Positions 1 to 64,000 of a stretch of DNA of 64,000 bases are shown here, in pieces. Under the pieces are notes generated by a model. The model ran no database searches, was not told the origin of the DNA, and saw only the letters and a list, made by a program, of their open reading frames with translations. Source of the stretch: Dyella sp. (GTDB taxonomy: Bacteria > Pseudomonadota > Gammaproteobacteria > Xanthomonadales > Rhodanobacteraceae). Position 1 is the first letter of the stretch. Every line of letters begins with the position of its first letter. The position numbers were made by a program, and so were the translations under genes. The stretch spans positions 3,707 to 67,706 of the forward strand of contig NZ_DAIOEU010000016.1 in NCBI RefSeq assembly GCF_036746095.1, given 5' to 3'.

Positions 1-515
1 TCGCACGCATCAGTCGTTTGGTTGCCATATCGCTGATCGCCTGGTCTGCTTCGACATTTGCTGCAGCGCCGATGAACACCTCCCCTTTAGCCGGCACATG
101 GACCTTGGTTGCCGCTGACGTGTTGCATGCAGACGGCTCGCGCACCTCCGACTTCGGCGTGAATCCGAAGGGCGTCTTGCTTATCGACGGTCAAGGACGC
201 TACTCGCTGCAAATCTTCCGCGCGGATCGTCCGCGCTTCAGCGCAGGCGACAAGGCGAAGGGCAGCGAGGCCGAATACAAGGCAGCCGTGATGGGTTCCA
301 GCACGCACTTCGGCACGGTGCGTGTGGACGCGGAAAGCGGAGAATTGATCTTTCATATCGACGGCGCGTCGTTTCCCAATTGGGAAGGGCAGGAGCAGCA
401 TCGGCACTATGAATTGAAGGATGGCGTGTTGAGCTATCGCGTGCCGCCGCGTCCGAATGGCGATGTGCCGGTGTCGGTGTGGAAGCGTGTCGAAGAAGGC
501 GCCGATAGTCATTGA
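1..515 (+). CDS. lipocalin-like domain protein (secreted); 5' end probably lies outside the window
   Basis: ORF 18..515. The frame stays open back to nt 3. It has a signal-peptide-like 'LVAISLIAWSASTFAAAP'. The segment 'AGTWTLVAADVLHADGS...GVLLIDGQGRYSLQIF' resembles the bacterial lipocalin-like domain. Confidence 0.6.
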   Translation, partial: ARISRLVAISLIAWSASTFAAAPMNTSPLAGTWTLVAADVLHADGSRTSDFGVNPKGVLLIDGQGRYSLQIFRADRPRFSAGDKAKGSEAEYKAAVMGSSTHFGTVRVDAESGELIFHIDGASFPNWEGQEQHRHYELKDGVLSYRVPPRPNGDVPVSVWKRVEEGADSH

Positions 516-664
516 GTCCGCGTAGGCTGGGGTGCAGACCCAGCCTCATGGCGACGGAGCGCCGTTGCCACAGTTCTGTCATACCTGTTCCGTAGTGTCG
601 GCTGGATGACTCTCCAGAGCCTCAGCCAATATCTTGAGCCCAGTGGCAGGCAGGCGAACCCCCG

Positions 665-2314
665 ATGACGGTCACACGGCGTGATTTTCTGCGTAGTGCC
701 GGCGCCATCGTCGGCGCCTGTGCGCTAGGCGATGCGTGGCGCATGGCGAAGGCCGGCACCGCGCCGATGTCGATGCCCATGCGCACCACCGCTGCGACCT
801 TGGCTGCACCCAAGGTGCCACTGATCAACCCGACCTCGCTTGCGCGATTTGTCGATCCGCTGCCCATCCTGGCCATTGCGCACGCGACGGAACAGCGCGC
901 CGATCCGATGCGTCCGGGACGCACGCTGCCGTATTACCGGATCGAGATGCGAGCATGCAAAGTGCGCCTGCACCGCGATATTCCACTGACACCGTTGTGG
1001 GGTTACCAGGGCCAGTTTCCCGGCCCTACCATCGAAGCACGACGCGATGAGCCGCTGTTGATCGAATGGGTGAATGCGTTACCGCAACAGCATTTCCTCC
1101 CGATTGACCATACCCTGCACGGCGCGGAAAAAGACAAACCCGACGTACGCGCGATCACGCATGTGCACGGCGCGCGCGTGCCGGCCAAGGCGGATGGTTT
1201 TCCGGAAGACTGGTATACGCCCGGCCATGCCGCGCTGTATCGCTATCCCAACGGTCAGGATGCCGCCACGCTGTGGTACCACGATCATGCCATGGGCATT
1301 ACGCGGCTCAACATCTATGCCGGCTTGTTTGGCGCCTACATCGTGCGTGATACGCAAGAACAAGCGCTCAATCTGCCTTGGGGTGATTACGACATTCCGT
1401 TGATGCTCTGCGATCGGCTGGTTGCCCAAGACGGACAGCTCTACTATCCCGTGTCGGATGACGCCGATGCACCGTGGGTCATGCAGTGCCTCGGCAATCT
1501 CGTGCTGTGCAACGGCAAGGTCTTTCCTTATCTGGACGTCGAACCGCGTCGCTATCGGTTTCGCTTGATCAATGTCGCCAACACGAGCTTCTTCGATTTG
1601 TCGCTGTCGCATGATCAAGCCATGCAGCAGATCGCCAGCGATCAAGGCTTGCTGGCGGGCCCGCTGGAACGCATGCGCGTCGAGCTGTATCCCGCCGAGC
1701 GCGCGGACGTGGTGATCGACTTCGCCAGCTTTGCCGGCAAGTCCTTGCAATTGCGGCACGCGTCCCAAGGCATTCTGGAGTTTCGTGTGGGCGCTGCAAG
1801 CCGCCGCGATACATCCACCTTGCCGATGGTGCTGCGTCCGGTAACGCGCATCGATCCGACCACGGCCGTGCACGATCGCATCCTTACGCTCAATGAAAGC
1901 GACGACGCCAACGGCAACGCCATGAAGATGCTGCTCGATGGCAAGCGCTGGTCCGATCCGGTCACCGAGAATCCGCGCCAGAACAGCATCGAAACCTGGA
2001 GTTTCGTCAACCTTACCGGCGATGCGCATCCGATCCACCTGCATCTGGTGCGCTTCCAGGTGATCGATCGACGGCCATTCGATCTGTTCGCGTGGAATGC
2101 GCATCGCAAGCTGGTATTTACCGGGCCACCTATTGCGCCAGAACCGCAAGAACTCGGCTGGAAAGATACGGTACGCGCCGACTCCGGCATGGTCACGCGC
2201 ATCGCCATGCGCTTCGAAGGCGAGCCTGGCCGCTACGTTTGGCATTGCCACCTTCTCGAGCACGAAGACAACGAAATGATGCGGCCGTACGAGGTATTGC
2301 CCGCGCATTCGTAA
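665..2314 (+). CDS. multicopper oxidase (CotA/bilirubin-oxidase-like), TAT-exported
   Basis: Twin-arginine signal 'MTVTRRDFLRSAGAIVGA'. Copper-ligand motifs are present: 'HVHGA', 'WYHDHAMG', 'HPIHLHLV' and 'HCHLLEHEDNEMM'. Confidence 0.9.
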   Translation: MTVTRRDFLRSAGAIVGACALGDAWRMAKAGTAPMSMPMRTTAATLAAPKVPLINPTSLARFVDPLPILAIAHATEQRADPMRPGRTLPYYRIEMRACKVRLHRDIPLTPLWGYQGQFPGPTIEARRDEPLLIEWVNALPQQHFLPIDHTLHGAEKDKPDVRAITHVHGARVPAKADGFPEDWYTPGHAALYRYPNGQDAATLWYHDHAMGITRLNIYAGLFGAYIVRDTQEQALNLPWGDYDIPLMLCDRLVAQDGQLYYPVSDDADAPWVMQCLGNLVLCNGKVFPYLDVEPRRYRFRLINVANTSFFDLSLSHDQAMQQIASDQGLLAGPLERMRVELYPAERADVVIDFASFAGKSLQLRHASQGILEFRVGAASRRDTSTLPMVLRPVTRIDPTTAVHDRILTLNESDDANGNAMKMLLDGKRWSDPVTENPRQNSIETWSFVNLTGDAHPIHLHLVRFQVIDRRPFDLFAWNAHRKLVFTGPPIAPEPQELGWKDTVRADSGMVTRIAMRFEGEPGRYVWHCHLLEHEDNEMMRPYEVLPAHS

Positions 2315-2523
2315 AGGGTGCGTCAATGTGCAGCGCAACCCATCACGTTTGTCGCACCACTGTCATCGCGCCATGACGCCTTGTCGCGTTGCTGCCAACG
2401 TTACGTCACATGCGAGGCGCAGACTTCCGGGCGGTCTGTGGGGGTAAGTCAGATACGCAGACCGTAATCAGGGGGATTACTCGATTGCAGGCGTTCGCGA
2501 GATGCCAGCAGGAGACACCAGCT

Positions 2524-4551
2524 ATGCCCACGAAGTATGGCCGTACCCGGTTCAAGCCCTTTGTGCTTTGCGCGCTCGTCACCAGCCTCGTCGGCGTGGC
2601 GAATGCGCAGAACACCGATCGATCCAATGACGCAACATTCCGCGCCAACGTACCTGCCGCCGCCATCAAGCCCGTAAGCGGCCAACCCGGCGGCGCCATT
2701 ACGCTCTACAACCCGGATGCCGCGGACGCGAGCAGCCGCACCCGCACGCCGATCAAGCATGTGATCCTGCTGATTGGGGAAAACCGCACTTTCGATCACG
2801 TGTTCGCCACCTACACGCCGCCGAAAGGGCAAAGCGTCGAGAACCTGCTATCCGAAGGCGTCGTGAAAGCCGACGGCACGCCCGGCCCTAACGTGGCCAG
2901 GGCGCAGCAGTGGCAGGCGAGCCAGACCGGCGACTATTCGCTCGCGCCCCCGCACACCAGCGCGTATGCCAACCTGCCGGCGATGAACACCGGCGGTGCG
3001 CCGACCCAGGCGTATCTTTCGTCGGTTGCGCAAGCCGAAGCGATCGAACCGGCTTTGCCGGCGAATTACTATCCCTTCCTCGCCGAAGGTGGTACGGGGC
3101 TACCGAACGACGTGCAAGACACGCGCTTCCCCACCACGCTGCCGAATGCGCCGGTCGATATGCACGCCTCGATCAGCTACAACGACTACGCCAACAGTCC
3201 GGTGCACCGCTTCTTCCAGATGTGGCAGCAGCTCGATTGCAATATGAACCATGCGACATGGAAAAACCCAAGCGGTTGCCGCGCGGACCTGTTCCCGTGG
3301 GTGGAAGTGACCATGGGCGCCGGCAACAACGGCAAGACGCAGCCGGCCAATTTCACGGACCAATCCACCGGCGAAGGTTCCACCTCCATGCAGTTCTTGA
3401 ACATGGCGCAGGGTGATGCGCCGTATTTCAAGCAACTGGCCGAGCAATACGCGCTCAGCGACAACTTCCACCAGTCGGTGATGGGCGGCACGGGCGCCAA
3501 CCACATCATGCTGGGTTTCGGCGATCTGATCTATTACGCAGATGCCAACGGCAATCCCGTCGCGCCGCCGTCCAACCAGGTCGAAAACCCGAACTCGCAA
3601 TCGGGTACCAACAACTGGTGGGAGCAGGATGGCTATAGCGGCGGTTCTTACGTGAATTGTGCGGACGACAGCCAGCCCGGCGTCGGCGCCGTGCGCAAGT
3701 ATCTCAAGAGCCTGCCGTATGACGCCTTCCGCCATGGTGATTGCAAGAAAGGTGCGTACTACCTGGTGAACAACTACAACCCCGGCTACCTGGGCGATGG
3801 CACGCCCGCACCGCTGGGCGCCGACCAGTTCACCATTCCGCCGACCCGGCAGCAGAACCTTGGTTTGCTGCTCTCGCGTAAACACGTCAGCTGGAAGTAC
3901 TACGGCGAAGGCTGGGACGGCGGCAAGGAAGACGGCGAAGCCGGCAGCTTCTGCAACATCTGCGATCCGTTCCTGTATTCCACGCAGATCATGACCAACC
4001 CGGCCCTGCGTGCGCACAACCAGGACCTCAACAACCTCTATAGCGACATCCAGAACGGCACCCTGCCGGCCGTAGCCATCGCCAAGCCGGATGGACTGCT
4101 GGACGGCCATCCAGCCTCGTCCAAGCTGGAGCTGTTCGAAGGCTATGCGCAGAAGATCATCGACGCGGTGAAGGCCAATCCGAAGCTATGGGACAACACC
4201 GCCATCATGATCACCTTCGATGAAGGTGGCGGCTACTACGACTCCGGCTACGTGCAGCCGATCGACTTCTTCGGCGACGGCACACGCATTCCGCTGATCG
4301 TGGTGTCGAAGTACTCGCAGGGTGGCCGCGTGGTGCATACGTACGGCGATCACGTGTCTTTCGACAAATTCGTGGAAGCGAACTGGGACCTGGACGAAAC
4401 CATCTCCCATCGCAGCCGCGACAACCTGCCCAACCCGATCTCGCTGCCCAGCAACCCGTATGTGCCGCTCAACGCACCGGCCATCGGCGACCTGATGGAC
4501 ATGTTCAATTTTCATCGCCATTGGGATGGCGACAGTACCGCGCGAAACTGA
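2524..4551 (+). CDS. phosphoesterase family protein (phospholipase C / AcpA acid phosphatase type), secreted
   Basis: The internal ATG at 2524 gives the signal peptide 'MPTKYGRTRFKPFVLCALVTSLVGVANA'. 'IKHVILLIGENRTFDHVFATY' and 'ITFDEGGGYYD' are hallmarks of the phosphoesterase family. Confidence 0.85.
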   Translation: MPTKYGRTRFKPFVLCALVTSLVGVANAQNTDRSNDATFRANVPAAAIKPVSGQPGGAITLYNPDAADASSRTRTPIKHVILLIGENRTFDHVFATYTPPKGQSVENLLSEGVVKADGTPGPNVARAQQWQASQTGDYSLAPPHTSAYANLPAMNTGGAPTQAYLSSVAQAEAIEPALPANYYPFLAEGGTGLPNDVQDTRFPTTLPNAPVDMHASISYNDYANSPVHRFFQMWQQLDCNMNHATWKNPSGCRADLFPWVEVTMGAGNNGKTQPANFTDQSTGEGSTSMQFLNMAQGDAPYFKQLAEQYALSDNFHQSVMGGTGANHIMLGFGDLIYYADANGNPVAPPSNQVENPNSQSGTNNWWEQDGYSGGSYVNCADDSQPGVGAVRKYLKSLPYDAFRHGDCKKGAYYLVNNYNPGYLGDGTPAPLGADQFTIPPTRQQNLGLLLSRKHVSWKYYGEGWDGGKEDGEAGSFCNICDPFLYSTQIMTNPALRAHNQDLNNLYSDIQNGTLPAVAIAKPDGLLDGHPASSKLELFEGYAQKIIDAVKANPKLWDNTAIMITFDEGGGYYDSGYVQPIDFFGDGTRIPLIVVSKYSQGGRVVHTYGDHVSFDKFVEANWDLDETISHRSRDNLPNPISLPSNPYVPLNAPAIGDLMDMFNFHRHWDGDSTARN

Positions 4552-4564
4552 GTAAGCTCCCGCA

Positions 4565-4600
4565 CATGCCCTGCCTGCCACGCAGGCAGGACATGTTTTT
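4565..4600 (+). terminator. rho-independent terminator after the phosphoesterase gene
   Basis: The stem 'catgccctgcctg' / 'caggcaggacatg' has one mismatch and a 5-nt loop. A T5 run (4596-4600) follows. It starts 14 nt after the stop codon. Confidence 0.6.
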
Positions 4601-4621
4601 CCAATCTTAGTGATGTGAACG

Positions 4622-5071
4622 ATGAGCCTGCTAGCATGCTCCACCGGTTATCTCAGTCGTTGGTCCAATCCCGTGGCCGCTTTGATGCTGATCAGCGCAT
4701 CTACCGTCGTCAGTAGCGGCGCACACGCTGATCCGGCCGATTTCCAGGCCATGCCCGGCCTGTGGAAAATCACCGTGCACACGCTCCAGGACGGCAAGGA
4801 GCAGGTGAAATGGAAGTGCCTTTACGATGGCGCCGATCCCTGGACGACGTTTGCTGACAGCGTCGAGCCGCAAGCCAATTGCCAACGCAGCGCGGAACAT
4901 CGCACCAGCACCGCATTGGCATGGCAAGTCAGCTGCGACGCGCACAAGGGCATGGCGCACGTGCAGCTGGATTCTGCCCAGCATTACGCCGGCAAGGTGG
5001 TGCTGGATGGCAAGCAGGTGCTGGCTATTGAAGGCCAGCGTGTGGCGGCATGCACGGGACCTGCCGACTGA
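4622..5071 (+). CDS. small secreted/lipoprotein-like hypothetical protein (DUF3617-like)
   Basis: Hydrophobic N-terminus, four Cys residues, and 'MPGLWKITVHT' typical of DUF3617-type proteins. The family assignment is from memory only. Confidence 0.5.
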   Translation: MSLLACSTGYLSRWSNPVAALMLISASTVVSSGAHADPADFQAMPGLWKITVHTLQDGKEQVKWKCLYDGADPWTTFADSVEPQANCQRSAEHRTSTALAWQVSCDAHKGMAHVQLDSAQHYAGKVVLDGKQVLAIEGQRVAACTGPAD

Positions 5072-5245
5072 TCACTCAGAAGTTGCCCTCCTTGTAGCCG
5101 TCGCGTTTTCACGTTTCCACGACATCCCCGGGCTCAAGTTACGCCGCGATGGAGCGTTGGATGGCTGTCCGGGCCAGCGTCACGCCGGACATCGTGCACG
5201 GGCGCAATGCCCGTGTGAGGACGACCGACAGAGGGGGTACAACAT

Positions 5246-6592
5246 ATGCTTTTCGCCAAAGGCGTAAAGGCCGGTGCCGTTGCGGCGCTGGTCGTAACAA
5301 GTGCTGTGGTCAATGCGGGTACCTTTCCGGATTACGGCTATCAACCGCCGGCGACGTACAAAGGGCCGCTGTTCCAGCTGAGTCAGAATTATCCGGCGAC
5401 GCTGCCGAGCGGACCGGTGCCGGCATTCTTCAAGCTGCTGCCCGCCAAGCTCACCAACAATTTCGAGCAGTGGCGACCATACGTGGAAGCGGTCAAGCAG
5501 TACTGCCTGGAAGGCAACGTCGAAAACGATTGGTACGTGCAGAAGAACACGATCCGCCATTGGTATCACGCACCGTGGCAGCACTACGGGCCGCTGGGAC
5601 GTGAAGGCATTCATGGGCTAACCAAGGAAGCACAGATCCAGTCCAGGCAGCTTGCACCCACACAAATCGCCACGGGTCAGACGTTTGCGGTGGGCATCTA
5701 CAACGACGTTGGCGGCTACACCATCGGCCAGGTGTGGAAGAACCCGCAGGACCCCGATCCCGCTGTCACATCCAAGCCAAACAGCTTTCATGACGGCACG
5801 GTGGTGTGCAAAGCATTGTTCGCGGACATCGATCTCAAGCAAGTACCTTTCCTCGTCAATCCCGTGTTGTGGCAAGCCTATGTCACCGACAGTTTTGACT
5901 CGGCCAACCGCGAGATCAAGAATGTCGCCCTTATCCAGATGGATTTCGCCGTACGTGACAGCCGCGTACCGGGCACGGGCTGGATCTTCGGCACCTTCCA
6001 ATACAACGGCGCGGTCACCGGCAAACCGGGCTGGGACAACCTCGTGCCGGTGGGTGTGATGTGGGGCAACGATCCGCAAAACAACCGCAACGACTACACC
6101 AACAAGCAACCTACCGTAACCAGGATCAATCCAACGATTACGGAGTCGGCGATCAACGCGCGTCCTGAACTGCCGCCTACGCATCTGGGCTGGAATGGGC
6201 GCCTCAATGGTCCGGTGGACAATCCGGTCAGCTCATGCATGAGTTGCCATATGACCGGGGAAAGTCCGCAGCTTTCGCCAATGAATCCCACCTTCCAGGC
6301 GCCGGACAAAATACCGCCCGTAGGTTCGAAAGAATGGATGCGCTGGTTCCAGAACGAAGAAGCTGGCGTGCCGTTCGACGCGGCAGCGCTCAGCACCGAC
6401 TACAGCCTGCAGCTTGCTGGAGGCATCGCCAACTTCTACGACTGGAAATGTGACCAGGGCGGCGTATTCGTAGGTGGCGGCAATGCCTGCCAGCAGGCGC
6501 GCAACTTCCACCTCAAGTTGCTGAAATCGGCCACGCCGCCGGCCAAGGTGTTCAAGGTGGAGCGCGATCCGGCGCTTAACGAAATTCATTGA
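5246..6592 (+). CDS. secreted hypothetical protein with a single CxxCH haem-binding motif
   Basis: RBS 'gaggggg' upstream of the ATG. Signal-like 'AGAVAALVVTSAVVNAG'. 'NPVSSCMSCHMTGES' lies near the C-terminus. I recognise no named family. Confidence 0.6.
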   Translation: MLFAKGVKAGAVAALVVTSAVVNAGTFPDYGYQPPATYKGPLFQLSQNYPATLPSGPVPAFFKLLPAKLTNNFEQWRPYVEAVKQYCLEGNVENDWYVQKNTIRHWYHAPWQHYGPLGREGIHGLTKEAQIQSRQLAPTQIATGQTFAVGIYNDVGGYTIGQVWKNPQDPDPAVTSKPNSFHDGTVVCKALFADIDLKQVPFLVNPVLWQAYVTDSFDSANREIKNVALIQMDFAVRDSRVPGTGWIFGTFQYNGAVTGKPGWDNLVPVGVMWGNDPQNNRNDYTNKQPTVTRINPTITESAINARPELPPTHLGWNGRLNGPVDNPVSSCMSCHMTGESPQLSPMNPTFQAPDKIPPVGSKEWMRWFQNEEAGVPFDAAALSTDYSLQLAGGIANFYDWKCDQGGVFVGGGNACQQARNFHLKLLKSATPPAKVFKVERDPALNEIH

Positions 6593-6741
6593 TCGAAAAG
6601 CAGATGCCGAGCTGGGCGCGTGCGCTCAGCTCGGCACGCTTATGTGCAATATCCGATTTGCGCAGTGCGTTGCCGAAGCTGTCGCGCATAGTGCTTCCAT
6701 GCGACACTGGTGTCATCGCCGAACCACAAGGGGAATGTGGC

Positions 6742-7035
6742 GTGCAAATTCTCACGCTGGAACATTTTGCCAGCCGCATCAACGAAACCTTTACCGTAGA
6801 CCTTGGCCACGGCAAATCGCCGTTCGTATTGGTCGAAGCACGGCCATTGCCAGCCGCGGCCGTGCCCGGCATGGTGCGTGCGCCGTTCTCGCTGTTGTTC
6901 CATCACACCTCAGCGGTGTTGTTTCCGCAGCGCATTTATCAGATGGAAAATCCGGGGGTCGGCGACTTCGGCATCTTCCTGGTGCCGGTGGCGCGCAATC
7001 AGGACGGATTTGTCTATCAGGCAGTGTTCAATTGA
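6742..7035 (+). CDS. small hypothetical protein (about 97 aa)
   Basis: A GTG at 6742 is preceded by 'aagggga' at suitable spacing. The ORF track offers a longer TTG start at 6589. Protein-like composition: 'ILTLEHFASRINETFTVDLG...FLVPVARNQDGFVYQAVFN'. The 3' end overlaps the convergent GNAT gene by 19 nt. Confidence 0.45.
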   Translation: MQILTLEHFASRINETFTVDLGHGKSPFVLVEARPLPAAAVPGMVRAPFSLLFHHTSAVLFPQRIYQMENPGVGDFGIFLVPVARNQDGFVYQAVFN

Positions 7036-7586
7036 ACGTCGCCGCCTGGGACGCGCCAGCGCATGAGTTGATGAAAACCTTCCAGGGATTCATCGCGAAA
7101 ACCTAATCTTCGATAAAGATGATGGGCTCGAACATTGCGTTGCTCCACATGCAGCGCCACGCTGCATGCTCCGTTTCGTTGCGCTGCTGCAAGCAACTGC
7201 GTCAAAAGCGCGCTGCCCAAACCTTTTCCGCGATAGGCCGGCATAAGTCCGATGTCGATCACCAACCAATCTGCTTTTTGGCGCGAAACATAAAGACGGC
7301 CAATCGGTTCGTTTTGGTATTCCAGGATCAGGAATTCAGCGTCGGCGAAGTAATGCACAAAATGCCGGTGCTGTAACGCAAATTGGCTATCAAGGAATGC
7401 AGCCATGGCGCCATCGGGCCATTCGACGAGAGCCAGTTCTTCAGCGCGCGAACACGCATAAAGCGCTCGCAAGAACACACCATCACTTTCCGCCACCCAG
7501 CGCAGGGTGTAGCCCTCACGCCGGAGCTGTGGCGGTAGTTCAGTGGCAAAGATCTGCTTGGGCGGAAACGCAGCAAGTGTCTGCAC
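7017..7586 (-). CDS. GNAT family N-acetyltransferase
   Basis: Acetyl-CoA binding core 'IGLMPAYRGKGLGSALLTQLLAAAQRNGACSVALHVEQRNVRAHHLYRRLGF'. Confidence 0.85.
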   Translation of the reverse strand: MQTLAAFPPKQIFATELPPQLRREGYTLRWVAESDGVFLRALYACSRAEELALVEWPDGAMAAFLDSQFALQHRHFVHYFADAEFLILEYQNEPIGRLYVSRQKADWLVIDIGLMPAYRGKGLGSALLTQLLAAAQRNGACSVALHVEQRNVRAHHLYRRLGFRDESLEGFHQLMRWRVPGGDVQLNTA

Positions 7587-7668
7587 GTGACGGAATACAT
7601 CAGGTCAGAGCACGCAACAGGCTGGAGCGATGGGGTCGCGGAGCCGGCCTGCTGCGTGCCCAAAAGCA

Positions 7669-8196
7669 TCAAGAAAACTGCGGATAGGCGCCGTTCAAGG
7701 CGATGCAGAAGTTCACGGCGAGAAAAGGCTGGCGATTTTCGTGCGGCTGATTGCCGCCGTAGGTACTCATCGCGGTGGGTAGCAGCGTGGTATTGGGCTG
7801 CTGATTGTTGTTGTAGTCCTCGAACAGGCCAGAGCTGGTCAGCGCCGCATTGGCAGCAGGCTGCGATGAGCGCGTACCGGTGCCACCAAACCCTTGTGCC
7901 GAATGGATATGCATAGGCATCTCGTTGGTTATCAACGTATGCGCCGCTTCGCCGAACGCCTCTCCGATGACGCGTTGCGACAACCCCAGTCCCGTGCCCT
8001 GGCTACACGGCGCACGCGTGGTCAGGTTGGGCAATTGGAATGTGGTCGTCCCGTTGCCGCCGTAAGCGGTGCCAAGCAAGGAATAGAGCGTCGAGTATTG
8101 CGAGACATTCAAGGTCGCGCCGTTGCACAGGGCCCAACCAACGGGCGCAAAGCTGAAACCGAAGACTTGTACTTCGCCAACAAAAGGTGTGGTCAT
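7669..8196 (-). CDS. phage tail collar domain protein (MdpB-like), paralogue A
   Basis: 'MTTPFVGEVQVFGFSFAPVGWALCNGATL...LLGTAYGGNGTTTFQLPNL' with a C-terminal '...NRQPFLAVNFCIALNGAYPQFS'. Confidence 0.85.
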   Translation of the reverse strand: MTTPFVGEVQVFGFSFAPVGWALCNGATLNVSQYSTLYSLLGTAYGGNGTTTFQLPNLTTRAPCSQGTGLGLSQRVIGEAFGEAAHTLITNEMPMHIHSAQGFGGTGTRSSQPAANAALTSSGLFEDYNNNQQPNTTLLPTAMSTYGGNQPHENRQPFLAVNFCIALNGAYPQFS

Positions 8197-8225
8197 GCCG
8201 TTCTCCGAATAAGCTTGCGCAGTTG

Positions 8226-8759
8226 TCAGCTCTGTGAGGGGAAAATCCCTTCCCAGGCAATGCAGAAAGACAGCGTCAACGTAGGCATGAGGTTGTTGTG
8301 CGGCAGATTTCCGCCCGACTGCCCGATCATGTTTGCGGCCATGGGGTCGACTGTAGGTGTTCCGCTAATGTTTTGCAGATAAAGATGGTCGCTGGGCAAG
8401 GTGCCAGGTTGCACCGTCGCGCCCGGCGATACAGCGCTCGCGGCGTTGGTGGTAACCATGAAATTATGGTTGTGCGCCGGCATCTGGCTGCTCAGCAAGG
8501 TGACATTTTCACTGCCGCCCACTTGGCCGAGCACGCGGGGCGTCAGACCCAGGCCGGTACCCTGGTGCAGCGGCGCCTGGCCGCGCAGATCCGGCAGCGC
8601 AAAGGTGTTTACGCCATCGCCGCCGTAAGTGGTGCCGAGCAAGGTATACAGCACCTGGTAATTGGCGATGGACTGCAGGCTGCCATCGCAGGCCATCCAG
8701 CCGGTGGGGATGCGTTGGAATGCGAATAGGCGTATTTCGCCGACGTAAGGTGTCGTCAC
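8226..8759 (-). CDS. phage tail collar domain protein (MdpB-like), paralogue B
   Basis: 'MTTPYVGEIRLFAFQRIPTGWMACDGS...LLGTTYGGDGVNTFALPDLRG' with a C-terminal '...LMPTLTLSFCIAWEGIFPSQS'. Confidence 0.85.
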   Translation of the reverse strand: MTTPYVGEIRLFAFQRIPTGWMACDGSLQSIANYQVLYTLLGTTYGGDGVNTFALPDLRGQAPLHQGTGLGLTPRVLGQVGGSENVTLLSSQMPAHNHNFMVTTNAASAVSPGATVQPGTLPSDHLYLQNISGTPTVDPMAANMIGQSGGNLPHNNLMPTLTLSFCIAWEGIFPSQS

Positions 8760-8798
8760 GTTGGTTCTCCTCCCGAAAACGAATGAGTCATCAAGCCA

Positions 8799-9338
8799 TC
8801 AGCTGCGTGATGGATATATGCCGGTGAGAGCGATATTGAAATTGATGACGCGAAACGGCTGCATATTGCTGTGCGGGCCGGATCCACCCGTCATGCCGAT
8901 GGTTGCGGGATAGAGCGGGACGGTGTTGGTGCCCCCGGCTGCGAATACCGGAATGGTGGTGTTGTTGCTCGTACCCAAAAGCGCATTCGTCGGGATCTTG
9001 CTGTTGCCCGTGCCAGTGGTCGCGTTGACCGGATGGGTATGCATCGGTAGCTGCGTACCCGTAAGAGTGACTGACTCCACGCCACCTACTTCCCCGATCG
9101 TATAAGGAGATGGCTGCCAACCCGGATCCGCCGAAGGACCGCTGCCCGTAGGCGTGCGCCCCCGCAGATCGGGCAATTGAAAGTTAGTCGTACCGTTGCC
9201 GCCGTATTGCACGCCGAGCAACGAAAACAGTGCTGTGTTTTGTTGAACGGGCAAGAGCTGCCCGTTGCATAGTGCAAAACCGCGTTGGGCAAAACCAAAG
9301 CCGGTCATCATGATCTGACCGATATAAAATTCCGACAT
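8799..9338 (-). CDS. phage tail collar domain protein (MdpB-like), paralogue C
   Basis: The internal ATG at 9338 follows the RBS 'gggggaag'. 'MSEFYIGQIMMTGFGFAQRGFALCNGQ...LLGVQYGGNGTTNFQLPDLRG' with a C-terminal '...MQPFRVINFNIALTGIYPSRS'. I reject the longer ORF to 9494. Confidence 0.85.
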   Translation of the reverse strand: MSEFYIGQIMMTGFGFAQRGFALCNGQLLPVQQNTALFSLLGVQYGGNGTTNFQLPDLRGRTPTGSGPSADPGWQPSPYTIGEVGGVESVTLTGTQLPMHTHPVNATTGTGNSKIPTNALLGTSNNTTIPVFAAGGTNTVPLYPATIGMTGGSGPHSNMQPFRVINFNIALTGIYPSRS

Positions 9339-9714
9339 GCGACTTCCCCCTGTTATGGATAGTTGCAATGCTTTGACACCGCGAGACGCCACGCTTGGGG
9401 CGAATGTCACGGTTGCGGCATATGTCCAGCGATGCCCTCGCTCCAGCAAACCCCTGCGAGGGCGCTCGAATGTTAGCCGTGCCCGGTCCGGCAAATGTGA
9501 TGAAACCGTGACGAAGATAACACTTGACTTGTAGGCATCTTGTCCACGACGTTATGCACCGTTGAGTGGGGCTTGCGAGCAGCAGCAGGCCAATTGCTCG
9601 AGCTTCGTGTTGTATTGGGGATTACAGGTTTTTTCTCGCTACGCGTCTATGCGCGGCATTAGCGCGTCCGCTTAGGCGCGCCAGGCGTTGTAGGTTGTCT
9701 CAGGGGTAGGGACC

Positions 9715-12700
9715 ATGATTCACACGGATTTCGTTCGCCATCGTGCGGCGTGCGCTCGGCTATTGGGTGCAATCACTTCTGTTTTCAGCATGGGTTTGCT
9801 GTTGGCCCTGATGATGCTGGGGGGCCTTTGGCCCCGTGAAGCGGCGGCCTATACGACCGCGACCGGCTGCACCGTGGCGATTACCTTCAACGCCAGCCCG
9901 CTCGGGACATCGCAGCGCTATGACTTGCCTGGGCCATATGGGCCTTGCAGTCCGAACGGCGATATTCAGTCAACGCCGAACGCGACGGCAGTGGGAACCA
10001 ACCCGGGCAATCCAGGTGACCAAATCGCCGGGCAGCATGGCACTTACACACTCGAATACGACGCCAATGGCAACGAGTGGATCTTGTATACGCCGACCTC
10101 CGCCGTTTCGACCGGCTATACGGAGTCGATTGCGTTTTATGGCGACGACGGCGGGACGACGGTCTACAACAACACGGCCAACGTCACTATCCACATTGTT
10201 GCCAACGCTCCCGATGCACCGACCATCGGTACCGCAACGGCCGGCAACGGACAAGCCTCGATAACGTTCGCCGCACCAGGCAATGATGGCGGTTCTCCCA
10301 TCACCGGCTATACCACTACGTCGAGTCCGGGGGGACTCACCGGCAGTTGCGCCGCATCACCCTGTACGGTCACCGGCCTCACCAACGGGACGGCTTATAC
10401 CTTCACGGTTACTGCCACCAACGCTGTCGGTACGAGCACGCCGTCGGCGGCGTCCAACAGCGTTACGCCATCGACCGTGCCCAGTGCGCCGACCGGCGTA
10501 AGCGCCACCAGCGCCGCCCCGGCGCAGGCCACCGTGACCTTCAGCGCAGCCAACAATAACGGCTCGCCCATCACCGGTTACACGGTGGTTTCCAGCCCCG
10601 CCGGCGGCATTGATTCGAATGCCGGTTCGACCTCGCTCAGTCATGTGATCACCGGCCTGACCAACGGCACCGCCTATACCTTCACGGTCACGGCGACCAA
10701 TGGGGACGGCACCGGTCCGGCGTCGGTGGCATCGAACAGCGTGACGCCGAAGGCGACGCAGACGATTACCTTCGCCAATCCGGGCACGCAGAACTTCGGC
10801 ACCACGCCGACGCTTACCGCCACGGCCAGCTCCGGCCTGACTGTGACATTCTCGTCGACCACGACCGGCGTATGCACGATCACCAGCGGCGGCGCGCTTA
10901 CGTTTATCAGCGCCGGCAGCTGCACCATCAATGCGGACCAGGCGGGCAACGGCACCTATTCGGCGGCGGCGACCGTGCCACAGACCTTTACCGTCGCGGC
11001 GGTCGTACCCGGTGCGCCCACTATCGGCACGGCCACGGCTAGCAGTGCGCAGGCATCGATCAGCTTTACCGCCCCGGCCTTTACCGGGGGTGCGGCGATC
11101 ACCCAGTACACCGCCACCAGCAGCCCGGGCGGCCTGACGGGTATCTGTGCCAATTCGCCGTGCGTGGTGACCGGTCTTACCAACGGTACCGCCTATACCT
11201 TTACGGTGACGGCGACCAACGGCGTCGGTACCGGCGCGCCATCGGCGGCCTCGAACAGTGCGACGCCGCAGGCGACGCAGACGATTACCTTCAATAATCC
11301 AGGCACGCAGAATTTCGGCACCACGCCGACGCTGACGGCCACGGCCAGCTCCGGCCTGACGGTGAACTTCAGCTCGAGCACGACCGCGGTATGCACCATC
11401 ACCAGCGGCGGCGCGCTGACCTTTATCACTACCGGCAGCTGCACCATCAACGCCAATCAGAGCGGCAATGGCACGTACAGCGCCGCACCGCAGGTGAGCC
11501 AGTCGTTCACCGTCAACGCGGTGGTGCCGGGTGCGCCCACCATCGGTGCGGTCACCACCAGCGCGCAACAGGCGACGGTCAACTTTACGGCGCCGGCGTT
11601 CAACGGCGGCGCTGCGATCACCGGCTACACCGCCACCAGCAGCCCGGGTGGCCTGACGGGTACTTGCGCCAATTCGCCTTGCCTCGTGACCGGCCTTACC
11701 TACGGCACGGCCTACACCTTTACGGTGACCGCCACCAACTCGGCCGGCACCGGTGCGCCATCGGCGGCATCGAGCAGCACGACACCGCAGTCGGCGCAGA
11801 CGATTACCTTCAATAATCCGGGTGCGCAGAACTTCGGCACCACGCCGACGCTGACGGCCACGGCCAGCTCCAGCCTGACGGTGAGCTTCAGCTCGAGCAC
11901 GACCGCGGTGTGCACCATCACCAGCGGCGGCACGCTGACCTTCCTCACCGCCGGCACCTGCACCATCAATGCCAACCAGGCTGGCAACGGTACCTATCTG
12001 CCTGCGCCGCAAGTCAGCCAGTCGTTCACCGTCAACGCGGTGGTGCCGGGTGCGCCCACCATCGGCACGGCGACCGCAGGCGATCAGCAAGCGACGGTAA
12101 CTTTCACGGCGCCGGCATCGTCAGGCGGCTCGCCGATCACCAGCTATACGGCCACCAGCAGTCCGGGCGGCAGTGTCGGAACCTGCACGACCTCGCCGTG
12201 TACCGTGACCGGGCTGGTCAACGGCACTGCCTATACGTTCACGGTGACGGCGACCAACGGCATCGGCACGGGTAGTGCGTCCGCCGCGTCGAACGCGGTG
12301 ACGCCGAAGGGCAACCAGACGATCACCTTCAGCAATCCCGGCACGCAGAATTTCGGTACCACGCCGAGCTTGACTGCGACGGCCAGCTCCGGCCTGCCGG
12401 TGACGTTCACGTCGAGCACCACGGCGGTATGTACCGTCACTTCCGGCGGTGTGCTGACCACCGTGACGCCGGGAACCTGCACCATCAATGCCAACCAGGC
12501 CGGTAACGGTGCGTATCTGGCGGCGGCGCAAGTCACGCAGTCGTTCTCGATTGCCGGCGTGGCGCCGGCCGCACCGACGATCGGCACCGCCACCGCCAGC
12601 GATGCACAGGCCACGGTGACGTTTACGCCGCCCACCGTGACCGGCGGCGATGCGATCACCGGCTACACCGCCACCAGCAGTCCGGGCGGTATCACGGGTA

Positions 12701-15126
12701 CCTGCGCCAATTCGCCTTGCACGGTGAGCGGTCTTGCCGACGGTACGGCTTACACGTTCACGGTGACCGCGACCAATGCGGCCGGCACCAGCGTGGCTTC
12801 CGCGGCCTCCAACAGCGTGACGCCCAAGGCGGCCGCGTCGATCACCAACTTCGTGGCCAACCCGGCTGCACCGGTATTCAAGCCAGGCGGTACTTTCACG
12901 GTATCGGCTACCGGTACCGGTTCGAGCAGCCCCTTGGTGTTTGCCGTGGCGAACCCACCTGGATCAGTGTGTTCGATCCAGGGCAGCACGGTTACCACGC
13001 TGTCGGCCGGTACCTGCAACGTCACCGCCAACCAGGCCGGTGACGGCAGCCATGTGGCCGCGCCGCAGGCGACGCTGGCGGTGACGATCACCAATCCGCC
13101 GCCGCCCACCGTCAGCGATGTCAGCGCGAATACCAACTACAACACCGCGGCAACGATCAACCTCAGTAGCAAGATCGTCGGTATCGACGTGACCTCGGTG
13201 GCGATCGCCAAGGCACCGCAGCACGGCACCGCGTCGGTGTCAGGCGAAAGCGTCACCTACACGCCTTCATCCACGTTCTATGGTGGCACCGATAGCTTTA
13301 CCTACACAGCGACCAATCCTGGCGGCAGCTCTGCACCGGCGACGGTGACGGTCACAGTCGTGCCTTCCGCGGTACCGCAGGCGGCGAGCCATACCGTTTC
13401 CACCACGACCGGCACCGCCGTGCTGATCCAGGCGATCGAAGGTGCCACCGGTCCACAGCCGTACCTCGGTGTCGGCGTGGCGACGCAGCCCGCCCATGGC
13501 AACGCCACCACCAACGGCCAGCAGATTACCTATACACCAGCGGCCGGCTTCGTCGGTACCGATACCTTCAACTACGTGGTGTCGAACAACTTCGGCCAGT
13601 CGCAGCCCGCCAGTATCACCGTAACAGTCACGGCGGCGGGCAAGGCCAGCGGCTATACCAAGACGGTGATCACATCGCCCGGTACGCCGGTGTCGGTGAA
13701 CCTGGGCAGCATCGTGCCGGGTACGTATAGCGGCTCGAGCCTGCTGGGCCTGTCGCCGGCCAGCGCCGGCAATGTCTCGCTCAACCAGCCCACCGCGCTG
13801 ACCTTTACACCCACCGGCAGCTTTACCGGCATGGTGCAGATCACGGCGGTGCTCGCCTCCGCCGGCGGCAGCCCGGTCACGGTCGATGTGCTGGTGCTGG
13901 TCACCAAGCAGCCCGATCCGTCCAGGAATCCGGATGTGCTCGGTTTGATCAATGCGCAGACCAATGAAGCGGAAATGTTCGCGCAGAGCCAGCTCGACAA
14001 TATCCGCGGACGCCTCGAAGGCCTGCACGACGGCGGCGGTTCGCTGTTCAGCAACACTTTGTCCGTGAGCCTCGATGGCAAGCCGATGAGTGGCGGTGCC
14101 GATGCCAATGGATTGCCCGGTCAACCGCAGAACGGTCAACAGGCAGACGGCGCGACGGCAGCCATGTGGCCACGGCGCAACGGCTTTATGCGCCCAGGCA
14201 TCGGCGCCGGCGAAGCGCCGGATGGTACGAGCTTGCCCGCCGATACTTCGTCCGGCCCGGCGTCGACTAGCGTGACGAAGGGCGGCCCGCAAGGACTGGG
14301 CGTGTGGATCGGCGGCACCGCGAACTTCGGTAGCTTCGATTCGTATCGCCAGGCGGCCGGCTTCAATTCGGACAATATTGCCGTGACCGTCGGCGTCGAT
14401 CAGCGCATCGGCAACAGCAGCGTGTTCGGCATGAGCCTGGGCTACAACCACGACAACAGCGATATCTCCAACGACGGTACGCATAGCGTGGCGAAGGGTT
14501 ATAGCGCGGCGTTGTACGGCAGCTTCGCGCCTTCGGCCAATACCTATATCGATAGTGTGCTCGGCGGTGGCGGCCTGAGTTTCGAAAGCCAGCGCCGCGG
14601 CGAGAATTATGGCGACGATCTGCTCGGCCATCGCTATGGCGACCAATGGTTTGCCTCCTTGACTGGCGGCTATGAGTACAAGTGGCACAACTGGCTGCTA
14701 TCGCCGTACACCCGCATGCAATGGTCGCTGTCGCGCTTGAACGCCTACTCCGAAACAGGCGACGTTACCGAAGCGCTCACTTATGGAAGCCAGCTGGTGC
14801 GTAACTCGCAGGCGATCATCGGTCTGCGTGCGAGCGGCGAGTACAAGCAGAGCTGGGGCGTGCTGATTCCGCACTTCCGGCTTGAGCTGGGCCACAACTT
14901 CCAGGGCGCGACGGACACCACGTTGAGCTATGCCTTCGTTCCTTCGGCCGGATCCTGGAACGTACTGACCAATCCCTACAGCACCAACGGCAATAGCGTG
15001 CAAGTAGGCTTCGGCGGCGACCTGCGCCTGTGGAGCAACTGGCTGATCAGCACCGAATACGACTACATGGCCGAGCCTCACGCGCACGACCAGATGATCA
15101 AGTTCGGCGTGAAGAAGCAGTTTTAG
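9715..15126 (+). CDS. giant autotransporter adhesin; passenger built from FN3, Ig-like and cadherin-like modules; C-terminal beta-barrel
   Basis: Long signal region '...GLLLALMMLGGLWPREAAA'. Repeated FN3-like modules ('APTIGTATA..A.V.FT.P...GG..IT.YTATSSPGG..G.C..SPC.VTGL.NGTAYTFTVTATN') alternate with Ig-like modules ('QTITF.NPG.QNFGTTPTLTATASSGL.V.F.S.T..VCTI'). The C-terminus 'GVWIGGTANFGSFDSYRQAAGFNSDNIAVTVGVDQRI...MSLGYNHDNSDI...MIKFGVKKQF' is typical of an autotransporter beta domain. Confidence 0.85.
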   Translation: MIHTDFVRHRAACARLLGAITSVFSMGLLLALMMLGGLWPREAAAYTTATGCTVAITFNASPLGTSQRYDLPGPYGPCSPNGDIQSTPNATAVGTNPGNPGDQIAGQHGTYTLEYDANGNEWILYTPTSAVSTGYTESIAFYGDDGGTTVYNNTANVTIHIVANAPDAPTIGTATAGNGQASITFAAPGNDGGSPITGYTTTSSPGGLTGSCAASPCTVTGLTNGTAYTFTVTATNAVGTSTPSAASNSVTPSTVPSAPTGVSATSAAPAQATVTFSAANNNGSPITGYTVVSSPAGGIDSNAGSTSLSHVITGLTNGTAYTFTVTATNGDGTGPASVASNSVTPKATQTITFANPGTQNFGTTPTLTATASSGLTVTFSSTTTGVCTITSGGALTFISAGSCTINADQAGNGTYSAAATVPQTFTVAAVVPGAPTIGTATASSAQASISFTAPAFTGGAAITQYTATSSPGGLTGICANSPCVVTGLTNGTAYTFTVTATNGVGTGAPSAASNSATPQATQTITFNNPGTQNFGTTPTLTATASSGLTVNFSSSTTAVCTITSGGALTFITTGSCTINANQSGNGTYSAAPQVSQSFTVNAVVPGAPTIGAVTTSAQQATVNFTAPAFNGGAAITGYTATSSPGGLTGTCANSPCLVTGLTYGTAYTFTVTATNSAGTGAPSAASSSTTPQSAQTITFNNPGAQNFGTTPTLTATASSSLTVSFSSSTTAVCTITSGGTLTFLTAGTCTINANQAGNGTYLPAPQVSQSFTVNAVVPGAPTIGTATAGDQQATVTFTAPASSGGSPITSYTATSSPGGSVGTCTTSPCTVTGLVNGTAYTFTVTATNGIGTGSASAASNAVTPKGNQTITFSNPGTQNFGTTPSLTATASSGLPVTFTSSTTAVCTVTSGGVLTTVTPGTCTINANQAGNGAYLAAAQVTQSFSIAGVAPAAPTIGTATASDAQATVTFTPPTVTGGDAITGYTATSSPGGITGTCANSPCTVSGLADGTAYTFTVTATNAAGTSVASAASNSVTPKAAASITNFVANPAAPVFKPGGTFTVSATGTGSSSPLVFAVANPPGSVCSIQGSTVTTLSAGTCNVTANQAGDGSHVAAPQATLAVTITNPPPPTVSDVSANTNYNTAATINLSSKIVGIDVTSVAIAKAPQHGTASVSGESVTYTPSSTFYGGTDSFTYTATNPGGSSAPATVTVTVVPSAVPQAASHTVSTTTGTAVLIQAIEGATGPQPYLGVGVATQPAHGNATTNGQQITYTPAAGFVGTDTFNYVVSNNFGQSQPASITVTVTAAGKASGYTKTVITSPGTPVSVNLGSIVPGTYSGSSLLGLSPASAGNVSLNQPTALTFTPTGSFTGMVQITAVLASAGGSPVTVDVLVLVTKQPDPSRNPDVLGLINAQTNEAEMFAQSQLDNIRGRLEGLHDGGGSLFSNTLSVSLDGKPMSGGADANGLPGQPQNGQQADGATAAMWPRRNGFMRPGIGAGEAPDGTSLPADTSSGPASTSVTKGGPQGLGVWIGGTANFGSFDSYRQAAGFNSDNIAVTVGVDQRIGNSSVFGMSLGYNHDNSDISNDGTHSVAKGYSAALYGSFAPSANTYIDSVLGGGGLSFESQRRGENYGDDLLGHRYGDQWFASLTGGYEYKWHNWLLSPYTRMQWSLSRLNAYSETGDVTEALTYGSQLVRNSQAIIGLRASGEYKQSWGVLIPHFRLELGHNFQGATDTTLSYAFVPSAGSWNVLTNPYSTNGNSVQVGFGGDLRLWSNWLISTEYDYMAEPHAHDQMIKFGVKKQF
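10492..12840 (+). repeat. in-frame tandem repeat, 519-bp (173-aa) unit, about 4.5 copies, inside the autotransporter gene
   Basis: The unit boundary codon string 'ggt gcg ccc ac(t/c) atc ggc' recurs at 11011, 11530 and 12049, exactly 519 nt apart. Diverged copies lie near 10492 and 12568. Long identical runs include 'ttcggcaccacgccgacgctgacggccacggccagctcc' and 'cagtcgttcaccgtcaacgcggtggtgccgggtgcgcccacc'. Confidence 0.85.
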
Positions 15127-15242
15127 AGGACGTCATTTCGTGCCGCCGCCACACCCGCCTTCGCGGGAACGACGGCGGCATGGAGGCGGCGCGTGGAGGA
15201 GCCGAGCCCAGCGCGCCGGAGTGGATGGCAAGGCCGGCATTC

Positions 15243-18200
15243 TCAGCCGAGCCTGCTTGCCTCGGGCGTGGCAACCGGTTTTCCCAACGGTCGTGGGCGG
15301 CGCTTCTCCTCGCGCCGCGCCCTGCGTGCAGCCTTGCGCGCATGCCGATCGTATTGCCACAAATAAATCGCCGGCGTGCTGAGCAAGGTCAGCAGTTGCG
15401 ACACGAACAAGCCACCTAGGATCGCGATGCCAAGCGGCTGGCGCATTTCAGAACCGATGCCGAAGCCGATCGCCAATGGCAGCGCGGCACCCATTGCCAC
15501 CAAGGTGGTCATGGTGATGGGACGAAAACGCACCAGTGCGGCTTCGCGAATCGCTTCCGGCGGCGAAAGGCCGCCTTCGCGTTCGGCGACGAGGGCGAAG
15601 TCCACCATCAGGATCGCGTTCTTTTTCACGATGCCGATCAGCATCAGCACGGCGATCACCGACATCGTGCTCAGCTGCGTATGGGTGATCAGCATGGCCA
15701 GGAAAGCGCCCATGCCTGCGGCAGGCAACGTCGACAGAATGGTCAACGGGTGGATCAGGCTTTCGTAGAGCATGCCCAGCACGATGTACATCGCCAGGAT
15801 CACGGCGATGAACAGGATCAGCGCATTGGTGGCCGCCTCCAGCAGTTTCTGGTTGTCGCCGGTGTATTGCTTCATCACGCCGGCCGGCAGTCGCGCGGCG
15901 AACATCGCTTGATCGACGTACTTCAGGCCGTCGGCCTGGCTCACGCCGTCGGCGAGGTTGTAGTTGATGCTTGCCGCTTCCAACTGGTTGTAATGCTGGA
16001 TGTCGATGGGTTCGATGCGCGGGCGAACATGCACCATGGCCGAGAGCGGCACCATCTTGTGGGTATTGCTGCGCACATAGAGGTTAAGCAAGGTGGCGGG
16101 GCTGAGCGAATGAGCGTTGTCCGCCACCAGGATCACCTGGTATTGGTTGATGTCGGAGTAGATCACCGATGCCGGCGTCTGCCCGAATGCGTCGGTCAAC
16201 GCCTGATCGATCTGCCCGATATTCACCTGCAGGCGCGACGCCGCGTCGCGGTCGATTTCGACCAGTTGCTGTTTGCCGATGTTGTCGAAGCTGGTGCTCA
16301 CGTCCTTGAACTGTTTCATCTTGCGCATCACCTGCGCCAGATGCAGCGTCGGTTGCTGCAAGGGCTGGCTGGTGGTGCTGGTGAGCGAGAAGGCGTACTG
16401 GCCTTTCGCACGACTGCCGCCGCCACCGTTGAAAAAACCCAGGCTGGTGACGGCGACATTGACGTCGGTCAGCTTCTTGTATTGCGCGGTGAGGCGCTTG
16501 ATCACTTTGTCTGCCGCCTCATGGCGCTGCCCGGGACCATCGCCGCGCGGCTTGAGGTCGATGAAGAATGACGCCTCGTTGCCGACCGCGCCATTGGTGT
16601 TGTTGCCGCCCAGGAATGCAGCCACGTCAAGCACGGCCGGATCGGCCAGCATCACCGCCTGTACGGCTTGGGTACGCTTGGCAAGCAGGCCAGGCGAGAT
16701 GTTCGGGTCGGCCACCATGTCCGCCTGCAGCATGCCGGTATCGCCTTCCGGCATCAGCGCACCGCCGGCCGTCTTCACCACGGCCATCGCCAGCCCGACC
16801 GTCAACACCAGCAAGATCAGCGGTTGCCAGCGCATCACGCGCCGATGGCGCATCGCCCAATCCAGTGCGCGCTCATAGATGCGCAGCAGCCAGCGATCCA
16901 GCCGTTCGACCGCCATTTCCAGCTTGCTGGGTGCGCTCGGCTTGCGCGTTTCTTCCACCAGGTAGCGGCCGCACAAGGCGGGCGTAAGCGTGAGCGACAC
17001 CAGCGCCGAAATCACGATCGTGGCGATCAGCGTGACCGAAAACTCACGCATCAGCATCACCATCGGGCTGTTGCCGAACACCATCGGCGCAAACACGGCC
17101 ACCAGCGACAGCGTGATCGAGATGACCGTAAAACCAATCTCGCGCACGCCGGTCAACGCGGCATCCAGCGGCTTGGCTCCCTGCTCCATGTGGCGGAAGA
17201 TGTTCTCGATCACCACGATCGCATCGTCCACCACAAAGCCGATGCACAGCACCAGCGCAATCAGCGACAGCATGTTGAGCGTGAAGCCGAGTGCATACAT
17301 CAGCACGAACGCGCCGGCCAGCGACAGCGGCACGCTGAGCATGGCGATAAGGGTGGGACGAAGGCGCCTGAGGAACAGCAGCATCACCAGCGCCACCATT
17401 ACGATGCTGATCAGCAAGGCGATCTCCACTTCGTGCAACGCGGATTTGGTGGAGAGTGTCAGGTCGAAAATCGGCGTGATCTGCACGTCGGCCGGCACCA
17501 GCTTCTGCAATCGCGGCAATGCATCGCGGATGGCTTGCACCACTTGCACGGCGTTCGCATCGGAACGCTTTTGCACCTGCATGATCACGCCGTGCTTGTT
17601 GTTGAACCAGGCCGCCTGGGTGGAATCCTGCTGGCCGTTGCTGATCGTGGCGACGTCGGAAAGATGAACCGGCACGCCGTTCTGCTTGGCAATGACCAGC
17701 GCGGCGAAATCGGCCGGCGTCTGCAGGCCGTCATTGGCCGACACCGTCATCTGCGTCATGCCATCGCTCAGGATGCCTTGCGGCGAGGCGACGTTGGCGG
17801 CCCGCAGCACGTTGGCGATGTCATTGGCGGTCAGGCCCTTGGCCGTCAACGCACTGTTGTTCAACGAGATGCGCACGGCGTGCGGCGAGCCGCCGATCAG
17901 CTGTGCCTGCGATACGCCGGTGACTTGCGCCACCGCCGGCAGCATCAGCGTGTTGGCCAGGTCGTAGAGCTTGTCCGGCGGCATGCTGGTGGACGTCATG
18001 GAGATCAGCAGCACCGGAATCTGCGAGGTGTCGTTCTTGAAATACTGCGGCGGCGACAAGGCCATCACGGCGGGCAGATCGGGCGCTGCCGCGTTGAGCG
18101 CGGCCTGCACGTCGCGCGCGGCCTGGTCGGCTTTGCGCGACATGTCGAACTGGATCAGGATCAGCGAGCCGCCCGCGTTCGAATCGGAGGTCATTTGCTG

Positions 18201-18431
18201 GATGCCGGGAATGCGGCCCAGCTGGCGCTCGAGCGGTGCGGTTACCGTCGACGCCACGGTTTGCGCGTTGGAGCCGGGTAACAAGGAAGCTACTGCTATG
18301 ACAGGAAATTGCAGCGAAGGAAACGACGCGATGCCGATCAGCAGATAAGCGCAGAAGCCCGCCAGCACCAGGCCGATCGCCAACAACGAGGTACCCTTCG
18401 GTCGGCGGATGATCGGCTCGAAAACATTCAT
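15243..18431 (-). CDS. RND efflux permease (AcrB/MdtB/MdtC family), paralogue 1
   Basis: The start at 18431 gives 'MNVFEPIIRRPKGTSLLAIGL'. Typical RND motifs are present: 'LCIGFVVDDAIVVIENIFRHME' and 'REAALVRFRPITMTTLVAMGAALPLA'. About 1062 aa. Confidence 0.9.
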   Translation of the reverse strand: MNVFEPIIRRPKGTSLLAIGLVLAGFCAYLLIGIASFPSLQFPVIAVASLLPGSNAQTVASTVTAPLERQLGRIPGIQQMTSDSNAGGSLILIQFDMSRKADQAARDVQAALNAAAPDLPAVMALSPPQYFKNDTSQIPVLLISMTSTSMPPDKLYDLANTLMLPAVAQVTGVSQAQLIGGSPHAVRISLNNSALTAKGLTANDIANVLRAANVASPQGILSDGMTQMTVSANDGLQTPADFAALVIAKQNGVPVHLSDVATISNGQQDSTQAAWFNNKHGVIMQVQKRSDANAVQVVQAIRDALPRLQKLVPADVQITPIFDLTLSTKSALHEVEIALLISIVMVALVMLLFLRRLRPTLIAMLSVPLSLAGAFVLMYALGFTLNMLSLIALVLCIGFVVDDAIVVIENIFRHMEQGAKPLDAALTGVREIGFTVISITLSLVAVFAPMVFGNSPMVMLMREFSVTLIATIVISALVSLTLTPALCGRYLVEETRKPSAPSKLEMAVERLDRWLLRIYERALDWAMRHRRVMRWQPLILLVLTVGLAMAVVKTAGGALMPEGDTGMLQADMVADPNISPGLLAKRTQAVQAVMLADPAVLDVAAFLGGNNTNGAVGNEASFFIDLKPRGDGPGQRHEAADKVIKRLTAQYKKLTDVNVAVTSLGFFNGGGGSRAKGQYAFSLTSTTSQPLQQPTLHLAQVMRKMKQFKDVSTSFDNIGKQQLVEIDRDAASRLQVNIGQIDQALTDAFGQTPASVIYSDINQYQVILVADNAHSLSPATLLNLYVRSNTHKMVPLSAMVHVRPRIEPIDIQHYNQLEAASINYNLADGVSQADGLKYVDQAMFAARLPAGVMKQYTGDNQKLLEAATNALILFIAVILAMYIVLGMLYESLIHPLTILSTLPAAGMGAFLAMLITHTQLSTMSVIAVLMLIGIVKKNAILMVDFALVAEREGGLSPPEAIREAALVRFRPITMTTLVAMGAALPLAIGFGIGSEMRQPLGIAILGGLFVSQLLTLLSTPAIYLWQYDRHARKAARRARREEKRRPRPLGKPVATPEASRLG

Positions 18432-18540
18432 GCCGCCACCCGCGTGTGCGCACGGACGACGGCCATGTACAAGCCGCATGCACGGCTGTTGCGCGTATGA
18501 GAAGTATCCATGTGCACTTCATACGCTGACGCGTGTGCGT

Positions 18541-18581
18541 GCAAATGTGCATGAAGTCGGGCCGTGCCATAAGGCATGGCG
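18541..18581 (-). other. conserved 41-nt hairpin motif in the leader of RND paralogue 1 (twin at 21953..21993)
   Basis: 'gcaaatgtgcatgaagtcgggccgtgccataaggcatggcg' versus 'gcaaatgtgcctgaagtcgggccgtgccgaaaggcatggcg'. There are three differences, and two of them fall in the loop of the 'gccgtgcc/ggcatggc' stem. Confidence 0.35.
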
Positions 18582-18608
18582 AGGCTTGCATGAGGCTGTA
18601 ATGGGTGA

Positions 18609-18646
18609 CCTCTCGTCATTCCGGCTTTCGCCGGAATGACGAGAGG
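18609..18646. repeat. REP-type perfect palindrome (17-bp stem, 4-nt loop)
   Basis: 'cctctcgtcattccggc tttc gccggaatgacgagagg' begins 3 nt downstream of the stop of the upstream RND gene (minus strand). Confidence 0.85.
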
Positions 18647-18648
18647 AA

Positions 18649-27738: not shown

Positions 27739-27924
27739 AGTTGCAGACCATACCAATGCGTAACCACTGCGACAACTGGTCTTTGCATGCCCCATCGTCC
27801 GGCGCAGCCGGTGCGGGATCGCGGCGGCCGGGCGAGCAGTTGTGCCGATTTTTACGATTTCCGGCGGCCCGCTTACGATTCCCGCCGTTATGAAAAGAAT
27901 GCATACGTTTGCACTGCACAAGGG

Positions 27925-27956
27925 ACTGGTATTGCCTGGTATAGCATTGGTACCAT
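27925..27956. promoter_or_regulatory. candidate GntR/HutC operator repeats upstream of zwf
   Basis: 'actggtattgcctggtatagcattggtaccat' contains three 'TGGTA' half-sites, including the perfect palindrome 'tggtacca'. A related 'gcattggtatggtct' lies on the opposite strand at 27745-27759, next to the gntR start. Confidence 0.3.
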
Positions 27957-28012
27957 CGGCCTTTCCCCGGCGGTCGCACTGTCGCGGCTGCCCGCATTCG
28001 ATGAGGTGAGTT

Positions 28013-29503
28013 GTGACTGCACCTGCCCTACCGGTCGAGCTGTTCGACCTGGTGATTTTCGGCGGCACCGGCGACCTGGCCGTCCGCAAATTGCTCCCTG
28101 CCCTGTTCCACCGCTTTGTCGACGGCCAGATCCAGCCCGGCAGCCGCATCGTCGGCGTCGCCCGCGAAGGCCTGGACGATGACGGCTACCGTGCCCAGGT
28201 TCGTGGTGCGCTCAATGGGGCCGCTTCCAAGCAGGCCGACAAGGTCGACGCCTTCCTCAAGCTGGTGCATTACCGCCCGCTCGATGCCCGCAAAGATGCC
28301 GGTTGGGACGACTTCGCCAGGCTGATGGGCGAGTGCCCCGACCACGTGCGCGTGTTCTATCTGTCCACCTCGCCGGAACTGTTCGTGGACATCTGCCAGC
28401 GCCTGGGCGGCTATGGCCTCAACCAGGGCCAGTCGCGCGTGGTGCTGGAAAAGCCGATCGGCCACGACCTGGCCAGCGCCAACCGCATCAATGACGACGT
28501 CGGCCAGGTGTTCGCCGAATCGCAGACCTATCGCATCGACCATTACCTCGGCAAGGAAACGGTACAGAACCTGCTGGCGCTGCGGTTCGGCAATGCGCTG
28601 TTCGAGCCGCTGTGGAACGCCGGCCATATCGACCACGTGCAGATCACCGTGGCCGAAACGCTCGGTGTCGGCCGCCGCGGCCCGTACTACGACCACGCCG
28701 GCGCGCTGCGCGACATGGTGCAGAACCACATGCTGCAGCTGCTGTGCATGGTGGCGATGGAACCGCCCGCCTCACTGTCGCCCGACGCGGTACGTGACGA
28801 AAAACTGAAAGTGCTGCACTCGCTCAAGCCGATCAACGAAAGCAACGCCGCGCAGCTCACCGTGCGCGGCCAGTACCGCGCTGGTGCGGCCGAAGGGCAG
28901 AGCGTACCGGGCTACATGGAAGACCTGAACGCCGACGCCAAGTCGAAGGTGGAAAAATCGAACACCGAAACCTTCGTCGCGCTCAAGGCGGAAATCGCCA
29001 ACTGGCGCTGGTCCGGCGTGCCGTTCTACTTGCGCACGGGCAAGCGCCTGGCCGAGCGCGTGTCGGAAATCGTGGTGGCATTCAAGCCGGTGCCGCACTC
29101 GATCTTTACGTCATCGGCCGGGCCGCTCGCCCAGAACCGCCTGGTGCTCCGCCTGCAGCCGGATGAAGGCGTGAAGCTGTGGTTGACCATCAAGCACCCC
29201 GGTCCCGGTGGCTTGCGCCTGCGCCACGTACCGCTGGACATGAGCTTCGCCGAAGCCTTCGGCGTGCAGCAGCCCGATGCGTACGAGCGCCTGCTGCTCG
29301 ACGTGGTGCGCGGCAACCCCACCCTGTTCATGCGCCGCGATGAAGTGGAAGCCGCATGGAACTGGGCCGGTCCGATCCTGGCCGCATGGGCCGCGGGCGG
29401 CGAGTCGCCGCGTCCGTACACCTCCGGTACCTGGGGCCCGAGCGCGGCGGTCGCCCTGATCGAACGCGATGGCCGCACCTGGGACGAGGATTTCGAGCAG
29501 TGA
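28013..29503 (+). CDS. zwf: glucose-6-phosphate 1-dehydrogenase
   Basis: 'LVIFGGTGDLAVRKLLPAL', 'RIDHYLGKETVQNLLALRFGN' and 'DMVQNHMLQLL' are canonical Zwf motifs. Confidence 0.95.
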   Translation: MTAPALPVELFDLVIFGGTGDLAVRKLLPALFHRFVDGQIQPGSRIVGVAREGLDDDGYRAQVRGALNGAASKQADKVDAFLKLVHYRPLDARKDAGWDDFARLMGECPDHVRVFYLSTSPELFVDICQRLGGYGLNQGQSRVVLEKPIGHDLASANRINDDVGQVFAESQTYRIDHYLGKETVQNLLALRFGNALFEPLWNAGHIDHVQITVAETLGVGRRGPYYDHAGALRDMVQNHMLQLLCMVAMEPPASLSPDAVRDEKLKVLHSLKPINESNAAQLTVRGQYRAGAAEGQSVPGYMEDLNADAKSKVEKSNTETFVALKAEIANWRWSGVPFYLRTGKRLAERVSEIVVAFKPVPHSIFTSSAGPLAQNRLVLRLQPDEGVKLWLTIKHPGPGGLRLRHVPLDMSFAEAFGVQQPDAYERLLLDVVRGNPTLFMRRDEVEAAWNWAGPILAAWAAGGESPRPYTSGTWGPSAAVALIERDGRTWDEDFEQ

Positions 29504-30192
29504 GCGAGCAACCTCTGCACGCGTTCGACGAGGCTCAAGCGCTGGCCACGGCGCTGTCGGCCAGCATCGCAGGCAAGCTGCGCGAAGCGATCGACGCGCG
29601 CGGCGAAGCCGTCATCGCCGTCTCCGGCGGCAGCACGCCCAAGCGCCTGTTCGACGCGTTGTCGAACGAAGCATTGGATTGGTCGCGCGTCACCGTCACC
29701 TTGGTCGACGAACGTTGGGTGCCCGACACCGACGAGCGCTCCAACGCGCGCCTGGTGGAGTCGTTGTTGCTGCAACGGAAAGCCGCGGATGCCGAATTCG
29801 TACCGTTGTACGTGGAGGCTGCCACGCCGGAAGCCGGCATTGGCGAAGTGCGCGCCACCGTGGCCGCCTTGAAGCAGCCATTCGACGTGATCGTGCTGGG
29901 CATGGGGCCGGATGGACACACCGCCTCGTTTTTCCCCGGCGGCGACCGCTTGAGCGAAGCCCTCGATCCATCGAACACCGCCCTGGTGCTGCCGATGCGC
30001 GCTCCGGGCGCGGGCGAGCCGCGCATCACGTTCACCTTGCCGGTGCTGCTGAAGGCGCGCACGTTGTATCTGCATATTCAAGGCAGCGACAAGCGCGAGG
30101 TGCTGGCGGAGGCTGAAAAGCCGGGCAGCAGGCTGCCGATCGCCAGCGTGCTGGGTGCTGGTCGGCCGTTGGAAATCTATTGGTGTCCGTAA
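29500..30192 (+). CDS. pgl: 6-phosphogluconolactonase
   Basis: A GTG at 29500 overlaps the zwf stop (GTGA). 'AVSGGSTPKRLFDAL...WSRVTVTLVDERWV...LGMGPDGHTASFFPG'. Confidence 0.9.
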   Translation: MSEQPLHAFDEAQALATALSASIAGKLREAIDARGEAVIAVSGGSTPKRLFDALSNEALDWSRVTVTLVDERWVPDTDERSNARLVESLLLQRKAADAEFVPLYVEAATPEAGIGEVRATVAALKQPFDVIVLGMGPDGHTASFFPGGDRLSEALDPSNTALVLPMRAPGAGEPRITFTLPVLLKARTLYLHIQGSDKREVLAEAEKPGSRLPIASVLGAGRPLEIYWCP

Positions 30193-30197
30193 ACGTC

Positions 30198-30320
30198 GCT
30201 CGTCATTCCGGCGAAGGCCGGAATCCAGTCAAGTACACCGTGCGAAGCACACGCTATTTGGCTTTGAGTGCTTCGCACGTCGTATTCAAACTGGATTCCG
30301 GCCTTCGCCGGAATGACGGC
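30198..30320. repeat. nested-palindrome MITE/REP-like element (about 120 bp) between pgl and edd
   Basis: The outer arms 'cgtcattccggcgaaggccggaatccag' (30201-30228) and 'ctggattccggccttcgccggaatgacg' (30291-30318) flank an inner palindrome 'cgtgcgaagcac...gtgcttcgcacg'. A twin with the same architecture lies at 52079..52197. Confidence 0.85.
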
Positions 30321-30380
30321 AACGCAAGACCAGGCATTTAAGAACGCATCAACGCCGAGCCCGCTCGGCCGGAGCATGAA

Positions 30381-32192
30381 ATGAGTTTGCACCCCGTCGT
30401 CGCCCAAGTTACCGAGCGCCTGCGCGAACGCAGCCACGCCTCGCGCGCTGCCTATCTCGAACGCATCAACAAGGCCGTCATCGACGGGCCGCACCGCGCA
30501 CGGCTCTCTTGCGGCAACCTCGCCCATGGCTTCGCCGCCTGCAATACGCACGACAAAGCGGCCCTACGCGAAGGCCACACGCCGAACCTCGCCATCGTTA
30601 CGGCGTACAACGACATGCTGTCCGCGCATCAGCCGTACGAGCGCTACCCGGAATTCATCCGCGAGGTCGCGCGCCAATCCGGCGTTACCGCGCAGGTGGC
30701 CGGGGGCGTGCCGGCGATGTGCGATGGCGTAACGCAAGGCCGTGCCGGCATGGAGCTGTCGCTGTTTTCGCGCGACCTGATTGCCATGACCACTGCCATC
30801 GCGCTCTCGCACGACATGTTCGACGGCGCGCTGTACTTGGGTATCTGCGACAAGATCGTGCCTGGTCTATTGATCGGCGCGCTGAGCTTCGGCCATCTGC
30901 CCGGCGTGTTCGTGCCCAGCGGCCCGATGCCCAGCGGCATCAGCAACGATGAGAAATCCAAAGTGCGCCAGGCGTACACGGAAGGCAAGGCCAGTCGCGA
31001 CGAACTGCTGGAAGCGGAAGCGGCGTCGTATCACGCACCCGGCACCTGCACCTTCTACGGCACCGCCAATTCCAACCAGATGTTGATGGAGATCATGGGC
31101 CTGCATTTGCCCGGTTCCAGCTTCGTCGCGCCCGATACGTTGCTGCGCGATGCGCTCACCGCCGAAGCGGTACGCCGTTGCGCGGCGCTGGGCAAGGCGG
31201 GCGAGCATCTGCCGATCGGCCATATCGTCGACGAGCGAGCCATCGTCAACGGCGTGATCGGCCTGCATGCGACGGGCGGTTCCACCAATCACCTGCTGCA
31301 CCTGGTGGCAATCGCGCAGGCGGCGGGTATTGCGTTGCGCTGGGAAGACTTCGACGCGCTGTCGTCAGTGGTGCCATTGCTGGCGCGCGTGTATCCGAAC
31401 GGCTATGCCGACGTGAATCATTTCCACGACGCCGGCGGCATGGGGTTCCTGATCGACCAGTTGCTGGGCGCCGGCCTGTTGCATGGTGACGCACGCACGA
31501 TCATGGGCACCGAGCTTTCCAGCTATGCGCAGCTGCCGGAGCTGGACGAAGCCGGCAAGCTCAACTGGAAACCGGTCTCCAAGGAAAGCGGCAATCGGGG
31601 CGTGCTGCGTGCATCCAGCGAACCGTTCCGCGCGGACGGCGGTCTGCGCATGCTCAACGGCAACCTTGGCCGCTCGGTGATCAAGGTGTCTTCGGTGCCG
31701 GATGATCGCCTGGTGATCGAAGCCCCGGCCGTCGTCTTCCACGACCAGGACGACATCAAGCGTGCGTTCGACCGTGGCGAGCTCAACCGTGATTTCATCG
31801 CCGTGGTGCGTTTCCAGGGACCGCGCGCGATCGGCATGCCGGAACTGCACAAGCTCACGCCCACGCTGGCGGTATTGCAGGATCGCGGCCATCGCATCGC
31901 ATTGGTGACGGATGGCCGCATGTCCGGTGCGAGTGGCCGCGTGCCGGCGGCGATCCACGTGACGCCGGAAGCCGACGATGGCGGCCCGATCGCGAGGGTG
32001 CAGGATGGTGACGTGATTCGACTGGACGCCATGAAAGGCACGCTCGACGTGCTGGTTGACGCCGCCGAATTCGCGGCACGCGCACCCGCGGTGGAAGATC
32101 TTTCGCGGCACCAGCACGGCATGGGACGCGAATTGTTCGGCATTTTCCGTCGCAATGCAGTCGCTGCCGATCTTGGCGCAGGCGTGCTTTGA
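30381..32192 (+). CDS. edd: phosphogluconate dehydratase (Entner-Doudoroff)
   Basis: '[18 protein letters not shown]...' with ILVD/EDD family motifs '[15 protein letters not shown]' and '[13 protein letters not shown]'. Confidence 0.95.
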
Positions 32193-32216
32193 ACATCGCA
32201 CCATCCCCATGCGGTC

Positions 32217-32293
32217 GTCATTCCCGCGAAAGCGGGAATCCATTGTCGCTTTTGCCCCAGGTCTACATGGATTCCCGCTTTCGCGGGAATGAC
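32217..32293. repeat. inverted pair of REP units between edd and eda
   Basis: 'gtcattcccgcgaaagcgggaatccat' (32217-32243) and 'atggattcccgctttcgcgggaatgac' (32267-32293). Confidence 0.85.
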
Positions 32294-32319
32294 GGCCATA
32301 AGGCGTATTTGGATCATCT

Positions 32320-32964
32320 ATGAACATCGAAACCAAGCAACAACACGTCGAAACCACCATGCGCCTGGCGCCGGTCATTCCCGTGGTGATCATCGAAGAC
32401 GCCAAGCACGCCGTGCCGATGGCGCGTGCGCTGGTGGCCGGCGGCATTCCGGCGATCGAGGTGACGCTGCGCACGCCGGCTGCGCTCGATGCCATCCGCG
32501 CCATTGCCGCGGAAGTGGAAGGTGCGGTGGTCGGTGTCGGCACCGTGCTCACCGCGAACGATCTGCATGCGGCGGAAAAGGCCGGCGCGCGCTTCGCCGT
32601 GTCGCCCGGCATGTCGCCCAGGCTGCTTGCCGCCGCTGACGACAGCGCCCTGCCCTTGCTGCCTGGCATCGCCACCGCCAGCGAGGCGATGGCGCTGTTG
32701 GAGCGTGGCTATCGGCATTTGAAGTTCTTCCCCGCCGTTCCGGCTGGCGGTGCAAAGCTGCTCGGCGCATGGGCGAGTCCGCTGCCGCAGATCCGCTTCT
32801 GTCCCACCGGTGGTATTTCCCTCGGCGGCGCGAAGGATTTTCTCTCGCTGCCCAATGTGCTGTGCGTCGGCGGCTCGTGGCTTACGCCGGGTGACAAACT
32901 GAAGGCGGGCGACTGGGCCGGTATCGAACAATTGGCGCGCGAAGCCGCGGCGCTGCACGGCTGA
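32320..32964 (+). CDS. eda: KDPG / KHG aldolase
   Basis: '[35 protein letters not shown]' and 'KFFPA...GG...L...P.IRFCPTGG' are typical Eda features. Confidence 0.95.
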
Positions 32965-33323
32965 TCATCGCCCCTGGGTATAGAAGCAAGCGGCAGTGCA
33001 TATCGCCGCTTGATCATGCCCGTCGCACGAGCCGGCGATAAAATCGCGCTGTGTCGAGGTTCCACGCCGGCGTTTGCCTGGATGTTCCGGCCTCGCTCGC
33101 AGGCGAACGCATGCACGGCTTCTCACAACGGTCGCCCGATGCCTGCCGCTACGGCAGCGCCGATACGCTGCGGCATCCTTTCCCCCACGTGCCGAAAGTG
33201 GGCCCGGCGCGCTATCGGGCGCGCTTCGCGCAGGCAGCACAGTGACTTTTGGCGTATGAAACTCGTTACCGTTGCTGCCTAAGCTGGGAATCTCCGCGCG
33301 AATGCGCCGTATGAAGGATTCCC

Positions 33324-34904
33324 ATGCGCAAGCTTCCGCTCGCTTTCGCCCTGGCTGCACTGTTGCTGGGCAATGCCGCCGCAGCCGATAAAAAAGATAA
33401 AACGCCGGAAGAGCCAAAGCCGGAAGCCGCCTTGCTGCACCCACAAGCTTCTACCAGCGAGGGCAGCGTTTCCGTAGAAGGAAAACATATCGCCTACAAG
33501 GCCGTGGCCGGCACCATCGTGCTGCATGGCAAGGGCGACAAGGAAAACGAGCCCACCGTCAGTATGTTCTACGCCGCCTATTTCAAGAAAGTCGACGATG
33601 CGTCCAGGCGCCCGATCACCTTCATCTACAACGGTGGCCCGGGTTCGGCCACGGTGTGGCTGCACATGGGCGCATTCGGTCCGCGGCGCGTGGTGACCAA
33701 GGACGATAGCCATACGCCTGCGGCGCCCTATCAGCTGGTGAACAACGACTACAGCCTGCTCGATGCGTCCGACCTGGTTTTCATCGATGCGCCCGGCGCC
33801 GGTTTCAGCCGCCTGATCGCCAACGATCCGGATGCCTCCAAGCGCGCGGACCAGATGAAGGATCGCCGCAAGGAGATCTACAGCGTCGACGGGGACGGCC
33901 GCGCCTTCGCGCAATTCATCGTGCAGTTCCTGTCGCGCTACGGACGCTGGAACTCGCCGAAGTACCTGTTCGGCGAAAGCTACGGCACCACGCGCTCGGC
34001 TGTGCTTGCCAATGACCTGGAAAACGAAAACAGTGTCGACCTCAATGGCGTGATCCTGCTTTCGCAGATCCTCAATTTCGATACCAGCATCGATGGACCT
34101 GACCAGAATCCGGGCGTCGATCTGCCCTACGAATTGGCGCTGCCAACCTTTGCCGCTACCGCGTACTACCACCACAAACTGCCACAGCAGCCGGCTGCGC
34201 TGGAGCCGTTCCTGCAAGAGGTAGAGCAGTTTGCGCTGGGCGACTACGCGCAGGCGTTGATGCAGGGTTCGCGCCTGGATGATGCACGCAAGCAGGCCAT
34301 GGCGGAGAAGCTGCATCAATACACCGGCCTTCCCGTGGCCTATCTGCTGAAAGCCGATCTACGCGTCACCGGCGGCATGTTCGAGCATGAATTGCTGGCC
34401 GACAATGCCGACACCACCGGTCGCCTGGATTCGCGTTTTGCCGGTCCGTCGCTCGATCCGCTCAGCAAGGAAGCCCAATACGATCCGCAATCGTCCGCGA
34501 TCAGCGCTGCCTACATCGCGGCGTTCAACGACTACGTGCGCAAGGACCTCAAGTTCGGCCAGGACCAGGTCTATCGCGAATTTGCCGACGTCAACGATTG
34601 GGACTTCAAGCACGACGGACACGATGGCGCCGTCAATGTGATGCCGGACCTGGCCAAGGCGATGAAAACCAACCCGGACCTGAAAGTGTTCCTCAACGGC
34701 GGCTACTACGATCTGGCCACACCGTTCTATGCCGCCGATTACGAGATGCACCATATGCCGATCCAGCCGGCGCTGATGAACAACATCAGTTACGCGTGGT
34801 ATCCGTCCGGGCACATGGTGTATGCGCACGAGGCGTCATTGAAGTTGCTGCACGATAACGTGGCGCGATTTATCGAGCAGACAGATAACGTCAAGGGTCA
34901 TTGA
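33324..34904 (+). CDS. serine carboxypeptidase, peptidase S10 family, secreted
   Basis: Signal 'MRKLPLAFALAALLLGNAAAA'. 'NGGPGSATVWLHMGAFGP' and the catalytic-Ser motif 'LFGESYGTTR'. Confidence 0.85.
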   Translation: MRKLPLAFALAALLLGNAAAADKKDKTPEEPKPEAALLHPQASTSEGSVSVEGKHIAYKAVAGTIVLHGKGDKENEPTVSMFYAAYFKKVDDASRRPITFIYNGGPGSATVWLHMGAFGPRRVVTKDDSHTPAAPYQLVNNDYSLLDASDLVFIDAPGAGFSRLIANDPDASKRADQMKDRRKEIYSVDGDGRAFAQFIVQFLSRYGRWNSPKYLFGESYGTTRSAVLANDLENENSVDLNGVILLSQILNFDTSIDGPDQNPGVDLPYELALPTFAATAYYHHKLPQQPAALEPFLQEVEQFALGDYAQALMQGSRLDDARKQAMAEKLHQYTGLPVAYLLKADLRVTGGMFEHELLADNADTTGRLDSRFAGPSLDPLSKEAQYDPQSSAISAAYIAAFNDYVRKDLKFGQDQVYREFADVNDWDFKHDGHDGAVNVMPDLAKAMKTNPDLKVFLNGGYYDLATPFYAADYEMHHMPIQPALMNNISYAWYPSGHMVYAHEASLKLLHDNVARFIEQTDNVKGH

Positions 34905-34937
34905 CGTATACGCCGGAGTTGATGCTACCTATGGACC

Positions 34938-35014
34938 GTCATTCCCGCGAAAGCGGGAATCCATTTTCAAGGGTGCATCAGAGCAAAATGGATTCCCGCT
35001 TTCGCGGGAATGAC
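34938..35014. repeat. inverted pair of REP units after the S10 peptidase gene
   Basis: 'gtcattcccgcgaaagcgggaatccatttt' (34938-34967) and 'aaaatggattcccgctttcgcgggaatgac' (34985-35014). Confidence 0.85.
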
Positions 35015-35067
35015 GGCCGCAACGAAATGCATGCTTTCATGGCCTTCTCGATTGCCAGTCGCCGACA

Positions 35068-35589
35068 TCACGCAACAACTTCATACTCGCTCTGAACCAA
35101 GCCACTGATATATGAGCGCGTTGCAACGTGCTTGAGCCGAATGTCCCGTTCGACCGCACCAAACAACGGAATGCCTGTGCCAATGAGCACCGGTACTCGC
35201 GTAACAATAAGTCTTTGAATCATCCCGGCGCGCAGAAACCGCTGGATCGTCACACCGCCATCGACATAAATGTGGCCGATACCCTGGGCGCTGAGGTTCG
35301 CGACAATGTCATTGGGCTCACCGGCCATGTGCTGCACGATGGCTCCGGCTGGTGCAGGCGTAAGCTCGCGCGAGCTCAATACGCAAACGGGTTTCTCGCC
35401 ATAGAACCATCCCCCGAAGCCCAGCACGGTTTCATAGGTGTTGCGCCCGATCACCAAGGCGTCCACCGTGCGCATGAATTCGTCGTAGCCGTGCGGCTCA
35501 CCGCCGCCCTCCGGCAGAAAATCCAGGCTGCCATCGAGCCTGGCCATGAAACCGTCGACGCTGATGCCGACGAACACCGATGCCTTCAT
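35068..35589 (-). CDS. dihydrofolate reductase family protein (RibD C-terminal domain type)
   Basis: The start at 35589 gives 'MKASVFVGISVDGFMARLDGSLDFL...DALVIGRNTYE...IYVDGGVTIQRFL'. Confidence 0.8.
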   Translation of the reverse strand: MKASVFVGISVDGFMARLDGSLDFLPEGGGEPHGYDEFMRTVDALVIGRNTYETVLGFGGWFYGEKPVCVLSSRELTPAPAGAIVQHMAGEPNDIVANLSAQGIGHIYVDGGVTIQRFLRAGMIQRLIVTRVPVLIGTGIPLFGAVERDIRLKHVATRSYISGLVQSEYEVVA

Positions 35590-35696
35590 CGCGACGCCTC
35601 CGATGATGCCTCGCGGCCAGGACATCATCTTACGCCCGTTACTGCACCGGTTTCCGCAACTCCGCTATGCTCGACGCCGTACCTCAGAGATATGTC

Positions 35697-36068
35697 ATGC
35701 GCGCCCTTATCGATCGCTACATAGACGCCTACAACCGCATCGACATCAACGCCATACTCGCCACCATGCATGGCGAGGTGATCTTTGAAAGCTACACCGC
35801 CGGCGTACTCAGTGTCCGTACCGTGGGCATCCACGAGCTGCGCCACCTTGCAGAAAACTCTCGCCAATTGTTCTCCGCGAGACGTCAAACCATTACCACC
35901 TATGCCGAAGCGGCTGATATCGCCTACGCGCAAATCCACTTCCAGGGTACCTTCGCCATCGACTTGCCCAACGGCATCCGCGCAGGGCAAAGCATGGCCC
36001 TGGATGGACGCAGCGAATATCGCGAGCGCGATGGCCTGCTGATCTACGTCGCCGATTACAGCGATTGA
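35697..36068 (+). CDS. SnoaL-like / NTF2 family protein
   Basis: 'MRALIDRYIDAYNRIDINAILATMHGEVIFESY', about 123 aa. Confidence 0.65.
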   Translation: MRALIDRYIDAYNRIDINAILATMHGEVIFESYTAGVLSVRTVGIHELRHLAENSRQLFSARRQTITTYAEAADIAYAQIHFQGTFAIDLPNGIRAGQSMALDGRSEYRERDGLLIYVADYSD

Positions 36069-36115
36069 CTGCCTGGGGTAGCTATGGCGTGTCTCTTCAA
36101 CGCAAACGATTTGCC

Positions 36116-36496
36116 CTAATCCCAGCGATTGGCATTTTTTGGAAAGCCGGGACGTTGCACGCGCACCACGCAGAATCGCTGCCCGCTCGGTGCTTGCATC
36201 ACCACCCACCGTTCAAGGCGACTGACAATGCTGGCGCCGAGTTTTTCCAGGCGTCGCACTTCGGCCTCAATGTCGTCCGTTTCAATATCGATGTGCACGC
36301 GGCTTTCGTGCTCGACGCGCTGGATCTGCACGATAGGTTCGTCGGGTGGAGTGTCCAGCATGCGGTAGTTGCCGCGGGTTCCCGGATGCTCATAGTCGAC
36401 CGGACGGCCCAGCGCCTTGGCCCAGAACAGGGCAGCCTGGTCGATGTTAGGTACGTTGCAGTCGATAAGCAGGGCGCAAAGTCTTGAATGATGCAT
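36116..36496 (-). CDS. VOC (glyoxalase/bleomycin-resistance) family protein
   Basis: The start at 36496 gives 'MHHSRLCALLIDCNVPNIDQAALFWAKALG...RVHIDIETDDIEAEVRRLEKLGA'. Confidence 0.7.
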   Translation of the reverse strand: MHHSRLCALLIDCNVPNIDQAALFWAKALGRPVDYEHPGTRGNYRMLDTPPDEPIVQIQRVEHESRVHIDIETDDIEAEVRRLEKLGASIVSRLERWVVMQAPSGQRFCVVRVQRPGFPKNANRWD

Positions 36497-36573
36497 GGCC
36501 GCCAAATCGTAGGTAGGGTTGGCGCAGGGTAACCCAACATGTTCGGGGCGATCCGATAGCAACGCTGCGCTGC

Positions 36574-37017
36574 TTATGGCTCGGCAATTTCGAGCCCGTT
36601 TTCCTCGCACCAGTCACGCAGCGCCTGTCGAGTGGCTTTGTCTTCGTAGTCATTCCAGTGCTCAAGCTGCCCCTTGCGTATCAGCAAGTCCTTGAACCGG
36701 CCATAGGCGCCGCGCTTGCGGAAGAAGTCATAGACCAGCTCGTATGCATCGGGCAAATGTTGCCTGGCAAAGTGGAAAACGAGGTCCCGCCCCAGATCAA
36801 GATCGTTCTTGTGCGGTACGGGCACATAGCGATCAGGATCGTCGATGTCTTCCGGCAGATCTTCGTCCACGCCGAACTCGGCGGTGCCGGACCAATACAC
36901 CTTGCCGGTCTGCCGGGACACATAGGCCTCAGGTTCGGAACCCAGATTACCGCCGCTTACCCACGTGAGTGCGTCGAGCAGGTCGTTTAAATTGACGGGT
37001 ATGCGTTCGGTCGTCAT
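36574..37017 (-). CDS. UPF0158-like hypothetical protein
   Basis: 'NLNDLLDALTWVS...EAYVSRQTGKVYW...DDPDRYVPVP...FARQHLP...GAYGRFKDLL' resembles the UPF0158 family from memory. It marks the start of the low-GC islet. Confidence 0.6.
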   Translation of the reverse strand: MTTERIPVNLNDLLDALTWVSGGNLGSEPEAYVSRQTGKVYWSGTAEFGVDEDLPEDIDDPDRYVPVPHKNDLDLGRDLVFHFARQHLPDAYELVYDFFRKRGAYGRFKDLLIRKGQLEHWNDYEDKATRQALRDWCEENGLEIAEP

Positions 37018-37175
37018 CGTGGAAACGTATTTATTTCACATGAGCGCCGTCAATCATCATTGAATCCGGCAGTATGGGGACTGTTTGTGCCATGAGCGGC
37101 AATTCCTTGAAGAGCGGTTGGCGTTCGCGCCAACAGGTGCTGCATCTTTCCGTCACGCCCTTGTTGAGCGCGTCG

Positions 37176-37473
37176 CTATTTGCGACTTTTCCAGCGGCCA
37201 GGGTGACGAGTTCCGTGGATGACGGCAAAGACAACCGCATCGATCCCATCCACGACAAAATAAATGCAAAAAAGGGAATCGGTTCATTACTGCGCGACGC
37301 GCATTTCTATGTACAACCGGAAAGGCAAGTGGCTCCTCACCAATCCGGTCGAACAGTGATTGGGCCTCATCGAGAAATTCGTGGCCAAGCCCAACGCGTT
37401 GTTGTTCGTACCAAGAAGCTGCATCGGTGAGATCCCGATCCGCCTCATTCCTGAGCCGGACAATATTTTTCAT
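37176..37473 (-). pseudogene. parE: ParE/RelE-family toxin gene interrupted by a 1-nt homopolymer frameshift
   Basis: The N-terminal frame reads 'MKNIVRLRNEADRDLTDAASWYEQQ...AVMNRFPF'. After the T6 run (forward-strand A6 at 37268-37273), dropping one nt continues as 'CIYFVVDGIDAVVFAVIHGTRHPGRWKSRK*' with the stop at 37176-37178. That is a textbook ParE C-terminus and gives a 98-aa protein. Confidence 0.8.
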
Positions 37474-37679
37474 AGCTTCTTGCGTATATCTGCAATGACG
37501 TCGGCGACCGGGCGACCGGAATGACCATCTGCTTCGTAGGCGTCCAAGCGACGATCGAGTTCGGAGCGCTGCTCTGAGGTCAGTGTAAGAGCGTTCTTAT
37601 CAGCCGCAATGCTATCCCACAGGTCTTCGACGAGGAGGATGCGTTCGTTAACGGGTAGCTTCAAAAGATTGATGTTCAT
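37470..37679 (-). CDS. addiction-module antitoxin (TIGR02574-type), partner of ParE
   Basis: 'MNINLLKLPVNERILLVEDLWDSIAAD...LTSEQRSELDRRLDAYEADG'. Its stop overlaps the parE start (ATGA). Confidence 0.8.
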   Translation of the reverse strand: MNINLLKLPVNERILLVEDLWDSIAADKNALTLTSEQRSELDRRLDAYEADGHSGRPVADVIADIRKKL

Positions 37680-37941
37680 GGGTATACAGGATATGCCGAA
37701 GGGTGCCGCGTTCCAATAGTGCATTGCTTCGTTCGAGCAGCGGCAAGAATGCGATGACGTTTTCGGCAGACTCATTTCCCGAATGGCGATGGAGCTTAAG
37801 GGGTATGTGCTTGCCGCTGTCGAACCGCAGAGCCGACCTGTTGGGAAGGAGCATCGTGCAGAGCCTCAACATCTGAGTGAAGTCGCGTCGCCCAAGTGTT
37901 TCCTTAAATGAATTATTAGGTCGCGATCGACTAGTATTCAT
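37648..37941 (-). CDS. hypothetical protein (weak call)
   Basis: An ATG at 37941 overlaps the MazG-like stop by 11 nt. Its 3' end overlaps the antitoxin start by 32 nt. I recognise no motif, and the region is low in GC. Confidence 0.3.
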   Translation of the reverse strand: MNTSRSRPNNSFKETLGRRDFTQMLRLCTMLLPNRSALRFDSGKHIPLKLHRHSGNESAENVIAFLPLLERSNALLERGTLRHILYTHEHQSFEATR

Positions 37942-38281
37942 TGTATTTCTTGGCACTTCCGCGGACACGATCAGCGGGGTATTTGAGTTCATTTGTTTCC
38001 AACTTAACCGATGCGCATTCCAGTGGGTCAAGCGAGAATTTATCTGCGAGGTTTAATAGGTAGAGCTGAACATCCCCGATCTCCTCCTTGAGGCGAGCGA
38101 GCTTATCAGCACTGAGATTTGAGCTCTCTGCCTCGGTCATCCACAGAAATACTTCGAGTATTTCCGCTGCCTCAGTTGCAAGGCCAATGGCTAGGTTCTT
38201 CGGGGAATGGAACTGCGCCCAGTCACGGGCTGCGACGAATGTCCGCAGCCTTTTTTGTAGCTCCGTGACAGCGGAGCTCAT
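37931..38281 (-). CDS. MazG-like nucleotide pyrophosphohydrolase (dCTPase-like all-alpha NTP-PPase)
   Basis: 'LQKRLRTFVAARDWAQFHSPKNLAIGLATEAAEILEVFLW...EEIGDVQLYLLNLADKFSLD' is the characteristic E-x-x-E ... E-x-x-D helix pair. Confidence 0.8.
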   Translation of the reverse strand: MSSAVTELQKRLRTFVAARDWAQFHSPKNLAIGLATEAAEILEVFLWMTEAESSNLSADKLARLKEEIGDVQLYLLNLADKFSLDPLECASVKLETNELKYPADRVRGSAKKYNEY

Positions 38282-38693
38282 GCGATTAACTCCGGCTCAC
38301 GATGTTTGAGAAAGGCGCGGATTTGTGCCTCGTGCTCGACTGAGAAGCGCTTGAAGGTCATGACCGGTGAGTACTCAGTTGCGGAGATTCCAAGCACTTC
38401 TGTCAGATTGAATGGCCGAGCAATACGTCGTGTACCCCGGCATTGCACGAAGTTGCGCCAACGTCCCTCAGTGCCAGGCCAATATTTCTCGGACTCGCCA
38501 GGAACAAGCTTTCGAATTGATTCGAGTGCCATGATGTACTGAATCTGGTGCTCGGTCCTCGCGCAGTCGGCAGATTTTTGCTGACGAGAGCCAACTCACC
38601 GATGTACCAATCAAGTGGTTGGCTACGGAAGGCATGCTTTTCGGTCTTTACGACACTGGGTAACATTGCGCCGGAAGTTTTGAATAAGAACAT
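38278..38693 (-). pseudogene. unknown gene of about 138 aa, split by a 1-nt homopolymer frameshift; a possible toxin/effector of an antitoxin-X-MazG cassette
   Basis: Frame a reads 'MFLFKTSGAMLPSVVKTEKHAFRSQPLDWYIGELALVSK' (ATG at 38693, 4 nt after the antitoxin-like stop). At the A5 run (forward-strand T5 at 38575-38579), adding one A continues as 'KSADCARTEHQIQYIMALESIRKLVPGESEKYWPGTEGRWRNFVQCRG...FLKHREPELIA'. Its stop overlaps the MazG-like start (ATGA). Confidence 0.55.
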
Positions 38694-38695
38694 GG

Positions 38696-38926
38696 TCAAT
38701 CCTTCAGTTGACGAGCGTGAGCCTTGGCTGAGACATCTCTTGCGCTCGTCAGAGCCACTGTTTGGGAGTCGATCTGCTCATTCCGGCGAAGTGCTTCCTG
38801 CATCCATAGCTGCTCGATTTCCGCCGGGGAAAATGATTCGAGGCGATCGATCAGATCAAAGGCCAGTTGCGCTCTTTCCTGGGAGGAAAGGCTGAGTGCT
38901 TCACTTTCGAGAGATTTCAGGTCCAT
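38696..38926 (-). CDS. addiction-module antitoxin-like protein (TIGR02574-type), second copy
   Basis: 'LSLSSQERAQLAFDLIDRLESFSPAEIEQLWMQEALRRNEQIDSQTV' shows the same family signature as 37470..37679. Confidence 0.7.
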   Translation of the reverse strand: MDLKSLESEALSLSSQERAQLAFDLIDRLESFSPAEIEQLWMQEALRRNEQIDSQTVALTSARDVSAKAHARQLKD

Positions 38927-38948
38927 GGGAGTCCTGTAAAGCAGTAGA

Positions 38949-41900
38949 TCAACGCCGTACGTATGTTACATCGCTAGTCCCATCCGGCTCCGGCCGTCGC
39001 AACAAGGCGTTGTACCAACGCCGCTGCTGCGCAAGATCGCCTTCAATCAGCCATTGCGGTTTATTGGCGACCAGCGCGGCGACAGGCATGCCGTCTTCGT
39101 AAAGCACGCGCGTGCCGGCCAATGCAGGCAGGCGATCGCCGGTGAGAACGGTGCCGACCAGGTTCAAGGGATCGCTGCCGCTGAGCGTGACGCGGATCTG
39201 CTCAGGTGGGCGCAGCCGTATGCTGCGCAGGTGGGCGATGGCTTCGGGCAGGGCGAATTGTTCGCCGACCAGTCCTTCCACGAAGCGGCCGCCGCGGATT
39301 TCGCCGCGGGCTTCCAGGCGGTGGTAGACGCGCAACAGTTCGCGCCACGAAGGCAGCCAAGGGGCTTCGCGTTCGAGGAGTTTCCAGAAGATGACGCCGT
39401 AGCGGCGCAGCAGCACGCGGGCGATGTGTTCGACTGGATCGTCGGCGGCGGTGGGCGCTTCACTGCGCGGTGACATTTTTGTTGGAAGCTTGCGCACCAA
39501 CGACCATCGACCGGCATCCTCGATCTCGCTCAAGTTATGCCTGCGCACGCGACGATAGCGGGACGATTCGCGCTTGGCGGCGGGCGTGAGCAATGCACGC
39601 AGGCCGGCAAAGCTGTCGGAGGTAACGCGTCCGGCGGAAACCAGCTCGCCTAGCGCATCCTCAAGCTCCGTGCGCAACAGATGCGCGGCCTCGAGCAGTT
39701 CGTCGAAGAACAAGGCACCGTGTGCGTTCAGCGCATCGGCGACGGCTTGCGCACGCGACGACAGCAACGGTTCCTGTTCCTGATTGCGATCGGCCATGCT
39801 GGTCCAGATCGGCCATTGGCGACGCGGCAACAGCACGATCGGCGTCGCGCGTACCGGGCCGCCGCTGCCGCCACCGCTGCGCAGGCGATTCCAGCCGATG
39901 CGGCCGGCGCGACACAGTTCATCCAGCCAACGGCTGGAGTAGCCCTCGATGCGCGACGCCAGCAACTCGCCTTCCCACGCACCCGCTGCGGCTTCGAAGC
40001 CTTCAAATTGGTGAAGCACGCCACTGAGCGCATCCGGGCCGCTCAGCTTCGTACCCGGTGTGGTGTGCTGCCATTCGAGCAGGAAGCGCATCAGGTCGCG
40101 GCGGCTGACCGGTTCGATTTCCCGTCGCAAGCGGCCGATGGTGTAGCGATGGATGCGTGCGAGCAGATGGCGTTCACACCATTCGGTATCGCTGGCCTCC
40201 GGCGAAAAGTGGCCCTGCATGACGTAGCCTTCCGATTGCAGGCGAATCAGGGCAAGGTCGATGTCGGCGCTTTCCACCTGCATGGATGCGGCAAGGGCGG
40301 CGACGGTGCTGGGGCCCAGGCCGGTGAGGCGGCCGCGCACGAATTCCAGCAAGGCGTCTTCGCGCGTCCAGGTTTGCGCGGCGTATTCGGCGGGCGCGGT
40401 GATGGATGGATGCAATGCGGCGTGTTCATGCACGGCATTCCACATGGCCAGTTTTTCGGCGCAGATCCACACACCCTTTTCCTTCTCCCCTTTGGGGAGA
40501 AGGTGGCCCGAAGGGTCGGATGAGGGGCTGTGCAGAGCGGAAGCTTCCCGCGAGATTCCGCCGTCGCCCTCTCCCCTGTTATTGATCAAAGATCGGGGAG
40601 TTAAGAGCGTCGCACGATGGACCTTGGCAAGCTTGTGCAGCCAATCGAGCCAGCCGTCATGCGCACGCGCTTCTTCTGCCGTGACGAACCCGAGCACATT
40701 CAGCGCCTCGTGCATTTCATCGGCGCTGCGTACATCCGGCCATGCTTCGCTGCGCACCGCAGCAATCGCTTCCGGATCGAGCTTGGCCAGATCGTCCGTA
40801 TCCTCGATGCCGTTCCAATGACGCGTTTGCACTGCGCGCGTGCGGCGTTCTTCCAGCGGCGCGTCGTCAAGGAACGCATACGGCGCGGCGTTGAGCACTT
40901 CGCTGGCGAGCGGGCTGGGCGCGGTGAGATCACGTGCGACCACGGTGATCGCACCCGATTCCATGTTCTTCAAGACATCCAGCAATCCATCCACGTCCAT
41001 CGCTTCGCGCAGACAGTCGTGCAGGGTCTGGTTCACCAGCGGATGATCGGGGATCTGCCGCTCGCCGACGATGTTTTCCAGGCAGGCGACCTGGTCGGGG
41101 AAGACAGTGGCGAGCAGGTCCTCGCTCTTCATGCGCTGCAAAGGCGCAGGCACTTTCTTGCCGCCCGCATAGCGCGGCAGGGCCAGCGAGGTCACCGCAT
41201 TCCAGCGCCAGCGCACCGGGAATAGCGGCGCATCGAGCAGCGCCTGCACCAGCACGTGTTCGGCGGTGTTGCTGTGCAGGTAACGCGCCACTTCGATCAG
41301 CGGAAAACTGTGGCTGGTGGAAAGCGACAGCACGATGGCGTTTTCGGTTGCGGCGGCCTGCAATTCGAAATTGAATTGCCGGCAAAAGCGCTTGCGCAAC
41401 GCCAAGCCCCACGCCTTGTTGATGCGGCTGCCCCAGGGCGTATGGATTACCAGCTGCGTGCCGCCGGATTCATCGAAGAAGCGCTCGAACACCAGCGTGG
41501 ATTGCGTCGGCATCACGCCCAGCGCGGCCTTGGCCTTGGCAAGATATTCCACGATCTGCTGCGCGGCGGATTCGTTCAATCCGAGTACTTCGCGCAACCA
41601 GTCGAAGGCCGCCTGCACGCCGCCGGCATCGATGCGTGCGGCCATTTCTTCGCGCAGGCGCGATACGCCCACCGACAATTCGTTGCTGCGACCCGGGGCT
41701 TCGCCCAGCCAGAACGGAATGCTCGGCGGTGCGCCTTGCGCGTCTTCCACGCGCAAGCGGTCGCGCTCCACGCGAAGGATGCGATAGCTGGTGTTGCCGA
41801 GCTGGAAAATATCGCCAGCCAGGCTTTCGACTGCGAAGTCTTCGTTCACCGTGCCGACGATGGTCGCTTGCGGTTCCAGCACCACCAGGTAATCGGCGGT

Positions 41901-43544
41901 ATCGGGAATGGTTCCGCCCGAGGTGACGGCAGTGAGGCGCGCACCGCGCCGTGCGCGCAGTTCGCGATGCACGGCATCGCGGTGAACGTATGCAGCGCGA
42001 GCGCCGCGCCGTGTGCTGAAGCCGTCGGCCAGCATGCGCACGACGGCATTGAACGTATCGCGGGGCAAGCTGCGATAGGGATAGGCGCGACGCACCAGGT
42101 CGAACAGCGCATCTTCGTCCCATTCCGCGCACGCCACTTCAGCCACGATCTGCTGCGCCAGCACATCCAGCGGTTGCGGCGGCTGCATCAGCGTGTCGAG
42201 TTCCCCACGGCGCACGCAATCGAGCATCGCGGCGCATTCGACCAGGTCATCGCGGCTGGTGGGAAACAGCCGTGCTTTCGGCGTGCCGTTCACCGCGTGG
42301 CCGGAACGGCCCGCACGTTGCAGGAACGCAGCGATGGAGCGTGGCGAAGAAAGCTGGCACACCAGATCCACGTCGCCGATATCGATACCCAGTTCCAGCG
42401 ACGCGGTGGCGACCAGTACTTTCAGTTCACCCCGTTTCAGGCGTTGCTCGGCGTCCAGGCGCTGCTCTTTTGCAAGACTGCCGTGGTGCGCGGCGACGGC
42501 TTCATGGCCGAGGCGTTCGGACAGATGCCGCGCCACGCGTTCGGCCATGCGCCGCGTGTTGACGAACACCAGCGTGGTGCGGTGTTGCTCGACCAGTTGC
42601 GCAAGCTGGTTGTAGACCAGGTCCCACGTGTCGTTGGACATGACCGCTTCCAGCGGCACCGGCGGCACTTCGATGGCGAGATCGCGCTCGCGTGTGTGGC
42701 CGACGTCGATGATGGTGCAGCCTTGCTCTCTTTCAAGCTTTTGCTCCCTCTCCCCTCTGGGGTGAGGGGCGGCTCTTGCGAAAAGATCACTGATAACAGG
42801 CGATGACTCGTTTTGAGTTTCCGGCGAGATTCGCCCCTCGTCCCAGCCCTCTCCCCGGAGCGGAGAGGGCGCAAGGCCTGTGCCCTCCCCCACCAGAAAC
42901 TTCGCCACATCCTCGATCGGCTTCTGCGTCGCCGACAAGCCAATCCGCTGCAACGGCCGCTGGCACAACGCTTCCAATCGCTCGAGCGTCACGGCCAGAT
43001 GCGCACCACGCTTGCTGGCCGCCACCGCGTGGATTTCATCCACGATCACGCTGCGCACGCTTTTGAGCATCTCCCGCCCGGACAGCGAGCCCATCAGCAC
43101 GTACAGGGATTCCGGCGTGGTCACCAGGATGTGCGGCGGCACCTTGCGCATCAGGCTGCGCTCGGCTTGGGGGGTGTCGCCGGTGCGCACGGCGGTGCGG
43201 ATCGGCGCGCCCGGCAGGCCGAGCTTTTCCAGCTCGATGCCGATGCCTTCCAGCGGCGCTTCCAGGTTGATGTGGATATCGTTCGACAATGCCTTCAGCG
43301 GCGAGACGTACACCACGCGTGTTTCGTCCGGCAGCGTGCCGCCGCGCGCCACGCTCTCCTGCACCAGCTGGTCGATGGCGGCAAGAAAGGCGGTCAGCGT
43401 TTTACCCGAACCGGTCGGCGCGGCAACCAGTGTGTGCCGCCCTGCCCTGATCTTTGGCCAGGCGGCAGCCTGCGCGGAGGTGGGCGCCGGGAACGTGTTG
43501 CCGAACCAGGCGGCAACCGCGGGATGGAAGTTCTGCAGAGGCAT
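38949..43544 (-). CDS. lhr: Lhr-like large ATP-dependent DEAD/DEAH-box helicase (about 1531 aa)
   Basis: The start at 43544 gives 'MPLQNFHPAVAAWFGNTFPAPTSAQAAAWPKIRAGRHTLVAAPTGSGKTL'. Motifs 'VIVDEIHA', 'GLSATQKP', 'HHGSLAKEQR' and 'QRAGRSGH', followed by a long Lhr C-terminal extension. The 1854-aa ORF in the track is an upstream run-on across the AraC gene. Confidence 0.9.
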   Translation of the reverse strand: MPLQNFHPAVAAWFGNTFPAPTSAQAAAWPKIRAGRHTLVAAPTGSGKTLTAFLAAIDQLVQESVARGGTLPDETRVVYVSPLKALSNDIHINLEAPLEGIGIELEKLGLPGAPIRTAVRTGDTPQAERSLMRKVPPHILVTTPESLYVLMGSLSGREMLKSVRSVIVDEIHAVAASKRGAHLAVTLERLEALCQRPLQRIGLSATQKPIEDVAKFLVGEGTGLAPSPLRGEGWDEGRISPETQNESSPVISDLFARAAPHPRGEREQKLEREQGCTIIDVGHTRERDLAIEVPPVPLEAVMSNDTWDLVYNQLAQLVEQHRTTLVFVNTRRMAERVARHLSERLGHEAVAAHHGSLAKEQRLDAEQRLKRGELKVLVATASLELGIDIGDVDLVCQLSSPRSIAAFLQRAGRSGHAVNGTPKARLFPTSRDDLVECAAMLDCVRRGELDTLMQPPQPLDVLAQQIVAEVACAEWDEDALFDLVRRAYPYRSLPRDTFNAVVRMLADGFSTRRGARAAYVHRDAVHRELRARRGARLTAVTSGGTIPDTADYLVVLEPQATIVGTVNEDFAVESLAGDIFQLGNTSYRILRVERDRLRVEDAQGAPPSIPFWLGEAPGRSNELSVGVSRLREEMAARIDAGGVQAAFDWLREVLGLNESAAQQIVEYLAKAKAALGVMPTQSTLVFERFFDESGGTQLVIHTPWGSRINKAWGLALRKRFCRQFNFELQAAATENAIVLSLSTSHSFPLIEVARYLHSNTAEHVLVQALLDAPLFPVRWRWNAVTSLALPRYAGGKKVPAPLQRMKSEDLLATVFPDQVACLENIVGERQIPDHPLVNQTLHDCLREAMDVDGLLDVLKNMESGAITVVARDLTAPSPLASEVLNAAPYAFLDDAPLEERRTRAVQTRHWNGIEDTDDLAKLDPEAIAAVRSEAWPDVRSADEMHEALNVLGFVTAEEARAHDGWLDWLHKLAKVHRATLLTPRSLINNRGEGDGGISREASALHSPSSDPSGHLLPKGEKEKGVWICAEKLAMWNAVHEHAALHPSITAPAEYAAQTWTREDALLEFVRGRLTGLGPSTVAALAASMQVESADIDLALIRLQSEGYVMQGHFSPEASDTEWCERHLLARIHRYTIGRLRREIEPVSRRDLMRFLLEWQHTTPGTKLSGPDALSGVLHQFEGFEAAAGAWEGELLASRIEGYSSRWLDELCRAGRIGWNRLRSGGGSGGPVRATPIVLLPRRQWPIWTSMADRNQEQEPLLSSRAQAVADALNAHGALFFDELLEAAHLLRTELEDALGELVSAGRVTSDSFAGLRALLTPAAKRESSRYRRVRRHNLSEIEDAGRWSLVRKLPTKMSPRSEAPTAADDPVEHIARVLLRRYGVIFWKLLEREAPWLPSWRELLRVYHRLEARGEIRGGRFVEGLVGEQFALPEAIAHLRSIRLRPPEQIRVTLSGSDPLNLVGTVLTGDRLPALAGTRVLYEDGMPVAALVANKPQWLIEGDLAQQRRWYNALLRRPEPDGTSDVTYVRR

Positions 43545-43684
43545 GGTAGGTAACCCGTGGTCGCACGGGCGCAAGGCTCGTCGATCATGACATAGGGGTG
43601 ATTGGCCAGCGTAAAAGCTTTCATTCCCCTGCTCCCTGGGCGTCCAAGCATGCTCACTGTTGGCAGTCGCAAGAGATGAGACGC

Positions 43685-44497
43685 CTAGGCCGTTGCGCGC
43701 TGCCCGAAGTACCGCGCCGGCGAGTGGCCAAAGCAGCGGCGGAACATGGCGATGAACGCGCTGGTGCTCGCATAGCCCAGGCCGTCGGCGACTGTCGCGA
43801 CAGGCAGGCCTTCGGCCAATTGCTCCAGCCCCTTGGTGAGGCGCGCCTGCTGGCGCCACTGCGCGAAGCTCAAGGCCGTTTCGGCGCGGAACAGGCGGCT
43901 GAGCGTGCGCGCGGAAAGTCCGGCCCAGGCGGCCCATTCTTCCAGGCTGCGGTTGTCGTGGGGCTGTTCCAGCACGGCCTGGGCGATACGCAGCAGGCGG
44001 CGGTCGATCGGCATCGGCAGATGCAGCGGTTCGAGCGGCGCGGCGCGGATTTCCTCGAGCAGCACGCCCATCACCCGTTCCTGCCGCTCGGTCAGCTCCG
44101 GATTCCAGGTCCAGGAACTGGCGCGATGCACCAGCTCGCGCATCAGCGGATTCACGCCGATCACGCCGGGCCGTTCGGGCAGGCAATGCGCAACCTCGGG
44201 ATGCAGGAACACGCCCCAGCCGGTCAGCGGCCCGTTGATGGTCACCTTGTGCAGCTCGCCCGGCGGCATCCAGCCGGCCCGATGCGGTGGCAATAACCAG
44301 GAGCCGTGCGCGGTATGCATATGTACCAGACCGCTTTCCACGCAGAAGAACTGACCGCGCGCATGACTGTGCCAATCGTATTGCTTGGTTTCCTGGGTGT
44401 ATTCGCTGAAGGCTTCGCCGTCGTCCCAGTAGGCGATCAGGGCGGGGCCATCCAGCCGTTCGATCAGTTCGTAGAGCTCCTGTTTGGTCCGCTGCAT
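43685..44497 (-). CDS. AraC family transcriptional regulator with N-terminal cupin domain
   Basis: Cupin 'HSHARGQFFCVESGLVHMHT'. C-terminal HTH 'LEEWAAWAGLSARTLSRLFRAETALSFAQWRQQARL...GYASTSAFIAMFRRCFGHSPARY'. Confidence 0.85.
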   Translation of the reverse strand: MQRTKQELYELIERLDGPALIAYWDDGEAFSEYTQETKQYDWHSHARGQFFCVESGLVHMHTAHGSWLLPPHRAGWMPPGELHKVTINGPLTGWGVFLHPEVAHCLPERPGVIGVNPLMRELVHRASSWTWNPELTERQERVMGVLLEEIRAAPLEPLHLPMPIDRRLLRIAQAVLEQPHDNRSLEEWAAWAGLSARTLSRLFRAETALSFAQWRQQARLTKGLEQLAEGLPVATVADGLGYASTSAFIAMFRRCFGHSPARYFGQRATA

Positions 44498-44760
44498 GGC
44501 CGAATCTCGACATTATTTGACCAAATAACGTTATCAGCTTGTCACCAGCTTTGCCTAAGCTTCCCCCTGCTGACCGGCCGATGGCGCCGGGCCACCACGC
44601 CGCTGCCGCCGCTCGCGGCTATCTGATGCAAACCCAGGGGGCTGTGCCGATGACTGCGCCAAGCGCGCAGGCCCTGGTTGGGCGCGCGCAAATGTCTGTC
44701 ACGGCACGCCTCGTTCGTCCGTCTATTGAGCGATCCGCGCTGCACTGAGAAGGAAAGGTC

Positions 44761-45006
44761 ATGTCACCGCTTCAACTGGTTTCCCTGAAATCCGAGGTTT
44801 CGCGCTCCCCGCTGGAGACGTTCGTTGCCTGCGCGCACCAGATGCTGGATCCGGCCACGCCGGAGGCCGTGCGCCGGGCGATGGAGCCGCGCCTGTTGGC
44901 CCAGTTGCCCGCATTGCGGGCGTTGGGCGTGTTCCAGCTGTTCGAACTGCGCGATCCCGCCCTCAAGGCCTGGCTGGACGACGAGCTGGCCGAACTCGTG
45001 AAGTAA
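44761..45006 (+). CDS. small hypothetical protein (81 aa)
   Basis: Strong RBS 'gaaggaaagg' 4 nt before the ATG. The composition looks helical and protein-like. I recognise no family. Confidence 0.5.
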   Translation: MSPLQLVSLKSEVSRSPLETFVACAHQMLDPATPEAVRRAMEPRLLAQLPALRALGVFQLFELRDPALKAWLDDELAELVK

Positions 45007-45056
45007 TCCATTTCTGTCAATTTGCCAAAACAAAAAGTGTCCAACACATATTTGCC

Positions 45057-45084
45057 TTGACAAATATTCTAGGGGCAATAGAAT
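45057..45084 (+). promoter_or_regulatory. sigma-70-like promoter of the marR-efflux operon; the transcript may be nearly leaderless
   Basis: TTGACA (45057-45062), a 16-nt spacer, then TAGAAT (45079-45084). The marR ATG is at 45093, only 8 nt after the -10 box. The inverted repeat 'ttgcc...ggcaa' spans the -35/spacer region. Confidence 0.5.
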
Positions 45085-45092
45085 ACGCGGCC

Positions 45093-45557
45093 ATGAACAC
45101 CGGACCGCTCGTTACTCCCACCAGCCAGGAAAGCCTTGGCCTGCTGATCAACCTGGTTCGCGTCGAACTGGTGCGCAGCATGGAGGCGGAGATCGCCGAC
45201 AAAGGCATGGACCTTCGCTACATCCAGTTCGTCATGCTCAAGCGGCTGGCCATGCTCGGGCCGATGACGGCCACCGAGCTGGCCCGCTCGGTGGAACTGG
45301 ATGGCGGCGCCATGACGCGCCAGCTCGACCAGCTGGAGGGCAGGGGTTATCTGCGCCGTCGCCCGCACGCACAGGACCGGCGCGCGCTGCGGATCGAGCT
45401 GACCGAGGCCGGCAACGCGCTGTGGCAGCAACTGACCAGTTGCAATGACCGTGTCCTGGAAGCGGCGCAACACTCCTTGAGCGAGGTCGAGCGCGAGCGG
45501 CTGCATGACTACCTGGGCCGCGTGTTGCACGCCTTGCGTGACAAGAACCGAAGTTAG
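45093..45557 (+). CDS. MarR family transcriptional regulator
   Basis: wHTH 'MTATELARSVELDGGAMTRQLDQLEGRGYLRRRPHAQDRRALRIELTEAG'. Confidence 0.85.
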   Translation: MNTGPLVTPTSQESLGLLINLVRVELVRSMEAEIADKGMDLRYIQFVMLKRLAMLGPMTATELARSVELDGGAMTRQLDQLEGRGYLRRRPHAQDRRALRIELTEAGNALWQQLTSCNDRVLEAAQHSLSEVERERLHDYLGRVLHALRDKNRS

Positions 45558-45672
45558 CCATGGACGATCTGCAGTGAGCAGGCCGGGATGGCAATCCCGG
45601 CTTTCCACCAACCCCATCGATGCTGGGATTGCCATTCCAGCCTACAAACTTCCCATATCGAGATTGAAAGCC

Positions 45673-47217
45673 ATGCGTCTGCAAACTGTTGCGGCTGCTG
45701 TCGTACTTACGTTGGCCCTGGCCGGCTGCGCGACCAGTGGCGGTCTGCATCCGAACGGCGCGCTGACCGACGTATCGTCGCTCAAGGCTGATCGCAGCCT
45801 GGCGAACGTGCAGGTGTCCGAGGCCGCCTGGCCAAAGCAGGACTGGTGGAGCGGGCTGGGCGATCCCCAACTCAGTGCGCTGATCACCGAGGCCCTGCGC
45901 GACAACCCCAGCCTGGCCGTAGCCGATGCGCGCGCGCGCCAGGCGCAGGCCGCGGCCGGTGCCACGGATGCCGCGCGCAAGCCGACGGTCAACCTTGGCG
46001 GCAGCATCGGTGAAGCGTTCATTCCCAAATCCGTTCCCGTCTTTGGTACCGGCCACGTTGGCGCCCTCAAATACGCCAACGCCAGCTTCAAATGGAACCT
46101 GGACCTGTGGGGTGGGCAGCGTGATGCATGGGAAGCAACCCTCGGCCAGCAACGCGCCGCCGAAGTGGATGCACAAGCCGCACGCATCGAGTTGTCCACC
46201 AATGTTGCGCGCGCCTACGTGCAACTCGGTTATGCGTATACGCAGCAGGATGTCGCCAAAGCCGAATTGAAGCGTGCCAGCGAAGCGCGTGACCTCACGC
46301 GCCAGCGCGTAGCCGCCGGCATCGACAACCAGATGCAGCTCAAACAGAGCGATTCGGAAGTCGCCAGCGCGGAAGGGCAGAAGGCGCAAACCGATCGCGC
46401 CGTCGACGCGGCACGCACCGCCTTGTCGGTGCTGCTCGGCAAAGGCCCCGATCGCGGTCTCGACATCGCCCGTCCGCAATTGTTGCCGCCGGCCGCGCTG
46501 ACCGTGCCGGGCAACGTGTCGGTGGACTTGGTCGGCCATCGCGCCGATCTCGTTGCCGCGCGCTGGCGCGTGGAAGCGGCAGGCAAGGACATCAAGTCCG
46601 CCAAGACCGACTTTCTGCCAAACGTCAACATCGGCGCCATGGCGGGCCTGATCAATTTCGGCGGCGCCAATCTGTTCACGCTGAAGAATCGTTTCTACGA
46701 AGTGGCACCGGCGATCAGCCTGCCGATCTTCGATGGCGGCCGTCGTCGCGCCAACTTGAACAGCAAGGATGCCAACTACGACCTCGCCGTGGCGCAGTAC
46801 AACAAGACGCTGGTATCCGCCATCAACGAAGTGGCGGACGACTACGATGCCGTCGCGTCGCTGCAGACGCAGATCGCCGCGCAGCAACGCGCACTCGATG
46901 CGGCGAATGATGCATGGACACTCTCCGAACAACGCTACAAGGCCGGCATCGGCAATTACCTGGAAGCGCTCAGCGTGCGCCAGCAATTGCTCGCCGCCGA
47001 ACAGCGCATGGCTGCCCTGCATGCGCAGCAGTCCGATCTCAACGTGCAATTGATCCAGGCACTCGGCGGCGGCTACCAACCTGGGGAATGCACTGATCAA
47101 TCTCCCGCAGGCGCCAACGAATCTGTCTGTCCGCAGCCCTTTGGTCCGTCGGCTCGACAGACAGCCAGTCTGCCTTCACCGCCGACCCTGGGGTCTGCAA
47201 ACAGACAAAGCCGCTGA
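45673..47217 (+). CDS. efflux outer-membrane factor lipoprotein (NodT/OprM family)
   Basis: The ATG at 45673 gives the lipobox 'VVLTLALAGCAT'. 'WWSGLGDPQLSALI', 'DLWGGQRDAWEA' and 'ALGGGY' are typical OMF features. Confidence 0.85.
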   Translation: MRLQTVAAAVVLTLALAGCATSGGLHPNGALTDVSSLKADRSLANVQVSEAAWPKQDWWSGLGDPQLSALITEALRDNPSLAVADARARQAQAAAGATDAARKPTVNLGGSIGEAFIPKSVPVFGTGHVGALKYANASFKWNLDLWGGQRDAWEATLGQQRAAEVDAQAARIELSTNVARAYVQLGYAYTQQDVAKAELKRASEARDLTRQRVAAGIDNQMQLKQSDSEVASAEGQKAQTDRAVDAARTALSVLLGKGPDRGLDIARPQLLPPAALTVPGNVSVDLVGHRADLVAARWRVEAAGKDIKSAKTDFLPNVNIGAMAGLINFGGANLFTLKNRFYEVAPAISLPIFDGGRRRANLNSKDANYDLAVAQYNKTLVSAINEVADDYDAVASLQTQIAAQQRALDAANDAWTLSEQRYKAGIGNYLEALSVRQQLLAAEQRMAALHAQQSDLNVQLIQALGGGYQPGECTDQSPAGANESVCPQPFGPSARQTASLPSPPTLGSANRQSR

Positions 47218-47301
47218 CACCGACGTCGAATCGATCAGTGCATCCCTAGCCGACACCGAACTTTCCCCAAGTAATCCCCATCCGTTTCTGAGGCAGCTCC
47301 C

Positions 47302-48531
47302 ATGTCCAGTCCGAACCCCAACACCGCCGACACGTCCGCCGTGCAGGCACCGCCGGCCAACAACCGGCGTGGCTTCCTGCTGCGCTTGCTGCTGGCAGTG
47401 ATCGTGCTCGCCGCCATCGCATGGACGGCGTGGTATTTCATCGTCGGGCGCTGGTACGAAGGTACCGACGACGCCTATATCAACGGCAACATTGTGCAGA
47501 TCACGCCGCGCATAGCCGGTACCGTCATCAGCATCACCGCCGATGACGGCGACATGGTGCAGCAGGGCGAAGTGCTGGTGAAGCTCGATCGCTCCGATGC
47601 CGACGTGGGCCTGCAACGCGCCGCGGCAAATCTCGCCAACACCGTGCGCCGCGTGCGTGGCTTGTACAGCACCGTCACCGGTGCGCAGTCTCAGGTTGCG
47701 CTGGAAAAGGTCGCGCTGCAGAAAGCGCAGGACGACTACAACCGCCGCCGCAATCTTGCCAAGACCGGTGCAATCTCCGCCGAGGAACTGGCGCACGTGC
47801 GCGATGCCTTGACGGCAGCACAGAGCGCTTTGGCGACTTCGCAACAGCAGTTGCAGACCAACAAGGTGCTGGTGGATGACACCGTCGTTGCTTCGCATCC
47901 GGACGTGAAAGCCGCCGCCGCGCAATATCGCTCCGCCTATCTGGATGATGTGCGTACCACGATGGTGGCGCCGGTCACCGGCTACGTCGCCAAGCGCACC
48001 GTGCAGGTGGGCCAGCGGGTGCAACCGGGTTCGGCATTGATGGCCGTCGTGCCGCTGCACCAGGTATGGGTGGATGCCAACTTCAAGGAAACGCAGCTCA
48101 CGCAGATGCGCATCGGCCAACCGGTGGAACTCACCTCCGACGTCTACGGCAACTCGGTGAAGTACAAGGGCAAGGTGGAAAGCCTCGGCGTGGGCACGGG
48201 CAGCGCGTTCTCGCTACTGCCGGCGCAGAACGCCACCGGCAACTGGATCAAGATCGTGCAGCGCATTCCCGTGCGCGTGGTGTTCACCGATCCGTCGCAG
48301 CTCGACAAGAACCCGTTGCGCATCGGCATGTCGATGACCACCGACGTGAACCTGCATGACCAGAGCGGTCCGACGCTGGCGCAGTCCGCACGCACCGAAC
48401 CGCGCTTCAGCACCGACGTCTACAAAGACCAGCTCGCCGATGCGAATGCGCAGATCGAGCGGATCATCCACGAGAACATGGGCCAGGCGGTGAATGCCAA
48501 GGGCGAAGACCCCGTGGCGAAGGCGCACTGA
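47302..48531 (+). CDS. emrA: HlyD/EmrA-type membrane fusion protein
   Basis: TM anchor 'LLRLLLAVIVLAAIAWTAWYFIV'. 'TDDAYINGNIVQITPRIAGTV' and 'TGNWIKIVQRIPVRV' are EmrA hallmarks. Confidence 0.85.
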   Translation: MSSPNPNTADTSAVQAPPANNRRGFLLRLLLAVIVLAAIAWTAWYFIVGRWYEGTDDAYINGNIVQITPRIAGTVISITADDGDMVQQGEVLVKLDRSDADVGLQRAAANLANTVRRVRGLYSTVTGAQSQVALEKVALQKAQDDYNRRRNLAKTGAISAEELAHVRDALTAAQSALATSQQQLQTNKVLVDDTVVASHPDVKAAAAQYRSAYLDDVRTTMVAPVTGYVAKRTVQVGQRVQPGSALMAVVPLHQVWVDANFKETQLTQMRIGQPVELTSDVYGNSVKYKGKVESLGVGTGSAFSLLPAQNATGNWIKIVQRIPVRVVFTDPSQLDKNPLRIGMSMTTDVNLHDQSGPTLAQSARTEPRFSTDVYKDQLADANAQIERIIHENMGQAVNAKGEDPVAKAH

Positions 48532-48572
48532 TGCGCACAGAAGAGGGAACGCCTGGATAGCGCATGAGACAT

Positions 48573-48652
48573 CGTCACCTCAGCGAAGGCCGGGGCCCAA
48601 CGACTTTCCAAATACCTGAAGACACTGGGTCCCCGCCTTCGCCGCGACGACG
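48573..48652. repeat. inverted REP-variant pair between emrA and emrB
   Basis: 'cgtcacctcagcgaaggccgggg' (48573-48595) and 'ccccgccttcgccgcgacgacg' (48631-48652). Confidence 0.6.
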
Positions 48653-48711
48653 ATTCCGACATAGATCTGAGTATCCGTAACCCTTCACTTCCCGCACCTA
48701 CTCCCAAGCCT

Positions 48712-50232
48712 ATGAGCACGCATTTCCGTCCACCCAACCTGGTCCTGGCGACAATCGGTTTGTCGCTGGCCACGTTCATGCAGGTGCTGGACACCACCAT
48801 CGCCAACGTGTCGCTGCCGACCATCGCCGGCAATCTTGGCGTCAGTTCGGACGAAAGCACCTGGGTGATCACCTCCTTCGCGGTGAGCAATGCCATCGCG
48901 CTGCCGCTCACCGGCTTTCTCACGCGCCGTTTCGGCGAAGTGAAACTGTTCGTATGGGCCACGCTGGCTTTCTCGATCGCTTCGTTCCTGTGCGGCATCG
49001 CGCAGAGCATGGGCATGCTGATCGTGTTCCGTACGTTGCAAGGCGCCGTGGCCGGGCCGATGTATCCGGTGACGCAGGCCTTGCTGATCGGCATCTATCC
49101 ACCCAACAAGCGACCGATGGCGCTGGCGTTGCTGGCGATGGTGACGGTGGTGGCGCCGATCGCCGGCCCGATCCTTGGTGGCTGGATCACCGACAACTAT
49201 TCATGGCCGTGGATCTTCTTCATCAACGTGCCGATCGGCATCTTTGCCAGCTTCGTCGTGGCCAACCAAATGCGCCTGCGCGAAGTGGTGACCTCACGGC
49301 CGAAGATGGACTACGTCGGCCTGGCCACGCTGGTGATCGGCATTGGCGCGCTGCAGGTGGTGCTGGACAAGGGCAATGACGAGGACTGGTTCAATTCCAA
49401 CTTCATCATCATCACCGCGATCATCTCGGCGATCGCGATCGCGGTGTTCCTGATCTGGGAACTGACCGACAAGGAACCGATCGTCGATCTCAAGCTGTTC
49501 CGCCATCGCAATTTCCGCATGGGCACCATTTCACTGGTGCTGGCATATGCCGCGTTCTTCGCCATCAACCTGCTGGTGCCGCAGTGGTTGCAGATCAACC
49601 TGGGCTATACCGCGACATGGGCCGGCTTCGCCGCCGCGCCCTTGGGCATCTTGCCGGTGATACTTACGCCGTTCGTGGGCCGCTACGCGGCGCGCTTTGA
49701 CTTGCGCATGCTCACCGCGGCCTCGTTCGTGGTGATGGGCGTAACCTGCTTCATACGTTCGGACTTCTATATCGGCGTGGACTTCAACCACATCGCCAGC
49801 GTGCAGTTGCTGCAAGGCCTGGGCGTAGCGCTGTTCTTCATGCCCGTCACCACCATCCTGCTGTCCGACCTGCAGCCGCACGAACTCGCCTCGGGCGGCG
49901 GCGTGGCGACCTTCCTGCGCACCGTGGGCGCCAGCTTTGCCGCTTCGCTCACCAGTTTCATGTGGGAACGCCGTGCCGTATTGCATCACTCGCAGCTGGC
50001 CGAGCAGATCACGCCGTACAACCCGACGGCGCAGCAGGCGATCAGCCAAAGCAGCGATACGCAGACGACCTTGGCGATGTTGAACGGAACGATCAGCGCG
50101 CAAGGACTGCAGATTTCCTTCAACGAAATCTTCTACGTGCTCGGCTGGATCTTCATGTCGCTGATCGTGGTGATCTGGCTGGCCAAGCCGCCGTTCGGGG
50201 CGAAGGCCGGGGCAGGGGGGGGCGGCCATTGA
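48712..50232 (+). CDS. emrB: MFS multidrug transporter, DHA2 (EmrB/QacA) family, 14-TM type
   Basis: 'LATFMQVLDTTIANVSLPTIAGNLGVS' and 'GFLTRRFGEVKLF...LFRTLQGAVAGPM'. Confidence 0.9.
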   Translation: MSTHFRPPNLVLATIGLSLATFMQVLDTTIANVSLPTIAGNLGVSSDESTWVITSFAVSNAIALPLTGFLTRRFGEVKLFVWATLAFSIASFLCGIAQSMGMLIVFRTLQGAVAGPMYPVTQALLIGIYPPNKRPMALALLAMVTVVAPIAGPILGGWITDNYSWPWIFFINVPIGIFASFVVANQMRLREVVTSRPKMDYVGLATLVIGIGALQVVLDKGNDEDWFNSNFIIITAIISAIAIAVFLIWELTDKEPIVDLKLFRHRNFRMGTISLVLAYAAFFAINLLVPQWLQINLGYTATWAGFAAAPLGILPVILTPFVGRYAARFDLRMLTAASFVVMGVTCFIRSDFYIGVDFNHIASVQLLQGLGVALFFMPVTTILLSDLQPHELASGGGVATFLRTVGASFAASLTSFMWERRAVLHHSQLAEQITPYNPTAQQAISQSSDTQTTLAMLNGTISAQGLQISFNEIFYVLGWIFMSLIVVIWLAKPPFGAKAGAGGGGH

Positions 50233-50261
50233 TGCCGCAAGCCGGTCGATCCTGAAAACGA

Positions 50262-50285
50262 CAACGGCTCCGTAAGGGGCCGTTG
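50262..50285. terminator. possible bidirectional hairpin terminator between emrB and pagL
   Basis: 'caacggctcc gtaa ggggccgttg' is followed by 'cttta'. The U-tract is weak. Confidence 0.35.
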
Positions 50286-50309
50286 CTTTATGCGTTGATG
50301 GCGCGGTCT

Positions 50310-50831
50310 TTAGAACGCGATACCCACCAACGCCATCGTCTCACCGCGGTTCGGTTCATGCATGCCGGCATTGGAAATGTGGCGAATGCCAACGCTCCAA
50401 TGATCGCCCTGGTAGCCAATAGTGGTGGAGAATTCGAAAGCGCTGCTCAGCGCTTCCGTGCGGCCGGTATGCACGCTCGGCTGCTCGCTGATGAAGAGCC
50501 GTCGATACCACGCATCGGCAGGGCCGTAGTGGATGCGCACGCCGGCGCCCACCAAGCCGATGTCGTCGCGGGTGGTGTAGCGGCCGCTGTCGAAGCGCTT
50601 CAGGTCGCGGCCGCTGATCCAGCCGGCGGTGATGTCGGGTGCCCAGCTGAAGTTGCTGCTGCCGAACTGGTGTTCGTCGAAGATCACTTCGCCGAACGCG
50701 GCGGGTGCGCTGTAGCTGTCCATGAAGCTGACGCCGCCTTGCAGTTCGAAGCGGGCCGCCATGGCGGGGAGCGCTGGTAAAGCAAACAGGAGTAAGGCAG
50801 CGGCGCCGCGGGTAAGGGGATGCATGCGCAT
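50310..50831 (-). CDS. pagL: lipid A 3-O-deacylase (PagL-type acyloxyacyl hydrolase), outer membrane
   Basis: Signal 'AAALLLFALPALPAMAA'. C-terminal 'WSVGIRHISNAGMHEPNRGETMALVGIAF' carries the PagL H-x-S-N catalytic motif. Confidence 0.75.
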   Translation of the reverse strand: MRMHPLTRGAAALLLFALPALPAMAARFELQGGVSFMDSYSAPAAFGEVIFDEHQFGSSNFSWAPDITAGWISGRDLKRFDSGRYTTRDDIGLVGAGVRIHYGPADAWYRRLFISEQPSVHTGRTEALSSAFEFSTTIGYQGDHWSVGIRHISNAGMHEPNRGETMALVGIAF

Positions 50832-51042
50832 GAGTAAACCTATGTGGGGGATAGGAAGTGCGTTTATGTACTCAAAAGTTTACAAATGATCAGGATCGGT
50901 CGCCAGCCATATTTGTGTCATTTTCGGCAACACAGTGTTGACCCGCAATGCAGTACGAGAAAACGTCAGCGGCGCGTAAGCGAACGCTGGTGCAAGGAGT
51001 TCGGGAATCGCCTCCAGGTGCCTGGCCTAGGCGTTCCGATCG

Positions 51043-51969
51043 CTAGGCCGCCACACCTTTGGAGGCCAGGCACTGCGCGATATCCAGGAAGGCATGCACC
51101 ATCGGGTCATTGGCGTCGTCACGGTAAATAGCCCAGACGGCCGTGGCCGCTTCCGTATTCGCCAAGGGGCGATACACCACGTTCTCCACTTTCATGCGCT
51201 GGATCGACCCGGGCAGCACGGCCACGCCGAAACCACCGGATATCAAACCGATGATGGTCGGCAACTCGCGCACCTCGTACAGGATGTGCGGACTGAAACC
51301 CGCGCGCGTGCACAGCGCGATCACCTCGTCATACAGCCGCATGCCCAGGTGGCGCTGGTAGAAGATGAAATCCTCGCCGGCCAGCTCATGGATCTCGACG
51401 GCACCTTCGCCGGCCGCCAGCGGATTGCTCGCATGCATCACCACGGTGAGCGAATCCTTGAACAACTCGATCGCCTTGATGTTCTCCGGCAACGCGTCGG
51501 GACGGATCACGCCGACGTCGATCAAACCCTGTTCCAGCGCATCGATCTGCTGCGAGGTGGCCATTTCGTGGATCAGCAGGCGCACGCTGGGCAAGCGTTC
51601 GCGGAACCGCGCCAGCACGCGCGGCACCACCACGGTGAACGGGCCGGAAGACACCAGCCCAAGATGCAATTCGCCTAATTCTCCACGCTGCGAACGCGCC
51701 ACGGATTCGGCCGCGCGTTCGGCCTGCGTAAGAAGGGTGCGTGCGCGAGGGAGCAACGCGGCGCCGGCCGCGCTCAATGCAATGCCACGGCCTTTACGCT
51801 CGAACAATTTCGCGCCCAGGCGTGTTTCCAGCGCATGAATCTGCTGGCTGAGCGGCGGCTGCGATATGCCCAATCGTTCGGCCGCGCGGCCGAAGTGCAG
51901 CTCGTCGGCCACGGTGACGAAGTACTTCAAATGCCGCAGCTCGAGGTAATCATTCGTCATGCGTATCAA
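51043..51969 (-). CDS. LysR family transcriptional regulator
   Basis: 'LRHLKYFVTVADELHFGRAAERLGISQPPLSQQIHALETRLGAKLFER'. Confidence 0.9.
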   Translation of the reverse strand: MIRMTNDYLELRHLKYFVTVADELHFGRAAERLGISQPPLSQQIHALETRLGAKLFERKGRGIALSAAGAALLPRARTLLTQAERAAESVARSQRGELGELHLGLVSSGPFTVVVPRVLARFRERLPSVRLLIHEMATSQQIDALEQGLIDVGVIRPDALPENIKAIELFKDSLTVVMHASNPLAAGEGAVEIHELAGEDFIFYQRHLGMRLYDEVIALCTRAGFSPHILYEVRELPTIIGLISGGFGVAVLPGSIQRMKVENVVYRPLANTEAATAVWAIYRDDANDPMVHAFLDIAQCLASKGVAA

Positions 51970-52078
51970 GCCATTCGCGGTGCTGTATCGATCTTAGCAA
52001 GTCGTACAACTAATCTTCACGCACAACGGCAGCTTCTCCCCGAGTGTGCCGCATGTCGTCGAAGCGCCGTCGGCCCAT

Positions 52079-52197
52079 CGCCATTCCGGCGCAGGCCGGA
52101 ATCCCGTTTTGGCATGCCGTGCGAAGCACACAGAACGTTATCTATTGTGTGCTCCGCACGTCACTCTGACTGGATTCCGGCCTTCGCCGGCATGACG
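52079..52197. repeat. nested-palindrome MITE/REP-like element, twin of 30198..30320
   Basis: The arms 'cgccattccggcgcaggccggaatcc' and 'ggattccggccttcgccggcatgacg' flank 'cgtgcgaagcacaca...tgtgtgctccgcacg'. Confidence 0.8.
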
Positions 52198-52240
52198 AGC
52201 AGAGCGCGCGGGCCTGTCAGTAACCCCTGGAGCCCACCCC

Positions 52241-55200
52241 ATGCTAAGGATCGTACGGCTTGCGCTGGAGCGGCCTTATACCTTCGTCGTTCTTGCGCTG
52301 CTGATCCTGATCGTCGGTCCATTGGCCGCCTTGCGCACACCGACCGACATTTTCCCCGATATCAAGATTCCGGTGATTGCGGTGGTGTGGACCTACACCG
52401 GCCTGCCGCCGGAGCAGATGGCTGGCCGTATTGCCTCGCCGTTCGAACGCGTGCTCACCACCACGGTGAACGACGTGGAGCATATCGAGGCCAAGTCGAT
52501 CGCCGGCTACGGCATCATCAAGATCTTTTTCCAGCCGGGCGTGAACATCGCCACCGCCAATGCGCAAGTCACCGCGGTGTCGCAAACGCTGCTCAAGCAG
52601 CTGCCGCCGGGCATCACGCCGCCGCTGATCCTCAACTACAACGCCTCCACCGTGCCGATCCTGCAATTGGCGCTGTCGGGCAAAGGCTTGAGCGAGCAGA
52701 ACCTGGGCGACCTGGGGCAGAACATCCTGCGTCCGCAGCTGGTGTCGGTGCCGGGCGCGGCCATTCCTTATCCGTATGGCGGCAAGACGCGCCAGGTGCA
52801 GATCGACGTGGATTCGGCCGCACTGCAGGCGCGCGGTTTGTCGGCGCAGGACGTGGCCAACGCGCTGGCGGCGCAGAACCTGATCATTCCGGTCGGCACG
52901 CAGAAAATCGGCACGTTCGAATACACGCTCAACCTCAACAACTCCCCATCCGACATCAACGAGCTGGGCAACCTGCCTATCAAGCAGGTGAACGGCACCA
53001 CCATCTACATCCACGACGTGGCTCATGTGCGCGACGGCTCGCCCCCACAAACCAACATCGTGCACGTGGACGGCAACCGCTCGGTGCTGCTGAGCATCCT
53101 TAAGAACGGTTCGGCATCCACCCTGGCGATCGTGTCCGGCATCAAGCAGCGCCTGGCCGACAGCAAGGGCATCCTGCCGGACAACCTCAAGGTGACGCCG
53201 ATCGGCGATCAATCCCTGTTCGTGCGCGCGGCGATCAGCGGCGTGGCGCGCGAAGGCGTGATTGCAGCGGCGCTCACCAGCTTGATGATCCTGTTGTTCC
53301 TGGGCAGCTGGCGCTCCACCGTGATCATCGCGATATCGATTCCGCTGGCGATTCTCGGCGCGATCGCGCTGTTGTCCGCGTTCGGCGAAACGCTCAACAT
53401 CATGACGCTGGGCGGCCTCGCGCTGGCGGTGGGCATTCTGGTCGACGACGCCACGGTGACCATCGAGAACATCAACTGGCATCTTGAGCACGGCAAGGAT
53501 GTGGAAACGTCGATCATCGACGGCGCCAAGCAGATCGTCACGCCGGCGTTCGTGTCGTTGTTGTGCATCTGCATCGTGTTCGTGCCGATGTTCTTCCTCG
53601 AAGGCGTGGCGCGCTTCCTGTTCGTGCCGATGGCCGAAGCGGTGATTTTCGCGATGGTGTGCTCGTTCATCCTCTCGCGCACCTTGGTGCCGACGATGGC
53701 GAAGTTCCTGCTGAAGCCGCATGCGCCACATGTGGAAGGGCAGGGCGCGCATGCGGCGACGCCGTCCAGCCATCCGTTGCTGCGCTTTCAGCGTGCGTTC
53801 GAGGCGCGCTTCGAACGCATCCGCGCTGCCTATCACGGCATGCTCGATCTGGCGCTGGCGCATCGCCGGCCGTTCGTGCTCGGCTTTCTCGCCTTCGTGC
53901 TGGTGTCGTTCCTGCTCGTGCCGTTCCTTGGCCGCAATTTCTTTCCTGAGGTAGACGGCGGACAGATCCTGATGCACGTACGCGCGCAGGTCGGTACACG
54001 CGTGGAAGAAACCGCCAACCTGTTCAACAAGATCGAAGGCACCGTACGCACAGTGATTCCGGCGCAGGACCTGGGCACGGTGGTGGACAACATCGGCGTG
54101 TCCGGCAGCGGCATCAACACCACCTACAACAACACCGGCCTGGTGGGCGAGCAGGATGGCGACATCCAGATCGCGCTCAACGAAGGCCATCGCCCCACCG
54201 CCGAATACGTGCGCAAGTTGCGCGAGATCTTGCCGCGCCTGTATCCCGGAGCCACGTTCTCGTTTCCGCCGGCAGACATCGTCAGCCAGATCCTGAACTT
54301 CGGCTCGCCCGCGCCGATCGATCTGCAAGTTCGCGGCCCGCATCTTGCGGCCAACTTTGCTTACGCGAATACCTTGCTTGGCCAGATCAGGCGCATTCCC
54401 GGCGTAGTCGATGCGCGCATCCAGGAATCACAGGCCAACCCCGGCTTTGACGTCAACGTCGATCGCACGCAGGCGCAACTGCTCGGCATCACCGAACGCG
54501 ACGTCACCAACAGCCTGGTGGTGAACCTGGCCGGCTCCAGCCAGGTGGCGCCGACATTCTGGCTCAATCCAGCCAACGGCGTGTCGTATCCGATCGTGAT
54601 GCAGACCCCGCAATACGCACTGGAAAGCCTGGCGCAATTGCGCAACCTGCCGGTCAACGGCAGCAGCGGGCAGGCGCAGGTGCTTGGCGGCCTGGTCACG
54701 CTCAAGCGCAACAATACCAATGCGGTGATCGACCAATACGACATCCAGTCGGTGGTGCAGATCTATGCCGCCACGCAGGATCGCGATCTGGGCGCCGTCG
54801 CCACCGACGTGCAGAAGCTGATCGGCAACACCGCCAGCCAGCAGCCCAAGGGCTCGCATGTGGTGCTGCTCGGCCAGGTGCAGACCATGAACAGCGCGTT
54901 CTCGGGCTTGCTGTTCGGCCTGCTTGGCGCGGTGGTGCTGATCTATCTGCTGATCGTGGTGAATTTCCAATCGTGGAGCGATCCGTTCGTGATCATCACC
55001 GCCTTGCCCGCCGCATTGGCCGGCATCGTGTGGATGCTGTTCGCCACGCACACGCCGCTGTCGGTGCCGGCGCTTACCGGCGCGATCATGTGCATGGGTG
55101 TGGCGACGGCCAACTCCATTCTGGTGGTGAGCTTCTGCCGCGAACGCCTGGCCGAACACGGCGACGCCACGCTGGCCGCGCTCGAAGCCGGCTTCACCCG

Positions 55201-55432
55201 CTTCCGTCCCGTCTGCATGACCGCGCTGGCGATGATCATCGGCATGGCGCCGATGGCCTTGGGCCTGGGCGAAGGCGGCGAACAGAATGCACCGCTCGGC
55301 CGCGCGGTGATCGGCGGCCTGATTTTCGCCACCGGCGCGACGCTGCTGTTCGTGCCGGTCGTGTTCAGCATCATCCATGGGCGCCATGCGTCCAAAGCCA
55401 TTCGCGCTGGAGAACCTGGCTATGTCGTCTGA
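52241..55432 (+). CDS. RND efflux permease (AcrB/AcrD/AcrF superfamily)
   Basis: 'RPYTFVVLALLILIVGPLAALRTPTDIFP' and 'LAVGILVDDATVTIENINWHLE'. Twelve-TM RND architecture, 1063 aa. Confidence 0.9.
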   Translation: MLRIVRLALERPYTFVVLALLILIVGPLAALRTPTDIFPDIKIPVIAVVWTYTGLPPEQMAGRIASPFERVLTTTVNDVEHIEAKSIAGYGIIKIFFQPGVNIATANAQVTAVSQTLLKQLPPGITPPLILNYNASTVPILQLALSGKGLSEQNLGDLGQNILRPQLVSVPGAAIPYPYGGKTRQVQIDVDSAALQARGLSAQDVANALAAQNLIIPVGTQKIGTFEYTLNLNNSPSDINELGNLPIKQVNGTTIYIHDVAHVRDGSPPQTNIVHVDGNRSVLLSILKNGSASTLAIVSGIKQRLADSKGILPDNLKVTPIGDQSLFVRAAISGVAREGVIAAALTSLMILLFLGSWRSTVIIAISIPLAILGAIALLSAFGETLNIMTLGGLALAVGILVDDATVTIENINWHLEHGKDVETSIIDGAKQIVTPAFVSLLCICIVFVPMFFLEGVARFLFVPMAEAVIFAMVCSFILSRTLVPTMAKFLLKPHAPHVEGQGAHAATPSSHPLLRFQRAFEARFERIRAAYHGMLDLALAHRRPFVLGFLAFVLVSFLLVPFLGRNFFPEVDGGQILMHVRAQVGTRVEETANLFNKIEGTVRTVIPAQDLGTVVDNIGVSGSGINTTYNNTGLVGEQDGDIQIALNEGHRPTAEYVRKLREILPRLYPGATFSFPPADIVSQILNFGSPAPIDLQVRGPHLAANFAYANTLLGQIRRIPGVVDARIQESQANPGFDVNVDRTQAQLLGITERDVTNSLVVNLAGSSQVAPTFWLNPANGVSYPIVMQTPQYALESLAQLRNLPVNGSSGQAQVLGGLVTLKRNNTNAVIDQYDIQSVVQIYAATQDRDLGAVATDVQKLIGNTASQQPKGSHVVLLGQVQTMNSAFSGLLFGLLGAVVLIYLLIVVNFQSWSDPFVIITALPAALAGIVWMLFATHTPLSVPALTGAIMCMGVATANSILVVSFCRERLAEHGDATLAALEAGFTRFRPVCMTALAMIIGMAPMALGLGEGGEQNAPLGRAVIGGLIFATGATLLFVPVVFSIIHGRHASKAIRAGEPGYVV

Positions 55433-64000: not shown

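Follow-up and report, generated by a model that had tools for sequence, protein, structure and literature searches.

A conserved gene pair for a predicted PUA-like protein and a MazG-like pyrophosphatase, and its decaying cassette copy beside a leftover antitoxin in Dyella

From the analysis of a 64,000-nucleotide stretch of Dyella sp. DNA (hereafter the window) and of related loci, we propose that a gene for a 138-aa protein with a predicted PUA-like fold and a MazG-like gene directly downstream belong together as a mobile two-gene unit, of which the antitoxin gene that precedes them in the window is not a part. The pair would have reached the window within a block derived from integron cassettes, and an intact pair would most likely act against phages or other invaders that use modified bases. 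Taken as a whole, i.e. the history of the locus together with the inferred function of the pair, we hold this explanation to be reasonably probable.

Results

Gene layout and a disrupted 138-aa gene

The open reading frames described in the original prediction lie on the minus strand and were all re-found by ORF reading at the positions it gave. An antitoxin ORF of 76 aa (38926 to 38696; ORF reading and Pfam) is followed by the frameshifted gene of the 138-aa family (38693 to 38278; 416 nt, not a multiple of three) and by an intact MazG-like gene encoding 116 aa (38281 to 37931), whose start overlaps the stop of the PUA-like gene as ATGA. Gene order and ATGA overlap are as predicted, but the spacer between the antitoxin stop and the PUA-like start, previously put at 4 nt, is 2 nt (TGA-CC-ATG). 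The small fourth ORF (37648..38031, minus strand, TTG start) is present as a mechanical ORF only: it has no family match in Pfam or NCBIfam, is not kept with the PUA-MazG pair in other loci and spans both the remains of an attC and the next gene's leader, and we rejected it as a gene. Scans of 37400-39200 gave no sigma-70 promoter-like site and one terminator-like site, the latter at chance level.

Full-length homologues of the 138-aa protein (up to 82% identity, E 1.7e-69) place this ORF far beyond chance, and the frameshift noted in it earlier is real. Relative to the intact allele found in the same context in L028 (a 297-kb JGI contig, 3300037466 Ga0395898_0000045), the window lacks one T beside 38572 (AAT CTT GCC becomes AAT CT- GCC), and the identical deletion is present in three independent metagenome assemblies (L012-L014, about 99% identity). 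Conserved positions of the window allele are altered as well (T10M, N17T and L82F). We rejected both a sequencing error and programmed frameshifting because the lesion recurs in L012-L014, the allele of L028 is intact and the substitutions fall on conserved residues; repair by an extra A in the A5 run (...SKKSADC...) is ruled out by L028, where the lost T restores ...SKNLADC.... On the evidence of these alignments the window PUA-like copy is a fixed pseudogene, and only the MazG-like half of the window module could remain active.

A two-gene unit of integron cassettes

The MazG-like gene lies directly downstream of the PUA-like gene in 12 of 16 contexts and in 29 of 40 metagenome loci, with -8 to +11 nt from the PUA-like stop to the MazG-like start in 12/12 contexts, and the pair ranges from Proteobacteria to Bacteroidales, Nitrospira and Marinimicrobia. 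Judged by this adjacency across phyla, the two genes are a conserved, translationally coupled two-gene unit, a coupling that the original prediction had read from the window. The pair is flanked by attC as a single cassette in L001-6, L033, L039 and, with a weak downstream site, L034. As attC matches, the flanking sites reach 65-77 bits in L001, 58-70 in L033 and 31-52 in L039; in L034 the upstream site scores 62 bits and the downstream one a weak 14.9 bits. An intact pair is also present in the cassette of GCA_021838335.1 (JAKCDX010000116.1). In L053 a 24-bit match lies just downstream of MazG, and in L020 and L021 attC-like inverted repeats flanking the pair were seen by eye. An internally deleted intI-like gene precedes the first cassette of L006. 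Searches of INPHARED phages, PLSDB plasmids and IMG/VR gave no homologue of the 138-aa protein, so a phage or plasmid origin is unsupported. Neighbourhoods of the pair hold TA pairs, an RT and methyltransferases, contexts that are defence- or mobile-element-like, as had been suggested for the MazG-like gene, and no HAD domain was found among the called neighbours at any locus.

The unit also occurs in altered or incomplete form, as PUA-HNH followed by MazG-like (L022, L069-71), as a PUA pseudogene with an intact MazG-like gene (the window and L054), as an intact PUA gene with a truncated MazG-like gene (L037) and as stand-alone PUA genes (L016, L062-64, L066). These forms bear on the alternative that the pair is an addiction module stabilising cassette arrays, with one of the PUA-like and MazG-like products as toxin and the other as its antidote. 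Integron arrays often carry TA cassettes, and the two genes are small, translationally coupled and located in such arrays; however, either gene is lost alone in the loci just named, and the HNH fusions described below point to a sensor role, which leaves an addiction module improbable.

Predicted fold and fusions of the 138-aa protein

Searches with the 138-aa protein gave no match in Pfam or NCBIfam (E<=0.1), including the curated ASCH, EVE and YTH models at the same threshold, and none in PADLOC or PHROGs, and its family profile returned noise only against PDB sequences, linking it to no solved PUA-like protein. Its AlphaFold2 model (pLDDT 92.8, pTM 0.85) matched ZmASCH best in a Foldseek search of the PDB (5guq/5y6b; E 3e-5 to 3e-4, probability 1.0, TM 0.57-0.62), followed by TRIP4 ASCH, MJECL36, YTH, McrB N-terminal domains and PH1033, with EVE among the top matches and viral ASCH/EVE matches as well. 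According to this model, the protein has a PUA-like fold of the ASCH/EVE/YTH kind. The original prediction had described the middle gene as family-less and not ParE/RelE-like, which is borne out by the database searches and the predicted fold; it had also placed this gene in the role of toxin, and the structure prediction that it proposed as a check yields the PUA-like fold and no known toxin fold.

The domain is fused to HNH in at least 15 of 38 long relatives, to SRA and HNH in one relative and to a MazG-like domain in one natural fusion (P0035), and PUA-like domain and nuclease share a polypeptide in P0038, P0040, P0041, P0132, L022, L041, L058 and L061, an arrangement confined to relatives of the window protein. 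Its other partners are the nucleases HNH, SNase and NERD-UvrD. In the distant relative P0059 an N-terminal MazE/AbrB-type domain precedes the PUA-like domain, and no calcineurin-like domain was seen among the scanned members of the 164 profile hits. The window-type protein consists of the sensor domain only, 138 aa without a nuclease domain. Its predicted fold and the HNH and SRA fusions of its relatives suggest that it most likely binds a modified nucleobase, either in DNA or as a mononucleotide, and the resemblance of the HNH and SRA+HNH fusions to modification-dependent restriction enzymes supports such a modified-base reader. Not all ASCH proteins are readers: YqfB amidohydrolase and ZmASCH are enzymes.

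The MazG-like enzyme

The MazG-like protein matches PF12643 at 41.2 bits (cut-off 27), as opposed to 14.1 bits for PF03819, the family of E. coli-type MazG, which is under the cut-off of 22. Its full-length PDB sequence matches are 4qgp (5.7e-21), RS21-C6 (7.7e-19) and human DCTPP1 (3e-15); iMazG of Vibrio, which we take to have solved structures in the PDB, is absent among these matches at E<=1. The metal-binding motif EXXE(12-28)EXXD is intact, with EAAE at 37-40 and EIGD at 67-70 as read from the translation. By these sequence criteria the protein is a DCTPP1/RS21-C6-type all-alpha NTP pyrophosphatase, in agreement with its earlier description as a MazG-like all-alpha NTP pyrophosphohydrolase; DCTPP1 enzymes form tetramers. 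DCTPP1 acts on dCTP and 5-modified dCTP (PMC7162842), and dCTP or 5-modified dCTP is also the most likely substrate of the enzyme encoded here.

Homologues of 59-64% identity occupy housekeeping contexts, following gatA with no accompanying PUA gene, so the enzyme could simply be a house-cleaning dCTPase. Extended to the pair, the MazG-like protein would remove modified or excess dCTP and the PUA-like protein would bind or process modified nucleotides or pieces of nucleic acid. This would keep modified bases from salvage out of the host genome and, at loci with a PUA-HNH nuclease, would prevent self-restriction as well. Such a non-defence role is consistent with the DCTPP1 type of the enzyme, eukaryotic DCTPP1 being pool-sanitising (PMC7162842), with the contexts of its close relatives, with the survival of an intact MazG-like gene in the window after PUA loss and with the PUA-HNH and MazG triples, which fit self-protection; a precedent for a MazG-type enzyme in an integron cassette is also given, as far as the citing text relates it (Robinson 2007, cited in PMC3856429). 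However, the family is rare, has a patchy distribution over phyla and is carried on cassettes, which is typical of conflict genes and not of core metabolism, the other partners of the PUA-like domain are nucleases, and TA pairs, an RT and methyltransferases surround the pair. We consider house-cleaning unlikely on balance, though far from negligible, and proceed with the sensor and hydrolase reading.

The leftover antitoxin and the inserted block

Assignment of the 76-aa protein to an antitoxin family stands, through Pfam PF09720 (Unstab_antitox, 37.6 bits, cut-off 23.3), but the proposed TIGR02574 type does not, its 20.2 bits being under the cut-off of 31.9. The nearest homologues are 74 aa long and end in ...SAKAHALLR; in Dyella they adjoin Lhr and then a ParE toxin (Lhr-antitoxin(-ParE) in L026 and L027), the ParE partner of the resident-type antitoxin being found in L027. 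In the window, codons 1-71 are of this resident Dyella type, and the last five codons and the stop come from the leader of an inserted cassette, namely the conserved 5' leader of the PUA-MazG cassette (CTCGTCAACTGAAGGATTGACC, RBS AAGGA; 38694..38715, minus strand), recognised by blastn and alignment. The blastn match to the integron cassette of L006 begins at 38715, where the match to Dyella stops, which places the left insertion junction at about 38714/38715, after antitoxin codon 71 and within the leader. As the antitoxin ORF runs into the cassette leader after codon 71, its tight spacing to the PUA-like gene is an accident of the junction. No upstream ORF is nearer than 17 nt at other loci of the pair, and an antitoxin lies upstream in none of 15 other distinct contexts and none of 40 metagenome loci. 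The link between antitoxin and pair is, by this comparison, an accident of the present lineage.

These observations decide the fate of the three-gene reading with which the original prediction started, an uncharacterised TA or defence module of PF09720 antitoxin, 138-aa toxin and MazG modulator, conceived by analogy with mazE-mazF-mazG. The three genes are closely spaced in the window, L012-14 and L028, and the MazE/AbrB-type fusion of P0059 could be cited for it too; yet the survey of neighbourhoods that had been suggested as a check finds the linkage to MazG-like genes recurrent and the linkage to an antitoxin in 0 of ~55 other contexts, the native partner of the antitoxin is ParE, the junction sits in its 3' end, the middle protein is predicted to be PUA-like with no known toxin fold, and the pyrophosphatase falls outside the E. 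coli MazG family. In L028, where the PUA gene is intact, the antitoxin furthermore carries L3P, L6P, L11F and A22T at conserved positions, unexpected for a needed antidote. The comparative data thus refute membership of the antitoxin in the cassette and with it the three-component module, to which we assign hardly any probability. For annotation this is a warning that an antitoxin-family neighbour at tight spacing can stem from an insertion junction and is not proof of a TA operon.

The whole inserted block spans 2.2 kb (36499..38714, minus strand), as delimited by lower GC (about 0.50-0.58, a drop relative to the surroundings) and by Dyella synteny, and comparison with L026 and L027 shows it in place of the resident ParE toxin gene. 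It contains the PUA pseudogene, the MazG-like gene, an attC relic, a second TA pair and, as its last gene, a UPF0158 family gene (36574..37017, minus strand). The second antitoxin (70 aa; 37470..37682, minus strand) scores 76 bits with TIGR02574 and 60 bits with PF09720. PF05016 matches only the N-terminal half of its ParE-like partner (37176..37473, minus strand), which has a frameshift in a T run near 37270 with the C-terminal half (IYFVVDGIDAVVFAVIHGTRHPGRWKSRK) in another frame; in L028 this gene is in the same frameshifted state. On the other side of the junction, a DEAD-box helicase of the Lhr type, which in Dyella consistently adjoins the antitoxin on the left, occupies 38949..44513 (minus strand, mechanical ORF coordinates). 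Its relatives are called at 1531-1533 aa, which makes the start at 44513 doubtful; the true start is probably over 300 codons further downstream.

At the 3' end of the cassette, blastn homology to the L006 attC extends down to 37863 and defines a decayed relic (37863..37921, minus strand) of apparent attC ancestry. It scores only 7.4 bits (E 2.1) with an attC covariance model built from one array (R1), and its hairpin is lost, with a DNA fold energy of -5.0 as compared to -15.3 kcal/mol for the intact L006 attC. The 5' attC of the window cassette is deleted. Scanning with the R1-based model detected no functional attC anywhere in the window, so the window is not an active integron, and a 97-aa IntI fragment used as query found no intI there.

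We therefore reconstruct the locus as follows, on the strength of synteny and alignment. The ancestor would have had Lhr, then the Unstab_antitox-ParE pair and then a glyoxalase gene, as in Dyella. The 2.2-kb block derived from integron cassettes would then have taken the place of the ParE gene, its left breakpoint falling after antitoxin codon 71 in the cassette leader and leaving an orphan antitoxin ORF whose stop lies 2 nt ahead of the PUA-like start. Decay of the block is now under way: the attC hairpin is gone, the second ParE is frameshifted and, in the window lineage, the PUA-like gene is short of one T and altered at conserved residues. This history, a cassette-derived block replacing ParE beside a leftover antitoxin, is well supported by the sequence comparisons.

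Discussion

As to the function of the pair, the PUA-like and MazG-like module would move as one integron cassette, and its sensor and hydrolase would most likely act together against phages or other invaders using modified bases, the effect coming about by depletion or cleansing of the matching dNTP pool. In the most specific form, which we advance tentatively and at somewhat less than even confidence, the pair would be a minimal two-gene anti-phage system spread as one integron cassette. Recognition of a modified base by the PUA-like protein, possibly of a derivative of cytosine, would activate the pyrophosphatase or lend it specificity, and the enzyme would in turn destroy the matching (modified) dCTP pool. 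The system would then be a HAD-less relative of PUA-Cal-HAD and a non-nuclease alternative to Type IV restriction.

If so, a compact design of modified-base reader plus DCTPP1-like dNTPase joins the nucleotide-depletion phage defences. Phage defence is known to be carried by integron cassettes (bioRxiv 10.1101/2024.07.02.601719), and the pair would provide a concrete two-gene example for the idea that such cassettes store defence systems. Knowing the ligand of this unnamed PUA-like family, which is reused with HNH, would also give an annotation to a group of putative Type IV restriction enzymes. As the window module itself is a fossil, it is the family that is of value, not the window copy.

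Comparison with known systems

Like E. coli mazE-mazF-mazG, the window has a MazG-superfamily gene downstream of small, tightly spaced genes led by an antitoxin-family gene. The resemblance drawn in the original prediction breaks down at the family level, with PF12643 here as opposed to PF03819 there, a predicted PUA-like rather than MazF fold and no MazF-like toxin, and with a PF09720 antitoxin that originated in a parDE-like pair of its own and does not accompany the unit elsewhere. The enzyme aligns instead over its full length with DCTPP1/RS21-C6 (PDB 2a3q, 6sqw, 7mu5; archaeal 4qgp) at E 6e-21 to 8e-19 with EXXE...EXXD kept; it differs in being bacterial, cassette-borne and coupled to a PUA-like partner, and its substrate is putative. 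In Vibrio, an integron gene cassette encodes iMazG, a 'house-cleaning' member of the MazG superfamily (Robinson et al. 2007, as cited in PMC3856429); going by that citing account, iMazG differs from the pair in forming a single-gene cassette and in its MazG subtype.

Type IV modification-dependent enzymes join a PUA-superfamily sensor to HNH, e.g. the EVE-HNH enzymes TspA15I and VcaM4I (PMC6765204, PMC7897488). Relatives of the 138-aa protein have the same build, domain plus HNH or domain plus SRA plus HNH, and the predicted fold belongs to the same superfamily. In contrast, the window-type protein is without a nuclease domain and has a dNTP pyrophosphatase as partner, and its family is without detectable sequence similarity to the solved enzymes, the best structural match being ASCH and not EVE.

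The nearest parallel is PUA-Cal-HAD, an experimentally shown defence with a PUA sensor and dNTP depletion that has rare PUA + MazG-like + HAD variants, and whose PUA family is also fused to HNH and other effectors, with MazG-like noted as an alternative effector (bioRxiv 10.64898/2026.01.15.699771). At the level of description, both link a PUA-like sensor to a phosphoesterase directed at (d)NTPs. The published PUA-MazG variants include HAD, whereas no HAD phosphatase was seen in any neighbourhood of the pair; the PUA-like protein of the pair is a separate 138-aa polypeptide, while in ECOR28 sensor and effector are one fusion, with the PUA domain at residues 6-179; and the MazG-like protein of the pair is of the DCTPP1 type. 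By analogy, the best reading of the pair is a putative conflict module of sensor and nucleotide hydrolase, near PUA-Cal-HAD and its rare MazG variants and operating without HAD.

Results

Gene layout and state of the 138-aa gene

On the minus strand of the window, a 76-aa antitoxin gene (38926->38696; PF09720, Unstab_antitox, 37.6 bits, cut-off 23.3) is followed by a 138-aa gene in a broken frame (38693->38278; 416 nt) and a 116-aa MazG-like gene (38281->37931; PF12643, 41.2 bits, cut-off 27). The original prediction had described these genes as a translationally coupled cassette reminiscent of mazE-mazF-mazG, possibly a three-component toxin-antitoxin (TA) or defence module. The observation is confirmed overall: order and positions are as described, and the ATGA overlap between the 138-aa ORF stop and the MazG-like start is present at 38281. 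However, the spacer between the antitoxin stop and the 138-aa start is 2 nt (TGA-CC-ATG), not 4 nt, and the antitoxin, although a member of an antitoxin family, scores 20.2 bits with TIGR02574, the type first assigned, under the 31.9 cut-off. A supposed fourth small ORF across the MazG-like stop was dropped as spurious, as it lacks a family match and overlies non-coding cassette features. Upstream, the mechanical ORF of the Lhr helicase (38949-44513, minus strand) spans 1854 aa versus 1531-1533 aa called in close relatives, and its first ~300 codons are probably untranslated. Between genes, a palindromic REP/MITE-like element (CGTCATTCCCGCGAAAGCGGGAATCCA ... inverted copy; arms 97-100% complementary) is found three times, at 30201-30318, 32213-32297 and 34936-35016.

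Once one base is repaired, the 416-nt ORF encodes 138 aa, and homologues of this same length match it from end to end (82% identity, E 1.7e-69, 33 clusters); the ORF is therefore real. The lesion, already recognized as a frameshift, was located by alignment to L028, a 297-kb JGI contig with the same Lhr, antitoxin, 138-aa and MazG-like arrangement and an intact 138-aa gene: one T is lost beside 38572 (AAT CTT GCC -> AAT CT- GCC). Sequencing error and recoding are ruled out by this intact allele, by the presence of the deletion in three independent metagenome assemblies (L012-L014, ~99% identical) and by altered conserved residues (T10M, N17T and L82F, at sites with 90% or higher conservation across the family). 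The window gene is thus a decaying pseudogene with a fixed lesion. The MazG-like proteins of the window and L028 are one residue apart.

Origin of the antitoxin junction

The closest antitoxin homologues are 74 aa long and all end in ...SAKAHALLR; in the window and L028 the C-terminus is ...SAKAHARQLKD. In Dyella nitratireducens (L026) and the metagenomic locus L027, the order is Lhr helicase, antitoxin, ParE and a Glyoxalase_6 gene, with the ParE toxin present in L027 (97 aa, PF05016 23.1 bits, 4-nt overlap with the antitoxin). By blastn, window 39599->38715 is collinear with L026 2333-3212 and window 36498->36111 with L026 3606-3993; 36499-38714, between these two blocks, is therefore a 2.2-kb insertion that took the place of ParE. 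GC content is ~0.62-0.67 in the flanks versus ~0.50-0.58 in the insert. Homology to the integron cassette of L006, another pair-bearing locus, starts exactly at 38715, 22 nt 5' of the 138-aa ATG, and the cassette leader CTCGYCAACTGAAGGATTGAYC is also conserved in the unrelated loci L007 and L017. Because the breakpoint lies inside the antitoxin ORF, the antitoxin reads into the leader and by chance ends 2 nt before the next ATG. The apparent translational coupling of the antitoxin and the 138-aa gene is a junction accident, and the antitoxin lies outside the functional unit. Neither an antitoxin (15 other distinct contexts, 40 informative metagenome loci) nor any same-strand ORF <17 nt upstream of the PUA-like (138-aa) gene was found at loci outside the window lineage; small ORFs upstream of the gene are few there and have no relation to one another or to the antitoxin. 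The reading as a three-component TA module is refuted. In L028, the orphan antitoxin (10001-10231) has four replacements (L3P, L6P, L11F and A22T) at sites that otherwise are conserved or do not vary, which suggests relaxed selection.

A conserved pair of PUA-like and MazG-like genes

The 138-aa family has no match in Pfam, NCBIfam, PADLOC or PHROGs. An AlphaFold2 model (30-sequence alignment) is confident (pLDDT 92.8, pTM 0.85), and its best Foldseek match is a Zymomonas ASCH protein (E 3e-5 to 3e-4, TM ~0.6), followed by TRIP4 ASCH, MJECL36, YTH domains, McrB N-terminal domains and the EVE protein PH1033; viral ASCH/EVE proteins match as well. The model thus places the protein in the PUA-like superfamily and gives no TA-type identity to the gene in the toxin position. 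The MazG-like protein retains EAAE...EIGD and among solved structures matches DCTPP1/RS21-C6 enzymes (E 7.7e-19) and archaeal 4qgp (5.7e-21).

These two genes form the real unit. In 12 of 16 distinct contexts, drawn from encoding-contig look-ups and one-genome-per-species scans, the MazG-like gene lies directly downstream of the 138-aa gene, in hosts including Pseudoxanthomonas, Nitrospira, Bacteroidales, Desulfobacteraceae and Marinimicrobia, as it does at 29/40 informative metagenome loci. The MazG-like start falls -8 to +11 nt from the PUA-like stop in 12/12 contexts, most commonly as ATGA, so that of the proposed coupling and linkage the MazG-like part stands and the antitoxin part does not. 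P0035 is a natural 253-aa fusion of both domains. Starting from the enzyme instead, an uncalled 138-aa gene immediately precedes a MazG-like homologue of 76% identity (L029), and homologues at 59-64% identity lie behind gatA without one; the enzyme was therefore recruited from a broader house-cleaning family (>1,000 clusters). In L055, the gene at 163-726, 42 nt upstream of the pair, encodes a protein with the canonical Pfam ASCH domain, so this one cluster holds two different PUA-superfamily proteins. TA-type models for the pair are a poor fit, since each of the two genes is dispensable to the other: the PUA-like gene is a pseudogene beside a retained MazG-like gene in the window and L054, L037 has an intact PUA-like gene with a truncated MazG-like gene, and stand-alone PUA-like genes exist. 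The only TA-flavoured link found is P0059, a distant 222-aa member joining an N-terminal MazE/AbrB DNA-binding domain (PF04014) to the PUA-like domain.

A full hmmsearch recovered only 164 representative clusters. HNH nuclease fusions account for at least 15 of the 38 longer members, with SRA+HNH, MazG-like and N-terminal MazE/AbrB fusions found once each; a PUA-superfamily sensor joined to HNH is an established design of modification-dependent restriction enzymes (PMC6765204, PMC7897488). Loci without the MazG-like gene are mostly PUA-like-HNH fusions (L041, L061, L058), and the L065 PUA-like gene adjoins a NERD-UvrD helicase. At L058 (98-1981), a HIT-family hydrolase, a different nucleotide hydrolase in place of MazG-like, precedes a PUA-like-HNH_2 fusion by 17 nt, with a staphylococcal-nuclease (SNase) homologue downstream. 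At L022 (2158-3244), L069, L070 and L071, a PUA-like-HNH fusion (252-261 aa) is followed immediately by the MazG-like gene, a recurring three-domain form that joins a putative Type IV nuclease to the dCTPase-like enzyme. Upstream of the pair in L015 (463-5902), an RVT_1 reverse transcriptase, N6_N4 methyltransferase, AAA_5 ATPase and DUF2201 protein form a defence-island-like neighbourhood.

The pair as an integron gene cassette

The pair is itself a gene cassette of integrons. In L006 it sits between canonical attC sites (R'' TCTAAC ... R' GTTAGAC) in an array whose single-gene cassettes all point the same way. An intI-like gene with an internal deletion (16-309, minus strand) lies upstream, and its 97-aa product runs from the N-terminal SAM-like part straight into the C-terminal ...TTMIYTHVL...GVRSPLD motif. 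A covariance model (R1) built from this array's attC sites gave strong matches on both sides of the pair, which mark it as a single cassette, in the independent arrays L033 (70 and 58 bits) and L039 (52 and 31 bits), and weaker ones elsewhere (L034, 62 bits upstream and a weak 15 bits downstream; L053, 24 bits just 3' of MazG); inverted repeats that resemble attC and share a GTTCGGC core occur in L020 and L021. In the window, only a 3' attC relic homologous to an intact site remains at 37863-37921 (7.4 bits, E 2.1; fold energy -5.0 versus -15.3 kcal/mol for intact L006 attC); the 5' attC has been lost, and a search for intI fragments found none. The other genes of the insert likewise resemble cassette genes, and this part too is decaying: it holds a UPF0158 gene and a second antitoxin (TIGR02574, 76 bits) with a ParE-like partner (37176-37473, minus strand). 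The partner has a frameshift in a run of T near 37270, which leaves its typical C-terminal half (IYFVVDGIDAVVFAVIHGTRHPGRWKSRK*) out of frame with the rest, and L028 shows the same split calls. Phage, IMG/VR and plasmid collections yielded no 138-aa homologue.

Discussion

We propose that the pair most likely couples a sensor to an enzyme that hydrolyses nucleotides. The ligand of the PUA-like subunit would be a modified base, either within DNA or as a mononucleotide; its DCTPP1-like partner would deplete or clean up (modified) dCTP and so restrict invaders dependent on modified nucleotides. The main rival is non-defence house-cleaning, perhaps guarding the host against modified-base incorporation and self-restriction. 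The cassette is present in the window only as a fossil, and the family merits experimental testing with intact alleles from other sources.

For the sensor-hydrolase arrangement, the nearest experimentally characterized system is PUA-Cal-HAD, in which a PUA-like domain binds m6-dAMP and sets off dNTP depletion; its authors report rare variants with MazG-like replacing calcineurin and the HAD partner always present (bioRxiv 10.64898/2026.01.15.699771). Unlike in PUA-Cal-HAD and these variants, no HAD gene was seen among the called neighbours at any locus. The two-gene cassette is a rare, uncharacterized variant of a known design principle.
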